Source of the DNA: Rhina ancylostomus
Taxonomy: Eukaryota
Length of the DNA stretch: 64,000 nt
Assembly: GCA_030265395.1 (NCBI GenBank)
Contig: JARFYF010000012.1
Span: 38,408,393-38,472,392, forward strand
Direction of reading: 5' to 3'
Below the pieces are notes generated by a model. That model saw nothing but the letters and a program-made list of their open reading frames with translations, searched no databases and was not told the DNA's origin. This document shows positions 1 through 64,000 of the stretch, one piece after another (position 1 is the stretch's first letter; the number at the start of each line of letters is the position of its first letter). The position numbers were made by a program, and so were the translations under genes.

Positions 1-314
1 TCCCTTGGCATCTGGACAGCAATAGCAGCCAGCACTGGAGGGAGCAGAGATGGAGATCTCCTAAATTTAGTAATATACAGACAGTCAATAGAATGAGCTT
101 GAAGCTGTTGTTATTGACTTATTGACATGACAAGGCAAGAGAAGCATGCTGGTAGGAAAAGATAACTTTGGGTCTATGGTTGTCAATCTGCATCTCCAGG
201 GTTTCCTCACCTTGTTCCAGCTGTGGTCCATTGACAGTAATTGATTGCAATGATTAGTCAATGCCTCCAGTACTGCAGTATCTAGTGACTTCCCCAGTTG
301 GTGGGAGGCAGACT

Positions 315-610
315 GGATGGACCTTCGTGTAGCGGTTAGCATAAAGCTTTACAGTGCCAGAGACCTGGGTTCAATTCTGGCCGCTGTCTTTAAGAAACTT
401 GTACGTTCTCCCCGTGTCTGCGGAGGTTTCCTATGGGTGCTCCAGTTTCCTCCCGCATCCCAAAGAAGTACGTGTTAGAAAGTTGTGGGCGTGCTCTGTT
501 GGTACTGGAAGTGTGGCGGCACTTGTGGGCTACCCCCCGAATACTCTACGCAAAAGATGGATATCACTGTGTGTTTTGATGTACATGTGACTAGTAAAGA
601 TCTTGTTATC
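315..610 (+). mobile_element. tRNA-derived V-SINE-type element
   Basis: A-box-like gtgtagcggttagc, B-box-like gggttcaattctgg, V-domain ttgtacgttctccccgtg...gggtgctccagtttcctccc, and tail gtacatgtgactagtaaa. Confidence 0.85.
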
Positions 611-1869
611 TAGCAATTCCTGTTTGTATGTTTTCTGGCTAATACTACAAGTCGAGGCTCTTTACTAGCAGTAAAGGATGAGCCCGAGTCTCCACTCACC
701 TAGAGCCTGTAATATGCTGCAATGAATGTTGTTAGTAATCATGCTCCCATGCTTGTGTTTGTGGTCCTATTTCAATCCTCTTCCCCATTTCTCACAAAGT
801 GTTGCCACCATACTGGGGTGTAATAGTACATGCTTATTGCTCCCTTTGCATGAGCCTTGAGTGTAAGCGATGTTGGATGTTTTGCCCTGAGGGCACTTGC
901 ACCTGTGCTTAATTGTCTGTGGCAGCATTCACCAATCTACTATACCAGGGTAACTTTCTTTTCTGAGACCTGGGGGCCAAAGTACAGCCAACCCACCCCA
1001 GTTCAACTAACTCAACTCAAGCTAAAAACTGAACTAAAAGTTACCTAGTCTATTTTGCTTTCTGGGCAAATGGGCTGAGGTATTGCTGCTCAGTGTGTGG
1101 ATTAATAACATTGCATTCTTAAAATGAATTTTGATATGGAAGTCTGTCAACATCCCTCTCCATGGGCCAGTTTTTAAGCCTTGCCTACTTTGCTAGATTG
1201 CATCAACTATTGATATATGGTTTATTGACTCAAAGCTTTGTGAAATATATCCCAGCACTTCACATAAATATGGTGCAAGGTTAAACATACAGACCCTTTT
1301 GAATGTATTGTGAAATTTCAGACAGCTCTATATTTTGTAATCAAGTCTTGTATTCAGTGGGTTGTGTAATACCAGATGACTGAATAATCTTTATTAGCAC
1401 ATCACATTTTTCCATTAGAGCAACATTCAGTGCATTCTTAAAGAAATAAAAATAATTGATAAATACTATCTTTGCGTGCACTTCAGGGATGCTAGGTTGT
1501 GTATGGGAGGAAAAATACAATTAAATGATATTCTGATGAACCTGCAAGAAATATTCATGAGGTCTGAAGACAGCTCCACATAAAATAGTTCCCAAAAGAT
1601 TTAGCTACACTATTACTATGATGTAACTGAACAGCAGAGCAAACTCAAGGGGCTGAAAGGCCTACTTCTGTTCTGACCTTTCTATTGCCCTGTGCTGGGA
1701 AACATTTTGCAGGGATGATCTTGGTTGTGATTTTCTTTAAAAGGTTAGATTTTTCATTCTGCAGGGGTGCTATTCTTTAACACTGGCGAGAGATTCTTCT
1801 CAAAGTGCCCTGCAGCTTATTCTTGTTCCGACTAAGTTACATTTGAGTCAGGTTCACCAATGCCTTGAT

Positions 1870-2180
1870 GTTAAGTTCTCCCCATGTTCTTGTCCCTCCG
1901 TGACCTTGTTCTGCCTCAGCTCTATAAACTACTCCAGGGTTCTAGACCTCTGTTCTTCCAGCTCCAACCTCTTGTGCAGTCACCACTCCCTTTGTTGTAC
2001 CGTTTGAGATCTGCATCTGCAAGGTTCATACCCTTTCCACTTTCCACCTCCCACTCCTTAAGATGTTCCCTAAAGAATCAAAATTACCAAGCTGTTGGTT
2101 CCCTAACATCCACCCTTGTCAATAATACTTCTGTGAAATGTGGGAATGATTCATGATGTTAAATGCAAATTGTTGTTTTA
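1870..2180 (+). mobile_element. Decayed L2-type LINE 3' end
   Basis: ccttaagatgttccct...tgtgaaatg...aaatgcaaattgttgtt tail, similar to the L2-like ends at ~24830-25050 and ~63130-63280. Confidence 0.45.
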
Positions 2181-2413
2181 CAGTGATGTCACTGAGGGTT
2201 ATGGGTGGTTGTTATCTACCTACCTTTGGGGAGATGCCAATTTCAGTTTGCTGAATCATGCAGTCTGTTTGGATTGATGTTATTTGTGCTTCAGGCAGCT
2301 ACCCCCAATTTGCATCACCTTCCACAGGTCTTGCAGCCTCTTGGGGTTCACTGTGTCTCATCAACCCAGTGTTTAATATTCCTGTGTTCCCCACAGTTTT
2401 TAAACTTCTGGAT

Positions 2414-2647
2414 CCATAAGACATGGGAGCAGAATTAGGCCATTCAGCCCATTGAGTCTGCTCCGCCATTTGATTGTGGCTGATTATAGTTTTCCCTCTC
2501 AACCTCATCCTCCTGCCTTCTCCCCTTTAGCTTTGACCTTTGACACCCTTACTAATCAAGAACCTATCAATCACCACTTTAAATATACCCAATGACTTGG
2601 CCTCCACAGCCGTCTGTGGCAATGAATTCAACAGATTCACCACTCTC
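2414..2647 (-). mobile_element. CR1 LINE 3' end fragment (runs into gap)
   Basis: Minus-strand translation RVVNLLNSLPQTAVEAKSLGIFKVVIDRFL is the CR1 ORF2 C-terminal motif; near-identical to 4191-4415. Confidence 0.9.
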
Positions 2648-4190
2648 NNNNNNNNNNNNNNNNNNNNNNNNNNNNNNNNNNNNNNNNNNNNNNNNNNNNN
2701 NNNNNNNNNNNNNNNNNNNNNNNNNNNNNNNNNNNNNNNNNNNNNNNTCCAATTGTGCTTGTGATCTGCATTTACCTGCCAGGATCTGACAGTGCAGGTA
2801 TGTACTTGTTCTGATATAAAATGTGTGCAAACATCATGCAAGGTGCATCTTAGGACAGTGGTACTGAGGACCATGCAGGGCAGCAGGATCCCAGATTCCA
2901 TTCCCGGTCTGGGCCGAGGCAGCTGACCTCATCTTGTGGTCCTGACACTCACCATCAGGAAGGACCCAGGTTCTACCCCAGCCTGTTGGATACTACAGAA
3001 TGGGACACACACATTGAACTACCTTGGTGGGTGTGAACCAGTGTTGTGGATGAACTCATTCAGTGCACCATACTGAATGAAAAATGGTAATGACAGTGAG
3101 TTATTATCTCACAGAGTTTGTTGTTCTTCAAGGCACTGGAATTATATCCTGTGGTGAAGAATGTCTGGATGTATCTGTTCAGAAAGGTGGGAATACGGTG
3201 AGTTGACAGGTCAGCTGATACTGGGACAAGCTGTGTTGTACTTTGTTCAAACCATGAATCAATCACATCAACACTTTTCAAATGTTCTCCTGGTCTGGAA
3301 ATTGTTCCTTTAGGTTGGTAAACGGTGCTTGTTGTCCTGTTGTTGGCGGGAGGAAGGGATGAAAACCTGGGAGTTATGGAACAGTTAGCCTATGTATGTG
3401 GGAATAACCAGTCTTTACTTGTGCATCATGGCTGAACATTCAGCTGATCAGAGAGCCAGCAGGGATTTGTAAATGGTTGGTCATGGCTGCTGCATTTGAT
3501 TGGATGTTCTGAAAGGACAACCATCCTGGGGTATCACTGATCTGGACGTCCACAAGTCATGAGTCCAGCTCTCTCATGGCTCATGGATCATCTAACCAAA
3601 GCTCATGGAATTGGAGGGAATTTATTACCCTGGAGCAAAAACCAAACTGCTGGAAGAACTCAGCAGGTCAGACAGGATCTGTGAAGGTAGACGAATGGTC
3701 CCCGTTCCAGGATGAGACCCCACTTCACTCACTGTTTTACAAAACTCATGTTGCAGCTTCCATCTTCCATCCCAGGGGATCAAAGGATATTGGGGAGAAC
3801 ATTCCCGATGCCTGAACTATCATCTTCCAACTTCCCTTCAATTGGTCGTCCAGGGAATTCTCGCCTTCATTTTGTGACCTTCCTCCCTGATGGGAACTGA
3901 CCCAGACAGCAGCTGAAACATCTCCACCTCGAAGGCCTCCTGTTGCTGCATCATGGTTTTGCCTGCCAGTTTGTGCTGGACCCACCCCATTGAAATGGAT
4001 CTTCTCCATGTCTTGTGACAGGGGAGTCCGGCACATTGTCTGTCGGGTGGGATTCATCCAGGGCCACTGTGCCAGTGTGTTGCATGACCCGTCTGTGGGA
4101 CTGATCTCACAGTGAGTTCCCCAGTGCTCAGGTGTTTGTGGGGAGCATTTTGCAAGGTCAACTGGGCTGGGAGCAACTTTGTTGTAATAC

Positions 4191-4905
4191 CATAAGGCAG
4201 AGGAGCATAATTATGCCATTCTGCCCATCAAATCTGCTCTGCCATTTGATCACAGCTGATTTATTTTCCCCTCTCAACCCCATTCTCCTGCCTACTCCCT
4301 GTGGCCTTTGACACCCTTACCAATCAAGAACCTATCAACCTCCGCTGTAAATACACCAATGACTTGGCCTCCACAGCTGTCTGTGGCAATGAATTCAACA
4401 GATTCACCACTCTCTGGCTAAAGAAATTCCTCCTCATCTGTTCTAAAGAGTTGTCCTATTCTGAGGCTGTACCCTCTGGTCCTAGACTCTCCCACTATTG
4501 GAAACACTCCCCACGTTCACCCTATCCAGGCCTTTCAATATTGGGTAGGTTTCAATGAGATTCCACCCCCCCCACCCCCCCCATCTTCTAAACTCCAGTG
4601 AGATCAGGCCCAGAGCTATCAAACTCTCCTTGTATGTTAACCTTTCCCTACCTGGGATCATTCTCTTAACCCTCCTCTGGACCATCTCCAATACCAGCAC
4701 ATCCTTCCTTGGATAAAAGGACCAAAACTGCTCTCAATTTTACCAAATGTGGTCTGACTAATGCCTGATAGAGGCTCTGCATTACATCCTTGCTTTTATC
4801 TTCTAGTCCTCTCGAAATGAATGTTGGCATTTGCATTTACCTTCCTTACTACTGACTAGACCTGCAAGTTAACCTTTAGGAAATCCTGTACTGGGACTCC
4901 AAGTC
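4191..4905 (-). mobile_element. CR1 LINE 3' fragment
   Basis: Minus ORF LEMVQRRVKRMIPG...LGLISLEFRR...NLIETYPILKGLDRV matches the CR1 ORF2 tail, followed by a typical 3' UTR. Confidence 0.92.
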
Positions 4906-5749
4906 CCAAATCCACCCAACACTTCAAAGCAAAAGCACAAGTTGGAAGCAATCACAAAGTGCCCTTGATTCTGGCATTCTGTAAGCCAGCTCCTCGTATT
5001 AGCAATTAAAATAGTTTGTGCTTTCAATTGATTGTACCTTCGAATTATGCAAGGGCTACAATAAAAAACATTTTAATATTTTCCATGCACTGTTTATCTT
5101 GCACTACATCAGATTTACTCCCCAGTGCTTTTGATTTATTCAGCGCAGTAATTAGTGCCTGTATAATTTATAGTGCAGGATAAATATGCTGGTACTGTGT
5201 GCATTGAAATTGCTTTATTGTAAAATTAAGGTTTAAATAAGGAATAATACATTTTGGAAGATTCAGAATTAACCCTTGTAAATGTTGTATGCCAGGTTTA
5301 TTGTGTGTGGGCAAATTTTCACTCTGAATTCTATTTTGCCACACTATATTAATGAAGAACACAGTGTCCATGAATTCTCATCTCCCTTCAAATCAGAAAT
5401 ATAAATTTATCCTAATCCGCTCTCATTGTATCCCAGGAAGTGAAGTGTTGCAAGATGGGAACTAGTTTTACCTACTTGTACCTACGCTGTCAGCCAAATG
5501 ACCTATTCAAAAAGCCCCTTGGCAGAATTTAACTTTGCATAAAAGCCCTGGGCTGGGTAAATCTTTCTTCCTGCAAACAACTGAATGGCAATGGTCTATA
5601 TTATGTCTATGACCAATCATTTTCTGTGACCTTCATGATCAACTNNNNNNNNNNNNNNNNNNNNNNNNNNNNNNNNNNNNNNNNNNNNNNNNNNNNNNNN
5701 NNNNNNNNNNNNNNNNNNNNNNNNNNNNNNNNNNNNNNNNNNNNGCGCG

Positions 5750-5751
<2 letters not shown>

Positions 5752-5820
<69 letters not shown>
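5752..5820. repeat. (CA)n microsatellite
   Basis: Perfect CA run of about 34 units next to an assembly gap. Confidence 0.98.
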
Positions 5821-5822
<2 letters not shown>

Positions 5823-5867
5823 TTTTATTTTAAAAGTTTAAATAGAAGAATAGCATTTTCTGGAGAC

Positions 5868-6135
5868 CCAGAAGCTCTTGGAGCTGATGTAGGTCAGCAA
5901 GTTGGGCAGCATCTGTGTAGAAAGAAACAGGGTTGATGTTTTGGGTTGGTTAAGTTACATCAGAACTGTTCTGAGCTCAAGTCTTGTTTCAAGCTAATGA
6001 CCTTGCATCCTTCATTCTGCTTCCTTCTCCAGGGATACTGCCTGGCCTGCTGACTACTTCCAGAATTTTGTGTTTTTAATTTGGGTTCTTGGGTTCCTTG
6101 TGTTTTTAATTTGGGTTCTTGGGTTCCCAGTTTCT
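5868..6135. mobile_element. Old fold-back element built from two Penelope-type termini, with a 30-bp tandem duplication (6068-6127)
   Basis: cagcaagttgggcagcatctg on the left arm and gatactgcctggcctgctga on the right arm, centred near catcagaactgttctga. ttgtgtttttaatttgggttcttgggttcc occurs twice. Confidence 0.6.
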
Positions 6136-9100
6136 ATAACGGTTTGTTTTTGTGGGTCAACAAGAACGTTGGTTGTTATTGTTTGGCTATTGAACTCCAT
6201 TTCATAACGTCCATAAAATGTAGCCAACTTTGACAATGTTTCACTTTATAAAAATGAACACCAATTCCCTAACATTTGGGGCCCAGAGATGTGGGGCTGG
6301 TCTGTGGCTGTTCAGGGCCCAGAGGGGAGTGGGGTAGATTTTAGAGGACTCTTCAAAATTTTATGCATGAATTCAATGCTTTCAGTTTAAACTGTTAAAT
6401 ATGTGTATTTTTATTGGTGTAACATTACATGTTAATTCATAAATTAGGATGGCAACTGGAATAATATTGAATAAATTAGCAATTTGATTAATTCACACTG
6501 AATGCATTTGAATCAGTTGCATTGAAGTGAAGTAGCTTTTGATTTGAATTCAGTGAATCAGTTTGTTGTAATTTATTTGCACCAATCAGAAAAGTGAATT
6601 TCCCCCAGTATCTCAGATAAACTTAACATCAGTTAAGCATTTAAAGTGTGATGTTCTATATTTTAATTACACTTGTGCACTGTATTGACGCATTACAGTA
6701 AATTTAAGTTATTTACAGTGGTACCCAAGCAAGATTCTGCAAGCTCTTTGTGCCCATGTGTCTTGTGTATTTCCTTTACTGATGATTTTAGAAATCCCAT
6801 GATTTCTAATTTGTAAAAATGTGGAGGAGGGGGGGTTGTGAGGGGGGGAGGGTGGGGAAGGAAAATGGATTTAAATCAAGCTATCAATTGCATTCCTTTC
6901 TGACATTGCAAAACTAATAAAAATTCCATTTGGGTAGCAGCAATTGGGTTACTTTATAAGGAAAAAACCTTGCCTTTGGCTACTCCTTCCTCTGAACATA
7001 TAATACATTTTTTTTGCTTTGGGGAATATTAATGACAATAGTGCTGTAGTATGTGATATTATTACTCAGACACATACACTGACTCATTGCAGCCTGCGTG
7101 TCATTACTTGTTCTGAAAGTGGAGCACTCTGCTAAGGATTTTGTTTTGTGAGTAAAAACAAATTATGATTTTTAGGAAGAATTATTTTGTTCAGACTTGC
7201 TTTCACTGTCTTGGCAAAGCTTGCATGTGTTTCTTTTCTTTCCCCCCTTGCTGGTACTGATAAGTGCCTTAATTTAGGAAGCATACATGACCATCATTCT
7301 GTTCTGAGGAATTTTCCGAGCAGAATCTGCTGGTTTTTGTATGCTTTGGGAATGCACTGCAGAAATTGTGGACTTTCGCAAACTGAACAATGAATTGATG
7401 GTCTACAAGTGGTTGGTTGATATAATAAATGAACATAAGTAGAGAATTCTCAACATCAAACAAGGTATAAATAATTCTATCATGTGTTATTTACAGCAAA
7501 GGGAATAGGCACATTGTGTTTAATAATTCATTAAAATTCTATTAACTTATAAATCACAATTTTAATATGAAGAAATGATCTAAAACTCCTTATTAAATTG
7601 AATTACGTAGTGAAATGAATGTCGTATGCTGCAAAATACCATTTTATTTATTGCTTGTATCTCATTGCACCAACTCAGTTTGTCCTTGAGATTATTAAAC
7701 TGTAATGCTTATTTATACAGCCTTAAAATAGGTCAGGAAACAATTATAGGCAAATCTGGGTAGTTAATCCAGAGATCAGAACGAAATATTTTTGAAATGT
7801 TTGCTTGAGACTGAATAAATCTCAGGTTGTGTATAAAGTGGGGTCGGGGCAATGCGGGGAGTGAGCCAGAAGTTTCAGCATGTGCTTCCAGACCTATATG
7901 GGTGCATGCCATTCTGGAGATCCACTGTTTGCAGCAGCCTTCCAATCTGACGCATGAACATCCAGACTATTCCCAGAGTTGAAACCTGCCCCATTTGGTG
8001 CACTTGTTCCTTTGCAAGTGGAAGAACATTTAATGGTCTTGGCAAGTAAGGTTGGAATGTACACAGGGACTGGATTTAATCCTTAATTTTTTTTTGGAAT
8101 GGCAGTCCAAGGCATTTCTAGTGCCAGTATTTCTTGTGTGGTAAGCATTAGATGTCAGCCTTTGGCTCAGTCCATCATACAATTGTCTTGTGAAGCTCAT
8201 GGCTTCAGGCTCATTTCAGGAGAGTTAAGCTCAGAATCCCAGGCTGACATTCCCGCACTGCCAGAGGTGATAGGGTGGAAATTTGTCGCATGCTAAAGGT
8301 GCAATATGGTGGTTGTGGTGTGTCTCGTTCTGCTTCTGCAGTTTGGTTCCATTGATGTCAAATGAATTGAACAAGTGGAGTGTGTCCCAGCAGCTGCGAT
8401 TTTGTTTTTCTTCGTGCACATTTAACACAAGTGACCAAGGTATTTGGGATGAATCATTGCCTTCTCAGTTGGATATAAAAGATCTCATGGTATTGATTTT
8501 TTTTAAGGAAGAAAAAGAAGCCAGAGGAATCCTCCACTGAGTCCTGGCCAACTTGCATCACTAAAAAGAATACATTAGCCTAGACATTAATTCAATGCAG
8601 CCTTCCTGAAGTTCAAGTATTGCTGAAATAGAATATAATTGCAACCATTTCATAGTCACCAATCTGACATTGACAAGGTACTTCTGCTCATGACTTGTCC
8701 TTGTGCCAATGGTGGGGTTTCCACATTAGTTGCACACAGGATGACATTGATCCCCATGCAGGATTGTGATGGAAATTGGGTTGCCCATCCCATGTTACTT
8801 CTAAACAAACCACTTGGGCTGCTCGCTCTGTAGTAGTGCTATTCACGTGGAACCCAATTTGGCTATGTCCTCTGTTAGTGTTTCTCACTTAGTTCACACA
8901 CCTCTGTTCCCCAGCCTAAACACCACTCCTAACAACAGTTAACCTCTATTCCTCTGTGAGACAGTAGCACTTCCTGAGTTGATCTCTGGACACTCTGCNN
9001 NNNNNNNNNNNNNNNNNNNNNNNNNNNNNNNNNNNNNNNNNNNNNNNNNNNNNNNNNNNNNNNNNNNNNNNNNNNNNNNNNNNNNNNNNNNNNNNNNNNN

Positions 9101-9199
9101 NNNNNNNNNNNNNNNNNNNNNNNNNNNNNNNNNNNNNNNNNNNNNNNNNNNNNNNCACCCTGAACTCCTGTAACCTGGTCCTGGGCTTCAAATCTCCTT

Positions 9200-9500
9200 G
9201 GAGCATAAAGGGAGGCCATTGAGCCCTTTTTTGAGTTTATTCCAGTTCTCGTAGAGCAATCCCATTCCCCCACTTATTTCCTCTTCTCTCTCGCGTGCCC
9301 ATTAACACCCTCCAGATTTTCCCGCCACCCATCGACATTGAGAGCAATTTGCAGTTGCTAATTAACCTACCCACTGACACAGCCTGTGGGAGGGAAGGGG
9401 CAAACCCACAGAGTCACAGTGAGGATGCACCCTGCGGTCAGAATCAAACCCCAGGTCGCTGGAGCTGTGAGACGACTGCACTACTTGAAGCACCACTGTG
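9200..9500 (-). mobile_element. Decayed V-SINE/HE1-like SINE
   Basis: gagagcaatttgcagttgctaattaacctac...gaatcaaaccccaggtcgctggagctgtgag, homologous to 10325-10515. Confidence 0.65.
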
Positions 9501-10279
9501 TCACTACAGAGTGTGTGAGGGAAAGCACACAACAGATTATCAGGAGTGCCTGATGACTTGCACCTTGGGTATGACCACATTATTCTGTGGTTGTCATGTA
9601 GCTGGAATGGTGGCTGTTGTGTTGCATAATAATCCTTTAGCATGATATTAAACATGCTGTTCAATTTCTGGGCCTTTATCTGGTTATGTATCACTTTGCT
9701 ATTCATAAGAGTTTGCTATGCAGACTCTGGCTCGGCATTTTCCTATTTTGAAACAGTGACCACAACATTCCAGAAGTACTTAACTGGCTGAACACTGAGG
9801 ACTGTTGTGAAAGGTGCTGTTTAAGTGAATGAAAGTATTTCTCCCTAATAAATATAAAAGATGGAATGAGATGCCAACGAGTGCCTGAAAAATACCCATA
9901 GCCTTTACTTTCAATGTATTGCGTCCCTAGGGAATGTGTCTGCGTGCAATCTAGTATAACTAGCATGTACCTCAAGCCAACTAACGTGTTCCAAGTGTTG
10001 GGAACTTGTTTGAAAGCATTGAAGACCTATGGAGTTTTCCTTTCACTTGCGGCTTATCGACGAAACTGAAGCGAGTTCTCATANNNNNNNNNNNNNNNNN
10101 NNNNNNNNNNNNNNNNNNNNNNNNNNNNNNNNNNNNNNNNNNNNNNNNNNNNNNNNNNNNNNNNNNNNNNNNNNNNNNNNNNNNNNNNNNTTCGACCTAA
10201 ATTGTTGACGGTTCCTATTGCCCCCATTGGTGCTGCTCAACTGCTGAGTTCTTCCAGAAGATTGTTTGATGCTCCTGTT

Positions 10280-10515
10280 CCCCTGTGATCTATTCTCCCA
10301 GCAGATTCTACCCTTCACCTATAGATCAGGGGCAATTTACAGCAACTATTTAACTAACCAACCAACCTGCACATTTTTAGGATGTGGGAGGAAAATGGGA
10401 AAGCCCACAAGGAGCAAGTGCAAACTCCACACATACAGCACCGGAGGTCAGGATTGAACCCGGGTCACTGGAGCTGTGAGGCAGCAGCTCTACTAGCTGC
10501 ACCCAGTGTGCTGCC
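10280..10515 (-). mobile_element. V-SINE/HE1-like SINE
   Basis: Reverse-complement tRNA head caggattgaacccgggtcactggagctgtgaggcagcagctctac and V-domain ggatgtgggaggaaa...tgcaaactccacac. Confidence 0.85.
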
Positions 10516-12709
10516 TTCAGTGAAATAGTTAATAGCAATCTGTAATGCAAGAACTTTATTTGGACAAAAGCTGTGCTCTCAAAGTCCATACTGATGAAAT
10601 TCTGATACAAGATGTGGTTTGTAGCTGTCAAACTGCAGGATCAATTCCAGACTGTGATCACCAGGATTGATAATCAGAACCACAGGCTTATCTCATCAAT
10701 GCAAAACAGATCAATTTTCCCAAAATAAAACTTTGCATAAGTTATCTGGCTCCTCCACTATGCAGACCTCTCGAGTAGATCATTCATATCTCTTTATTAA
10801 GAAATGTTATTTATCATACACAGCCCATGGTTAAGTGTAACTGACTGAGCCTTGGATTACAAATGCACCTCAGGTTTTTTAATTAAGGGGTAAGGTATTT
10901 AGATAGAAGGTCAAGCCAGCTTCTGCTCAATCCTTTCTACTGGCACAGTGTTGAGATCATGGGATTGTCACATGTTCAGACAAAAGTTCAAAGAAGCAAA
11001 ATGTGAACTTTTCCAGCAGTTCCAGAAATTTCAGTGGAAGTTAACTCATGGTTAAGTGGAGTTATTTTCGCAACCCTTTCATCGGATTCATCCTGCAGAA
11101 ATATTGTCAACATACTGGAGAAGTTTCTGATTATATTTATAATTTTGCTGTAATCCAGATTGTGGCCAGGCTGTGGGGGACACTTCATGGGAGGAGAGAA
11201 GGAAGTCGAGTTCTCTTACCTTTTTGGAACTTGATGAATTATTTCTTAAAGATAAATGCAAGTTGTGCATGTACTTGGTGTACAGTACTTAGTGTCTTAT
11301 TTTGTATACACAGGAGAAATGTGTTATTCTGTTATTACTTAGTGGAGTTTTAATCAGGAAAGATCACTTCTTAATGTTTTGTGTTACATGCAGCAATAAA
11401 AGCACCATATGTTGTAAATTGTCTTTGGTTATTTGGCATTCAGCTATAACAACGGTGCAGAAACATTGATTTAGGCTTTGATATTAAGCTATTCAGTTCT
11501 CAGAAAAAATACAAGATCATTTCTTTGTGGTACAATGCAGAAATGCATTATAAAGAGATTACTGTGCTATTTATAGAAACAAAAAGCACACATAACATAA
11601 CCCATTTAAAACAATGTTTGTCCTTTTCCTCCTTGGGGGAATAAAATCAATTCTGTTTGTGAATAATGGCGTGGCTACTTAAAAAGAAATTAGTGGCTCC
11701 AGATGAAACTTTTAGTAATGATTTTTGGCACAAGGTGTAATTGCTTTATTGTTTTTATATGGTGGGAGTTTACACCAGATATCTAAATTGCCTCTTGCAG
11801 TATTTCAAAGCACTAAATCATGCTTTCCTTTTCAGCAACCCAGAGATGATAGAATAAAAGATTAGAGGAGAATATCAGTCCAGAGAGTCCTTGTCATGTT
11901 TCAGTTTTGCAGGAATTCAGCACTTTTTTTTAAAGACACCAGACAATTCACTGCAGAATTGGACCCAGGTATTTTGCACAAAGCAGTTGAAACTTTGACT
12001 TAAAAATAGATGGCGGCTTGAAGCAGTTGAAATACGATATCTGTCAACTCCTCATTATAGCCTTTATAGACGCCAGAGAGGGCATGTTTACTTTCTGCTT
12101 GTGTAGGATACCAAATTGTTCATAGTGTTGTACTTTAAAAACACACAAATTGGGAGAACACTTCCTGATGATACCGTGCACTGAAATATTAGTTCAGGTT
12201 TATTTGTAGTATGAAAACTTCCCACCCCTAAGATTAATTTGTGTTTTGCTCAGTTCAGTTAGGTCTGTGATTGTGAGTTTGAGCCTGTAACAAATTGAAC
12301 AATGCTCCATAATCAAATTACGGTAAGTTTTAGTGACTGGGTCGCTGGGTTTGTTGGTTCAGTGTGTTACAGTGATATTCAAGCTGAAATAGTAGACCAT
12401 TGTTTGATGTTCTGTGTCCCTGCTATCTTAATAGACCTTCAGCTGTCATTCTGCAATTAGTCCATATGTTTTATAACTCAACTTTTAATAATCCATACTA
12501 GGTGATGGGGGTCTGTTGGCTGGAGGGGTGAGTGCGGGGAATGATGAAGCAAATCTAAAACTGTTAAATTCTGCAGGAATTTAAGAATCACGTGGTCTAT
12601 GTTTGGCCATTGAATAGTTCACTGTAAAAGGTGCTAAACAGCATCCAAGTCTGCCACAGGTTTGTACCTCTCCTTTCTCCCCCATTTCTATATAAAATGT
12701 AGCCACCAA

Positions 12710-13090
12710 AGGAATAGGAGTAGCCAGTTGGCCATCAGACCTATTCCACTATTCTATCAGAGCATGGCTGAATTCATTTCTTTTACTCCCATTATCCCCC
12801 TTTGCAGCTGATTTCCCCATGTCTTTACCAAACAAGAATTTTTCTTCATCAATCTTGAAAGTTTCAATTGTCCGCTGGCATCCACAGACCTCTGGAGAGG
12901 GGAGAGCAGAATTCTAGCGCCTTCTGTTGGGAAAGTGTGCTTCCTTGCTTCACTCCTGAAGTGACCTGCATAGCTTTTGATCTTAAGATTATTTCCTATC
13001 AATTTTGATTTCCACCTCCCCTCCTCCCACCCCATGGGATTAGATCTGCCTCATCAAATGCATTTAACAAGTCTACCTTAACGATTAGAT
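12710..13090 (-). mobile_element. Decayed CR1 3' end
   Basis: ggaataggagtagcc...gcatccacagacctctggagaggggagagcagaattc...gcttccttgcttcactcctgaa pattern shared with the other CR1 tails. Confidence 0.6.
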
Positions 13091-13129
13091 CCAACCTTCC
13101 AAACTCGGCTTACTCCATCATCGCTTGCA

Positions 13130-13465
13130 TATCAGCGAGCTCCTTGAGAAACCGTAACGTTCCTACGAGGTCCTGCAAATCTCTCCACCCTGACTACTCA
13201 AAGAGGGGAAGCTGCATTTGGAATGGTGTTGAGAAGCTCCAGTCCGTGCATGAGGAGCACCTGGAGGCTCCATCTGACCAGTGGATAGAGCACGCCCCCT
13301 CACAAACCACCCACCCACTTGTCTGGTCAGCCAGCATCTGCCCCAGCTGTGAAAGAGTGCACTCTTTCCAACACTCATCAGCCATCTCAGAACCCACAAA
13401 ACTGGACTGGAAGGTGCTCATCCTCAATTCCAAAGAATTACCTTGGAAGAAGACTGGGCATTAAA
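13130..13465 (+). mobile_element. RTE-type LINE 3' fragment
   Basis: C-terminal zinc-finger remnant CPSCERV, then frameshifted LISHLRTH (ctcatcagccatctcagaacccac), typical of RTE ORF ends. Confidence 0.7.
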
Positions 13466-14069
13466 GTAAAGTGTCCATGGATGTAGAAATATCTTTTAAA
13501 TAACTTTAAGTTCATGGTTTTGGGACCTCTGGCACAAGCACTTCTCCTTATTTGCATCCATTGATTCAGCTATCCTCTCGCATGTAGACTGACACTCGTA
13601 TTATTAAGATAAGGGGTGCTTAATTTTTCAAAGTGTTGTTGTTTGGCGGAAAAGTTAAATCAGAGTCCTCTTCCCTGTTCCTATGATGCATATGGACAAT
13701 AATTTGCATTTAAGTAATACCTTCCAAGCCCCTATGCAATTCAAAATAGCCAGAGTAAACAAAAAAGATAATTGAAGGTGTGATTAAGAGTTCAGTCAAA
13801 CAGAGCCAGGTATTATAAGAAACAAGTGATGCACAGTATCTGAAACAAAAACAGAAAATGCTGGAAACGGCAGATCAGAGAAAGATAAACGGTTAATATT
13901 TCAGGTTGAAGACCCTTTGTCAAAATTTATAACATGCAGGTATTGTTATGAGAGGTAGAATGAGTGGTGGAACAGTTCAAGTGGGAATTCCAGAATGTGT
14001 TTTCAAGGTCAGGGTTAAAAAAAACAGCATTTCAGTATTTTCTGTTTTTATTTGCATTTATGTTCCACT

Positions 14070-14480
14070 TCTTCCACAAACTTAGCATCCCAGGTTGCTT
14101 TACAGCAAGTGCCTTTGAAGTGAAGCCACTGTTGTGACGGATGTTTGAACGTTGGGAACATGGCAGCCAATTTACACACAGCAAGATCCTATAACTAATG
14201 AGGTGATAACGGCCAGATAATCTAGAGATATTTAGTGGTGATTTGTTGATGGATGAACATTGGCCAGGGCACTGCTACAAAATCCCCAATCATCTTTTAG
14301 ATCTCATTGTTGAGACATTGTTGAGTCTTTTATTGAGAGGGCAGGTAATTTAATGCCTTGTTCAAGAAATGAGATTTCCAGCACTGTGACACACCTTCAC
14401 TACTACATTCAAAGGCCTAGACTTTGCTTCTGAAGTGTGGCTTGGGCCCACAGCCTTCTGACCAAATAAGGCACAATTGA
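14070..14480 (-). mobile_element. DeuSINE/SacSINE-like element
   Basis: tttgaagtgaagccactgttg...ggcagccaatttacacacagcaagatcctata...cttgggcccacagccttctgac is the reverse complement of the plus-strand copies at ~43700 and ~53830. Confidence 0.7.
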
Positions 14481-16519
14481 TGGTTGTTTTTTTTAAAGAA
14501 ATACTACATAGCATTGCACCACACAGGGCAAAAGATAATTTTCCCGAATGGGGTGACTGGAGCAAAGCAAAAATGATTCTGTTGACCGATGTGGGTTTGT
14601 TGATGGTTTTAGATTGTCAATTTACAGAAATATTCTCTTTCAGTATTTGTAGGAACGGTGACAAAAATATGTTGCAACTGATTTTGACTAATGGAAGAGA
14701 ATTTTTTTAAAAATCCCCTTCTGTACACTGCTGATGCAAGCAAAAATTTTTTACCCAACTAAAATGTAACTTTTAGTGAGCATTTTAAGCCACTTGAGAG
14801 GCTCTGGGGAGCAGATGACAGTTTCAATAAAAAGTCTATTTAAATTTCTATTTTAAACAAAAAGCTAAACCATGTGGAGTCTGGTCTGTACACCAGTGTT
14901 CTTGCAGCATTAAATCACGAAAAGAAAGCATCAGTAATCACCAGGGTCTTGACAAAATGAAATATACATGAAGACCACTGCTTGATAACAATTAAATACT
15001 TTCTCAAAGTCCCAAGCTTCTAGTCCTAGTTACATTATCTGATAGGCTAGGAATTCAGTGAAAGGTTTCATGCTGTGGAATAATTAAGAATGTTACCAGA
15101 ATGTGAAGTATTTTCTTTTAGTAATCACATTCCTAACTGTGCTTTTGATACAAGTTGCTTGATGTATCACCTCTGAGTAATAACTGTACACTCCAGGATC
15201 ATTTCTTGGTGTCTCTTGTCACTTAATCACAAGAGGACCAAAATAATATCTGAATCACATGTTACTTGCGCCCTGCTTTTTATTTCACTGCTGCTTTTAG
15301 GTGGGGTGGTTGCCGAGGGGAAACTGAAAGTGAACTTGAGGCAATGTAATTAGTGGCATTTTCTAAAAAGATTGTTTTGCTTCTGATGTGGGAACTGAGA
15401 ACATTAAGATGGGCAAAGGCTTCCTGTTCAACTGTAAGACAGGTGATTTGTTCCAGACTAGAAAAAGAAATGAAGCATTTTAAACAATCAGATCAGCACT
15501 TTTTACAAAATATCGTCATAGTTTGCTGACACTAATAATGTGAATTGACAACATGACTGCACTTCACAAAAGCAACTCGCTAAGGTGCTGATAATTTGAA
15601 ATATAAATGAAAACAAAAATTGCTAGCAATACTCAGCTTTCTACTCTGACTTTTTTATTCAAAGCCCTTGTATTAGCAAAAAAGTATAACTGCTTCAGAA
15701 CTTTTAAATGTTAAAAGTCTAAACAGTGTTATTATGAGCAATTTGAATTGAGTCATAATGAATATTTTGAGATTAGAATGAATGTTTTCCATGTAATTTG
15801 CCATGTAACTTTATACTTTCAATGATTCATCAAAGATACGAGCGGATAAGACGACTCTTCAATTTGGACAACAGATTCTGTACTCAAGTCTGGATAAAAC
15901 TGAAACCAAATACTCCAACCTTGGTTTGCTTCAAGAACTACTCCTGGAACTTATTTAATATAGAAAACAGGAGGGGCTACTCAAACTGTACTGCCTTTTT
16001 TTTGGTGTATAAATAATTTTTGAATTGCATTTAATTATAGTCTTGCTACAAAGCTGTAGAGACTTGAAGGAAAGCTTCAACTCCAAAGATGTTTAGTCTT
16101 TGCAGCATCAAGTTAACTTGGGAATCTAGCCAAGCAAAATACATTACAAAGGGTTCTGTGTGTTTTTGAAGCATTTCGATAATTACTTAGAAAATGAGTA
16201 TTCTGCTTTTTCTAATTATACATCTAGTTTAGGATTTTTTTCTATTTCTCTGAATATGATCTCATCTTTCAATTTAACAGTGCGTGCTCTAGCTGTACTT
16301 ATTGTGCCAGCACTATTTTACGTGGTTGCATCACTTTTTTTAAAGCTGCATTTGCCGCAAGACAATCAGATTTGGGTGAATTATCAAAAGAAGATTCAGT
16401 GGAGTATTTACAAAGTTCATTAAATAAACTTCAATATTGATTTTTTTTTTTGGAATGTAACATGTTCTTTAAACTCATTTAGCTATTTTTATAGAGACCA
16501 GTTCATACATTGCTGAAGC

Positions 16520-17070
16520 ATCAGATTGCAACGTAACTGGAGGGCACTTGGTCCATCAAGTCTATGCTGGCTGTAGGCAAGTGCAATCCAGCCATTTCCA
16601 GTCCTGTGCCCTCTTCCCCATTATGCTACTTGTACCTTCCTTTCAACTAATCCAGTTCTCTTTTGAACACCAGAACTGAACTGGACTCCTTTACTTTTTC
16701 TGGTAATGCATTCCAGACCCCAACCACTTGCTACGTGAAAAAATTTTCAAAGTGACACACTTTTGATTCTTTTGCCAACCATGTGCTCATTCTTGACCCT
16801 TCTATCTATGGAAGCATTTCCCCTCTCTGCTCTCCCTGGATGCTTCATGGTTTTAAATACTGCTAACAGATCCTCTCTCAACCATTGTCCAGGGAGCACA
16901 ATCTAAGTTTACCCACAGAACTAAACTCCCTCATCCTAGGAATCCTTCCAGATTAAGTTCTTTTGCTCTATCTTAGGCCTTTGCATTTTTCCTGAAGTGC
17001 GGTGCCCAGAACTGGACACTACTCTGGTACCCAAACCAGTGTTGTATAAAGACTTTACAAAAGAACTGAA
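16520..17070 (-). mobile_element. Decayed CR1 3' fragment
   Basis: gcattccagaccccaaccacttgctacgtgaaaaaattt and gtgcggtgcccagaactggacactactc (minus strand EY/CVQFW-like motif). Confidence 0.7.
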
Positions 17071-20000
17071 CAAAAGAAAGCCAGATTTTTCTCCTGGAAT
17101 CACAGAAATTCGTGTGAGACTATTGGAAGCTGACTCCAGCAGAACTAATCTCGACATCCCCATATTGTGACCCATTGCTTGTCGAGATATAGTGGGTAGG
17201 ACTCCACCTCCAACCCAGAAGTCATGGGGGCAGGGGTTCAGGTTTTGGCTGCAGAGTTTGGAATCCTATTGAGCCCAGTACAAAATCACATTCTAAGTGC
17301 TCACACAAGACCCCTCCGCTGACCTTTGACCTTTGGTAAGGTTGGCAGCCCTCCTGTATCATGGGCTTCAGGAATCTGACCTTAATCTCCTACTGCAAGC
17401 AACCATTGAGACAAATCAATGGGGAATTGTCACAATGAATACTCAAGGGTGAACCAGATTTATTTTATCACCTTCCTATTATAGTGCTGGTGATTGCTGT
17501 TCAATTCGATTAAGGCACCCTGTGATTATCCTCTGTCAATTATCTTATTGTTATTTTCTTGATCTGAATAAATGTGTTTAAAACTGTTCACTCCTGTAAG
17601 CCTTGCATCATGTAATGACACTATTTACCACGTATCCTACCAGGGCACTGGAAACCTAGATGTAGCAGGCAGTTCTAGTATCCCCCTTTCTTGGGCAGTC
17701 CCTCGAGGTTGACAATGACTTACTTGCTTCCCCTCTGGTTTTGTGGGTTCTGAGGTGGCACTTGAGGCCAATGTGGAACCATAGTATCATAGATTAAAAT
17801 GGCAATAGCACACTGGTTATGGTGCTGGATTAGTAATCTAGGGGCCTGGATTAATGGTGAGTATATGCTGATAATTGTAAAAGAGACCGTGAATATGTGC
17901 TATCCTTGTGCATCCCCTGGTTTACTGTTAAGATCCCTCTGAAGTGGTTTTGCCAGCCACTCGGTTGTCAGCACCTTGTCAGGAAAACAAGGGATAAGCA
18001 AAAGAAAATGCTGGCCTTGCCAGTGACTTCCCACAGTCTGTGAATGAATAACATGCAATAAAATATTTGTCAAGACCAGATGGAATTAAGTCAATGTCTG
18101 TTTATCTCATTCATTTTTTAAGTTTTATATTGCCTATGCACATCAGTGGAGGAATCGGGGTGGGGGGGGGGGGTGAGAATGGAGAAATTGTCTGTCTGTG
18201 ATTGACTTCAATGCGATTTGATAAGGAATAAAATTCAGTTTTGCCTTACCTAAAGAATCAAGAAACCTAAAATCAGGCATTCTTACAAGTTTGGGAAAAA
18301 AACACCTGTACAGCACTTGAAGTTTAAAACTGATAGAATTAGATAAATTTCTGTTGTACTATTTCTATTTCATTGCATCTGGCCTTCAGATCAAGGTTTA
18401 AAGTGTATTGCAATAAATGAGAGTTGTTGTGACCTAATGCAGGGTCAGTGCAAAAATGCTGCTTTTCAAATTTTTTTTCCAAGATAGCTCAGCAGCTGAA
18501 TTCTTAAAGTGTAACCTGAAACCTATTTGAAAAGATATTAATCACGGCATCTGGTATTTTACTTTCTGTGAGTTAAAACTGAAGTTTTGCAAGCAAATGT
18601 TAGCTCAAGTGTTATATACTTAACTGAGTCAACAGTGTGATTTGCCTGCCCATTTTAATCACATACAATACAAAAAAGGGGAAATGAGCCAAGAGCTGTA
18701 GAACTGGAAGCATAGAGACCTGTGTTAATATCACCTCACTCATGATCTTAGAAGCTCAGCATGAATTTGCAGGCATTCCACTTAAAATCATTTTGTGACT
18801 GAAGGATGTGTTCAATAACCTTTTTTTTGTCAGTTTCCAGTTGTGACATCTGTAAACAAAAAATATATGTATCTGAAGTGGAGAAAATCATTTGAAACTG
18901 AACATTTTTCACAACTTGATTGGCAATTCTCAAGTAAGATTGCCAATACTTGTAATGGGTCTTTAACCCAGCCAGCGAGAAGATTATGTTTGGGTTATTC
19001 AAGCATCTATTACAGCGAGGGGATCATAGCTACAAAGCATATTTAACCTAGCCAATTTGCAGAGTGTACTTGTAATGGGTGTTTAACCCAGCCAATGAAC
19101 AGATTACACGTGATACTATGCTACTAAACCAATGAACAGATTGCACTTCTAATGGCTATGTTACAGTCAGTTATTGAGTTGTAATTGTTGAAATGTAATT
19201 TAAAAACCTGCAAAAGTATTACTGTCAATTCATGAATTTTAAAGAGAAACAGGCACCTTTTTTTAATCCAGAATGGTCTCGGGTGGATTTAAGTGATGTC
19301 CTTGGTATCTTTGGGTAGTGTGATTTGTGTTTGAAGTGGATACATTTTATAATAGATTATAACGGGGATAAGAAAGTAGTTTTTTAATTTAGCAAAACTT
19401 GGATATAACACAATATTTAATTTTCAGAGAGGGCAGGAATAGATATAAACTCAGTTCAAAACAATGAATTTCCCAGAATGTTGTTGATGCAGCAAATTTT
19501 GATTAATTTCTGATGTGATAATGACATTTTTCCATTTCTACCCAAGTTCTAGTTTGAAGCAACGTATATTTGTAGAAGCAGCTAGCAGTAGTTTACTGGA
19601 AAATACGTGAGAGTGACATCAGGGAAAGATCACCCACAGATTGCTGATAGTTTATTTTCCAGTAAGTCAGTATGTAAGTCATTTGTTGTTTCTTCTAACC
19701 ATGTGCTCTATTGACCTTATTGGACATTTCCAATTACTTCAGAAAATGAAGCAATGTTGTATTTATATGGTATTTACTCAGTGTAATATTGCTCCTTTTT
19801 TTAAAAAAAGGCAGTGCATAATTTTAGTTGCACTTGCAGCCTCTCATTGGACTTCAATATAAATTTGCATTTGCTGCTCGGGTCATGAAAGTTCCAGTGC
19901 AAGTTGCCAACCTGTAAGCTCTGCAGTCTGTTCTGAGTGGTACTGAATAACATGTGAGTGCAACAGTAATTTTGTTTTTGCATACTTCCACTGTAACTAG

Positions 20001-20469
20001 GGTTTGAAGTGTGCAATCTGTAATCTAGATTGGGATATAATAAAGGGAGGGTGGGGTTGAGATTATTTCTCAGTTGGAAGAAAACTGAAATGCAAGGCGA
20101 AGCCAGTTTTGTTTACTTTTCATTGAAAAATGCAAGAATTTGCAAGAAGCAGTGATTATAATTGTGTTCAACAAGCCAGGTCATTAATCTTGCCAAAATC
20201 ATTTTGGCACTTTCATTATGTCAATGGGACTCTTGGCTATTTTACTTCTGCTGATTTAGCTGGGATGAAAGTCGAGAGGTTTCAGGAGGTCAACAGAAAG
20301 GGGCATCGTTCTCAAAACAGTAATTGAGCAAAAATACTTTGGCTTCAGAAATACATTTGAATGAAACCATGGCCACAGTATTTGTAAAACTGAGCTTTTT
20401 GTCAGATATCAGGACTTGTTTTGATTTAATCTTACAATGTTCTTTTCCTACATCTGGGGAATGAATTAA

Positions 20470-21670
20470 TTTTGTTACAAGGTGAAGTTAAATTTTCTAA
20501 AAGGCTGGCTCGCAAAATTGGAGCCCATAAAATAAAAGGATTGGTGATGGCATTAATATGAAATAATATGAAACCGTCGGGGATAACGTGCAGGGTCATG
20601 GTAAAGCATTGTTTTTGAGACTTCAGGGAGTTGGATTGTGCTCTTTGCCAGGGATCAGTACTGGAACCATTTCATATTTTTTTTTAATATGTTAGTGACT
20701 TAGACACTGGTGTGCAGCGTAAGATTTCTGAATTTTGTGGATGATGTAAAGTTTGGAAGTGTGGGAAGCATTAAGATGGATAATGCATTTCAGGTGGACG
20801 TTGCCAGGTGAAGTGGACAGACATGGCAGATGAAATTTAATATAGAGAATTTCAAAATGATGCATTTTGGCAGTGAAACAAGGGAAGATGGTATGAAGCC
20901 AAGAATACAATTCCATAGGGGTGATGGAACCAGGACACCTGGGTGCATTGTAAAAAAAGATTGTGCAATTTTTTTCTTTGCAGGGTTGCTAACTTCAGCT
21001 GTTGAGGCTTTCCTTTACATGCAGTGGTGGGCAAGAAATGAAGGATGGCATCCAGGACTCAGTCTTAGGGTATGGGGAGAGGGCTACCTTCATAGGTCTG
21101 CTTGGGGACCTTGAGAAAATTGGAGGATAATGAGAGGGGTGCACAAAATCTTGAGGGGTGAAGATCAAGTCAAGTAAGTTTATTCTCATGCACACAAGTA
21201 CAGTGAGGTACAGGTACAATGAAAAAACTTGCAGCAGTTTCACAGGCACATTGGTACAGACAACACACAGAATATATATTATACAAGTCAGTGAAGGGGG
21301 GAAGGCATCGCTGTAAAAAGTAAATACAATCAGAAACGAGTCCATGGCATTGTAAGAGGTGGTCAGTAGGTTCCATTGCTGAGGTAGGGTTAGGGTTATG
21401 CAGGTTGTTTCAAGAACCTGGTGGTTGTAGGAAAATAGCTGTTCCTGAACCTAGTGGTGTAGAACTTCAGTCTTCTGTACCACCTGCCTGACGATAGCTT
21501 AAACAGCATAAAAGTAAGGGGTCTGAGATCAGAGGACAAGGATTTAAAGCGATAGGTATAATATTCAGGGGTGGCGTGAGGAAGAGCTTTTTATAATGTC
21601 ACGAGCAGTTACATGTACTGGGAGCTGAGGAAGGTTGATGGATACTGATTCAGTGAATTTTGAAAGGGAA
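20470..21670 (+). mobile_element. Decayed CR1 RT fragment, interrupted by a Rex-Babar insertion
   Basis: ccagggatcagtactggaacc (PQGSVLGP-like), ttttgtggatgatgtaaag (FADD-like), tggcagatgaaatttaat (WQMKFN). Resumes after ~21500. Confidence 0.7.
21165..21498 (-). mobile_element. Rex1/Babar-type LINE 3' end
   Basis: Minus strand LSSGRWYRRLKFYTTRFRNSYFPTTTRFL resembles the Rex-Babar LPSGRRYR...TTR.KNSFFP motif; 3' tail aataaacttacttgacttga. Confidence 0.8.
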
Positions 21671-21674
21671 TTTA

Positions 21675-22015
21675 CAGGCACCACAGTGCTGCAGCTTGTA
21701 GAGCCGCTGCCTTACGGAGCCAAAAACCAGCATTCAATCCTGACCTGTCTCGTGCGGTGTTTGCACGTTCTTTCTGTGATTCTGTGGATTTCCTTTGGGT
21801 GCTCCAGCTTCCTCCCAGGTCTTGCAGATGAATGAGTTGGTAGGTTAATTGTCTATGGCAAGTTGCCCCGAGTGTGTTGGTAGAATCTGAAGAAAGTTGA
21901 TGAGAAGGTGGGAGAATAAGAAATGTAATGTAGGTTAGTGTAAAATGGGTGCCCACTGGTCAGTGCAAACTCAGTGGGCCGAAGCGCCTGTTTCTGCTCT
22001 GTATCTCTCTCTGAC
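21675..22015 (+). mobile_element. V-SINE/HE1-like SINE
   Basis: tRNA-like head gctgcagcttgtagagccgctgcc...ttcaatcctgacc, V-domain gtttgcacgttct...gggtgctccagcttcctccc, CR1-like tail gggccgaagcgcctgtttctgctctgtatctct. Confidence 0.85.
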
Positions 22016-25000
22016 CCGAAAAGTTAGAAGGTTTAAGAAAAAATTGCAGGGCAGTAGAGATGGAGAGTGAGGCTCTGGAAAGAACTGGCTTGGTTCCAAA
22101 GGCTGAAATCCTCCTCCTCCTGTTCTATAACAGTTCTACAATTCTAAGTAACTGTTTGCTAATCAGTCACTAAGGAAGTTATTGCCTTTTTAATTATTTT
22201 GACCAGATGCCAAACTATGCTCCTCTCTCACCTGAGACAGATTTCTCATGATGGATCTGAATCCTTGAAGTAATAAATAATCATCAGTAATGGCTTCTTT
22301 GGTTATGTGGGTTGAAAGTTTGACACTAGAGGGCAATTGAGTGCTTTGGTGAACATTGTACTCTGAACCAATGTAGGTACTTCCTTAACTGGAGCTGTTC
22401 AAAGTGTACTCAGCCTGGCTTTGTGCCTGTGGAGATTTTTATCACGAGGTTTCAGTAAAATATTATGCTCTTAAGTAGTGGCAAAGACTGCAATACAGTT
22501 AGATGGCTCTTGCAAGCTCTATTGGAAATAGGAAAAAGCTAATGCCCTTGGGGAAACCCCAAAGTGGGTTCTGACCAATGAAGTAACTTTTGAAGCATAA
22601 CCAATGTTGTAATTAAAGGTGCCAAAGAGACCAATTTACACACAGCATGCCCCCACAGAGAGAAGTGCAGTAAATGACCATATCATTTGCTTTAGTAATG
22701 TTGATTGTTGGGCAGGAGCCTAGGCAGAACTTCATGCTGTTCTTCACAGTGGTGCCGTGAGGTTTTCATGTTTATTATTGTCATAGGCACATGTATACAG
22801 GGTATAAATGCCATGAAAATTAGTTTTTTGCAGCTGCAGCCCAGTGCATTATAAGATGAGGACAAAGTTCACCTAATTATTCATCCATTTTCACTTGAGA
22901 AGGTAAGTGGGTTCTTGGATAATTTTTGAAAGGTAGCACTTCTGACAATGTGATTCTCCATTGGCACTGGAATGTCGATCTGGGCAATGTGATCAAATCC
23001 TTGGTGGGGGGGGAGATCTCCCCCCCCCCCCCCCCCCCCCCCTCTCTTTGTATTATAAGTAGCTGTGTACAGGAAGTTAAAGAATAAATGTTTCATGAAA
23101 ACCACATCACAGCAGTTGCTGGCTAGTTTGTTGTGTTGGATGCTGAGATATGTGGAGTATTTGGAATAACATGGGTCTTTGACTCATCCTCAGTGGCTTA
23201 ATCATAATATAGGCCTCTGCTTTAATATGGAGGCCTCCTGTGGCCAATTATACTCAAATAGATGAGTAGAGTCTAGAAAATATTCTCTTTCAAAATTGAT
23301 TCTAGATTTGTTGTACGTGATGACGTGTTCCAACCAATATCAGTAAGCTTTAAGGATTTATTGTTAGATGCCTGTTGATAGGAACAAGCCACTACCCATA
23401 CCTGGAGGCCACTCATTAGCACTAATTTCGTTTACCAACTTTCCAAGATCGATCAAGTGTTTTTAGACATTAAAGATTAATCTCCAGGATGTTGCTGTGA
23501 CTGAGCAGGGAGAGAAGTTGAAAACAATTGTTTGCTTTATTTTCTTTTGAAGAATATTGCAGATGTGAAGCAGTGCCATTTGACTGGATAGGGAGGTAGG
23601 AGGTCATGTGATTAAAACCTCCAAGAATATGTCTGGCTAAAGAACCTCCTCTCTCTGTCATCATTTGCTCACGAGGCCAGATTCACTGTCCTGCCACCGG
23701 AACTAGGGCTGCAGCACTGGAGTGCTTATTTACCGACCTGTGCTCCATTCCAGCACTACTCCCCACTGGCAACATGACGCCATGAATTATGGTTCGAGTG
23801 GTGACAGCTGTTGGAGGGAACATAAGCACAGTCGGGCTACAAATCCCAGGCCCACAAAACATGGGGCCAGATCTTTGAGGTATTAATTCTGATAGGCTTG
23901 ACAAAAGATGTGACCTTTTGGTCACCTCGGAGACTGTAGGTCATGCGTTCAAGCTTCAACAATCCCTCCCCCGTCCAATATTCCTCGTCATCCCCAATCT
24001 ACCCCCATCCCGAGATTTGACGTGTGGTCTTCATTGGCACTTGACTGCAGCATTGAGGTAACACTTTTTAAGTTGGCGTGGAAGATCCATGATGCCGTTC
24101 AAAGTGGAGCAGGAAATTCTAATATCCTGGTCGATGTAAATAAATTAAGTGTCACTCATCTTCTTTCTTTGTGACATTTACAGAGTGTATCTCTTTACTT
24201 AAAGAGCTCTTTTTAAAATCAATTTGTTTCAAAATGCCCTGAGACGGACTGAAATTATTTTGTTCTAGACTGTTAAAAGTTGTTTTTGAACACATTTTTA
24301 TTTTAGTTTTATTTTTAGTGCAATGAACAAAAGTATTGCCTGTTGCATTTCTGGCCCATGCCAAAGAATTTATTCAATCATTATGTGCCTGTACTTGCAC
24401 GAAATCCTGCCCACTGAACTTCATTAGCCACCAGTCTACCAACAGCATGAGTTTAAGATATCATCCTTGCATTCAAATGCTTTATGGCCTGACTCTTTAA
24501 ACTCCCTTTAGCTTTATAGCTGTCTTGAAAATGTTTCCTCAGCTTTGGCACAACAACCACCATTTGCTTGACTATTTTGTTATTTCAAAAATAAACTTTA
24601 TTCATAGAAAATATCTACAGGAAATACATTACAATCAATACATGTCTTTCCTTGCATTCATAGTGTCATCAAAACAACAAATCAAAACATTCATTGTCCT
24701 GTCATACCAATACATTATATTTACAATGCACCAAAGCCAGTCATGCTTCCTGCTCCATTTTTGGTGGCCACATATAAAGTTGTCTAGGCTCTAGATTCTG
24801 GATTTTTCTTCTTAAGCTTTTGCCTGCCATTCCTCACTCCTCATTTTAAGGTGCTCTGAAAAACACTCTTCCGTCCAACTATTTGTTCTGATTTCTTATG
24901 TGGTCCAGTAAAAGGAGGAACATCAGAGGGAGAATGGAATAATATGTTGAGTAAAGTGAATTTTTTGTCTAATTGTGTTTTTGTGATGCTTGTTGGAGTA

Positions 25001-25457
25001 ATTGTCCCTGCTAATTGTGTTGCATAAATGCATTGTTAATTTGGTAAATTCCTTATCTCGTCTTCAACCTGCAGCCTCTTGCCTTTGAGGCTAATAATAA
25101 TAAAAAATGTGGAAAATAAAACTCGGCAGAGTGTAACATGGATAGTTGATTTGCTATTGCCTGTTTTGCAATACTACCAAGGTCAAATTTCATCCCCTGT
25201 GGGAAGTTGGTGATGGCTAGGCATGAGGCATTTTAGCAGTAATTTTTTTTTTTGCTTGAGTCTAGTGTTCAGTTTATATAGCTTCACGTTGAACCAATTT
25301 TGAACTGGGTTTTCCCAAACTCAAATCGTTAGGTAATCTGTAAGAATCTTACTATGCAAGCACAACAGATTACTTCAGCAAGCATAGGACAGCATCGGTT
25401 GCTTTTATAGGCTTCAGAAATATGTCAACCAGTTAATTGTTTATTGTAGGAATTATT

Positions 25458-26130
25458 AAGAGACATGAGACTGCAAATGCTGGAATCTGGAGCAACACAC
25501 AGTGCTGGAGGAACTCAGCGGGTCAGGCAGCATCTGTTGAGGGAAATGAACAGTCGACGTTTTGGGTTGAGACCCTTCATCTGGACTGGAAAGAAAGAGG
25601 GGTGATAGTCAATGTGAAAAGGTAGAGGGAAGGGATGGAGCAAGAGCTTGGCAGGTGATAGGTGGATCTAGGTGAGGGGAGTGATAGGCAGGTGAGTGGG
25701 AATGATATAAGAAGCTGGGAGGTGATAGGTGGAAGTGACAAAGGGCTGAAGGTGGACTCTGAGGGGAGAGGAAGGTGGAACATGGAATAAAGGGAAGGGA
25801 ACTGGTGGGAGGAGTGTCTGGGTGATGGGCAGATGGAGAAGGTGGGGAGGGGAAGACGTAGGGTGATGGGGGCCAGTTGGACCAAGAGGAGAGAGAAAAA
25901 GGACAAATGGGGGGTAAAGGGACTGGGGGAAGCAGTTATCGGCAGTTTGGGAATTTTATGTTCGTGCTGCCAGGTTGGAGACTGCCCAGGTAGAATATGA
26001 GGTGCTGTTCCTCTAATTTGCATTCGGCCTTTACCTGGCAGTGGTGAGGGCCATGGACAGATGTATCAGTGTGGGAATTGGAATTGAACTGGCTGGCCAC
26101 TGGGAGATCCTGGCTGGTACGGCGGATGGA
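25458..26130 (-). mobile_element. Penelope-like retroelement 3' fragment (GIY-YIG C-terminus, pyrimidine-rich UTR, terminal repeat)
   Basis: Minus strand SQDLPVASQFNS and KAECKLEEQHLIFYLGSLQPGSTNIKF match Penelope GIY-YIG motifs (LPVA.HFN; KLEEQHLIFRLG.LQP.G.N). Confidence 0.88.
25551..25588 (-). ncRNA. Degenerate minimal type I hammerhead ribozyme motif in the Penelope terminus
   Basis: Minus strand CAGTC-CAGATGA-A-GGG tctcaa CCC-AAAAC-GTC-GACTG: stems I and II intact, two core substitutions relative to CUGAUGA/GAAAC. Confidence 0.6.
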
Positions 26131-26596
26131 ACATATTATGAAGATTAGTTGCTTTTGAGGTTATGATGCTAGATTGAAATCTGAATTCTATGAAAGATTG
26201 TAGATTCCTTTTGAATAAGGATTTTACACCTTGCCCAAAATGAACCCAAGAATGTGCAATAGAACTTCCTGTATTTGATCCATTTTATTATTTATATCTC
26301 AACCAAAATGAATAATAAAACTATTGGACCTCCTTAATTTGATGCCAGGATATCAAATCCTGTAAGGTTGGTCCAGTCAACTAACACTGGCTGTTATAAG
26401 GGCTGTTCACTCTCAAATGCAGAGTACTTAATACCTCCCTAATTATTCAGGAACCACATAATGGCCTTTACCAGAAAATCTGGTGATCGCTTATCTTGAG
26501 GGTCAAATAAAACACACAACAATGTTGCATTTAGATCAGGATTCCCGCCAGAAGACACCTTCCCTCCTTTTAGGTTGGTTACAATCAGTTGGTATA

Positions 26597-26997
26597 CAGG
26601 CATTCCCTGGGTATGACAGGGTTCCTGAGAACTGTTCGTAACCCGAACTGTTTGTAAATCAGAAATGAACATAAACAGCGTGTGGGAGGAGACCACAGGA
26701 ACCACTATGGCCAGAGCGAGCAGGCGTGGGGAGACCAGCTGCCAGCCATTGCTCACTGACTCAGTGAGCAAGTCTGCTCAGTGACTCAGTGAGCAAGTCT
26801 GCTCAGTGGTCTCAGCTCGACCTAGTCCCTCAGAGGTTGGGGGGGAATGGAGGGAAGGCACATGGAAATGCCCTATTCCACCCGCCAGGTGATGGCTGCA
26901 GTCCCGCAGCAGCTTGCAAATCCATCCTGCACGTCTCTCAAGTGTTGTTCAAGTGTACCGGGTGTCCATACACGGTTTGTAACATGGGGAGCACATG
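26597..26997. mobile_element. Tc1/mariner (Tigger-like) non-autonomous DNA transposon
   Basis: TA on both flanks. Imperfect terminal inverted repeats caggcattccctgggtatga / tgtaacatggggagcacatg, with subterminal gttcgtaacc-type motifs. Confidence 0.6.
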
Positions 26998-27649
26998 TAC
27001 TCTGAGTGTGATCCCAAATTGCTAGGGACATTGAAAGCAATAATTAAACTTCCCAGGGGAACTAAGGAGCTTCAGAAATGCAGAGTTGCAGGAGTGGTAC
27101 AGTGAGAGGAACGGAGGTTATGCTATGGTGGGGAATGTTGATGCAGTGTATAGAAGAGGGGGCTATCAAGGGTGATGGGTCAGTAAGGGACTTGGCTGAT
27201 AGGATTCCCAGTCAGCGCTGCACTGGGAAGACCTGGTTGCCCCTCGAGTGCTCAGTGTTGGTTGCTCCCAGGTCAATTTGGCTTGCGTTCCCCCTGCAGT
27301 GCTTGCACCGAGATGCCCCATTGTGACTTGCACTCCGAAGTGTCTGGCTAAATTTATGAAGTGACATGAAACAACCTTTAGGATGGGAGGTTTAGGAAAA
27401 AAGGGATTTCTATCACATTGGGTTTCTTTTCAAGTAAAACATTAGTGCAATTGAATTTCTGGGCACACATACTTGCTGTCATTTAAGATGATAATTAATC
27501 CTCTTTGCTCCAGTTTCACACAACAAGAAAGGATCCTCACATCAATGTAACAACACAATATGTGATTTTAAATTTTGTAGGCTTGATTTACCTAAATAGT
27601 GATGATATATGTGACCTGACTGTAATTTAGAGTAGTATTACTAGATGTG

Positions 27650-27930
27650 ATGGCAGAAGGGTCAGGGAGGGATAACATAGAATTATGTGCTTGGCCAAAA
27701 AATCAAAACCGAGATGAGGGGAACCTTTTTTATGCATTAAATGGTTGGGCTCTGAAATGCACCGTCACAAGGAATATTGAAGGCAGATTCAGTTGTGGCA
27801 TTCAATAGGTAGCAAGGTTAGTAGCTGAATGAAAAGAATTTGCAGGTCCATGGGGAGTGGGACTAGCTGGACTGCTCTTAGTTAGATCCAGTATGGACTT
27901 AACAGGCTGAATGTCCTCCTTTCCTGTAAC
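27650..27930 (+). mobile_element. Decayed CR1 3' end
   Basis: gatgaggggaaccttttttatgca...ggctgaatgtcctcctttcctgtaac. Confidence 0.55.
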
Positions 27931-28644
27931 ATGAAGCAACGTGCAGAGTGTTGAATTTACCATGCATAAGCATGTCATAAATCTGCAGGTTGGGGAAACA
28001 TTCAGCACTGTGCATTTTGGTAGAAATCTTTCAAATCATTAAACTGCCTTAAAAAATAATGCTGGCAGGAATTTGGTTTAGAGGCTTAAGAATTACTCAT
28101 TGGAAGATCTTTATCAGTAAGTCTTTAACAAGCTGAGCACATTCAGGAGTTGCAAATTAAGGTGTACGGTAATTGCAAAAGTAACATTGGGAATTGTTGA
28201 ATGTTCTGCATTAAAACAAGAAATGTTTTAAGTAGGATTTGCACAGACAGTTTCATTGGCCGTTGTCAAGTATTATCCAGGCAATAATTTATTTCAGACA
28301 AGACCAAATATGCGAAGGAAAGCGTCCACTAATATTGAAGCAAATCTAAACTAATATAGAGACTCTAAACTTGTACTGGGTTGATTGATTTGGCCATTGA
28401 ATTCTGTCATTTGTTAGCACTTCAGTAATAAGGCTTTAGAAGAGCTGTAGGGGTCTTTTTTGAATACCAAAATCCAATACCATGAAGTTGGAAAATAAAC
28501 AACTTGCATTAATATAATGAATTTTACGCCCTTTGGATATTCCAAAGTACTCCAAAGACAATGAATGACCTCTGGGGTGAATTCACCATTGTACAGTAGG
28601 AAACACAGCAGTCAACCGTATTGTGGCAAAAGCAAGGACCTATG

Positions 28645-28780
28645 TGCTCTGATGCAGGGTCTCAACCCAAAACGTCGACCATTCCTTTTGCCTCCACAGA
28701 TGCTGCTTGACCCGCTGAATTCTTCCAGCAGTTTATTTTTTTACTCCAGATTCCACTGTTTGCAGCTGTTTGTGTCATCT
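28645..28780 (+). mobile_element. Penelope terminal fragment with hammerhead-like motif, nested in a minus-strand DeuSINE-like element (~28500-28930)
   Basis: ctgatgcagggtctcaacccaaaacgtcgac...cagatgctgcttgacccgctgaattcttccagcag. The flanks cacagcagtcaacc...agcaaggacctat | ataaacagcagtgtaataatgatcag rejoin as SINE sequence. Confidence 0.75.
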
Positions 28781-29064
28781 ATAAACAGCAGTGTAATAAT
28801 GATCAGCTAATTTATTTTTAGTGATGTTGATTTACAGATGAATACTGGGCAGGACATCAGGTTTAGTCCTCTGCTCTTTGCATAGTGCCAAAGGATCCTT
28901 TATGCTCATCCTTGAGGGCAGGTGGAGGACAAGGTACGTACCACATAAAGCACTGGTGTACAAGATATGACTCATGGCATTAGGGAAGTGTGTTCGCGCG
29001 GATTGTAGAATGATTATCACTTAGTCAAAATAAATGGGTCCGTTACAGGCTGGTAGGATGCCAT

Positions 29065-29412
29065 AGCATCATGGAGATATACTGCATGGAAAATGGCCCT
29101 TGAGCCCAACTCATCCATGCCGACCAAATTACCTACCTGAGCTAGTCCTATTTGCCTCCATTTGGTCCATGTTCTGCTAAACCTTTTTTCTATCCATGTA
29201 CCTGTCCAAATGTTTTTTAAACATTGTAATTGTACTTCGACCAATTCCTCTGGCAGCTTGTTACATGTACCCATCACCATCTGTGTGGAAAAAGTTGCCC
29301 TTTAGGTCCCTTTTAAATCTTTCTCCTCTCACCTTAAATCTGTGCCCTCTAGTTTTAGACTCCTCTACACTGGGAAGAAGACTGTGACTATCCACCTTAT
29401 CTATACCCCTGT
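29065..29412 (-). mobile_element. CR1 3' end (second subfamily)
   Basis: ggcccttgagcccaactcatccatgccgacc...ctgtgtggaaaaagttgccc...accttaaatctgtgccctctagtttt. Confidence 0.85.
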
Positions 29413-30650
29413 AACTAGTGGAGTTCCCCAAGGTTCTTGCCCCTCTATTTATGATTTAATAATGATCAGGAGGAGGGGGTAAGTTTGTCAATGGTACAAA
29501 AATAAATGGGACCGCCTGTTGTGATGAAGGTTTTAGGATGCAGGTTGAATGAGTGGGTAAAAACTTGGCAGGTGGAGTCTAATGGTGGGAAAGTGGGAGG
29601 TTGTGCATTTCAGTAAGAGGAGTTTTAAATGGAGAAAGATTGCAGATGAGTGAAGTACAGATGAATCTAATTGTTCTCATGCACGCATCACAAGAAGTTG
29701 GAATAAACTAGTCTTTTATTACAACAAATGTTTAGGAAGGCACATTGCTCATTGGCCTTTATTGTGGGTTGAAGTTTAGAAATGGGGAAGTCTTGTTACA
29801 ATTGTACAGGGTACTAGTGAGGCCGTACCTGGAGTACTGTGCATGGCTTTGGTCCCCTTATTTAAGAAGGATATACTGATGGTCCAAAAGAGATTCACTG
29901 GGCTAATTCCTGGGATGAGATGGTTGTCGTATCACAAGTGGCTAATGTACTTGGGTCCTATGTTCTTTGGAGCTTTCAAGACTGAGGGATAATCTTATTA
30001 AAACATACATGATTGTTAGAGGCATGACAGGGTAGGTGTCAAGATCTCTCCACTAGTGGGAGAATCTCAAACAAGGGGACATAGTTACAAGATTAATGGG
30101 GCGGTCATTTAAAACTGAGGTGTGTAGCAACTTCTTGCAGAGGATGGTAAATTTCTGAAATTCTCTGTCCTTGTGGAGGGTAAACCATTGGGGTGTAGCG
30201 ACTAGCTACACTGAATAAAGACACGGGACACTTGTTTGGAGTCCAAGAGTCGAATGAATGACTGGGGTNNNNNNNNNNNNNNNNNNNNNNNNNNNNNNNN
30301 NNNNNNNNNNNNNNNNNNNNNNNNNNNNNNNNNNNNNNNNNNNNNNNNNNNNNNNNNNNNNNNNNNNNTGGGCTCCACGAGCCCACAAAGGAGGAGTGCC
30401 CCGCGCCATCTTGTGTCGGGGCTTCCGACGACGCTCGCAATCGTGGGAGCCGGTTCGTGAAAGGTAAGTCGCCACAGGGGCTGTTTAAAGAGGTAGTAGA
30501 TACAGTTTTGAAAGATCAAGTATTTAAAGGTTATGAGGAACCAGCATGGAAGAGATGAGGCCCGGAACAGACCAGCCACCATCATAACAAATGACAGGGC
30601 AGGCTTGAGGGGCCGAGTGGCCTACTCCTGTTTTCTTGTGTTGTTATGGA
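29413..30650 (+). mobile_element. CR1 3' fragment, interrupted by an LTR insertion
   Basis: ctagtgaggccgtacctggagtactgtg (LVRPYLEYC), agagattcactgggctaattcctggg, and tail gaggggccgagtggcctactcctg. Confidence 0.85.
30194..30476. mobile_element. LTR-retroelement insertion (solo LTR, or element collapsed across the gap)
   Basis: TG...CA ends with inverted termini tgtagcgact / agtcgccaca, 4-bp gggg on both flanks, CpG-rich, and precisely splits CR1 sequence. Confidence 0.8.
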
Positions 30651-31489
30651 GTTTGGAATAATGACTTCTTGAAAGACTGAACTGCATTCTCTCAGTTGCA
30701 CTGAAGCGTTGACCTGGATTCAATAGTTAAACCTTTTGTAGGGCTTTGTCACACATTGCCTTGTAATTCAGAGATATGTGTACTACCATGTTGGCTCTTG
30801 TAATGTAAGAATAGTTCAGTCCAGTTAATAAAATTGGCTGAATCATTGGTTGAACTAACCAGCATTGCATGAATATTACCAAAAAAAAAAGCCATTAAAT
30901 TGTGCAACTCCAAGTAATTTTTGTAAAAAAAAATATTTGGACCACCAACATTGAGAAATGTGAATTAGTTTCTGAATGAGTTTAAAGTGGGTTTGAATGG
31001 GACCAAGGTGAACATTTAAAAGGAAACAAGTTATTTTGCACTCCTCTGAGGCATGGGTGCTACTTTTTGTGGAATGGTTAATTCAGTGAATTTCCTCAGA
31101 TCTGTTTTCTCACAGGAAGTACACTTTAACTTAAGAGTTTAATTAAAATTATGAAGCTGGCTGTTTCTTTATGCTAACGAAATAAAGTGCCTAGAAATTT
31201 GTCAGCGCCTTTAAAGACCCATTAGTTGGGAAGCTTGTGATGAGTCAACAGGGATGCTATTCATGGGCTTGCCACTGGGATGTTCAATGCCATATGAGGC
31301 ATGGAATCCACAGAAGACCCAGATGGAAATTTCAGATTTCATGCACCTTGCATAAAGTGCCCAACTTTCATTTAGGTTCTGTATACATTGGTGTTAGATC
31401 ATTGTAAAGCTCATAGATACAGAATTGTGCCACCTAATTTCAAAGCAGAGCTTTACCACCTGGAACGACCATGTAATGTAAAGGATCCT

Positions 31490-32090
31490 GAACTTAGTAA
31501 ACTGCAGCATAGAATACAAATTGAGGAAGTTGTGCCTAACCTAATAAATCGTAGGATAACTTAATCTGGGAGTTTTCTGTCTACTTCTGTACACCACATG
31601 GTATAATGTTATTAGGAATAATGTTACGGGTTTCAAGAAGGTACAAAGAACATTAATGGTATGGTAACAAGACTTGAGTACTTCAGTTATATGGAGAAAC
31701 TGGAAGAGCTGGAGTTGTATGAGAAGGTTAAGGGGCTATTTAATTGGGATATTCAGAACTATAAAAGATATTAGTAAAGTAAAAGGTAACTGGTAGAAGA
31801 GTCAGTAACCATTTGAAACATTTAGGATTATTGGTTAAAGAACTCACAGGAAAATGTCCAAAAACTTCATGAGAAGAACTGTTATGATCTAGAATGCACC
31901 CTCTGCAAGACTAGTGGAAGGAACTTCAACAATAACTTTTCTGAGGGGATTGGATAAATCCTTGGGGGCGGGGGGAGGCATTTGCAGGATTATGTAAAAG
32001 GAACAGAGAAATGATGGGAATCCTCTTTGAAATAGCTAGCACAGGAATGGTGGGCATAATGGCCTCCTACAGAGAAATGTTTCCATGATT
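31490..32090 (+). mobile_element. Old CR1 3' fragment
   Basis: gcatagaatacaaa...cttcagttatatggagaaactggaagagctggagttg...gggcataatggcctcct. Confidence 0.65.
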
Positions 32091-33339
32091 GAGCTTCAAT
32101 TCCCTGTACACACCAGAGAGAAACCAGCTGTCTCCTTAATGTTGGATGAAACTAAATAAAGTATCTTAAATTTGAAACATATTGTTCACAGTGATGATTT
32201 AAGAAAAAGGTTGCAGTGAGAAATAGTGGATTGCAATGCCGATTTTTATGCCTCAGAATATCTGGCATTATTGCTTTAATCATCGACATAATGAGACAGG
32301 ATGTCCGATCCCAAAAGGGAGATGGTTGCAAACTGAACTGTTTATACTATGTGTGTTTTGGTCTGTGAAAAGAATTATGGAAAGAATATAATAACTGAAG
32401 TAATGGGATCATGTTCCAGTGAAACTTAAATTGGATTTTCATTTGCAGTAATTAAGAGGTTGTTTTGTTCACATTCTGGCACCAGCACTTGAAACCTAAT
32501 AGTTGAAGAGTATATTTATGTCATGGTGCAAGATAATCCTTTGTTAAGTTTGCTGCACTACTCGATTTACATGCCTGATATTTAAACCTGGGGTTTTATG
32601 TTCATTAATATTCTAGGAGGATATAGTACATTAGCCCAATAAATTACTTATGATTTAATTTTATAGTTTAATGCTGCCTTTTATAGACAAAGATTTAAAG
32701 GACACTGTAAACTCTGACTTCCAAATAAAACAAAGAATTAACCTGCAAGTTTATTTTAATTACTGAAACTTTTATCCTACTAAGAAATGGTGGCGTCAGC
32801 TGTTTGCACAACAAAGCAGTAACACCTTTGTTTCAAAACCTGCGGTGGCCCTTTGGACTTTGAAATTGTCCATGTCCATTTTAGACTGCAGCTTCCAACA
32901 CTTAACGAAGGAAGTTGTTTGTGTTTGGCAACGTGCTTTTATAGCCATTAGCATGTCAGTCTTCAGCAGATAATGAACCTGCAGAGTTAATTGCAAGGCG
33001 ACGATTTTAATAAAATGATCAAAAGCTGTGGTGAGCTTCAATTCCCAATAAGCATAGGAGGGAGAAGTGGAATCTTAGAGGACACAACTCTCTCTGGTAA
33101 TTTATTACCTAAATGCTATTAAGTTATCTTTATCCTGCTTTCTAATAATTCATCTGCTTGTGTCCAGTTTGTGCAGAATTGTTATTGTGTTATGGTTTTA
33201 TGTACTTGAAAACTATCGGCAAACTGATCTATCTTTGTAGTCATTTTTAAGTGTATGGGAAATTTTGTTCGTTGTGTTTGCTTGTAGACATCAATATATC
33301 TGACTATTTACAGCAGAACCAGGATCTCTAAAATATTGA

Positions 33340-33808
33340 AAGTCCCATAAATATCAAATTACACAAAACCATGAGCCAGCACATCATCCCTGTGCCGCAT
33401 TCTTTGACATGAGTAACTGGGCTCTGAGTTGTAAGCGGGTGCAGTGCCTTTCAATTGAGTTGGCAATTGGAGCCAGGAAAGCAACTCCAGTAATTGAAAT
33501 CATTCTTACTATGAAAGAGGTGGGACGAGATGACAACAAATGGGCTGTGAAGAGCTGGAGCTCGTATGTAAGGTTTTTTTAAATTCTGCTTGGCGGTTCA
33601 TTTTTTTTAGTTTCGTCAGTGATCTGTTGTTATTTGAGTAATCGTCCTCTTGAGCCCAAGTAAAAGCTGTTGTGGGCACAAGACAGGAAGCACGATTATT
33701 GGCAAGTGGTTCAACTTACCGTGCATCGGAGTGGCAGGGATGATGCATATCGCCACATGCTGCAGTGCTAATGTCAGAGGCTGATAGAACCNNNNNNNNN
33801 CAACTGAA
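33340..33808 (+). promoter_or_regulatory. Putative internal promoter / 5' UTR of the short ARID5B isoform
   Basis: Apparently repeat-free, with somewhat more CpG than the flanks, directly upstream of the ATGG|gt site. AP-1-like TGAGTAA at 33410-33416. Boundaries uncertain. Confidence 0.4.
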
Positions 33809-33812
33809 ATGG
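33809..33812 (+). CDS. ARID5B: Candidate coding end (ATG G) of an alternative first exon for a short ARID5B isoform
   Basis: gaaATGG|gtaaca: good Kozak context (purine at -3, G at +4) directly followed by a phase-1 donor. Splicing to 36601 gives ATG GCA CTA AAT CTC = MALNL. Confidence 0.65.
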
Positions 33813-36600
33813 GTAACAGTTCTTGTTTTCACTTTCTATGTTTATTCTGTGAATCCTTTTGTACTTTGTGATTGCTTGTGTTTATCAAGTCAGTAGGGCA
33901 ATAAATGTTTTTGGTTAGTGTACCCTGTGGCTCAATGTCGGTGTAATGTTTAGTAAAGGTCCAAATGTCTCCCACAGTAGTATTAAATTAACTAAATTAA
34001 AAAATAGCTGCCGCACACATAGCTCTTGATGCAGTAAAGTGATCAGGAGTTCATGGTACTATTCTAGGGTGTGTGTGGCCATAGTAAGGAGGTTTAGGTT
34101 CACTTTTATTGCAATCTATACAGGATGCCATCATATTTTAATAATGGTAAAATTATTCCATCCCAAGCCATTTTTGGACATATTCAGCTGAGCTGCAGTT
34201 TGTATGATATTTCTGAATCAGCTCAAATTGGATCACTTCCTCAGTCAGTGCTATTTAAAGGTCACCTTCACATTTGTTAAGTATGCTTCAGTAACTTGTA
34301 ATGTACAATGGAGAGCCTTTACTTAATTAACAGAGTAACATTTCTGAAAGATTACACCACAAAACTAAATAGACCAAAACTAAATAGTATGTCACTTTCA
34401 TGTTTTGGCTACAAACACAAATATCAAAAATAAACACTGTAAGACATTTGCATTGAAGGTAAATAATTCAAAGTACCAAATAAGGATAATAAGCGTTACA
34501 CATTTACCGTGTGCATAGTAGACTATATTTATTCTCAATGGATTTACAAATGCAAGCCTGCTTTGAAAATTGTAACATACAGCAGCAAGATTGGATTATG
34601 TTTCTTTGCCATATTTTCAGTGACTCCTTGGCTTTACAGCTATTTTGCTGAGTCCCATTACTCATTACAGTTTATGTTTGAACCCTGTCATTAAAACAGT
34701 CATCAGCTACTGAACAAATATACAGTAATTAAATAGGAATTGTGGCTTATTTCATGCAGCGTTTGATGTCCTGGCTGCCTTTTATAGTACGATATGAAAG
34801 AAAATATGAACTTCTGAGTTGTCAAACAATGTGCTTAATGATTACTAATCTCTCTGATCTTTTGCAACTGTTTTGCTTAAGTGCTTGAAACCAATCTCAA
34901 ATAGTCATGTTCCAGGCCGTTCTTATTTAGTTCCGGAATATTCCCACACAAGATTGCAAAAGGTGTTTGAATTCCTTTCCTTAAATGTGGCATTGGTGTA
35001 ACTGACATGAGTTGCATACCCTAGGGCATTGCTTGTATGGTATGAGCATGTCATTGTCAATGCTATCAATAGACAAGTACAGAGTGAGATTTATGGTAGG
35101 TTGGACCCTTCTAGGCAATAATGCACTAAATATTAAAACATGGCAGAGGGGTATTTGCTAGTATCAAGCAATGAAACTCCAGGCATGGCCTAGTATGGAA
35201 GGAGCACTGTACATTCAACCTGATTTATAACAAGCATTTCACCTTTTACTATGGGTGCACAGGAGGTTAAAACAACAACCTTACAAACATAAATTTGATC
35301 ACCACCGTTCTAGCTACAGTTCAAATACATTTTTGCAAGAGAGTCACCTCTGGATTATTTATGGATCTTTTACTGCTTTGGAAAAGCAGAAACGTATCCA
35401 TTGCAGGATTGGTAAATTGAAGACTACCACGTAAATGCCCCCGTAGGAAGTGACTGGAATCTAGCAAGGTTCACTTGGATTTGCTGCAATGAAATCCAGC
35501 TGCAGCAAAACAGTAACACTTCCACCCCTGTGCATCTGCTCTTCAGCTGCCTGTTATACATCTCTTCCAATTTCCATTTCACTGGAATTCAATAGGTGGT
35601 TGAGTCTATCTGTTGTACGCAATTACTCAAAATGAAAATTTAGCACGCAAGATCTCCATCGTTTTAGGTGATCTAAGCACATTGATGCTGAGTCAAGGAA
35701 GAAATAGCTTTGTCTGCAAGAAGCACGGTGTAAAGGTTTGGTTTGGAGCCCACTCTCTGTTACTGGGCAATGTTACCAAGTCTACCTGTACAACAGTGGA
35801 AGGCCAGATTTGCTATAACATTGACATCGTGATTAAGGACCTGCCATTATCAACACATAGGTGTCCGACTATGAATCTTCTTCGATGAGTTTACGGGCCA
35901 CTGCAGTTTGAACTCTGGTCAAAGGGGAGCCAAGGACACCAGTGGGTGGTGACTGAAGAATGAGAAATGGTAGTTCCTTGCCATAGGAAACCAAATGCTG
36001 ACAGTCTTGAAGATGATGCTACAGTGATTGAGGATTACAGTTTACAACTGAGTGACAAGGCTGCTGTTCTGTCAAAGCACGAGTTGCTGTTATGAGCAAA
36101 GTGTTTTTTTTAAATGCCATGTGACTTTCAAAAATTAAAAGCAAAATGTCATCAATGTGATAACTTTCTCTTTTGCAATTTCAGCTGAAGAAAATGTGCT
36201 TTGTTCAATATTTTGTAGAGCAAGTTATTTATAGCAGCAAAGTCGTACAGCTGCACAGAATGCACGTGCTTGTTAATGGAGATGCATTCGTTGCAATTTG
36301 CACTTGTCTCTCTCTGGAACCTGCAGTTTCTGTGCAAAATGCAGGGTTACACTGGGAATGGCTATTAAATCCACACCTGTATTTTCAGTAGGGAAAGCCA
36401 TGGTGTGCTAATCATCATGCCTTGTGTGTAAGTGGCTTAATTAAGGAAATGCAACTGTCTTAATGCTGGGTTGATTTGACCAGTGTAAACATACAGTGAT
36501 GTCAGTGTAGATTCATAAACATGATAAATTTATCTTGTAATTGGTTTTTCTTGCTGTTTTTTTGGCTTCTGAAAATCATTCGCCTCTTTATCGATTTCAG

Positions 36601-36719
36601 CACTAAATCTCAAAGGCCGACCTCGGAAGAAGAAGACCTGCTCCCAGAAGCGGGATGCACAAGCTCTCAATGGCTTGAGGGATTCCAATGAGGATTCAGA
36701 TGGGAAGAGCAATCCCAAG
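36601..36719 (+). CDS. ARID5B: ARID5B internal coding exon (equivalent to human exon 5); donor site hidden by N gap
   Basis: Polypyrimidine tract plus tttcag acceptor ending at 36600. Phase-1 translation (A)LNLKGRPRKKKTCSQKRDAQALNGLRDSNEDSDGKSNPK resembles recalled ARID5B APNLKGRPRKKKPCPQRRDS...DGKAVAK. Ends on a codon boundary just before the gap, compatible with the phase-0 next exon. Confidence 0.92.
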
Positions 36720-37149
36720 NNNNNNNNNNNNNNNNNNNNNNNNNNNNNNNNNNNTTAGTTCATAGCTTTTCCCCTCTTTGTTCCGGTAATCGGCAGCAAG
36801 GTGAAAGATTGTGGGCCCAGGCCCCACTTCAGAGACCGTTGCACAAAATCTAGGTTCGTGGTAGTATCAGCTGACTACCTAACTTGCCCCTTCTTCTACA
36901 AAGGTTTTCACTCCGTGTATTCTGTAACTTAATCCAGGCTGGTGTCCCACCCATAAACTTCAGAATCATCCTGAGCACCACCTCATTCCTGTAATGTCTC
37001 GACCCAGTTATTCATCGTTCCAATGTTTGCTAACATACCATGGCTCCTATTTAAGCAATATCTGACTTTAAAAGTCTCACTGAACCTTTCCATCTTCTCT
37101 TCCCGTCTCACATCTCTGTAATCTACTTCACCCCTACTACCAAGACTCA

Positions 37150-37490
37150 TGGAGAGATATGTAGCACCAAAATAGATCCTTTGGCCCACCGAGTCCTTGA
37201 AACCAGCAAGCACCCATTTACGTTAATCCCATTTTATTCTCCACCCTTTTTCCAACCCCCCCCCCACATTCACATCAACTCCCCCAGATTTTATCCCACA
37301 CCTACATGCTAGAGGCAACCCACAGTGACCAATCAACTCACCAACCTGCACACCCTTGGGACATGGGAGGAAACCAGTGCACCTGGGGACCACACGGCCA
37401 CAGGTATTACTTGAAGACTCCACACAGGCAGCACTGGAGGCCAGGGTTGGTGGCATTGCAGAGTAGTGGCCCCTCCCAGCTAGCTGTTCC
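37150..37490 (-). mobile_element. V-SINE/HE1-like SINE, apparently inserted into an L2-like fragment (~36880-37680)
   Basis: caacctgcacacccttgggacatgggaggaaaccagtgcacc...actccacacaggcagcactggagg. Confidence 0.75.
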
Positions 37491-37685
37491 ATTCACCCAT
37501 CTGCACTGAAGCAAATTACTTGGCTGTCCTCAATATCTGGGCTCCCCTAATACTGGTCACATGATTGTACCTAGATTATTGCTTGTGCCTTTTCCCAGCA
37601 AGGTCTTAATCTCTGGAGTTCCCTCAATGAGTTTGTTGCTTTCCTGTTTGAAGAGGCACCTCGACATCTGCTGCCTTAATATGCT

Positions 37686-37900
37686 TTGAGCAAAAAACAA
37701 AGTGCTGGAGGGAAATGGGCAGTTGACGTTTTAGGTCAAGACCCACCATTTGGACTGGTGCGCCCAATCCAGATGGTGGGTCTTGACCCGAAATATCAAC
37801 CGTCCATTTCCCTCTGCAGATGCTGCCTGACCTGCTGAGTTCCTCCAGCAGTTTTTTTTCTCCAGATTCCAGTATCTGCAACCTCTTGTGTCTCTGTCTT
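37686..37900. mobile_element. Fold-back (head-to-head) pair of Penelope termini
   Basis: Inverted arms of about 50 bp at 37708-37758 and 37764-37814; both are homologous to 25540-25590. Confidence 0.85.
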
Positions 37901-38165
37901 AATATTCCTTTATGTAGCTCATTGTCAAGTTTTATTTGATCACATTTTGTTAAAGGCACTGTATAAAAAAACACTTGTTCTTTGATTGGAAAGTGCTTTG
38001 GAAAATCTTGAAGCTGTAAATAAATGAAAGCGTTTTGAACTATCAGAAGTGCTTTACATAGCAATATTAAGAAATAATAACCTACGGGTTCCATGCAAAC
38101 TTTGAATCCGAGTATGATGCGTCAATCACTACTGTTACAAATTCTGTGTGTATTTTCCATCTCAG

Positions 38166-38370
38166 TCGAAATGTGAGCCCAAAACCACGATGGCAAAACC
38201 CAAGAATAACAACAGCAACTGCAAAAATATTGCAGCTGATGAAAAATCAAAGGTTGCAGCGGGCGATGAATGCAGAGCAGAGGAACAGGCTTTCCTCGTC
38301 ACTCTTTACAAGTATATGAAAGAAAGAAGTACTCCAATAGAAAGGATACCCTATCTTGGATTTAAACAAA
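38166..38370 (+). CDS. ARID5B: ARID5B coding exon, start of ARID domain
   Basis: ctcag acceptor and gtaagt donor; 205 bp. Encodes SKCEPKTTMAKPKNNNSNCK...DECRAEEQAFLVTLYKYMKERSTPIERIPYLGFKQ(I), the ARID5-type ARID N-terminus. Confidence 0.97.
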
Positions 38371-41300
38371 GTAAGTGTGACCTCCTTTTATGACATCTTC
38401 CAAGAATTCATGACATCTGAAATGAGTAAAAAAATTTATTTCATAACATCAGATGGATGCTCTGACTGGGAAAGGTCAGGTGATGCATTATATTATTTAT
38501 TTAAAGGATCTTTTGTACCAGGAGCAGACTATTATCAGCAAGCAGGCTGTTGCAGTGAATGTAGCTTGATGACCTTGTAAACTGGTTTGCATTCAATAAC
38601 AGTCTNNNNNNNNNNNNNNNNNNNNNNNNNNNNNNNNNNNNNNNNNNNNNNNNNNNNNNNNNNNNNNNNNNNNNNNNNNNNNNNNNNNNNNNNNNNNNNN
38701 NNNNNTTGCTTCTGGTCATCAGCTGGCATTTCCACACACAGTTTCTGTTGAAATGCTCTAATTTAGAGCCACTTGAAAGCCATGTGCAGAGAAGAACGAG
38801 GTTTCTCCTGGCATTGTTTATTCAATAAAGTGGAAAAAATTTTGCTACCCTCCACAAAAGGGAATGTGTAGTGTAACACGAATGGAATTATCCCCTGTGT
38901 TTAGTTCATCACCAGGGATACGAACCCCTTCAGTGAAGGAGTTGAAATCTGTAGTGGCCATTGCTGGGGTCCATTCTCGCACATTGAAAATGTGTTTATT
39001 GCTCATTAAGACTTTGTTAAAGCCAGTCGTGAGAAGTATGTGCAGAATTATATAGCTCAACAAACTCAAAATATTCAGCCTGGTCATCCCAGTAAGCAAA
39101 GAGGCAGCCTGTGTCCCTATGACCATTGCTGGGTTTCTTAGAGGAAAGGGTAACTTGGAAGTTCAAAGGCCCTTCAGTACCACCCCAGTGGCACCTGGGA
39201 CTTCACACGGCATCATATGTTCCAAACAGATCCCTATCAAACTGCAAACAACCAACCAGTACCCTCACTTTCTGTAACGTGTGCACCTGCAAGACCATTA
39301 CTGGAGGTCACGGAGTATGCAGGAACTGCCATTTGTCAAGAATAAAGTCCTGCCATGCTTTGTGCCCAGTTACACATGTTGAGTCTGAGTAACAGCAGAC
39401 AATGGCTGTGTGGGTGCAAGGGATTGTGTGACTGCTTTTATGCATTCACTTCCCTGTGTAACAGCTCTGTAGCACATCTAAATCAAGTGGGCTCTTGATT
39501 ATTCATTGTATGCGCATCTTTGTTGCTGTTGTGTCCCATCACGTACAATTTCCTGATTGTAGAGTAGATGGTCAGCTGCGTTATCAGTTCTTTGAACTCC
39601 AAAGGGCTTCTTTCTGAGGTAAGTCTTTCTGTAAAATGATACCAGGTTACTGTACTACTCCATTGTTGATTCTTAAGGAAGGCCATCAATGTCATCTGTT
39701 TACAGGAAGTCATTGATCCTAACCTGGAAGGCCTCTTGCTCTCAAGGGCTGGCCATGGTCTTGCATTGTGGATCCTCAAACAAGATGGTCAGAATGTGTC
39801 CAGCATTGTGATGCCTACTGCAGGTCGTCACTGGTGTTGTCCCTTTAGAGGACTTGGTTCAGACTACCAGTCTCAGACACCAAGTGAGAGATTGCAATGC
39901 ACTCCTTCCTGCTTGACTGTTACCCTTGCTGTCAAGCTGAAGAAGTTGACTTGCTCATGTCGCTCTAATTCAATGAAGTTGTACCCAAGTCTGTGTCCTT
40001 GAAGTGAATAAATAGGTTTTTTTTCTATTTGGAGTGTTGAGAGGGATAGAAGCTAGATCTAAGTGGATTGCCAAATGAGCTGATAGGTTGAATTGCTTGC
40101 TCCTAGATACACGCCATCTTTACTGCTCCTGTACTATTGCCCCGGCACTCTGACTNNNNNNNNNNNNNNNNNNNNNNNNNNNNNNNNNNNNNNNNNNNNN
40201 NNNNNNNNNNNNNNNNNNTGGTTGGGTTGTCACTATGCGCTCCAACTGTTATGGTTCCGTTGAAAGACACCACATTCCCTTTGCCTTAAGAACCATTAAG
40301 TGAATCATTGGTCTGGTCGTCTGCACTACTCCTCTTCACCCGGACATTTGATTCACTTGGCCTTGGGACCTGAGGGTACTTGTCTCCAAATGAATGTTTT
40401 GACACACTGCCTGTGCACAATCCCATTTGGGCTTCTCCACATAACATATTGTCACAAGCTTTGAGTAACCATAGAGCATAATCCATTCTAAAACTCATGG
40501 ACTCTCTGAATTTTCACCTTCCAAATTCATTCCACCATTGAAGTCCTGTCTGTCCCTACATGTGCAAATAAGAATTGGAAGGTAAAACTAGAGTTTGCTT
40601 GATGGTGACTATGAATAGCAGCCAGGAGAAAACAGCCCTAAACAGGAGTAATATAAAAAAATTCTCATTTGAGATTTGAATGTCACTGGAAGACTCGTGT
40701 GTTGTCCATCCTTTGTAATGAATCGCCTGCTTGGTCATTTCAGCAGACAACTGAGACTCAACGGGCTAGTGTAGCCTTGAATCAGATTTTAGGCCAGATT
40801 GGGTGAGGATGGCTGTCTTTATGCCATGTAGGACATTAATTAGATTTTCCAATTTTATAAAACTGAATTCAAATTCTCAATTCTGGCATTGTGGGGTTTG
40901 GACTTTTATTTGGATCACTAGTTCAGTAACATAACCATCACACACTTGTATCTATAACTAAGTCTTGTGCATACCTTTCACCACGCTGTCTCCATATGAG
41001 TGGAACTTGTTTCAGTTTGCTGTGTAAGTAGATTGATAACTCCAGCTGAGTAATTGGCAACGAAAATTACTTCAGTGCAAATGGGTGTTTTGAGATCACC
41101 CCTAATTTCCCCTTTTAAAAAGAATTAAGGATGTAAAGTGCAATTTGTTTTATCTTTGATCTGTGGAGCCTCTCAATGGTATTACCAGAGAAACTCATAC
41201 TACTTAGAGCTTGCTGTGAGTCTCCTCAGGGTACTCATCAACAAAACGAGAGCATTCATATCTTGTTCTACTGCAGGCTGTACTGAAGCTCTTACGTGAT

Positions 41301-41649
41301 GGGATTCAAGTGAGACTTAAGATCATGATAAGTCCAATAAAAACCATCTAAATGTAACTAATGTCTTTAGAGTTGCCTGATGTTCTCCAAAATTATACAT
41401 GCATCCCCTTTTTTATTTAACAGCTAGTAATACAATTGATAATGCAAGTGCTTTGTAATAGTAGAGCCTGCTGAAGGCTTTAAATGATTATCTGTAGATA
41501 TCTCTATTTGTCCTTTTTATGCCTTGGTGCTTGTTGACTTTCTGGGGATGCAGAGAGTGTCATTTGCCTCCCGTCAGAATCCCCATTAATTCATCAAAAG
41601 CTCACACTTACTCCTCTTGCTTCTCTTTCTGATGATCCCCTGGATGATT

Positions 41650-42400
41650 CGCAGATTTGAGTTTTGCTTTATTAGTAGCACTGAGAGCCCAGGTCAAAGT
41701 TACCAGCAATCTGCCCTGCAATATGAAACTTCATCACGTTACCCTATTTTGTTCTCAGCTTGCCCGTAAGCTTCAATGTACTTGGTTATGCCATTGTTCC
41801 TGTGCCTCATCACCTTGTCTACCATGGTCCACTTCCTGTATCCAGACCAATTTCTCCCCACGTTGCCAGTACATTAAGCTCAGTGGTCCTCCGCTCTACT
41901 CTCTGGTCAGCCAGCCTCTGGATCACCTGAAGATCTCACTTCCTATTCCCCAATTACATATTATTGCTTTGTACGGCTTTCAGTTAGATACTGATGCCAT
42001 GCAGCAATCCTGTTCTCACTCCCACTTGTTCTCTTTTTCTCTTTCACTTTCTGTTCTCTCTTCCTCCTGTTCCTGTATTAGCATTGAACAGGTTGTGGAT
42101 GAATCTAGGTTTTTTTTCCTAAGTGTATATAAAGAACACTGCAGGCACCCCTTTTATCCTCACTGCAAGCCCTATCCCTGACCATTCGTTGTTGCCTGAC
42201 CAGATCAAAGGAGAAGAGATTCTGCATTCTGTTCATCCCTGAGTTGAGCTGCAGACGCTCTATTCCATTACAAAATCTGCTTGCACCTACCCAGGCAACA
42301 TCCTGCAGCCCTCCACAACCAGTAATCATTACCTCCAGATATGATGTCGCCATCTTCTTTCTCCCTGTTCTCCAAGCTTTATTCTGTTGTATTCATCCAA
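41650..42400 (+). mobile_element. Highly decayed L2-like LINE fragment
   Basis: Pyrimidine-rich, with remnants such as tcagttagatactg, tgttctctcttcctc and gatgtcgccatctt. The 174-aa ORF has no coherent protein identity. Confidence 0.35.
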
Positions 42401-43699
42401 AGTGCCTGTGTCAATAGTTTTTTGAGCACTGGGTACTGCTAACCCATTGTAGTACAGTAGACTATCCCTAGCTAAATCAGGTTTGAACATTTTGTTCTTG
42501 TTTGCAAATTCACCATGGCCTGCAAGCAGCTACCCAAATTCTCAGCTCTTTGTGGAACTACTTCCTCAACCTAATCTGGACTTTTCGGTCTTGAATCCAA
42601 CAGGGGAGATTTGATTGACCTACACTTGGTTGAATAGGAAAAGCAGGGTTCTTCACCTTATGGCTTGAAATAGCAGAGCTGTCTTTAACAGCTCTGTCTT
42701 TGCTCTCTGATCACTTACAAAAATGAAAGGTAGCCACGAATTGGGTTATCACCAGGCATGGATGTACTGCAATTATTTTTAAAGCCAAACCCAATATTAT
42801 TTGACTCTTAGTTTAACAGAGCTGTTGAAGAGTATAGCTGTCGANNNNNNNNNNNNNNNNNNNNNNNNNNNNNNNNNNNNNNNNNNNNNNNNNNNNNNNN
42901 NNNNNNNNNNNNNNNNNNNNNNNNNNNNNNNNNNNNNNNNNNNNGTCGAAGAATGTTTTTGGTTCAGGCAGAGAGATTTGTCATAGGATTGAAACTACAA
43001 TCTCCCCTATTTTTGTTTTGTGACAATGGGGTGACCTGAGTATTTCATTACCAGCTGACCACCTGGTTTATCTGGTAGTTAACTTTTTTTAGTGTCTGGT
43101 ACTTGTATTTATGTGTATCTTGCTTGATGCCTTTTACTTTTGACTTTGATAAGAGACACTATTACTGGCTATAATCCATTATGATAGGAATGAGTACATT
43201 CATAGTTGTAGAGTTGGACTGATAATACAGCTCCTTGTACCTTCTGCAGTGGGCACTAGGAAACATTAACAAAGTACCTATACCCTTGATTTTGAACACT
43301 AGATCTTCCAGCAATACACATGGGGAGAGTAAGTTGTAGTTGAGTAGGTGATTTATTTGTTGCCAAGAGATATTGTCTTCTGGCACCTCTTGAAGTCCAT
43401 ATCTGATTTTATTTTTAATTGGGTTGGGGACTAGATGGAGGTATCCCACCATGAAATAACTAGTGCACTGGTTAACAAAGCAAGGGCAGGGGGTCTTGTA
43501 ATGTGTGGCAATCTGATGAGGAGTAGAGGACCATCGCAACAAAGCAGAAGATCCACCTTGCTGCAAGATGCGGTGAACAAACTGTGCTGAGTCACTACAC
43601 CGTGGTGAATGTGTAAAATCTTTCACCCTGGTAATATGGTTTGGATAAGGTGGTTCTGAGTCATGCATCAGCCATGAAACAAATCTGGATCTTGCTGAT

Positions 43700-44070
43700 A
43701 TTCGTCAGTTGGAGTCAAACTGCAGAGACTTGGGCACTTCACCCAGGATGATACAACTGCAGTACTGAGGGGTGATTGTACTGTTAGAAGTGCTGTTATT
43801 TGATTGAGACATTAAATTTATTTTCCACATGAAGTTACCTGGTAATGCTGCTTGAAAGGCAGGGAGTTCTCCCAGTACATAGGCCAATATTTATTTCCCA
43901 ACCAACATCACTGAAACAGGTGATCTGATCTCATTACAGTTTGTAGGAGTTTGCTGAATGCAAGTTGGCTGCCTTTTCTCGTGCAGTTATAATGGCAGCT
44001 ACATTTCATATGGACTCCAAAATGGTTTGGAATGTCTCAAGATTGTGATGGATGCTTATAGGAATCCTGA
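43700..44070 (+). mobile_element. DeuSINE/SacSINE-like element
   Basis: gagacttgggcac...tgcagtactgagggg...gagacattaaa...ggcagggagttctccc...ggccaatatttatttcccaaccaacatcactgaaacag...gcaagttggctgcc. Confidence 0.75.
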
Positions 44071-44299
44071 ATTTACCTGAAACACTTGGGTGCACATTGT
44101 GTATCCCTATGTTGATGGCCAAGTTAGAATCGTGAGCTTTGGTGATCCAATACCATTCATTAAATAACCAGAGAAACCAGTTTCTAAGTAAGGCACATTT
44201 TCCTCTAAATTTGATCTCATCCTCTTTGTATGCTACAGTTTGTGCTGCAATAACACTAATGACAATTGGGATAGCCTGAAAAACTTGAGGCAATGGTCA

Positions 44300-44960
44300 A
44301 AAAGTGCACAGACATGTGGTACAACAAGACCTGCATGCTGCGGGCCAGCAGTTGAATGCACACTCACAGCTGCTACATAATTGCCTTGGCCACTACAGGG
44401 AAGTTGAGTTGGAGCTCAAAGAGCTCTGGTCATGGCACCCACAGTTCAGCAGCAGCAAAAGCAGCCGTGATGGTGAGGGAAGACAGAGGACCTTCTGTGT
44501 CAGTATCAACCCTGCACTGAACTGGCCGTGAGTGGCCCCGAGCCACTGCAGGGTCCAGGCTGATTAAGGGGCCCCTGACAACAACGTGCAGGCAGGAACA
44601 TCTAAACATAGAGGCTGTGATCAGTGAAGGGAATGTTACTCTGACCATTGCAAACTGAGGCGGGCAGATGCTGGGTGCAAGATGCCACTGTCACAGTGCA
44701 AACCTGTTGCTGTCTCATTTGCAGTCCCTCTGCAATGGTGCCCCTGTATTGTGCTGTAGGCTGTCACACAGAAGCACTAGTTTCTGCAGGCAGTGGGGGA
44801 AATGTATAGCATGTGGCCCGTGATGTCATTGAGTGCCTGGCTGATGGCAGACAAATGCCAGCTGTGCACAAAGTGCCCAGCCCAGTTTCCTGATGGGTAT
44901 GATCTCTCCTGGAAGTGATCGGTAGCACAATCTACCATGGGCAAAACTGCTTCTATGCAT
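44300..44960 (+). mobile_element. Possible highly decayed PIF/Harbinger transposase remnant
   Basis: GC-richer island. Plus-strand SLSAWLMADKCQLCTKCPAQFPDGYD loosely follows HARBI1-type SLNVQLVCD...CARFPGS.HD, preceded by VQDA (VQGAID-like). Weak, by eye only. Confidence 0.35.
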
Positions 44961-45151
44961 GATGAACACATTAAAAATGTGTACAGATGGGTATAGTTTC
45001 TCATCTGTTCTTATAATTAATATCTCATTATTTAAGTATTATTTACAAAAAAAAGTCATTGGCTAATAGTAACAATATTAACTCTTAAAAAATACAATCA
45101 GTTCCTACTTCTTCTTTCTACTATCCTTAAACTTATTGTTCTTTTTAACAG

Positions 45152-45204
45152 TTAACCTTTGGACTATGTTTCAAGCAGCCCAAAATCTAGGAGGATACGA
45201 AGCG
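45152..45204 (+). CDS. ARID5B: ARID5B 53-bp coding exon, ARID domain core
   Basis: ctttttaacag acceptor and gtaagt donor. Encodes (I)NLWTMFQAAQNLGGYEA, in phase with the previous exon (A+TT=Ile). Too short for the ORF track. Confidence 0.96.
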
Positions 45205-45884
45205 GTAAGTCCAGTATTGCTTCACTAAAGATTATGCTCTGTAACTTTGCTTCTTTCGGTCTTGTCATTCACCAGTTTATATAAATAAACAGTGGCTATG
45301 ACAAATTCTTAGCATGGCTGCAATCATTCTGAGTATGTTTTAAAAGATCCTTTTTTTTTGCACAGAGGCTATAGATTAGATCCAGATTTAGAATGGAGCA
45401 GATTTATTGTAAAAAGCTATAAGTGGAAAACACATGTAACAGCTCCTCTGTCAAGGAAAGAAGTGAGCTCTGTAATTTTTTCCCATGTTGCCTCTCAAAG
45501 GGGACAATTATAAAGCCAAGCCAAGACTGTAGAAAGGAATTTTTACTTGGCTGCTTACTTGGCATCTGTTCATTTGTAATATGGGAAAGTATTAATGGCT
45601 GAAAAGTGAGTCAGTAATGGTTGTTAAAGAATTGTAAAGACCATTTGTCAGTTGTTTTTTTTGACAAGCTAATATGGAATATTAAAAACCATCAGTACAC
45701 TGAGCAATGACGTCCACATCCTTTGCTTGTCTGGTCAGTCAGTAGGAGATTATTACAGTCTGTATATAGAGTGATTAACATTTTTTTAGACCAACTGTTG
45801 AAGTACTAATATTTCAGCTATTTGTGCAGGAAAAAAGTTGCCGATTAAAAATGACTTAAATACACTAATCTTGGGTGTTGATCA

Positions 45885-46040
45885 CGGGTTAGTCAGTGGA
45901 GCTCTCGCAACTGAGTTCAAAGAGAGTGGATTCGAGTCCCACTCCAGAAATACAAGCAGAAAATTTAGAATGGCATTTTAGTGTGGTGCTGTTCGCTGTT
46001 GTATGTCAGATGAGATGTTAAACCAAGTCCTCTTTTATAG
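45885..46040 (+). mobile_element. DeuSINE/SacSINE-like 5' fragment
   Basis: B-box-like ggattcgagtcccactccaga...cagatgagatgttaaaccaag. Confidence 0.6.
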
Positions 46041-48654
46041 GATTTAAAAGCGTAACAAGTTCAAGAAGTGGTGCATTTCAGGTGTTTGAAATGAATAGAT
46101 ATCGTACATAGGGATAAGTAATTTCTTCTGTTGGAGAAGAGGGTTCAGATTGTAAATGTATAATAAAATTAGGCCCTTAAGGGGTGAAGGCAAAAAGTAC
46201 TTTGCATAAAGGGTAGAGGAACTCAGGAACCCTTTGTCCCCCTTCCAAATCCAGGGGTCAGATGAAAATTTCATAATAGAGATCGATAAGTTTTCATTGG
46301 GTTCATGGGTAAATGAAGATTTTATAAAAACATTCCACCCAGTTTGCGGCACTATGTAGTGCCCAGATTGGGTGTCATTTGCCAGCGTTAAAAGTTACTG
46401 CCCTCAAAGTTGGTGAATAATTACGCTGGTGATGTGATTCAACAGAAATGCAAATTCTACTTTTACAGTAATGTCCCCAGATATTGAACAGTTCTGAGTG
46501 AATTATAATGTTATGATTCTAATGATAGATATCTAGTAAAGCTATTTTAGTATCGTTGGAATAGGGGAACTAACATTTATGATAACTGAAAGACCAGTTT
46601 TATTTCGGGTGAGGCAAATGTCTTGCAAAAGGGAAATTTTCATAAAAGATCATGAGATGTGATATCAGCAAAGTACAAATGCCAGATACTGCTTACATCA
46701 GATGTAGGAGGTTATAAATTTCCATTGTGTTATCTTTGGGCATGTTACAATAATGCTTTCACTTGCCACTGTTTTTCTTTCTCCATTCCGCTCTATCTGT
46801 GTCGCTCCCTCTCTTGTTCACTTTCTGCTCCCTCTGCTTCTCCCACCCACTCTTTCTCACTTAGCTCCATTTCTCGTGCTCTGATATTCACTCTCTTTCT
46901 TTCTCTCCCCTTCACTCTCTCTGCCCCTTTCTCCTCACTTAACAGAATATTAATCTGATAGTGAATGGGCTGCCACAATCTAAGTAATTTCAGCTCCGGG
47001 CACAGATATGAAATGTTTAGCCACGGCACTGTACACAAAGAAGATTATGTTTGCTTTGTGCTCAGCGTCAAGAATTTATAATGTGTGTATTCATACAGCT
47101 TGATAACCACCAGTTTGTTAACAAAGCATAAAAGCCCACTTCATAATAGAAAGTTATAAATATTATTTACTGAAAGTAGAAAATGTAATTGCTAGCGAAT
47201 GGATGCAAGAAGCAGCATTGTTTCTGAAAACAAACTCTTTTGTTTGTTTTAATAATAACAGTACCCCCGTTGCCTAGGTTTTCCATTACAGCCTTTAGTA
47301 ATGAAATTCCATTGACGATTGCACTGCGCAAAAGCCCATTTTCTCTACATGATACACTGTTCTCATACAGGGCTTTTATGCAAATCATGCTACAGCGGAG
47401 CTGTGTTTCCTTTTTGCGAGGCCCTTCTGAATATGTGACTCAAGAACAATAGTTATGTCTTGTAAAAATTGAATAAGCATTGTGAAATATGACTGCATAT
47501 CAAGGAGATGCAAATTGAAACATAAAAGGAGTGCCTTGTAACAGAATCCTGGCACTGAACAGAAAATCAATATATTCTTGTGCATCCTTTTAGTCACCCT
47601 TGCATTACCAAGGCTTGCACATGATTCACACCGCGTTCAAACCCGGATTTACTACTGGTGCAGAGCATTTATAGCCTTGCACCAATGCTGAATGGGTGTT
47701 AATATTTTGAAGTGAAGCAAATTGAACCCTCCCTCCACTGCAGAGAGTTGAAATGATTTTTCTGGTGACGATTATGGCGGGCTCTGACACCAGATTTGGG
47801 CTGTGGCTAAAACCATTTTTCACATAGACACCAATGTCGTTTAAGAGTAAATGAAAGCATTTATCACCTTCACTGATTGGCTGAACTGGAAATTCTTGTA
47901 ATCCTAACGCACAACGGACCTTCAATATTAACCATGCCCAAATCAGTGAAAAATTCAGCAAACGCTATAATGGCTGTGAAAGTGCAGCATCACCCAGTTC
48001 ACAGTCCAAATTGAGAACTTCAACCAGTTGCTCCTTTAGAAAGAAACTTCTGTGTCCTTTTAAAAATTTCCATTTCCAGTCAAACTGATACAAGTCAGGC
48101 ATTCTCTCAAATGATGCATGGCTGAAAGGATTCCGTTAGTTCTTCCATCCATAAGAATAATGTTTAATGTCACGTGGAGCAGATTTATACACATTGATTT
48201 GCACCAGCTATCAAGTGCCCAGGGGATGAGTTACTGACTTGTTGCCACAGGTGGAGGGAATCAATGGATTACAGTGATAGATGGGTAACTGAGTTGCTCA
48301 TGTCTACCCTCTAGTGGCCATTCATAGAGGGAGCATCATTGGACCCGGCTGAGAATCATATTGCCTTTAACACTGGGATGGTGCGTGAAGCAGAACTAGG
48401 ACCAGAGGAGTAAAATAGATTTTGGGGAAAAAAATCAAGGGTTAGAAAGAAAATGTTCCTTTGGAATAATGGCAGACTTAAAATTTTTGTGTTTGTGAAA
48501 CTCCATCTCTCTTCCTTGTTTCCAGAATTTTTGGATTGTCTTGGTATCTTTCTGAGCTGTATAGGAACACTGCCTGCTGAGGAGCAGGAAATGGCTTGGG
48601 TTGGGGCGAGGAGGATCTAGCTACATCTATAATATCCAGCAGGACATTATTACT

Positions 48655-48875
48655 GATAAGATAGATATAGATATTTATTAGTCACATGTACATCGAAACA
48701 CAGTGAAATGCATCTTCTTGCATTACTGAGAATGTGCTGGGGGCAGCCGGCAAGTGTCACCACTCTTCCAGCACCAACATAGCATGCCCGCAGCTCCTAA
48801 CCCGTACGTCTTTGGAATGTGGGAGGAAACTGGAGCACCCGGAGGAAACCCACACAGACATGGGGAGAACGTACA
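48655..48875 (-). mobile_element. V-SINE, same family as 315-610 (5' end in gap)
   Basis: Reverse complement matches 400-610: ttgtacgttctcccc...gggtgctccagtttcctcccacattccaaagacgtacg...tcgatgtacatgtgactaataaa. Confidence 0.9.
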
Positions 48876-49354
48876 ANNNNNNNNNNNNNNNNNNNNNNNN
48901 NNNNNNNNNNNNNNNNNNNNNNNNNNNNNNNNNNNNNNNNNNNNNNNNNNNNNNNNNNNNNNNNNNNNNNNNNNNNNNNNNNNNNNNNNNNNNNNNNNNN
49001 NNNNNNNNNNNNNNNNNNNNNNNNNNNNNNNNNNNNNNNNNNNNNNNNNNNNNNNNNNNNNNNNNNNNNNNNNNNNNNNNNNNNNNNNNNNNNNNNNNNN
49101 NNNNNNNNNNNNNNNNNNNNNNNNNNNNNNNNNNNNNNNNNNNNNNNNNNNNNNNNNNNNNNNNNNNNNNNNNNNNNNNNNNNNNNNNNNNNNNNNNNNN
49201 NNNNNNNNNNNNNNNNNNNNNNNNNNNNNNNNNNNNNNNNNNNNNNNNNNNNNNNNNNNNNNNNNNNNNNNNNNNNNNNNNNNNNNNNNNNNNNNNNNNN
49301 NNNNNNNNNNNNNNNNNNNNNNNNNNNNNNNNNNNNNNNNNNNNNNNNNNNNNN

Positions 49355-49423
49355 CTACGACGAATTAGGAGGTAACCCTGGAAGCACCAGTGCAGCAACG
49401 TGTACTCGCAGACATTACGAGAG
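49355..49423 (+). CDS. ARID5B: ARID5B coding exon, visible 3' part (5' part and acceptor in N gap; expected start about 49326)
   Basis: Encodes YDELGGNPGSTSAATCTRRHYE(R), the invariant ARID5 motif, followed by AG|gtaaga donor (phase 2). Confidence 0.95.
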
Positions 49424-49744
49424 GTAAGAGTCTGTCTGTCTGTCTGGGATGAAAATGCACACATTCACAGACCTTTTTGTTCAGCTCCTTTTGCACCAGG
49501 GTCACTGGACTTTACAGACTCTTGAGCACCAGATCTGAAAGGAATTCCATTTTGTAACCTTCATGGTGAAGCTTGCTTCGATCATGAAATCACTGGTTGA
49601 AAATTTCACACTAGCAGCTGGAATTGTCTCGATTATAGAAATTGCTCAACTCTTTTATTGTCATTGGATTCAATGGAACTAAATATGGGATGGTTGATTT
49701 ACCCAGATATCTGAACTGCAGGGTCCTTCAGTCCCACTTTATAT

Positions 49745-50520
49745 ATCAGTATCTGACCCACAGGCCTACTAATCCCAGGGAATTAATTTTCAACACTAAT
49801 CTTGACCAATCAATCCTTAGTGCTAGTTACTTTGGGCAATTAGCCTGCAGCTCTAGTTAATTCCCGGTGATTGATCTGCAGCATGAGTTATATTTGGTCA
49901 ACTAATCTGGAGGACTGGTTTCATCAGTGGGAGAGTCGCAAACAAGGATGCATAGCTACAAAATAAGGGGCCGGTCATTTAAAACTGATGTCTTCTCTCG
50001 TAGGGTAGTGACTCTCAGGACCACTGTACCATCGAGGGTGGTGGAGATGGATAAATATTTGAAAGATAGAGGGCTATGGGGAACTGGCACAGAAGAGCAG
50101 TTGAGGACAGCAGAGATCAGCCATGATCATGTTGAATGATGAGGGAGGTTTGAGGGCCCTGGTGGCCCACTCAGGTTCCTACTTCTTGTTAATTCGAGAT
50201 GATTAATTCAGACCCCTACATAGTGCCAGACTAGTTAATCCCAGGCAATTGATCCACAGTAGTGGTTAATTCCAGGCACTGTTATCCACAGCACTGGTTA
50301 ATACTGTGAATGAACTGTAGGACTGGATGATAGCAAACCACTGATCCATTGTTAGTTAATCCCATTGACTGATCTGTAGAGCTGGTTAATGATGTGTAAT
50401 GCTGGTTAATCCCGGATGAGCAATTCACAGCACTGGTCCTGAGTGTCGATCTACACCACTAGTTAATCACAGGTGTTTGATCTGTGGCCCTGGTTAAAAC
50501 ACAGTATTGTTAATCCTGAT
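49745..50520. repeat. Degenerate ~31-bp minisatellite (consensus about ctggttaatcccaggcactgatccacagca), split by a CR1 fragment
   Basis: More than a dozen recurrences of (ct/ta)ggttaatccc...gatc(c/t)(a/g)cag on both sides of 49925-50190. Confidence 0.8.
49925..50190 (+). mobile_element. CR1 3' end
   Basis: gtgggagagtcgcaaacaaggatgcatagctacaaaataaggggccggtcatttaaaactga closely matches 30056-30120. Confidence 0.85.
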
Positions 50521-52399
50521 GGCAAATTGAAAGTTATTTCCATTTTGTTCCTTTTAAAAGCTTCATGTAGCATGAATATTCTGAGTGCATCTTCAGTGTT
50601 CAATACTGGACCAAATTCACATTAGCTATTTTTTTTGATTGTATTAAAAGAGATGTAATTATTGTGTTTCTTTCTGGTCAGCTTCAGTGAGCACAAAAAC
50701 AAGCAGCTCCTAGCTGATATTGATAGAGTGGCCTGATTTAGAGGGTTTTTTTTCCTCAGGAAAGCAATGACTAAATATGTTTACACTACCGATTCAGTCT
50801 TTGCTACAACACTTTAAGATGATTAAGTGGGGCAGTGTGCTGTCAGGATGAATTGTGCTCCATTTCGGAACATGCACAGAGCACAGTGTTTATTTTCACA
50901 TGGATTATTTTGTATTCACTGCAGAATAAATTCATTTGATTTTTCTTCCTTGTGATGTAGTCTCATGCTGGATGGAAGCTTTTATTTTGAGCAAAGCAGA
51001 AACAATTTAATGCTGATGATTTCACTAATGTCCCTCAGGCTTTAACTGGTCCAAGCCTGCCTCTACTTTGTTTTAATTCAAATCAACTCAGATACTTTAT
51101 AAGCAAATGTCTTAGTCAGCTTTAATTCATTCAGCAACTATCCATCACTGTCAGAATTTAATACAAATTACCAGCTACTTGGCTAAGGCTCTTCACTGCT
51201 CTAAATTTAATTAGTTGGATTACTGATGATTAACTGTAAAGTCAGCATTGATGTGATTCTCTCTGTGAGGTTCTGCTAAGAGTGTATTTAAAGTTAATTT
51301 TATTCAGGCCTATAATTAGATTAGAAACATGAATCTGTTTATGAGTTAATTTAAAAGACACAATTGGTATCTGCAAACTAATCAAGGGATCTGTAATCGG
51401 CAATTAGCCTCTTATTAGTTTTGCAGTTCTTACTTAAAATGTTAAGAAAACCTTTGGAGTGTGAGGATATACCACTACTGTGTCAAAATTACAAACAGGA
51501 TAATTCTCCCCGCATGGCTAGAAGTTGCCATTATTAATGTTTAGTGCTTTGTGCTGACCTACAGTCTGAACAATACAAGATTGGTTTTCAACGTGCTGCC
51601 CATTCTAACATGCTTACGGTGTATTACAGAATTAACCTGCAGTAAAATGGAGCTTGCCTCAAGAGATCAAAATGAGCTTTATCAATAAACAATTTCAAAT
51701 ATTATAATAAAGCACAAATGTACTTCCCTGCTAATTGGTAATATATGAAAGGAAGTTGTATATAAAAAGAAAATATGGAAGCTACAACACAGATATAGGC
51801 CATCCTATTCATTTGTAAACTGCTGCCACTTTTTCAAGGCCAATTAGAGATGGATAATAAATGCAACCTTGCCACCTAGCCAATAGATAATTGGAAAAGG
51901 TCCAAGCCTAACAAAGTCAGGAAAAGAAAACTGGTTAACAATAGAAGGTTAGCTGGATGATTTTTCTCGTCAATTTACCATGTTAATGGATTAACTGAAA
52001 GGATGGGCTGCACTGATTACTTGCAAAAAGAAATGTCATATTGGCCTACCTGGGGCAAGATCGTGGAAGCTGGTGAGATGTGCCTCACAAGAATCCAGAC
52101 GGGGCCACACCCAGTCACAGTATTTATTACTTTCCCATCTTAAGTTTGCATCTTCACGGATCATGAAGTGAAGATGGACAGTATTGTTTGTAATATTAAA
52201 TTAGAAAAAAGGTTGTTAATTAATAAACTTATATGATTTGAGTTGGCCAAATTATGGAAGCTGTGAGGTCATGAGTTTGGACCTAAAAAATAATACATTG
52301 TATTTTCTACAATAAACACAGTTGCATAGCAATTTTAGCAGAGCCAGATATTCTAAGTTGCATCACAGGTAAACTAACAGAGTTCATCATGAGCTACAG

Positions 52400-53130
52400 T
52401 GTACAGGAGGGATTAGGGCAAGTGACGATGAGACGGATCTAAGAGTTGGCCCTTTGGGATCCACTAAAAGGAGAGAAAAGAATTAGTGAGGCAGAAGGGT
52501 TTTGGGTGGGAATTCTGGAACTTCTAGGCTTTGGTACCTGAAGACATGGCCACCAATGGTGGAGCAATTAATTTCATGGATGACGGAGCAGCCAGAATTA
52601 GAGTGATGCTGATATCAAAGGAGGGTTGCAGGCAGGGGGTGAAAGTAACTTGAATTCCCACTAGCATGTAAATTTCTTAGCAAAAGGTCATGGTGCCAGC
52701 CATTTCCTGTGCCAGCCTGCACCAGCTTACTTCCTCCTCTGGTTACAGAAGTGGAGAAGGTCAGGGACGTGCAAGAACTTGAAAACAAGGATGAGAATTT
52801 TTAAGGTTGCCCCTTGTTCAATCAGGAGACTGAAGTTCAACGAGCACGGGTGATGAGTAAACAGGACTTGATGCTCGTTAGTGTTTATGGATTTGTGTGA
52901 CATTGATTTTAGAGACTAGAAAGAGGGAGCCTGTCAAGTTATGTATTGAAATAGACAGGTTTAAATGGACAAAGCTGTGAGACAGTGAGGATTTCATCAG
53001 GAGATGAGCTGAGATGGGTGAGGTAGGGCAGTCTTAACAGATGGCAATAGGCAGTGTTGATGATGGCAGATATGGGAGCTGGGAAACACAACCTGAGGTC
53101 AAACATAACATCAGCATGGCGAACAATCGG
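52400..53130 (-). mobile_element. Decayed L2-type LINE fragment
   Basis: aacaaggatgagaattttaa...gcacgggtgatgagtaaacaggacttg is the reverse complement of the HITPV...LHWL region seen at ~62790-62850. Confidence 0.6.
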
Positions 53131-53134
53131 TAAA

Positions 53135-53290
53135 AATCAAAAAACCCTGCAGATGTTGGAAATCTGAAGTAAAAACTGAAAACGCTGGAAATATTCAGCA
53201 GGTCAGGCAGCATTTGTGGAAAGAGAAATCGAATTGATGGTTTGCTGAGGGTGTACCAGCGTTGAACAATCGGGTTTGGTTTCATTCAGC
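53135..53290 (-). mobile_element. Penelope-type terminal fragment
   Basis: ctgcagatgttggaaatctgaagtaaaaactgaaaacgctggaaatattcagcaggtcaggcagcatttgtgga. Confidence 0.7.
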
Positions 53291-53829
53291 TGCTGGGAAG
53301 AGGGACTGAGCTGGAGGTTAGGGAAGAGAGTTTGTGATGCTGACTGGATATGCTGGCTTCAGTCTTCCCATTAATTGAGTGTGGGAAAGTTCCTACTGAA
53401 CGGGGGAATTTGTAATTCGGGGAACGGAGTGGGCAAATGAGAAGTGTTGGTGAGGGAAGGCTGAGTATTGTCAGGATACATGAGGAACCTGACACTGTGT
53501 TTTCAGATGTGTTAAATCTGAAGTTGGTGTATTTTTTGTAGTTATTGGGGGATGTAGGGGTAAAGGTAGGTTGATGGAGTTTAGTCACAGATTAGCCAGG
53601 ATCTCACTGAAAGCTGAAACAAGCTTGAGGGCCTAATTTGCCTATTCTAGACTTTGTATTCCTAAAATATTCCTAAAAATCCAAAGCAGACTTACTGAAT
53701 CGCTGAGTAGACTCAGTGCTACAGTTCATACCTATTAATTTGCACCTTGTATGTGGATTCATTTCCACTGTAGGCAGACAGAGAATATTGTTTCTTTGAT
53801 AAGGTGACAGCAATATGAGTGACGGCACT

Positions 53830-54200
53830 TTTAATAAATTAATTTAGAAGATCATGAGTTCAAGACTTGCTCCAGAAACTTGAGCACATGCTCTGTGCTA
53901 ACATTTCAGCATAGCACCAAACCAGTGATCATCTGTTGGAGATGTCACTTTTTGGGTGAAATCTTCCTTCTGGATGAACATAAAAGATCACATGGGCTTA
54001 TTCAAAATACAGGCCAAACTTTTAACCCGACACCAGTTTATAAACCATAATGTGGTCATTTAACAAATAGCTATTTATTGGATCTTGCTATAGAGAAATT
54101 GTCTGCCACCTTTCACTGCATTACAGCAATGACCTTGTTTCAGATATGTTCCATCAGCAGTTAAAACACTTTGGGATTTGCTGAGTTTATAAATTTTAAT
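53830..54200 (+). mobile_element. DeuSINE/SacSINE-like element
   Basis: gagttcaagacttgctccagaaacttgagcacat...ggatcttgctatagagaaattgtctgcc...cattacagcaatgac...aaaacactttggga. Confidence 0.65.
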
Positions 54201-56599
54201 TCTTTCCCATTCTTGTGTTATTTTATCAAATAATTTTGCCTTCAGGAAAATATTTTTAAACTGCTGTACTGGAAAGTTGACAAAAGGTTAACAAATAACA
54301 ACAATGAAATTACTCATTGTCATCTGTTTTTTCCACACGTTAGATGGTGATTGGCAAAATGCCAAGCTACATCTAGTAAAACATTTTGTTACTCTTTGGT
54401 CCAGACCTGCAGTGAAAGATCTAACAAGAAATTAATATGAATTGCTGACTACAACAATTTGGGTATTTTGTAGGATCCAAATTCAAAATGATGAAACACA
54501 AGTTGCTTCAATAAACAGTTCCTCAGACTAATTTAAAACAGAGCATTGCATTCCATCCCATCCAGCTCTGCTCGTATTACAGTAACCTTACCTCTGTAAG
54601 GAACCAGTAAAAAAATGTACTGCTGCACTGCAGGAAAATATCTCTGAGTTTACTTATTGTCAAAGTCACAACTCTTTTTAAAAACTCAAAAAATCAGATG
54701 GTGTGTGCTCTTTACTCTCTCAGGCTTTTGCATACCTGTAGTTATTGGACTGAGTTTTGCATTATTTTTTAATGTCGCATTCATGGATGAACAGATTCTT
54801 TTTTTGGGAAGTTTCCTGGGATTCTTGTTTACTAAAAGGTTGATGGATTCACTAATATTGCTATAGATCAAAAGGCCGGTGTTGAGTGTCCAAAGTCCAG
54901 GTAGGTTCAACAATTGTCAAACCAGATGACCTCATCCGTGCAACAGAAGGGCAGCACTTTATTGAAATCTTAACTTTATTTTCTAACTGATGTTAGTTAT
55001 CTTTTTGAGTTCAGCATTTTATCCTTGTGAATTGGATCGATGCCTGACCTGATCCATTACACACCGTTTTGATAGTGTATGCTATATTTCTATTGAGATG
55101 TGGAACTCTTGTGTACTATTCTATTCACACTGGGTCCTTGAGTACATTCTAAACTCTATTTACTTATTTATGACTTCTTTCTATCATAGTTATAGTCATC
55201 ACACCTGAGGACAAACTTGTTCTGCAGATTGATGGATTGTTTGTAAAATAGGGATCAAGTAGCAGAATATATTATAGATTTGAGCTATTGTGTATTTCCA
55301 CTAAGCCAGCCTTTCATAGATATGGTATCCCTATTGATTAATCTCACCACTATTTCTCTGTAGTTACTGTGTCATTTTTGTCCCTGCATGTTGTTGAAGA
55401 GATACTATAAGTCAGTTTTCCCAATTGGAAAAAATTACTTGAATAGTCCATTCCTTTTAAATTTTTTTGGTAATTCTAGTCGGCAACAAATATTTTAATG
55501 CATGATATTTTCTTGCTACTTTTCAATTTTGTTGTGAAATTTTTCTGATCTGGTGGGAACGGTTAAACAATGCTGACAGAAATGCGATTGCCCCAGTTGG
55601 AAGTTGCGCTTGAGTTTAAAACTGCAAATGTAGTGTTGTGCAGGTTAATGGAATCAGGTCATGAGGAGTAAAAGCTGCAGGACACAGATTCTAATGGTAT
55701 ATTGATATGTTTCTGTTGGGCTACTGTATTAACATTAAAACAGCTTCAAAATCTCTCTGTTTTTCCTCTTGAATTATTTAGCTTGAGTGCAGTGCTAGAG
55801 TCTGGTGTGTTTTGTTTATGTTCACAACATCTTGCTGGCAGAGCTGGCATTTATTGCCCATCCCTGCTTGCTCTTTAAGAAGGCAGTGGTAGGACTCCTT
55901 GGTTTTATGGAAGTCCTTATGGTGAAGGTTGTCCCACTGCTATTGAAGAATGTACTGAGTTACACATTTTCCTCGAGTGCAGGATCTTGCCCTTGTGCTC
56001 TCCCGCAAATATTTGGTTATCAACTAGAATTGTTTGAAGCTTCACAATGTCCAAAAGATGGCTGTGTTAAAGTTTCCAATTTGCTCCCTTGTGTGCCACA
56101 GACAAGTGGACCTTTTTCCTGTGTTTTATGTGCTGCCCTAATTAACATGGTATTTTGAGCCAAAACATTATTTCAGAAAGAGTGTGAAGGAAAGCAGGCT
56201 TGTTTCCTGGGAATAGAGGCATTATTTGATGTTGGCCTGTAAGGGGTCAGTTACCCAGCAGCTACACAGACAGCAAATGGTTAGGAGCAAATTACTGGAC
56301 AGTAATTCACTGGAAGAGATCAGATGACATAATAAAACAGGAGGGCCAAGCTCAATCAGCTTAAGCATAGTGTTCTGAATCCCAGACTGCCCTTTATCTT
56401 TTATTGTTCTGGAGCTTGATTTCATTATAAGGCCCAGTTTAAATTACATTTTCGGAGCTTATCAGCAGTCTCCTTGCAAGTTTTAGAAGTCGCACCTTTT
56501 AATGGTCCTGTGTATAGTTTGTAGAGTTGTGTATCACATGACAGGAAGCAAGAGTTTTATGATGCAGTGCAATGTAGGATTAATAATAGGATTAGATGG

Positions 56600-57075
56600 C
56601 AGGATGAAAGGAGACTGACACTAACATGTAATTTTACTAACTGGTACAATAGTTGGCCCACTGATATAAAACCAATTTATACTTGTACAGTGCCACAAAT
56701 TAAACAGGCTGGGGCACCTTTCTCTATGCTGAGGGGGAGGGGGAAGATTAATGGTGGTATTTAAAATAATGAAGGGGATTGATAAGGATTGGTGTTGAAA
56801 AGGTGGGGGTGGGAGAGACCAAACTGAGAGGCCATTATCTAATGGAAACATGTATCTACATAATGTATTCCAGTCACAGGTAAATTCAAAAATAGAATTT
56901 AGGCAAAATTTATTTTCTCAGATTGTGGGCCTCTTTGCCACATGGCGACAACCAGCCTAAATACATTTACATGGGAACTAGATTAGTAGATGAGAAAGAA
57001 TTAGAATATGCTGAAGGGATAAGGAGGAACTGGAAAGAGGCTCTTGAAAACCAGCCTTAGACTGAATGGCCTTCT
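56600..57075 (+). mobile_element. Decayed CR1 3' end
   Basis: taaaataatgaaggggattgataagg...gaatttaggcaaaatttattttctcaga...gactgaatggcctt. Confidence 0.6.
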
Positions 57076-60000
57076 GTTAAATAAAATTCTGTGCAACATA
57101 TACATGCCTGGAAACATACCCTGTTGGTCATGTGCATGGCACTACTGAATTTACAGGCAATTACTTTTTACCTTTATACCGCACAACTGTTTCTACCTGG
57201 GCTATGTGGCATTGTCACTTTGTATAATACTATTATCTCCCATAATTTTTATTTCACTGTGGTCCATTACATAAAGTGAGGCAATCGATTTTATTTTTAA
57301 GACTTGCAAACAATAATGCCGCATTAAAAGTANNNNNNNNNNNNNNNNNNNNNNNNNNNNNNNNNNNNNNNNNNNNNNNNNNNNNNNNNNNNNNNNNNNN
57401 NNNNNNNNNNNNNNNNNNNNNNNNNNNNNNNNATAATGCCGCATTAAAAGTAGGCATCAGATTAGTTTTGATCAATTCCTGGCTCTGAGATTCTTTAGCT
57501 CTTTTTTTAATATTTAAAAAAAGCTTGAATTGATTGATTTCACAGCCAGCAAAGATTTATTTCCATCCAATTTTATAGCTGTCGTAATATGTGCTGAACC
57601 TGTTACTGTTGCTATTCATGAAATGTCAATGCAAAAAAGAGAATTATAGTGCAACGTGACAAGGACACAGCTGTTGCTGTGTAATAAGTTCAGGCAACAA
57701 CAAAATAACAGTTGCAAGGACCAGTAGAACAGTAATTTTCACCAAACGGAGCTCTGTTCTTGATACTCAGCAGGAGCTAAAAAACAAAATAATGATATGA
57801 TGTGTACTGTCAGCATTCTTAGTGTAATGGCTGGTAGAGGGAAAGTTTACGACTATGGAGAATTTAATGAGTGTTTGTGCTATTTATGTGAAGTCATATA
57901 TCATGTTTGTTCAGCTGCTGTCATGGTTAGCTGCACAACCGGAAAAAATGATGTTTTGTTTATTTCACCACCCCCCCCCTCCAAATTCCATCACCGCATT
58001 CTAACATAAAACTTCATGTCTGTACCAAGCAAATATCAGCTCTTGAAATCAATCCAGTTTCGATGTTTGCACCTCTGAAGGATAATTCCTTGCAACTCGG
58101 TGTAGTCAGAATGCAAAACCGTGTCGAATCTTTAAAATGAGTGCTGTAGAAAAGGCACAGGCGGAAAGTGAATATTGACAGTTTTGGAATCATGTTCAGC
58201 TGTTGTTTTCATTGTAACCTTGCCAGTAAGTGTTTAGACTGTTTCCTCCAATTCCTAGATAAAATGTTTAGCAGAAGGAAAAAGAAATAATGTTCACATT
58301 CACTTAAAAATCTAAACAAAGCCTATCTTTGAAAGATCAGGCATAGAATGTGTCTCAAGTTATAACTTGGAATACCCTTTGAACCTCAACTAGCTCCTCC
58401 CCCACCCAAAGTAGCGCATACGTTGTTATTATCCATAGGCAAACTCCCTTTGGTCTAGTTGGTTAATTTGCTTTGATAGTTGAAGAAAATTAGCTGTTTT
58501 ACCAAATCTTCTAAATATGGGCAGGCAATTTGTGAAATGACCCATTTATATTGCTTTACATTGTACTCTGAATGCAGTACAAAGGCAAATATTCAGGATT
58601 AACAGTAAACAAAGTTTGTCCATTTAAGAGCCAGTGGTTCAAGGAGATTTTTAAAGCTTAAATCAAATCCCAAGAGCCTTCTGCTGTTTGTACTTTGTGA
58701 CTTTTCCCTTTGCCCGTTTTTTCTTAATTTATAGTCTGACCTGACTCTCAGAAGCAGCAACAGATTAATCTGGATATCCACAGCAAAACTGATAGCCTGG
58801 AACAAGCAAATCTTGTGTTTTGCTTCCAATTTTACCTTAGTCATGACTTTACAGATACAAGGAACATTTAATTCTAGATTTCCTGCAGCTGGCAGAGGTC
58901 TCCAGGCCAGCTGTGCTAAATGTATTTTTACCCTTGTCTCACTGCCAGCTTTTGAGCTCTGTGAAAAATAAAATAAAATTAAATGTTTTGCGTCCCAGCT
59001 GAACTGTTAAAAGAGATTTAAAAGGGAAGTTGTAACCATAGGCACCTAATTTGCTAGCAAACAAAGTGAGCTATTCTTTTATTTTGAAGATAGGCTTGTA
59101 TTACAAACGGTGGAAAGAAAGACCTTTTCAGAAATCTCCATAGATGGAAAAGTAGAAAGAATGTTGGCTCATTAATCTTGTCAGGCCTGATCTCACTGAA
59201 TTTAAGATTTCCATTCTGGTTCAGACCCTGCTCCGTGTAAGAATGTTCACACGGAACAAGAATCTTTATTACATGACCTCAAATTGATTTAAATCGCAGA
59301 CAATTATGAATGTAGAGCATTATTGTTTCCAAAAGACTGTTAATTCCCTTATGTAAAGGGAAGAACGGCTAGCAACAGGCATTGTCTGGTAGCTGGGCAA
59401 ACAGGGTACAAGTATCAATGAACACTTTGGTCGGTGCCAGTTTGCAGTGCTGTTGTTGACTGTTAACTCTCAGGTGTTGGAGGTGCAGACTCGGTTAGTG
59501 CTCTTTACTTCTCATCTTTGCTCAGCATCCTCTCTCAACTGCAAAAGGAGTCCTCTGCATTTGTTTGTCATCATTCATATGCCACTACTTTTTATTCATT
59601 AGATTTTTCTGGTGCTGTCTGTGAGGCAAATATCACTGCAAGAAATGTGGGTTTCTTTTTCATCTCACATTTAATGGAACACAGTTTTAACTAAATTCCC
59701 ATCCACTACATTAATGTGTTATTCATTATATAAACGTTACTTTAACATTACTACAGAGACCAGGAATTTGGCTGATAATCACTATTTTGGTATCTGTGTG
59801 TGTTTCCAGTGCTCAGAAAGAACTTTTTCCAGTTTTAGCAGCTGTAAGATATTTAAACATTCCTTGTAATGGCATCTAATGATAAATATACCCCGTGGTC
59901 TTGAACTGGAGCATTATCGCTGGCAAATTGCCATTTCCCCGGCAGTAAAAGCTCGTTCAGGCCCCCTCTGCAAGGAAAATGTGCATTAATATCCATGCTG

Positions 60001-60622
60001 GTAATATCTATGCTCTGGAAATAAAATATTTGCAAGATTACATTGTTAGCTTTTGCAGGTTAGAAAAAAATCAGTAGCTTCCCAGATGAAGTGCTGTAGT
60101 AATGTTGCATTATATCACTGTTTCAAACTGAGCGGGTTTAAAAGCAAAGCAGATTTCTGACAGACTTGTTGAGACTCAAGTTAATATTTATAATTGCTTT
60201 AGTTGAACTTTGATCCTCTGACCCATTAGCAGTCACAGTCCTTGGATACCAAATTGCATTTCTATCACATCCCCATCCCCATCCCCACCCCCACTTCCAC
60301 TCCATCTCTTTTACTTAAATTTTACTCTGTTCCCGAGGGCTGGAGCTGACCAAACAGAAATCTGCCTTGTGGCCTCTGATATTGATTTTCACCATCGCTT
60401 CGCCTCCCGGTGACCAAATGCAGGAAAACCACAGAGAATGCAAAGTATTTTGCAAGTCCTGCCTAGTCGATGTAGTCTGGTGTGATTCTCTGAAAGGGAG
60501 CATCCTCCACTCCCCAAGCCTGCCATTAGTTTTGCTTCTGTAATAAAGGTCAGAGCCAATGTAACGGCAGCGTGCTTTCACTGAGCTTCTCTCTCACCGA
60601 GTGTGTTTCACGGCTGTTGCAG

Positions 60623-60821
60623 GCTGATCCTGCCCTATGAAAGATATATCAAAGGGGAAGAAGACAAGCCTCTACCTCCAGTCAAACCTCGGAAACAGGA
60701 GAACAGCTCCCAAGAGACGGAAAGCAAGATGAAGGCAGCTGGAACCAAACGGAAAAATGAACAAAACAGAAAAGTGAAAAAAGAAAAGGATACCACTCAG
60801 AAAATGAAAGAGAACTCTGAG
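60623..60821 (+). CDS. ARID5B: ARID5B 199-bp coding exon, end of ARID domain and basic linker
   Basis: gttgcag acceptor and gttagt donor; AG+G completes Arg. Encodes LILPYERYIKGEEDKPLPPVKPRKQENSSQETESKMKAAGTKRKNEQNRKVKKEKDTTQKMKENSE. The KPRKQENSSQE tail favours ARID5B over ARID5A. Confidence 0.96.
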
Positions 60822-61379
60822 GTTAGTGTCGTTCCCTTCTCCGCTGTACGTCTGTTTACCATTCTGTGTTATGACATTGTGAGTCATTGTTAACTATATT
60901 TCTCGAAAATGCCAGGTATTTTGTTTCTGAGGCTCTCAGCATGTTGGAAATAGACGGTACTTGTTGAAACTTCCCCACTCATTTCTATAATTTGCAACTT
61001 GTACAAAGGTAGCAAAGCTACAGCCGTGTGGCATCGGCAGGACAGAAATCATTTAGTCGCATTAAGTGTTGGACAAACATTCTAGTCTAACCATAAGAGC
61101 TCCTGGCATTAATTGCAGCATAGTATTTTGGTCATATTTTCCTTTTCGGTTAAGAATAAGCTGCAAATCAACCTGCAATCTTTACTCAGGTGCTCAGTTG
61201 CAAGGGCAGGGATTGCTCTAGTCCAGAGTTGCCATTTGATATATAACTGTGTAGGTTGGCAAGTGCCTTTGCCAAATTGTGCTATTAATTTATGCCGTTG
61301 CTCCCTGGTTTGGTGCAAAATTCTTGTGTAATCTGGTGTGTAGTATTGCCAAGTGCTTTAATCTGTACTATTCAAATGT

Positions 61380-61630
61380 GATTTGGTATGCACATTAGTC
61401 TGCACTGTTGCCACATGGTTTGTTTCTTTTTAACTGTGGTCACATGGTGTTATGTGTACTTACGTCACATGGTTTGCTTTATTACTATTGCCATGTGGTT
61501 AAGAGTGTATCATTGTCATATGGTTTTATGCAAACTGTTGCTACATGATTTGTATTAAATCATTCCACGTGACCTGGTATATACTGCTCCACATTGCTTG
61601 GTTTATGCCATTGTCACCTGGTTTTATACA
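61380..61630. repeat. Degenerate ~25-bp tandem repeat with core actgttgtcacatggttt
   Basis: About 9-10 periodic units with cores cacatg (x3), catgtg, catatg, tacatg, cacgtg, cacatt, cacctg. Confidence 0.75.
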
Positions 61631-62589
61631 TAGCTATGCATTGTTAGTAACCTGTTCTCTGCTCAGTTTGGATTTCACGGGGTCCACTCGGCTCATGACC
61701 AAAGAGCTCATTTCCAGAGGAGAGGTGGGATTTATTTTTCATTTCTATTTGTCCGCTGGCTGTGGACATCATTTGCCAATTCTTCTTGCAAAGACAACTG
61801 CATTAATGGGGTCTGGAAGTGCACATAGACCAGGCGAATAAGGAAAGCAGCTTCCTTCCTGGAAGGACTTTAAGTAAATCTGGCTGTTTTTTTTAAAACA
61901 ACAATCCATGCTGCACTCCAGTGCCCCTTGGCAGCAATTGGTGGGAATGGCATTAAGAACTCTTGGGAACGTTGAAGTCAATGAGCGTCAAGGTGAAAGC
62001 AGCTCACTGTTTGGAGCCATGCCCCACACAGGAGAAGGTGGTTGTTGGATGTCATTCACTCCAACCCTTCCACGTCACTACAAGAGCTCCTCAGGGCAGC
62101 ACCCTAGGTACAGTCATCTTCAGCTCCTCCTTTAGTGATCAGCCTTCCATTAGAAGTGGGGCTGTATGCCGACAGTTGAATAATGTTCAGTTCCATTCAC
62201 AGATGCTCAAAGTGAAGCCCAGATGGAGCAGGAGTGAGGCAACATCCAGGCACAGAAGACAAAAGCAGTCCGCTTGATTGGCATCCCATCCACCTTTCAG
62301 ACTTTCTTTCCCTGCACTGCTGTGACAAATGCACTGCAGTTACTTGCCCAGGCTACTCTGACAGCATCTTTCAAACCTGCAGTCTCCATCACCAAGAAGG
62401 TCAAGCAGGTGTGTGGGAAGTCTGCTACTTGCAGGTTTCCCTCCAAGTCGTGCATCGTTCTGACTTGGAAATATCCAGTTCCCTGGCCATCATTTTGATC
62501 TCTCGCGCTCTGTCATTTGTCTGCAATTAAACCAGACTGCTCACAACCTTAGTAACAGACTTGCCCTGAAGTGAGCTTCAGTCTGCCTA

Positions 62590-63285
62590 GCTGTGCCATT
62601 GCTGATTCTGCCGATTTTTCACCCCAAAGATATTGCCCACCTCTGCCCCTTTCTCACCACCTCTTCTGCTGAAACCTCCATCCAGGCCGCCTGTACCTCC
62701 TGGACCTGACTATTTCAACCAACCTTCGTGGGTTGATTCTCCATCAACTTGATGTCATCCAAAATTCTGATGCTTTGGTCATGACTCTTGCCAAGCCCTG
62801 TTCACCCATCACCTCTGTGAGTGCTGCCTTGCATTGGCTTCCAGTTAAGTATATTGTATCTCAAGTCCCTCCATGGGTTCAACTCCTCTGATCTCTAATC
62901 TCCTCCAAGCTCATGAACCCTCTGAATTGTCTATACCTCTTTTTCAGGGGGATCTGGGCATCACTGCAAGGCAAGCATTTATTGCCCTTTGAGAAGACAG
63001 CCACCTTCTGCTGCTGTTCCAGACCCAGCAACAATGAAGGGCTGTTGAGATATTTTCATGTCAAAATGGCGTGCGACTTACACTAGCCTCTTGCCTATTC
63101 TGAATTGCTTCGCCATTGGCTCTGCTTGCAGCTGCATTGAGCCTAAGTTCTGGAATTACATTCCTTAAAATTTGCTGCTTCTCTTTTGTTTTTACCCCTT
63201 CAAGACTCTCCTTAAAAGCCAACCTTTTGACCATTTGTTTGGTCATCTGCCCTCATATCTCCCTTTTTGTTTGGTAACATTGATT
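62590..63285 (+). mobile_element. L2-type LINE 3' end
   Basis: gctgaaacctccatccaggcc (AETLIHA-like), tcacccatcacctctgtg...ttgcattggcttccagtt (PITSV..LHWLPV), ccttcaagactctccttaaaagcc tail. Confidence 0.75.
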
Positions 63286-64000
63286 TGGANNNNNNNNNNN
63301 NNNNNNNNNNNNNNNNNNNNNNNNNNNNNNNNNNNNNNNNNNNNNNNNNNNNNNNNNNNNNNNNNNNNNNNNNNNNNNNNNNNNNNNNTCTTGGCCTCCA
63401 GCTCAACACACCCACTGGTTTGGTGCCTGCCTCTGATGGATGTGTTGTTTAGTGTACATTCTAGTTACTGCCATCTCCCTGCAGTTTTCCCAGGCAACAT
63501 TGCTGTGAGGTTTGGCACATGTTGTCGGGGAATTCCGGTGGTGCTACAAGGTTTCATTTAGCCAACCTGCCGTGTTTGCTCTGCAATTATAGGTCATGGC
63601 GGTTGTTGGGTTCCTTCCATGAGTGGACAGGTATTAGAAACTGGCATTTGTGATTTTATCGTGAGCTTTCTTCAACCTGAAATAATTTCTGGTTTCCACT
63701 TGCCGGCAAGTAGTTCACCAATATCATTAATTAATGTTAAAACTTTCCCTCCAAACACAGTGGCACAGCAGAAGAGGGTAAATTCCTGTCAGGAAGAATC
63801 AGTATTGTACTTCAAAGGGAAGGGTACAAAAGAAATAGATTTTTTTTTGGGCACTTGTTTCTAAAGAGTGGAATGCTCCCACCTAGTGGCTTGGTGAAGA
63901 ACTGATGGCAAATATACTTGACCCTTTCATTGAACAGGGTTGAAACTGCTGACTTTACAATTTGGATGCTTCAGATCCAGAAAGATGATTGTGAATTTGA

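Follow-up and report, generated by a model that had tools for sequence, protein, structure and literature searches.

ARID5B is a leukaemia-risk and developmental gene, and the question raised by this locus is whether a cartilaginous fish, like mammals, also starts it at an internal position, to make a short protein. In humans, a variant 2 is described in which a unique first exon, located in intron 4, is joined to exons 5-10 (PMC6122973); this exon was named 4b in a later study (bioRxiv 2026.01.15.698931). According to PMC13284713, the BAH domain is found only in long ARID5B and mediates the binding of HDAC1/2, and the two isoforms, which differ in this HDAC-binding domain, associate with opposite outcomes in B-ALL. 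The lengths of the isoforms appear as 1188 and 945 aa in PMC12247766, a preprint that calls the short form C-terminally truncated, contrary to the other papers, and promoter use was described to shift during B-cell differentiation (PMC8478642). The mammalian short isoform devoid of the N-terminal BAH region, which the first-pass annotation of this DNA had invoked, is borne out by PMC6122973 and PMC13284713.

We identified the host gene in the window, i.e., the whole stretch of 64 kb that was analysed. With tblastn, five ARID5B exons were placed in it (Table 1). The aligned residues were identical to those of Leucoraja (little skate) ARID5B at 206 of 221 positions (93%), with 80-89% identity to other species, and the ARID domain (PF01388) was present. 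Because identity was highest with Leucoraja, the organism is a batoid. A search with the exon-5 peptide gave 13 matches, all of which carried the ARID domain; the 12 named ones were all chondrichthyan ARID5B. No match to exons 1-4 or to the last exon was found by tblastn within the window. The exon numbers were derived from the human 10-exon structure, as given in PMC6122973: since variant 2 shares the last six of the 10 human exons, the exons of the window are numbered 5-9, and the candidate start at 33809 lies in intron 4. Gene, taxon and phase had all been named correctly in the first-pass annotation, as judged from the exon matches, tblastn and the translation.

Table 1. Position of ARID5B exons and of candidate elements in the window.
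Feature	Position	Strand	Basis or remark
Candidate internal promoter / 5' UTR of a short ARID5B transcript	33200-33808	+	CpG content; putative
TATA-like CATAAATA	33346-33353	+	1 observed; reached by 38/500 shuffles; weak, best of 8 motifs
T-run + AG, acceptor-like; would make 33611-33812 an internal exon	33600-33610	+	Crude score 14
9-N run between candidate promoter and ATG; length nominal	33792-33800		Flanks without overlap
ATG+G, 4 coding nt of candidate first exon, counterpart of human exon 4b	33809-33812	+	Window letters
Candidate phase-1 intron, donor GTAACA, ending at exon-5 acceptor AG 36599-36600	33813-36600	+	Sequence only
Rival ATGG/GTCAGT, purine at -3	27175-27184	+	Donor 5.0 bits, 92nd percentile; upstream CpG o/e 0.29
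ARID5B exon 5, phase-1 start, donor within N run 36720-36754	36601-36719	+	95% to Leucoraja ARID5B 257-296
ARID5B exon 6, start of ARID domain	38166-38370	+	tblastn and borders
ARID5B exon 7	45152-45204	+	tblastn and borders
ARID5B exon 8, visible 3' part; 5' part within N run 48877-49354	49355-49423	+	tblastn
ARID5B exon 9	60623-60821	+	tblastn and borders

Several other observations were made on these exons. The window contains 13 N runs, six of them upstream of exon 5, and gene models made from the sequence would break at the two runs that cover the donor of exon 5 and the 5' portion of exon 8. The frame of exon 9 is open for about 70 nt beyond its donor (60585-60893), and this frame also continues into the intron in P0003, a 526-aa protein record from a related fish; the readthrough may represent a retained intron, RNA that is not yet spliced or an early 3' end. 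Exon 5 opens (36601-36640) with KGRPRKKK, which would be the very N-terminus of the predicted short form and which resembles a nuclear localisation signal or the core of an AT-hook; the motif was not reported by Pfam. Nor did Pfam, at E 0.1, detect the BAH domain in the Leucoraja ARID5B protein, while an Atlas comparison of this protein gave BAH clusters at 0.81, to be taken as a lead only.

The candidate start could be read directly in the window. The ATG (33809-33811) and the following G (33812) are preceded by GAA (33806-33808), so that the start has a purine (G) at -3 and a G at +4, and they are followed by the potential donor GTAACA (33813-33818). The intron leading from there to exon 5 would be 2,788 nt long. 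Translation of 36600-36719 yields a 40-residue open frame beginning with ALNLKGRP; as the G at 33812 provides the same first base of the Ala codon, the spliced start would read Met followed by the exon-5 peptide. The ATGG/GTAACA reported in the first-pass annotation, and its location about 2.8 kb before a phase-1 exon, thus agree with the letters, and the Met-Ala frame is restored. The candidate shares with the first exon of ARID5B variant 2 its position in intron 4, upstream of exon 5, as well as its coding content, ATG+G alone in phase 1, giving Met-Ala and exon 5. In our judgement, an as yet unannotated alternative first exon, the batoid counterpart of exon 4b, probably lies in intron 4 of ARID5B, with 33809-33812 as its coding end.

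We determined how often such a motif occurs by chance. ATGGGT was found 20 times on the + strand and 14 times on the - strand of the window, and RnnATGGGTRA twice and once, respectively. Estimated from the other occurrences in the window, the chance of at least one site in 3 kb was 0.55 for ATGG/GT, 0.21 for RnnATGG/GTR and 0.047 for RnnATGG/GTRA, the last figure being for a pattern chosen after seeing the site, with a rate taken from the two other sites of the window. The ATGG/GT motif at 33809 exceeds chance expectation only modestly. Of the 12 ATGG/GT sites present on the + strand upstream of exon 5, no other carries GTRA, and the CpG o/e upstream of 33809 exceeds that of all the others (0.47, with 0.42 as the second-highest value). 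With a scoring matrix of approximate frequencies, the donor of this site (33813) reached 3.4 bits, which corresponds to the 85th percentile of the GTs in 1-36600, compared with 9.4 bits for the real exon-6 donor; it ranked second of the 12, after 27175, and many stronger donors lie within 33300-36600. The site at 33809 is the best combined candidate visible, having the only GTRA, a position near exon 5 and a mild CpG patch. The local evidence suggests a first exon there, but falls short of being sufficient.

The number of ATGG/GT sites upstream of exon 5, together with the six N runs found there, would also fit a short form that exists in the ray and starts elsewhere, for instance at 27175, at a site masked by an N run or before the window begins, with 33809 as a chance motif. 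The site at 27175 has the better donor as well as a purine at -3, and a 25-bp tandem with TGACTCA lies in its surroundings. Furthermore, a Mustelus model has a different 34-aa first exon, for which no convincing match to the window was found among the matches listed (best E 0.79). However, 27175 is situated 9.4 kb from exon 5, at a background CpG level, while the human short-form first exon lies near exon 5, at a distance of no more than about 2 kb. We consider a start elsewhere unlikely. The stretch 26700-27400, which comprises 2.4 copies of the tandem, a GC-richer segment and 27175 itself, lies partly in a repeat and may be an enhancer or a rival first exon.

Returning to 33809, we analysed the region upstream of it as a candidate promoter. 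In 33200-34000 the GC content was about 0.40-0.42 and the CpG o/e 0.47-0.52, compared with 0.24 window-wide; the best 500-bp window of this region ranked 7th of 576 for CpG o/e and third among the non-exon patches. A CpG island is defined by a GC content above 0.5 and a CpG o/e above 0.6, and the candidate promoter region, with an o/e of 0.52 at that GC content, is therefore not one. Eight promoter motifs were counted in 33300-33791 and compared with 500 shuffles: none was clearly enriched, all being reached by at least 38 shuffles. No self-BLAST repeat was found in 33200-33808, no tandem repeat at the 33809 site and no Rfam match across the 64 kb. There are 10 upstream ATGs in 33301-33808; given an N run of indeed 9 bases, one of them overlaps the main ATG in another frame. 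It is only across this run that the candidate promoter and the main ATG are linked. Two other patches of intron 4 (23600-24400 and 30369-30900) have a CpG o/e of 0.5-0.6 and no self-BLAST repeat, and are candidate regulatory elements. ZBTB24 binds ARID5B promoters in mammals and has CAGGACCT as its core, according to PMC6212772 and PMC11780882. This core was rejected as a promoter mark, as none was found in 33300-33791; its sole occurrence in the window is at 13168-13175, and one 8-mer per 64 kb is near chance.

The same region contains a T-rich acceptor-like AG (33609-33610), which scored as well as the real exon-6 acceptor (95th percentile of the AGs in 1-36600). If used, it would turn 33611-33812 into an internal exon: a second exon in a short transcript starting further upstream, with the same protein made from a promoter elsewhere, or a cassette putting stops into the long transcript; there are indeed stops in all three frames between 33611 and the ATG region. 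The score is crude, however, 5% of the intron AGs doing equally well, and in PMC6122973 the human counterpart appears as a first exon. We consider an internal exon very unlikely.

The motif alone is weak; the case for 33809 as a first exon rests mainly on the comparison between species. We collected protein records in a search limited to 330-1050 aa, which favours short forms, and pooled its best 120 of 889 matches with those of other protein searches; 14 unnamed matches and two query peptides were excluded before counting. Among the matches listed, Met followed exactly by exon 5 was the start of 23 of the 64 named bony-vertebrate ARID5B proteins (9 mammals, 2 birds, 4 lizards, 5 frogs, 1 salamander and 2 eels), a ratio that is no frequency, since the search was length-biased. 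Two more of the 64 matches listed begin at this junction with Met-Ser or Met-Thr. In lungfish ARID5B, the Met-Ala junction follows nine extra residues, in which no convincing likeness to the bases before 33809 was seen by eye. Because the junction residue varies (A, S or T) with the upstream exon, phase 1 is confirmed across vertebrates. Most of the bony-vertebrate starts are those of gene models, some of which may have taken them over by homology. The conservation of the Met + exon-5 start from mammals to eels makes a chondrichthyan copy likely.

Further evidence was obtained from the paralogue ARID5A. The N-termini of ARID5A proteins align with the start of short ARID5B: almost the same 12 residues occur in coelacanth ARID5A, and the lizard protein begins with MAPSLKGKRKKK. 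When the first 12 residues of exon 5 were placed without gaps, the best match fell at residue 2-3 in 38 of 130 ARID5A-type proteins, where 0.42 was expected; in the other 92, which include many bird, teleost and turtle models, the match was further in or diverged, or the protein had a downstream start. One of the 38 is a paralogue from the shark Pristiophorus (P0181), which starts with MAPSLTGRSRR. This protein and six others (P0168, P0169, P0172, P0183, P0189 and P0191) are shark 'ARID5B-like' proteins without the long N-terminus that form a group of their own, apart from ARID5B; they are probably ARID5A orthologues or a third paralogue. In the alignment, the remaining six of these seven begin at other Mets, which lie farther downstream.

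In the chondrichthyan ARID5B proteins themselves, the Met + exon-5 start was found in none of the 14 named records among the matches listed, which are cluster representatives and include one (P0186) that we take, from its position in the tree, to be from a chimaera. The length-limited search contributed only two named chondrichthyan ARID5B proteins among its listed matches, both with other starts: that of Mustelus with the first exon mentioned above, and that of Cetorhinus starting at an internal Met. None of the records of Leucoraja, Rhinoraja, Heterodontus and Heptranchias has an isoform suffix. When nine other N-termini, those of Mustelus and lungfish among them, were compared with the window by tblastn, the matches listed were all at chance level. 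This absence from the 14 records, the weak donor at 33813 and the probability of 0.21 with which the relaxed motif is expected in 3 kb would be explained if cartilaginous fishes had lost the short ARID5B start or never used it, 33809 being neutral intron or a decayed remnant. Yet the records listed are cluster representatives only, and parsimony favours the presence of the start in the ancestor. Moreover, as six of the seven shark paralogue models lack the equivalent start while Pristiophorus has it, a missing model is weak evidence, even if a real loss may occur as well. We regard such a loss or lack of use as unlikely. The interpretation given in the first-pass annotation, a first exon of the short isoform, is partly supported, in so far as 33809 is the best visible candidate for a start conserved in bony vertebrates, and it is weakened by the 14 named chondrichthyan proteins.

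The age of the start was estimated from 32 selected proteins in a quick tree, unrooted and without outgroup, in which SH-aLRT support was 100 for ARID5B (five chondrichthyans and eight bony vertebrates), 99 for ARID5A and 100 for the shark paralogue. With a root outside ARID5B, the duplication predates the split between sharks and bony fishes, and the Met + exon-5 start, being present on both sides, predates the duplication. On this sequence comparison, the start is probably older than the ARID5A/ARID5B duplication, which itself probably belongs to the early vertebrate genome duplications. The origin in the jawed-vertebrate ancestor that the first-pass annotation had proposed for the two-promoter design is probably too young, since the same start in ARID5A and the shark paralogue implies an older one.

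In an Atlas comparison, residues 1-430 gave an arthropod ARID cluster at 0.95, and residues 1-255 gave it at 0.80. This is a lead only, which suggests that the long ARID5 form is ancestral. We give an even chance to the following scenario. The ATG+G start exon would already have been present in a single ARID5 gene before the duplication; ARID5B would have kept both promoters, including in cartilaginous fishes, at 33809, while ARID5A and the shark paralogue would have lost the BAH exons, so that the short isoform became fixed as a gene (isoform subfunctionalisation). A BAH-less form that does not recruit HDACs would then have been conserved since before the jawed vertebrates. The N-terminal homology of ARID5A and short ARID5B supports the fixation of the short isoform.

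In the ray, the mechanism that we propose is that a promoter upstream of 33809 would start a short transcript, whose first exon, with the ATG and base 1 of the Ala codon as its whole coding part, would be spliced, in the frame established above, to the phase-1 exon 5. Exons 5-10 would then give a protein of about 926 aa (1181 in Leucoraja minus 255), predicted to start with the basic motif KGRPRKKK and to keep the ARID DNA-binding domain while lacking the N-terminal BAH region. By analogy with the mammalian BAH-HDAC1/2 interaction, the choice of promoter may set the ratio of repressor-recruiting to non-recruiting DNA-binding ARID5B. The start would be ancestral, being common to ARID5B of bony vertebrates and to the paralogue ARID5A.

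The two-promoter design of ARID5B is already known in mammals and Xenopus, and it is annotated in eels; the ray exon would be an evolutionary extension of this design, not a new mechanism. In the literature searched, outside which most subscription papers lie, we found no report of a chondrichthyan short ARID5B, a form also absent from the 14 named proteins, nor of ARID5A as a fixed short isoform. If the ray keeps the internal start, the isoform switch is at least as old as the jawed vertebrates, and gene annotations in sharks and rays would have to be corrected. Should ARID5A be a short form that became fixed as a gene, it would offer a natural model for the function of the short isoform.

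ARID5A and the shark paralogue resemble short ARID5B in having Met and an exon-5-like motif, followed by the ARID domain, and no long N-terminal region. They differ from ARID5B in that they are separate genes, with no long form seen, and their exon boundary was deduced from the variable upstream residues of protein models, not from DNA. The closest known system is human variant 2: mammalian short proteins start with Met and exon 5, as predicted for the ray, whose exon is predicted from the sequence of one genome alone and whose third residue is Leu, as in batoids, instead of Pro. Outside mammals, the nearest likeness is with isoform 2 of arid5b in a tetrapod, Xenopus, where both isoforms, with and without the N-terminal region, were reported (Le Bouffant 2014, as cited in PMC9077328), as we propose for the ray.
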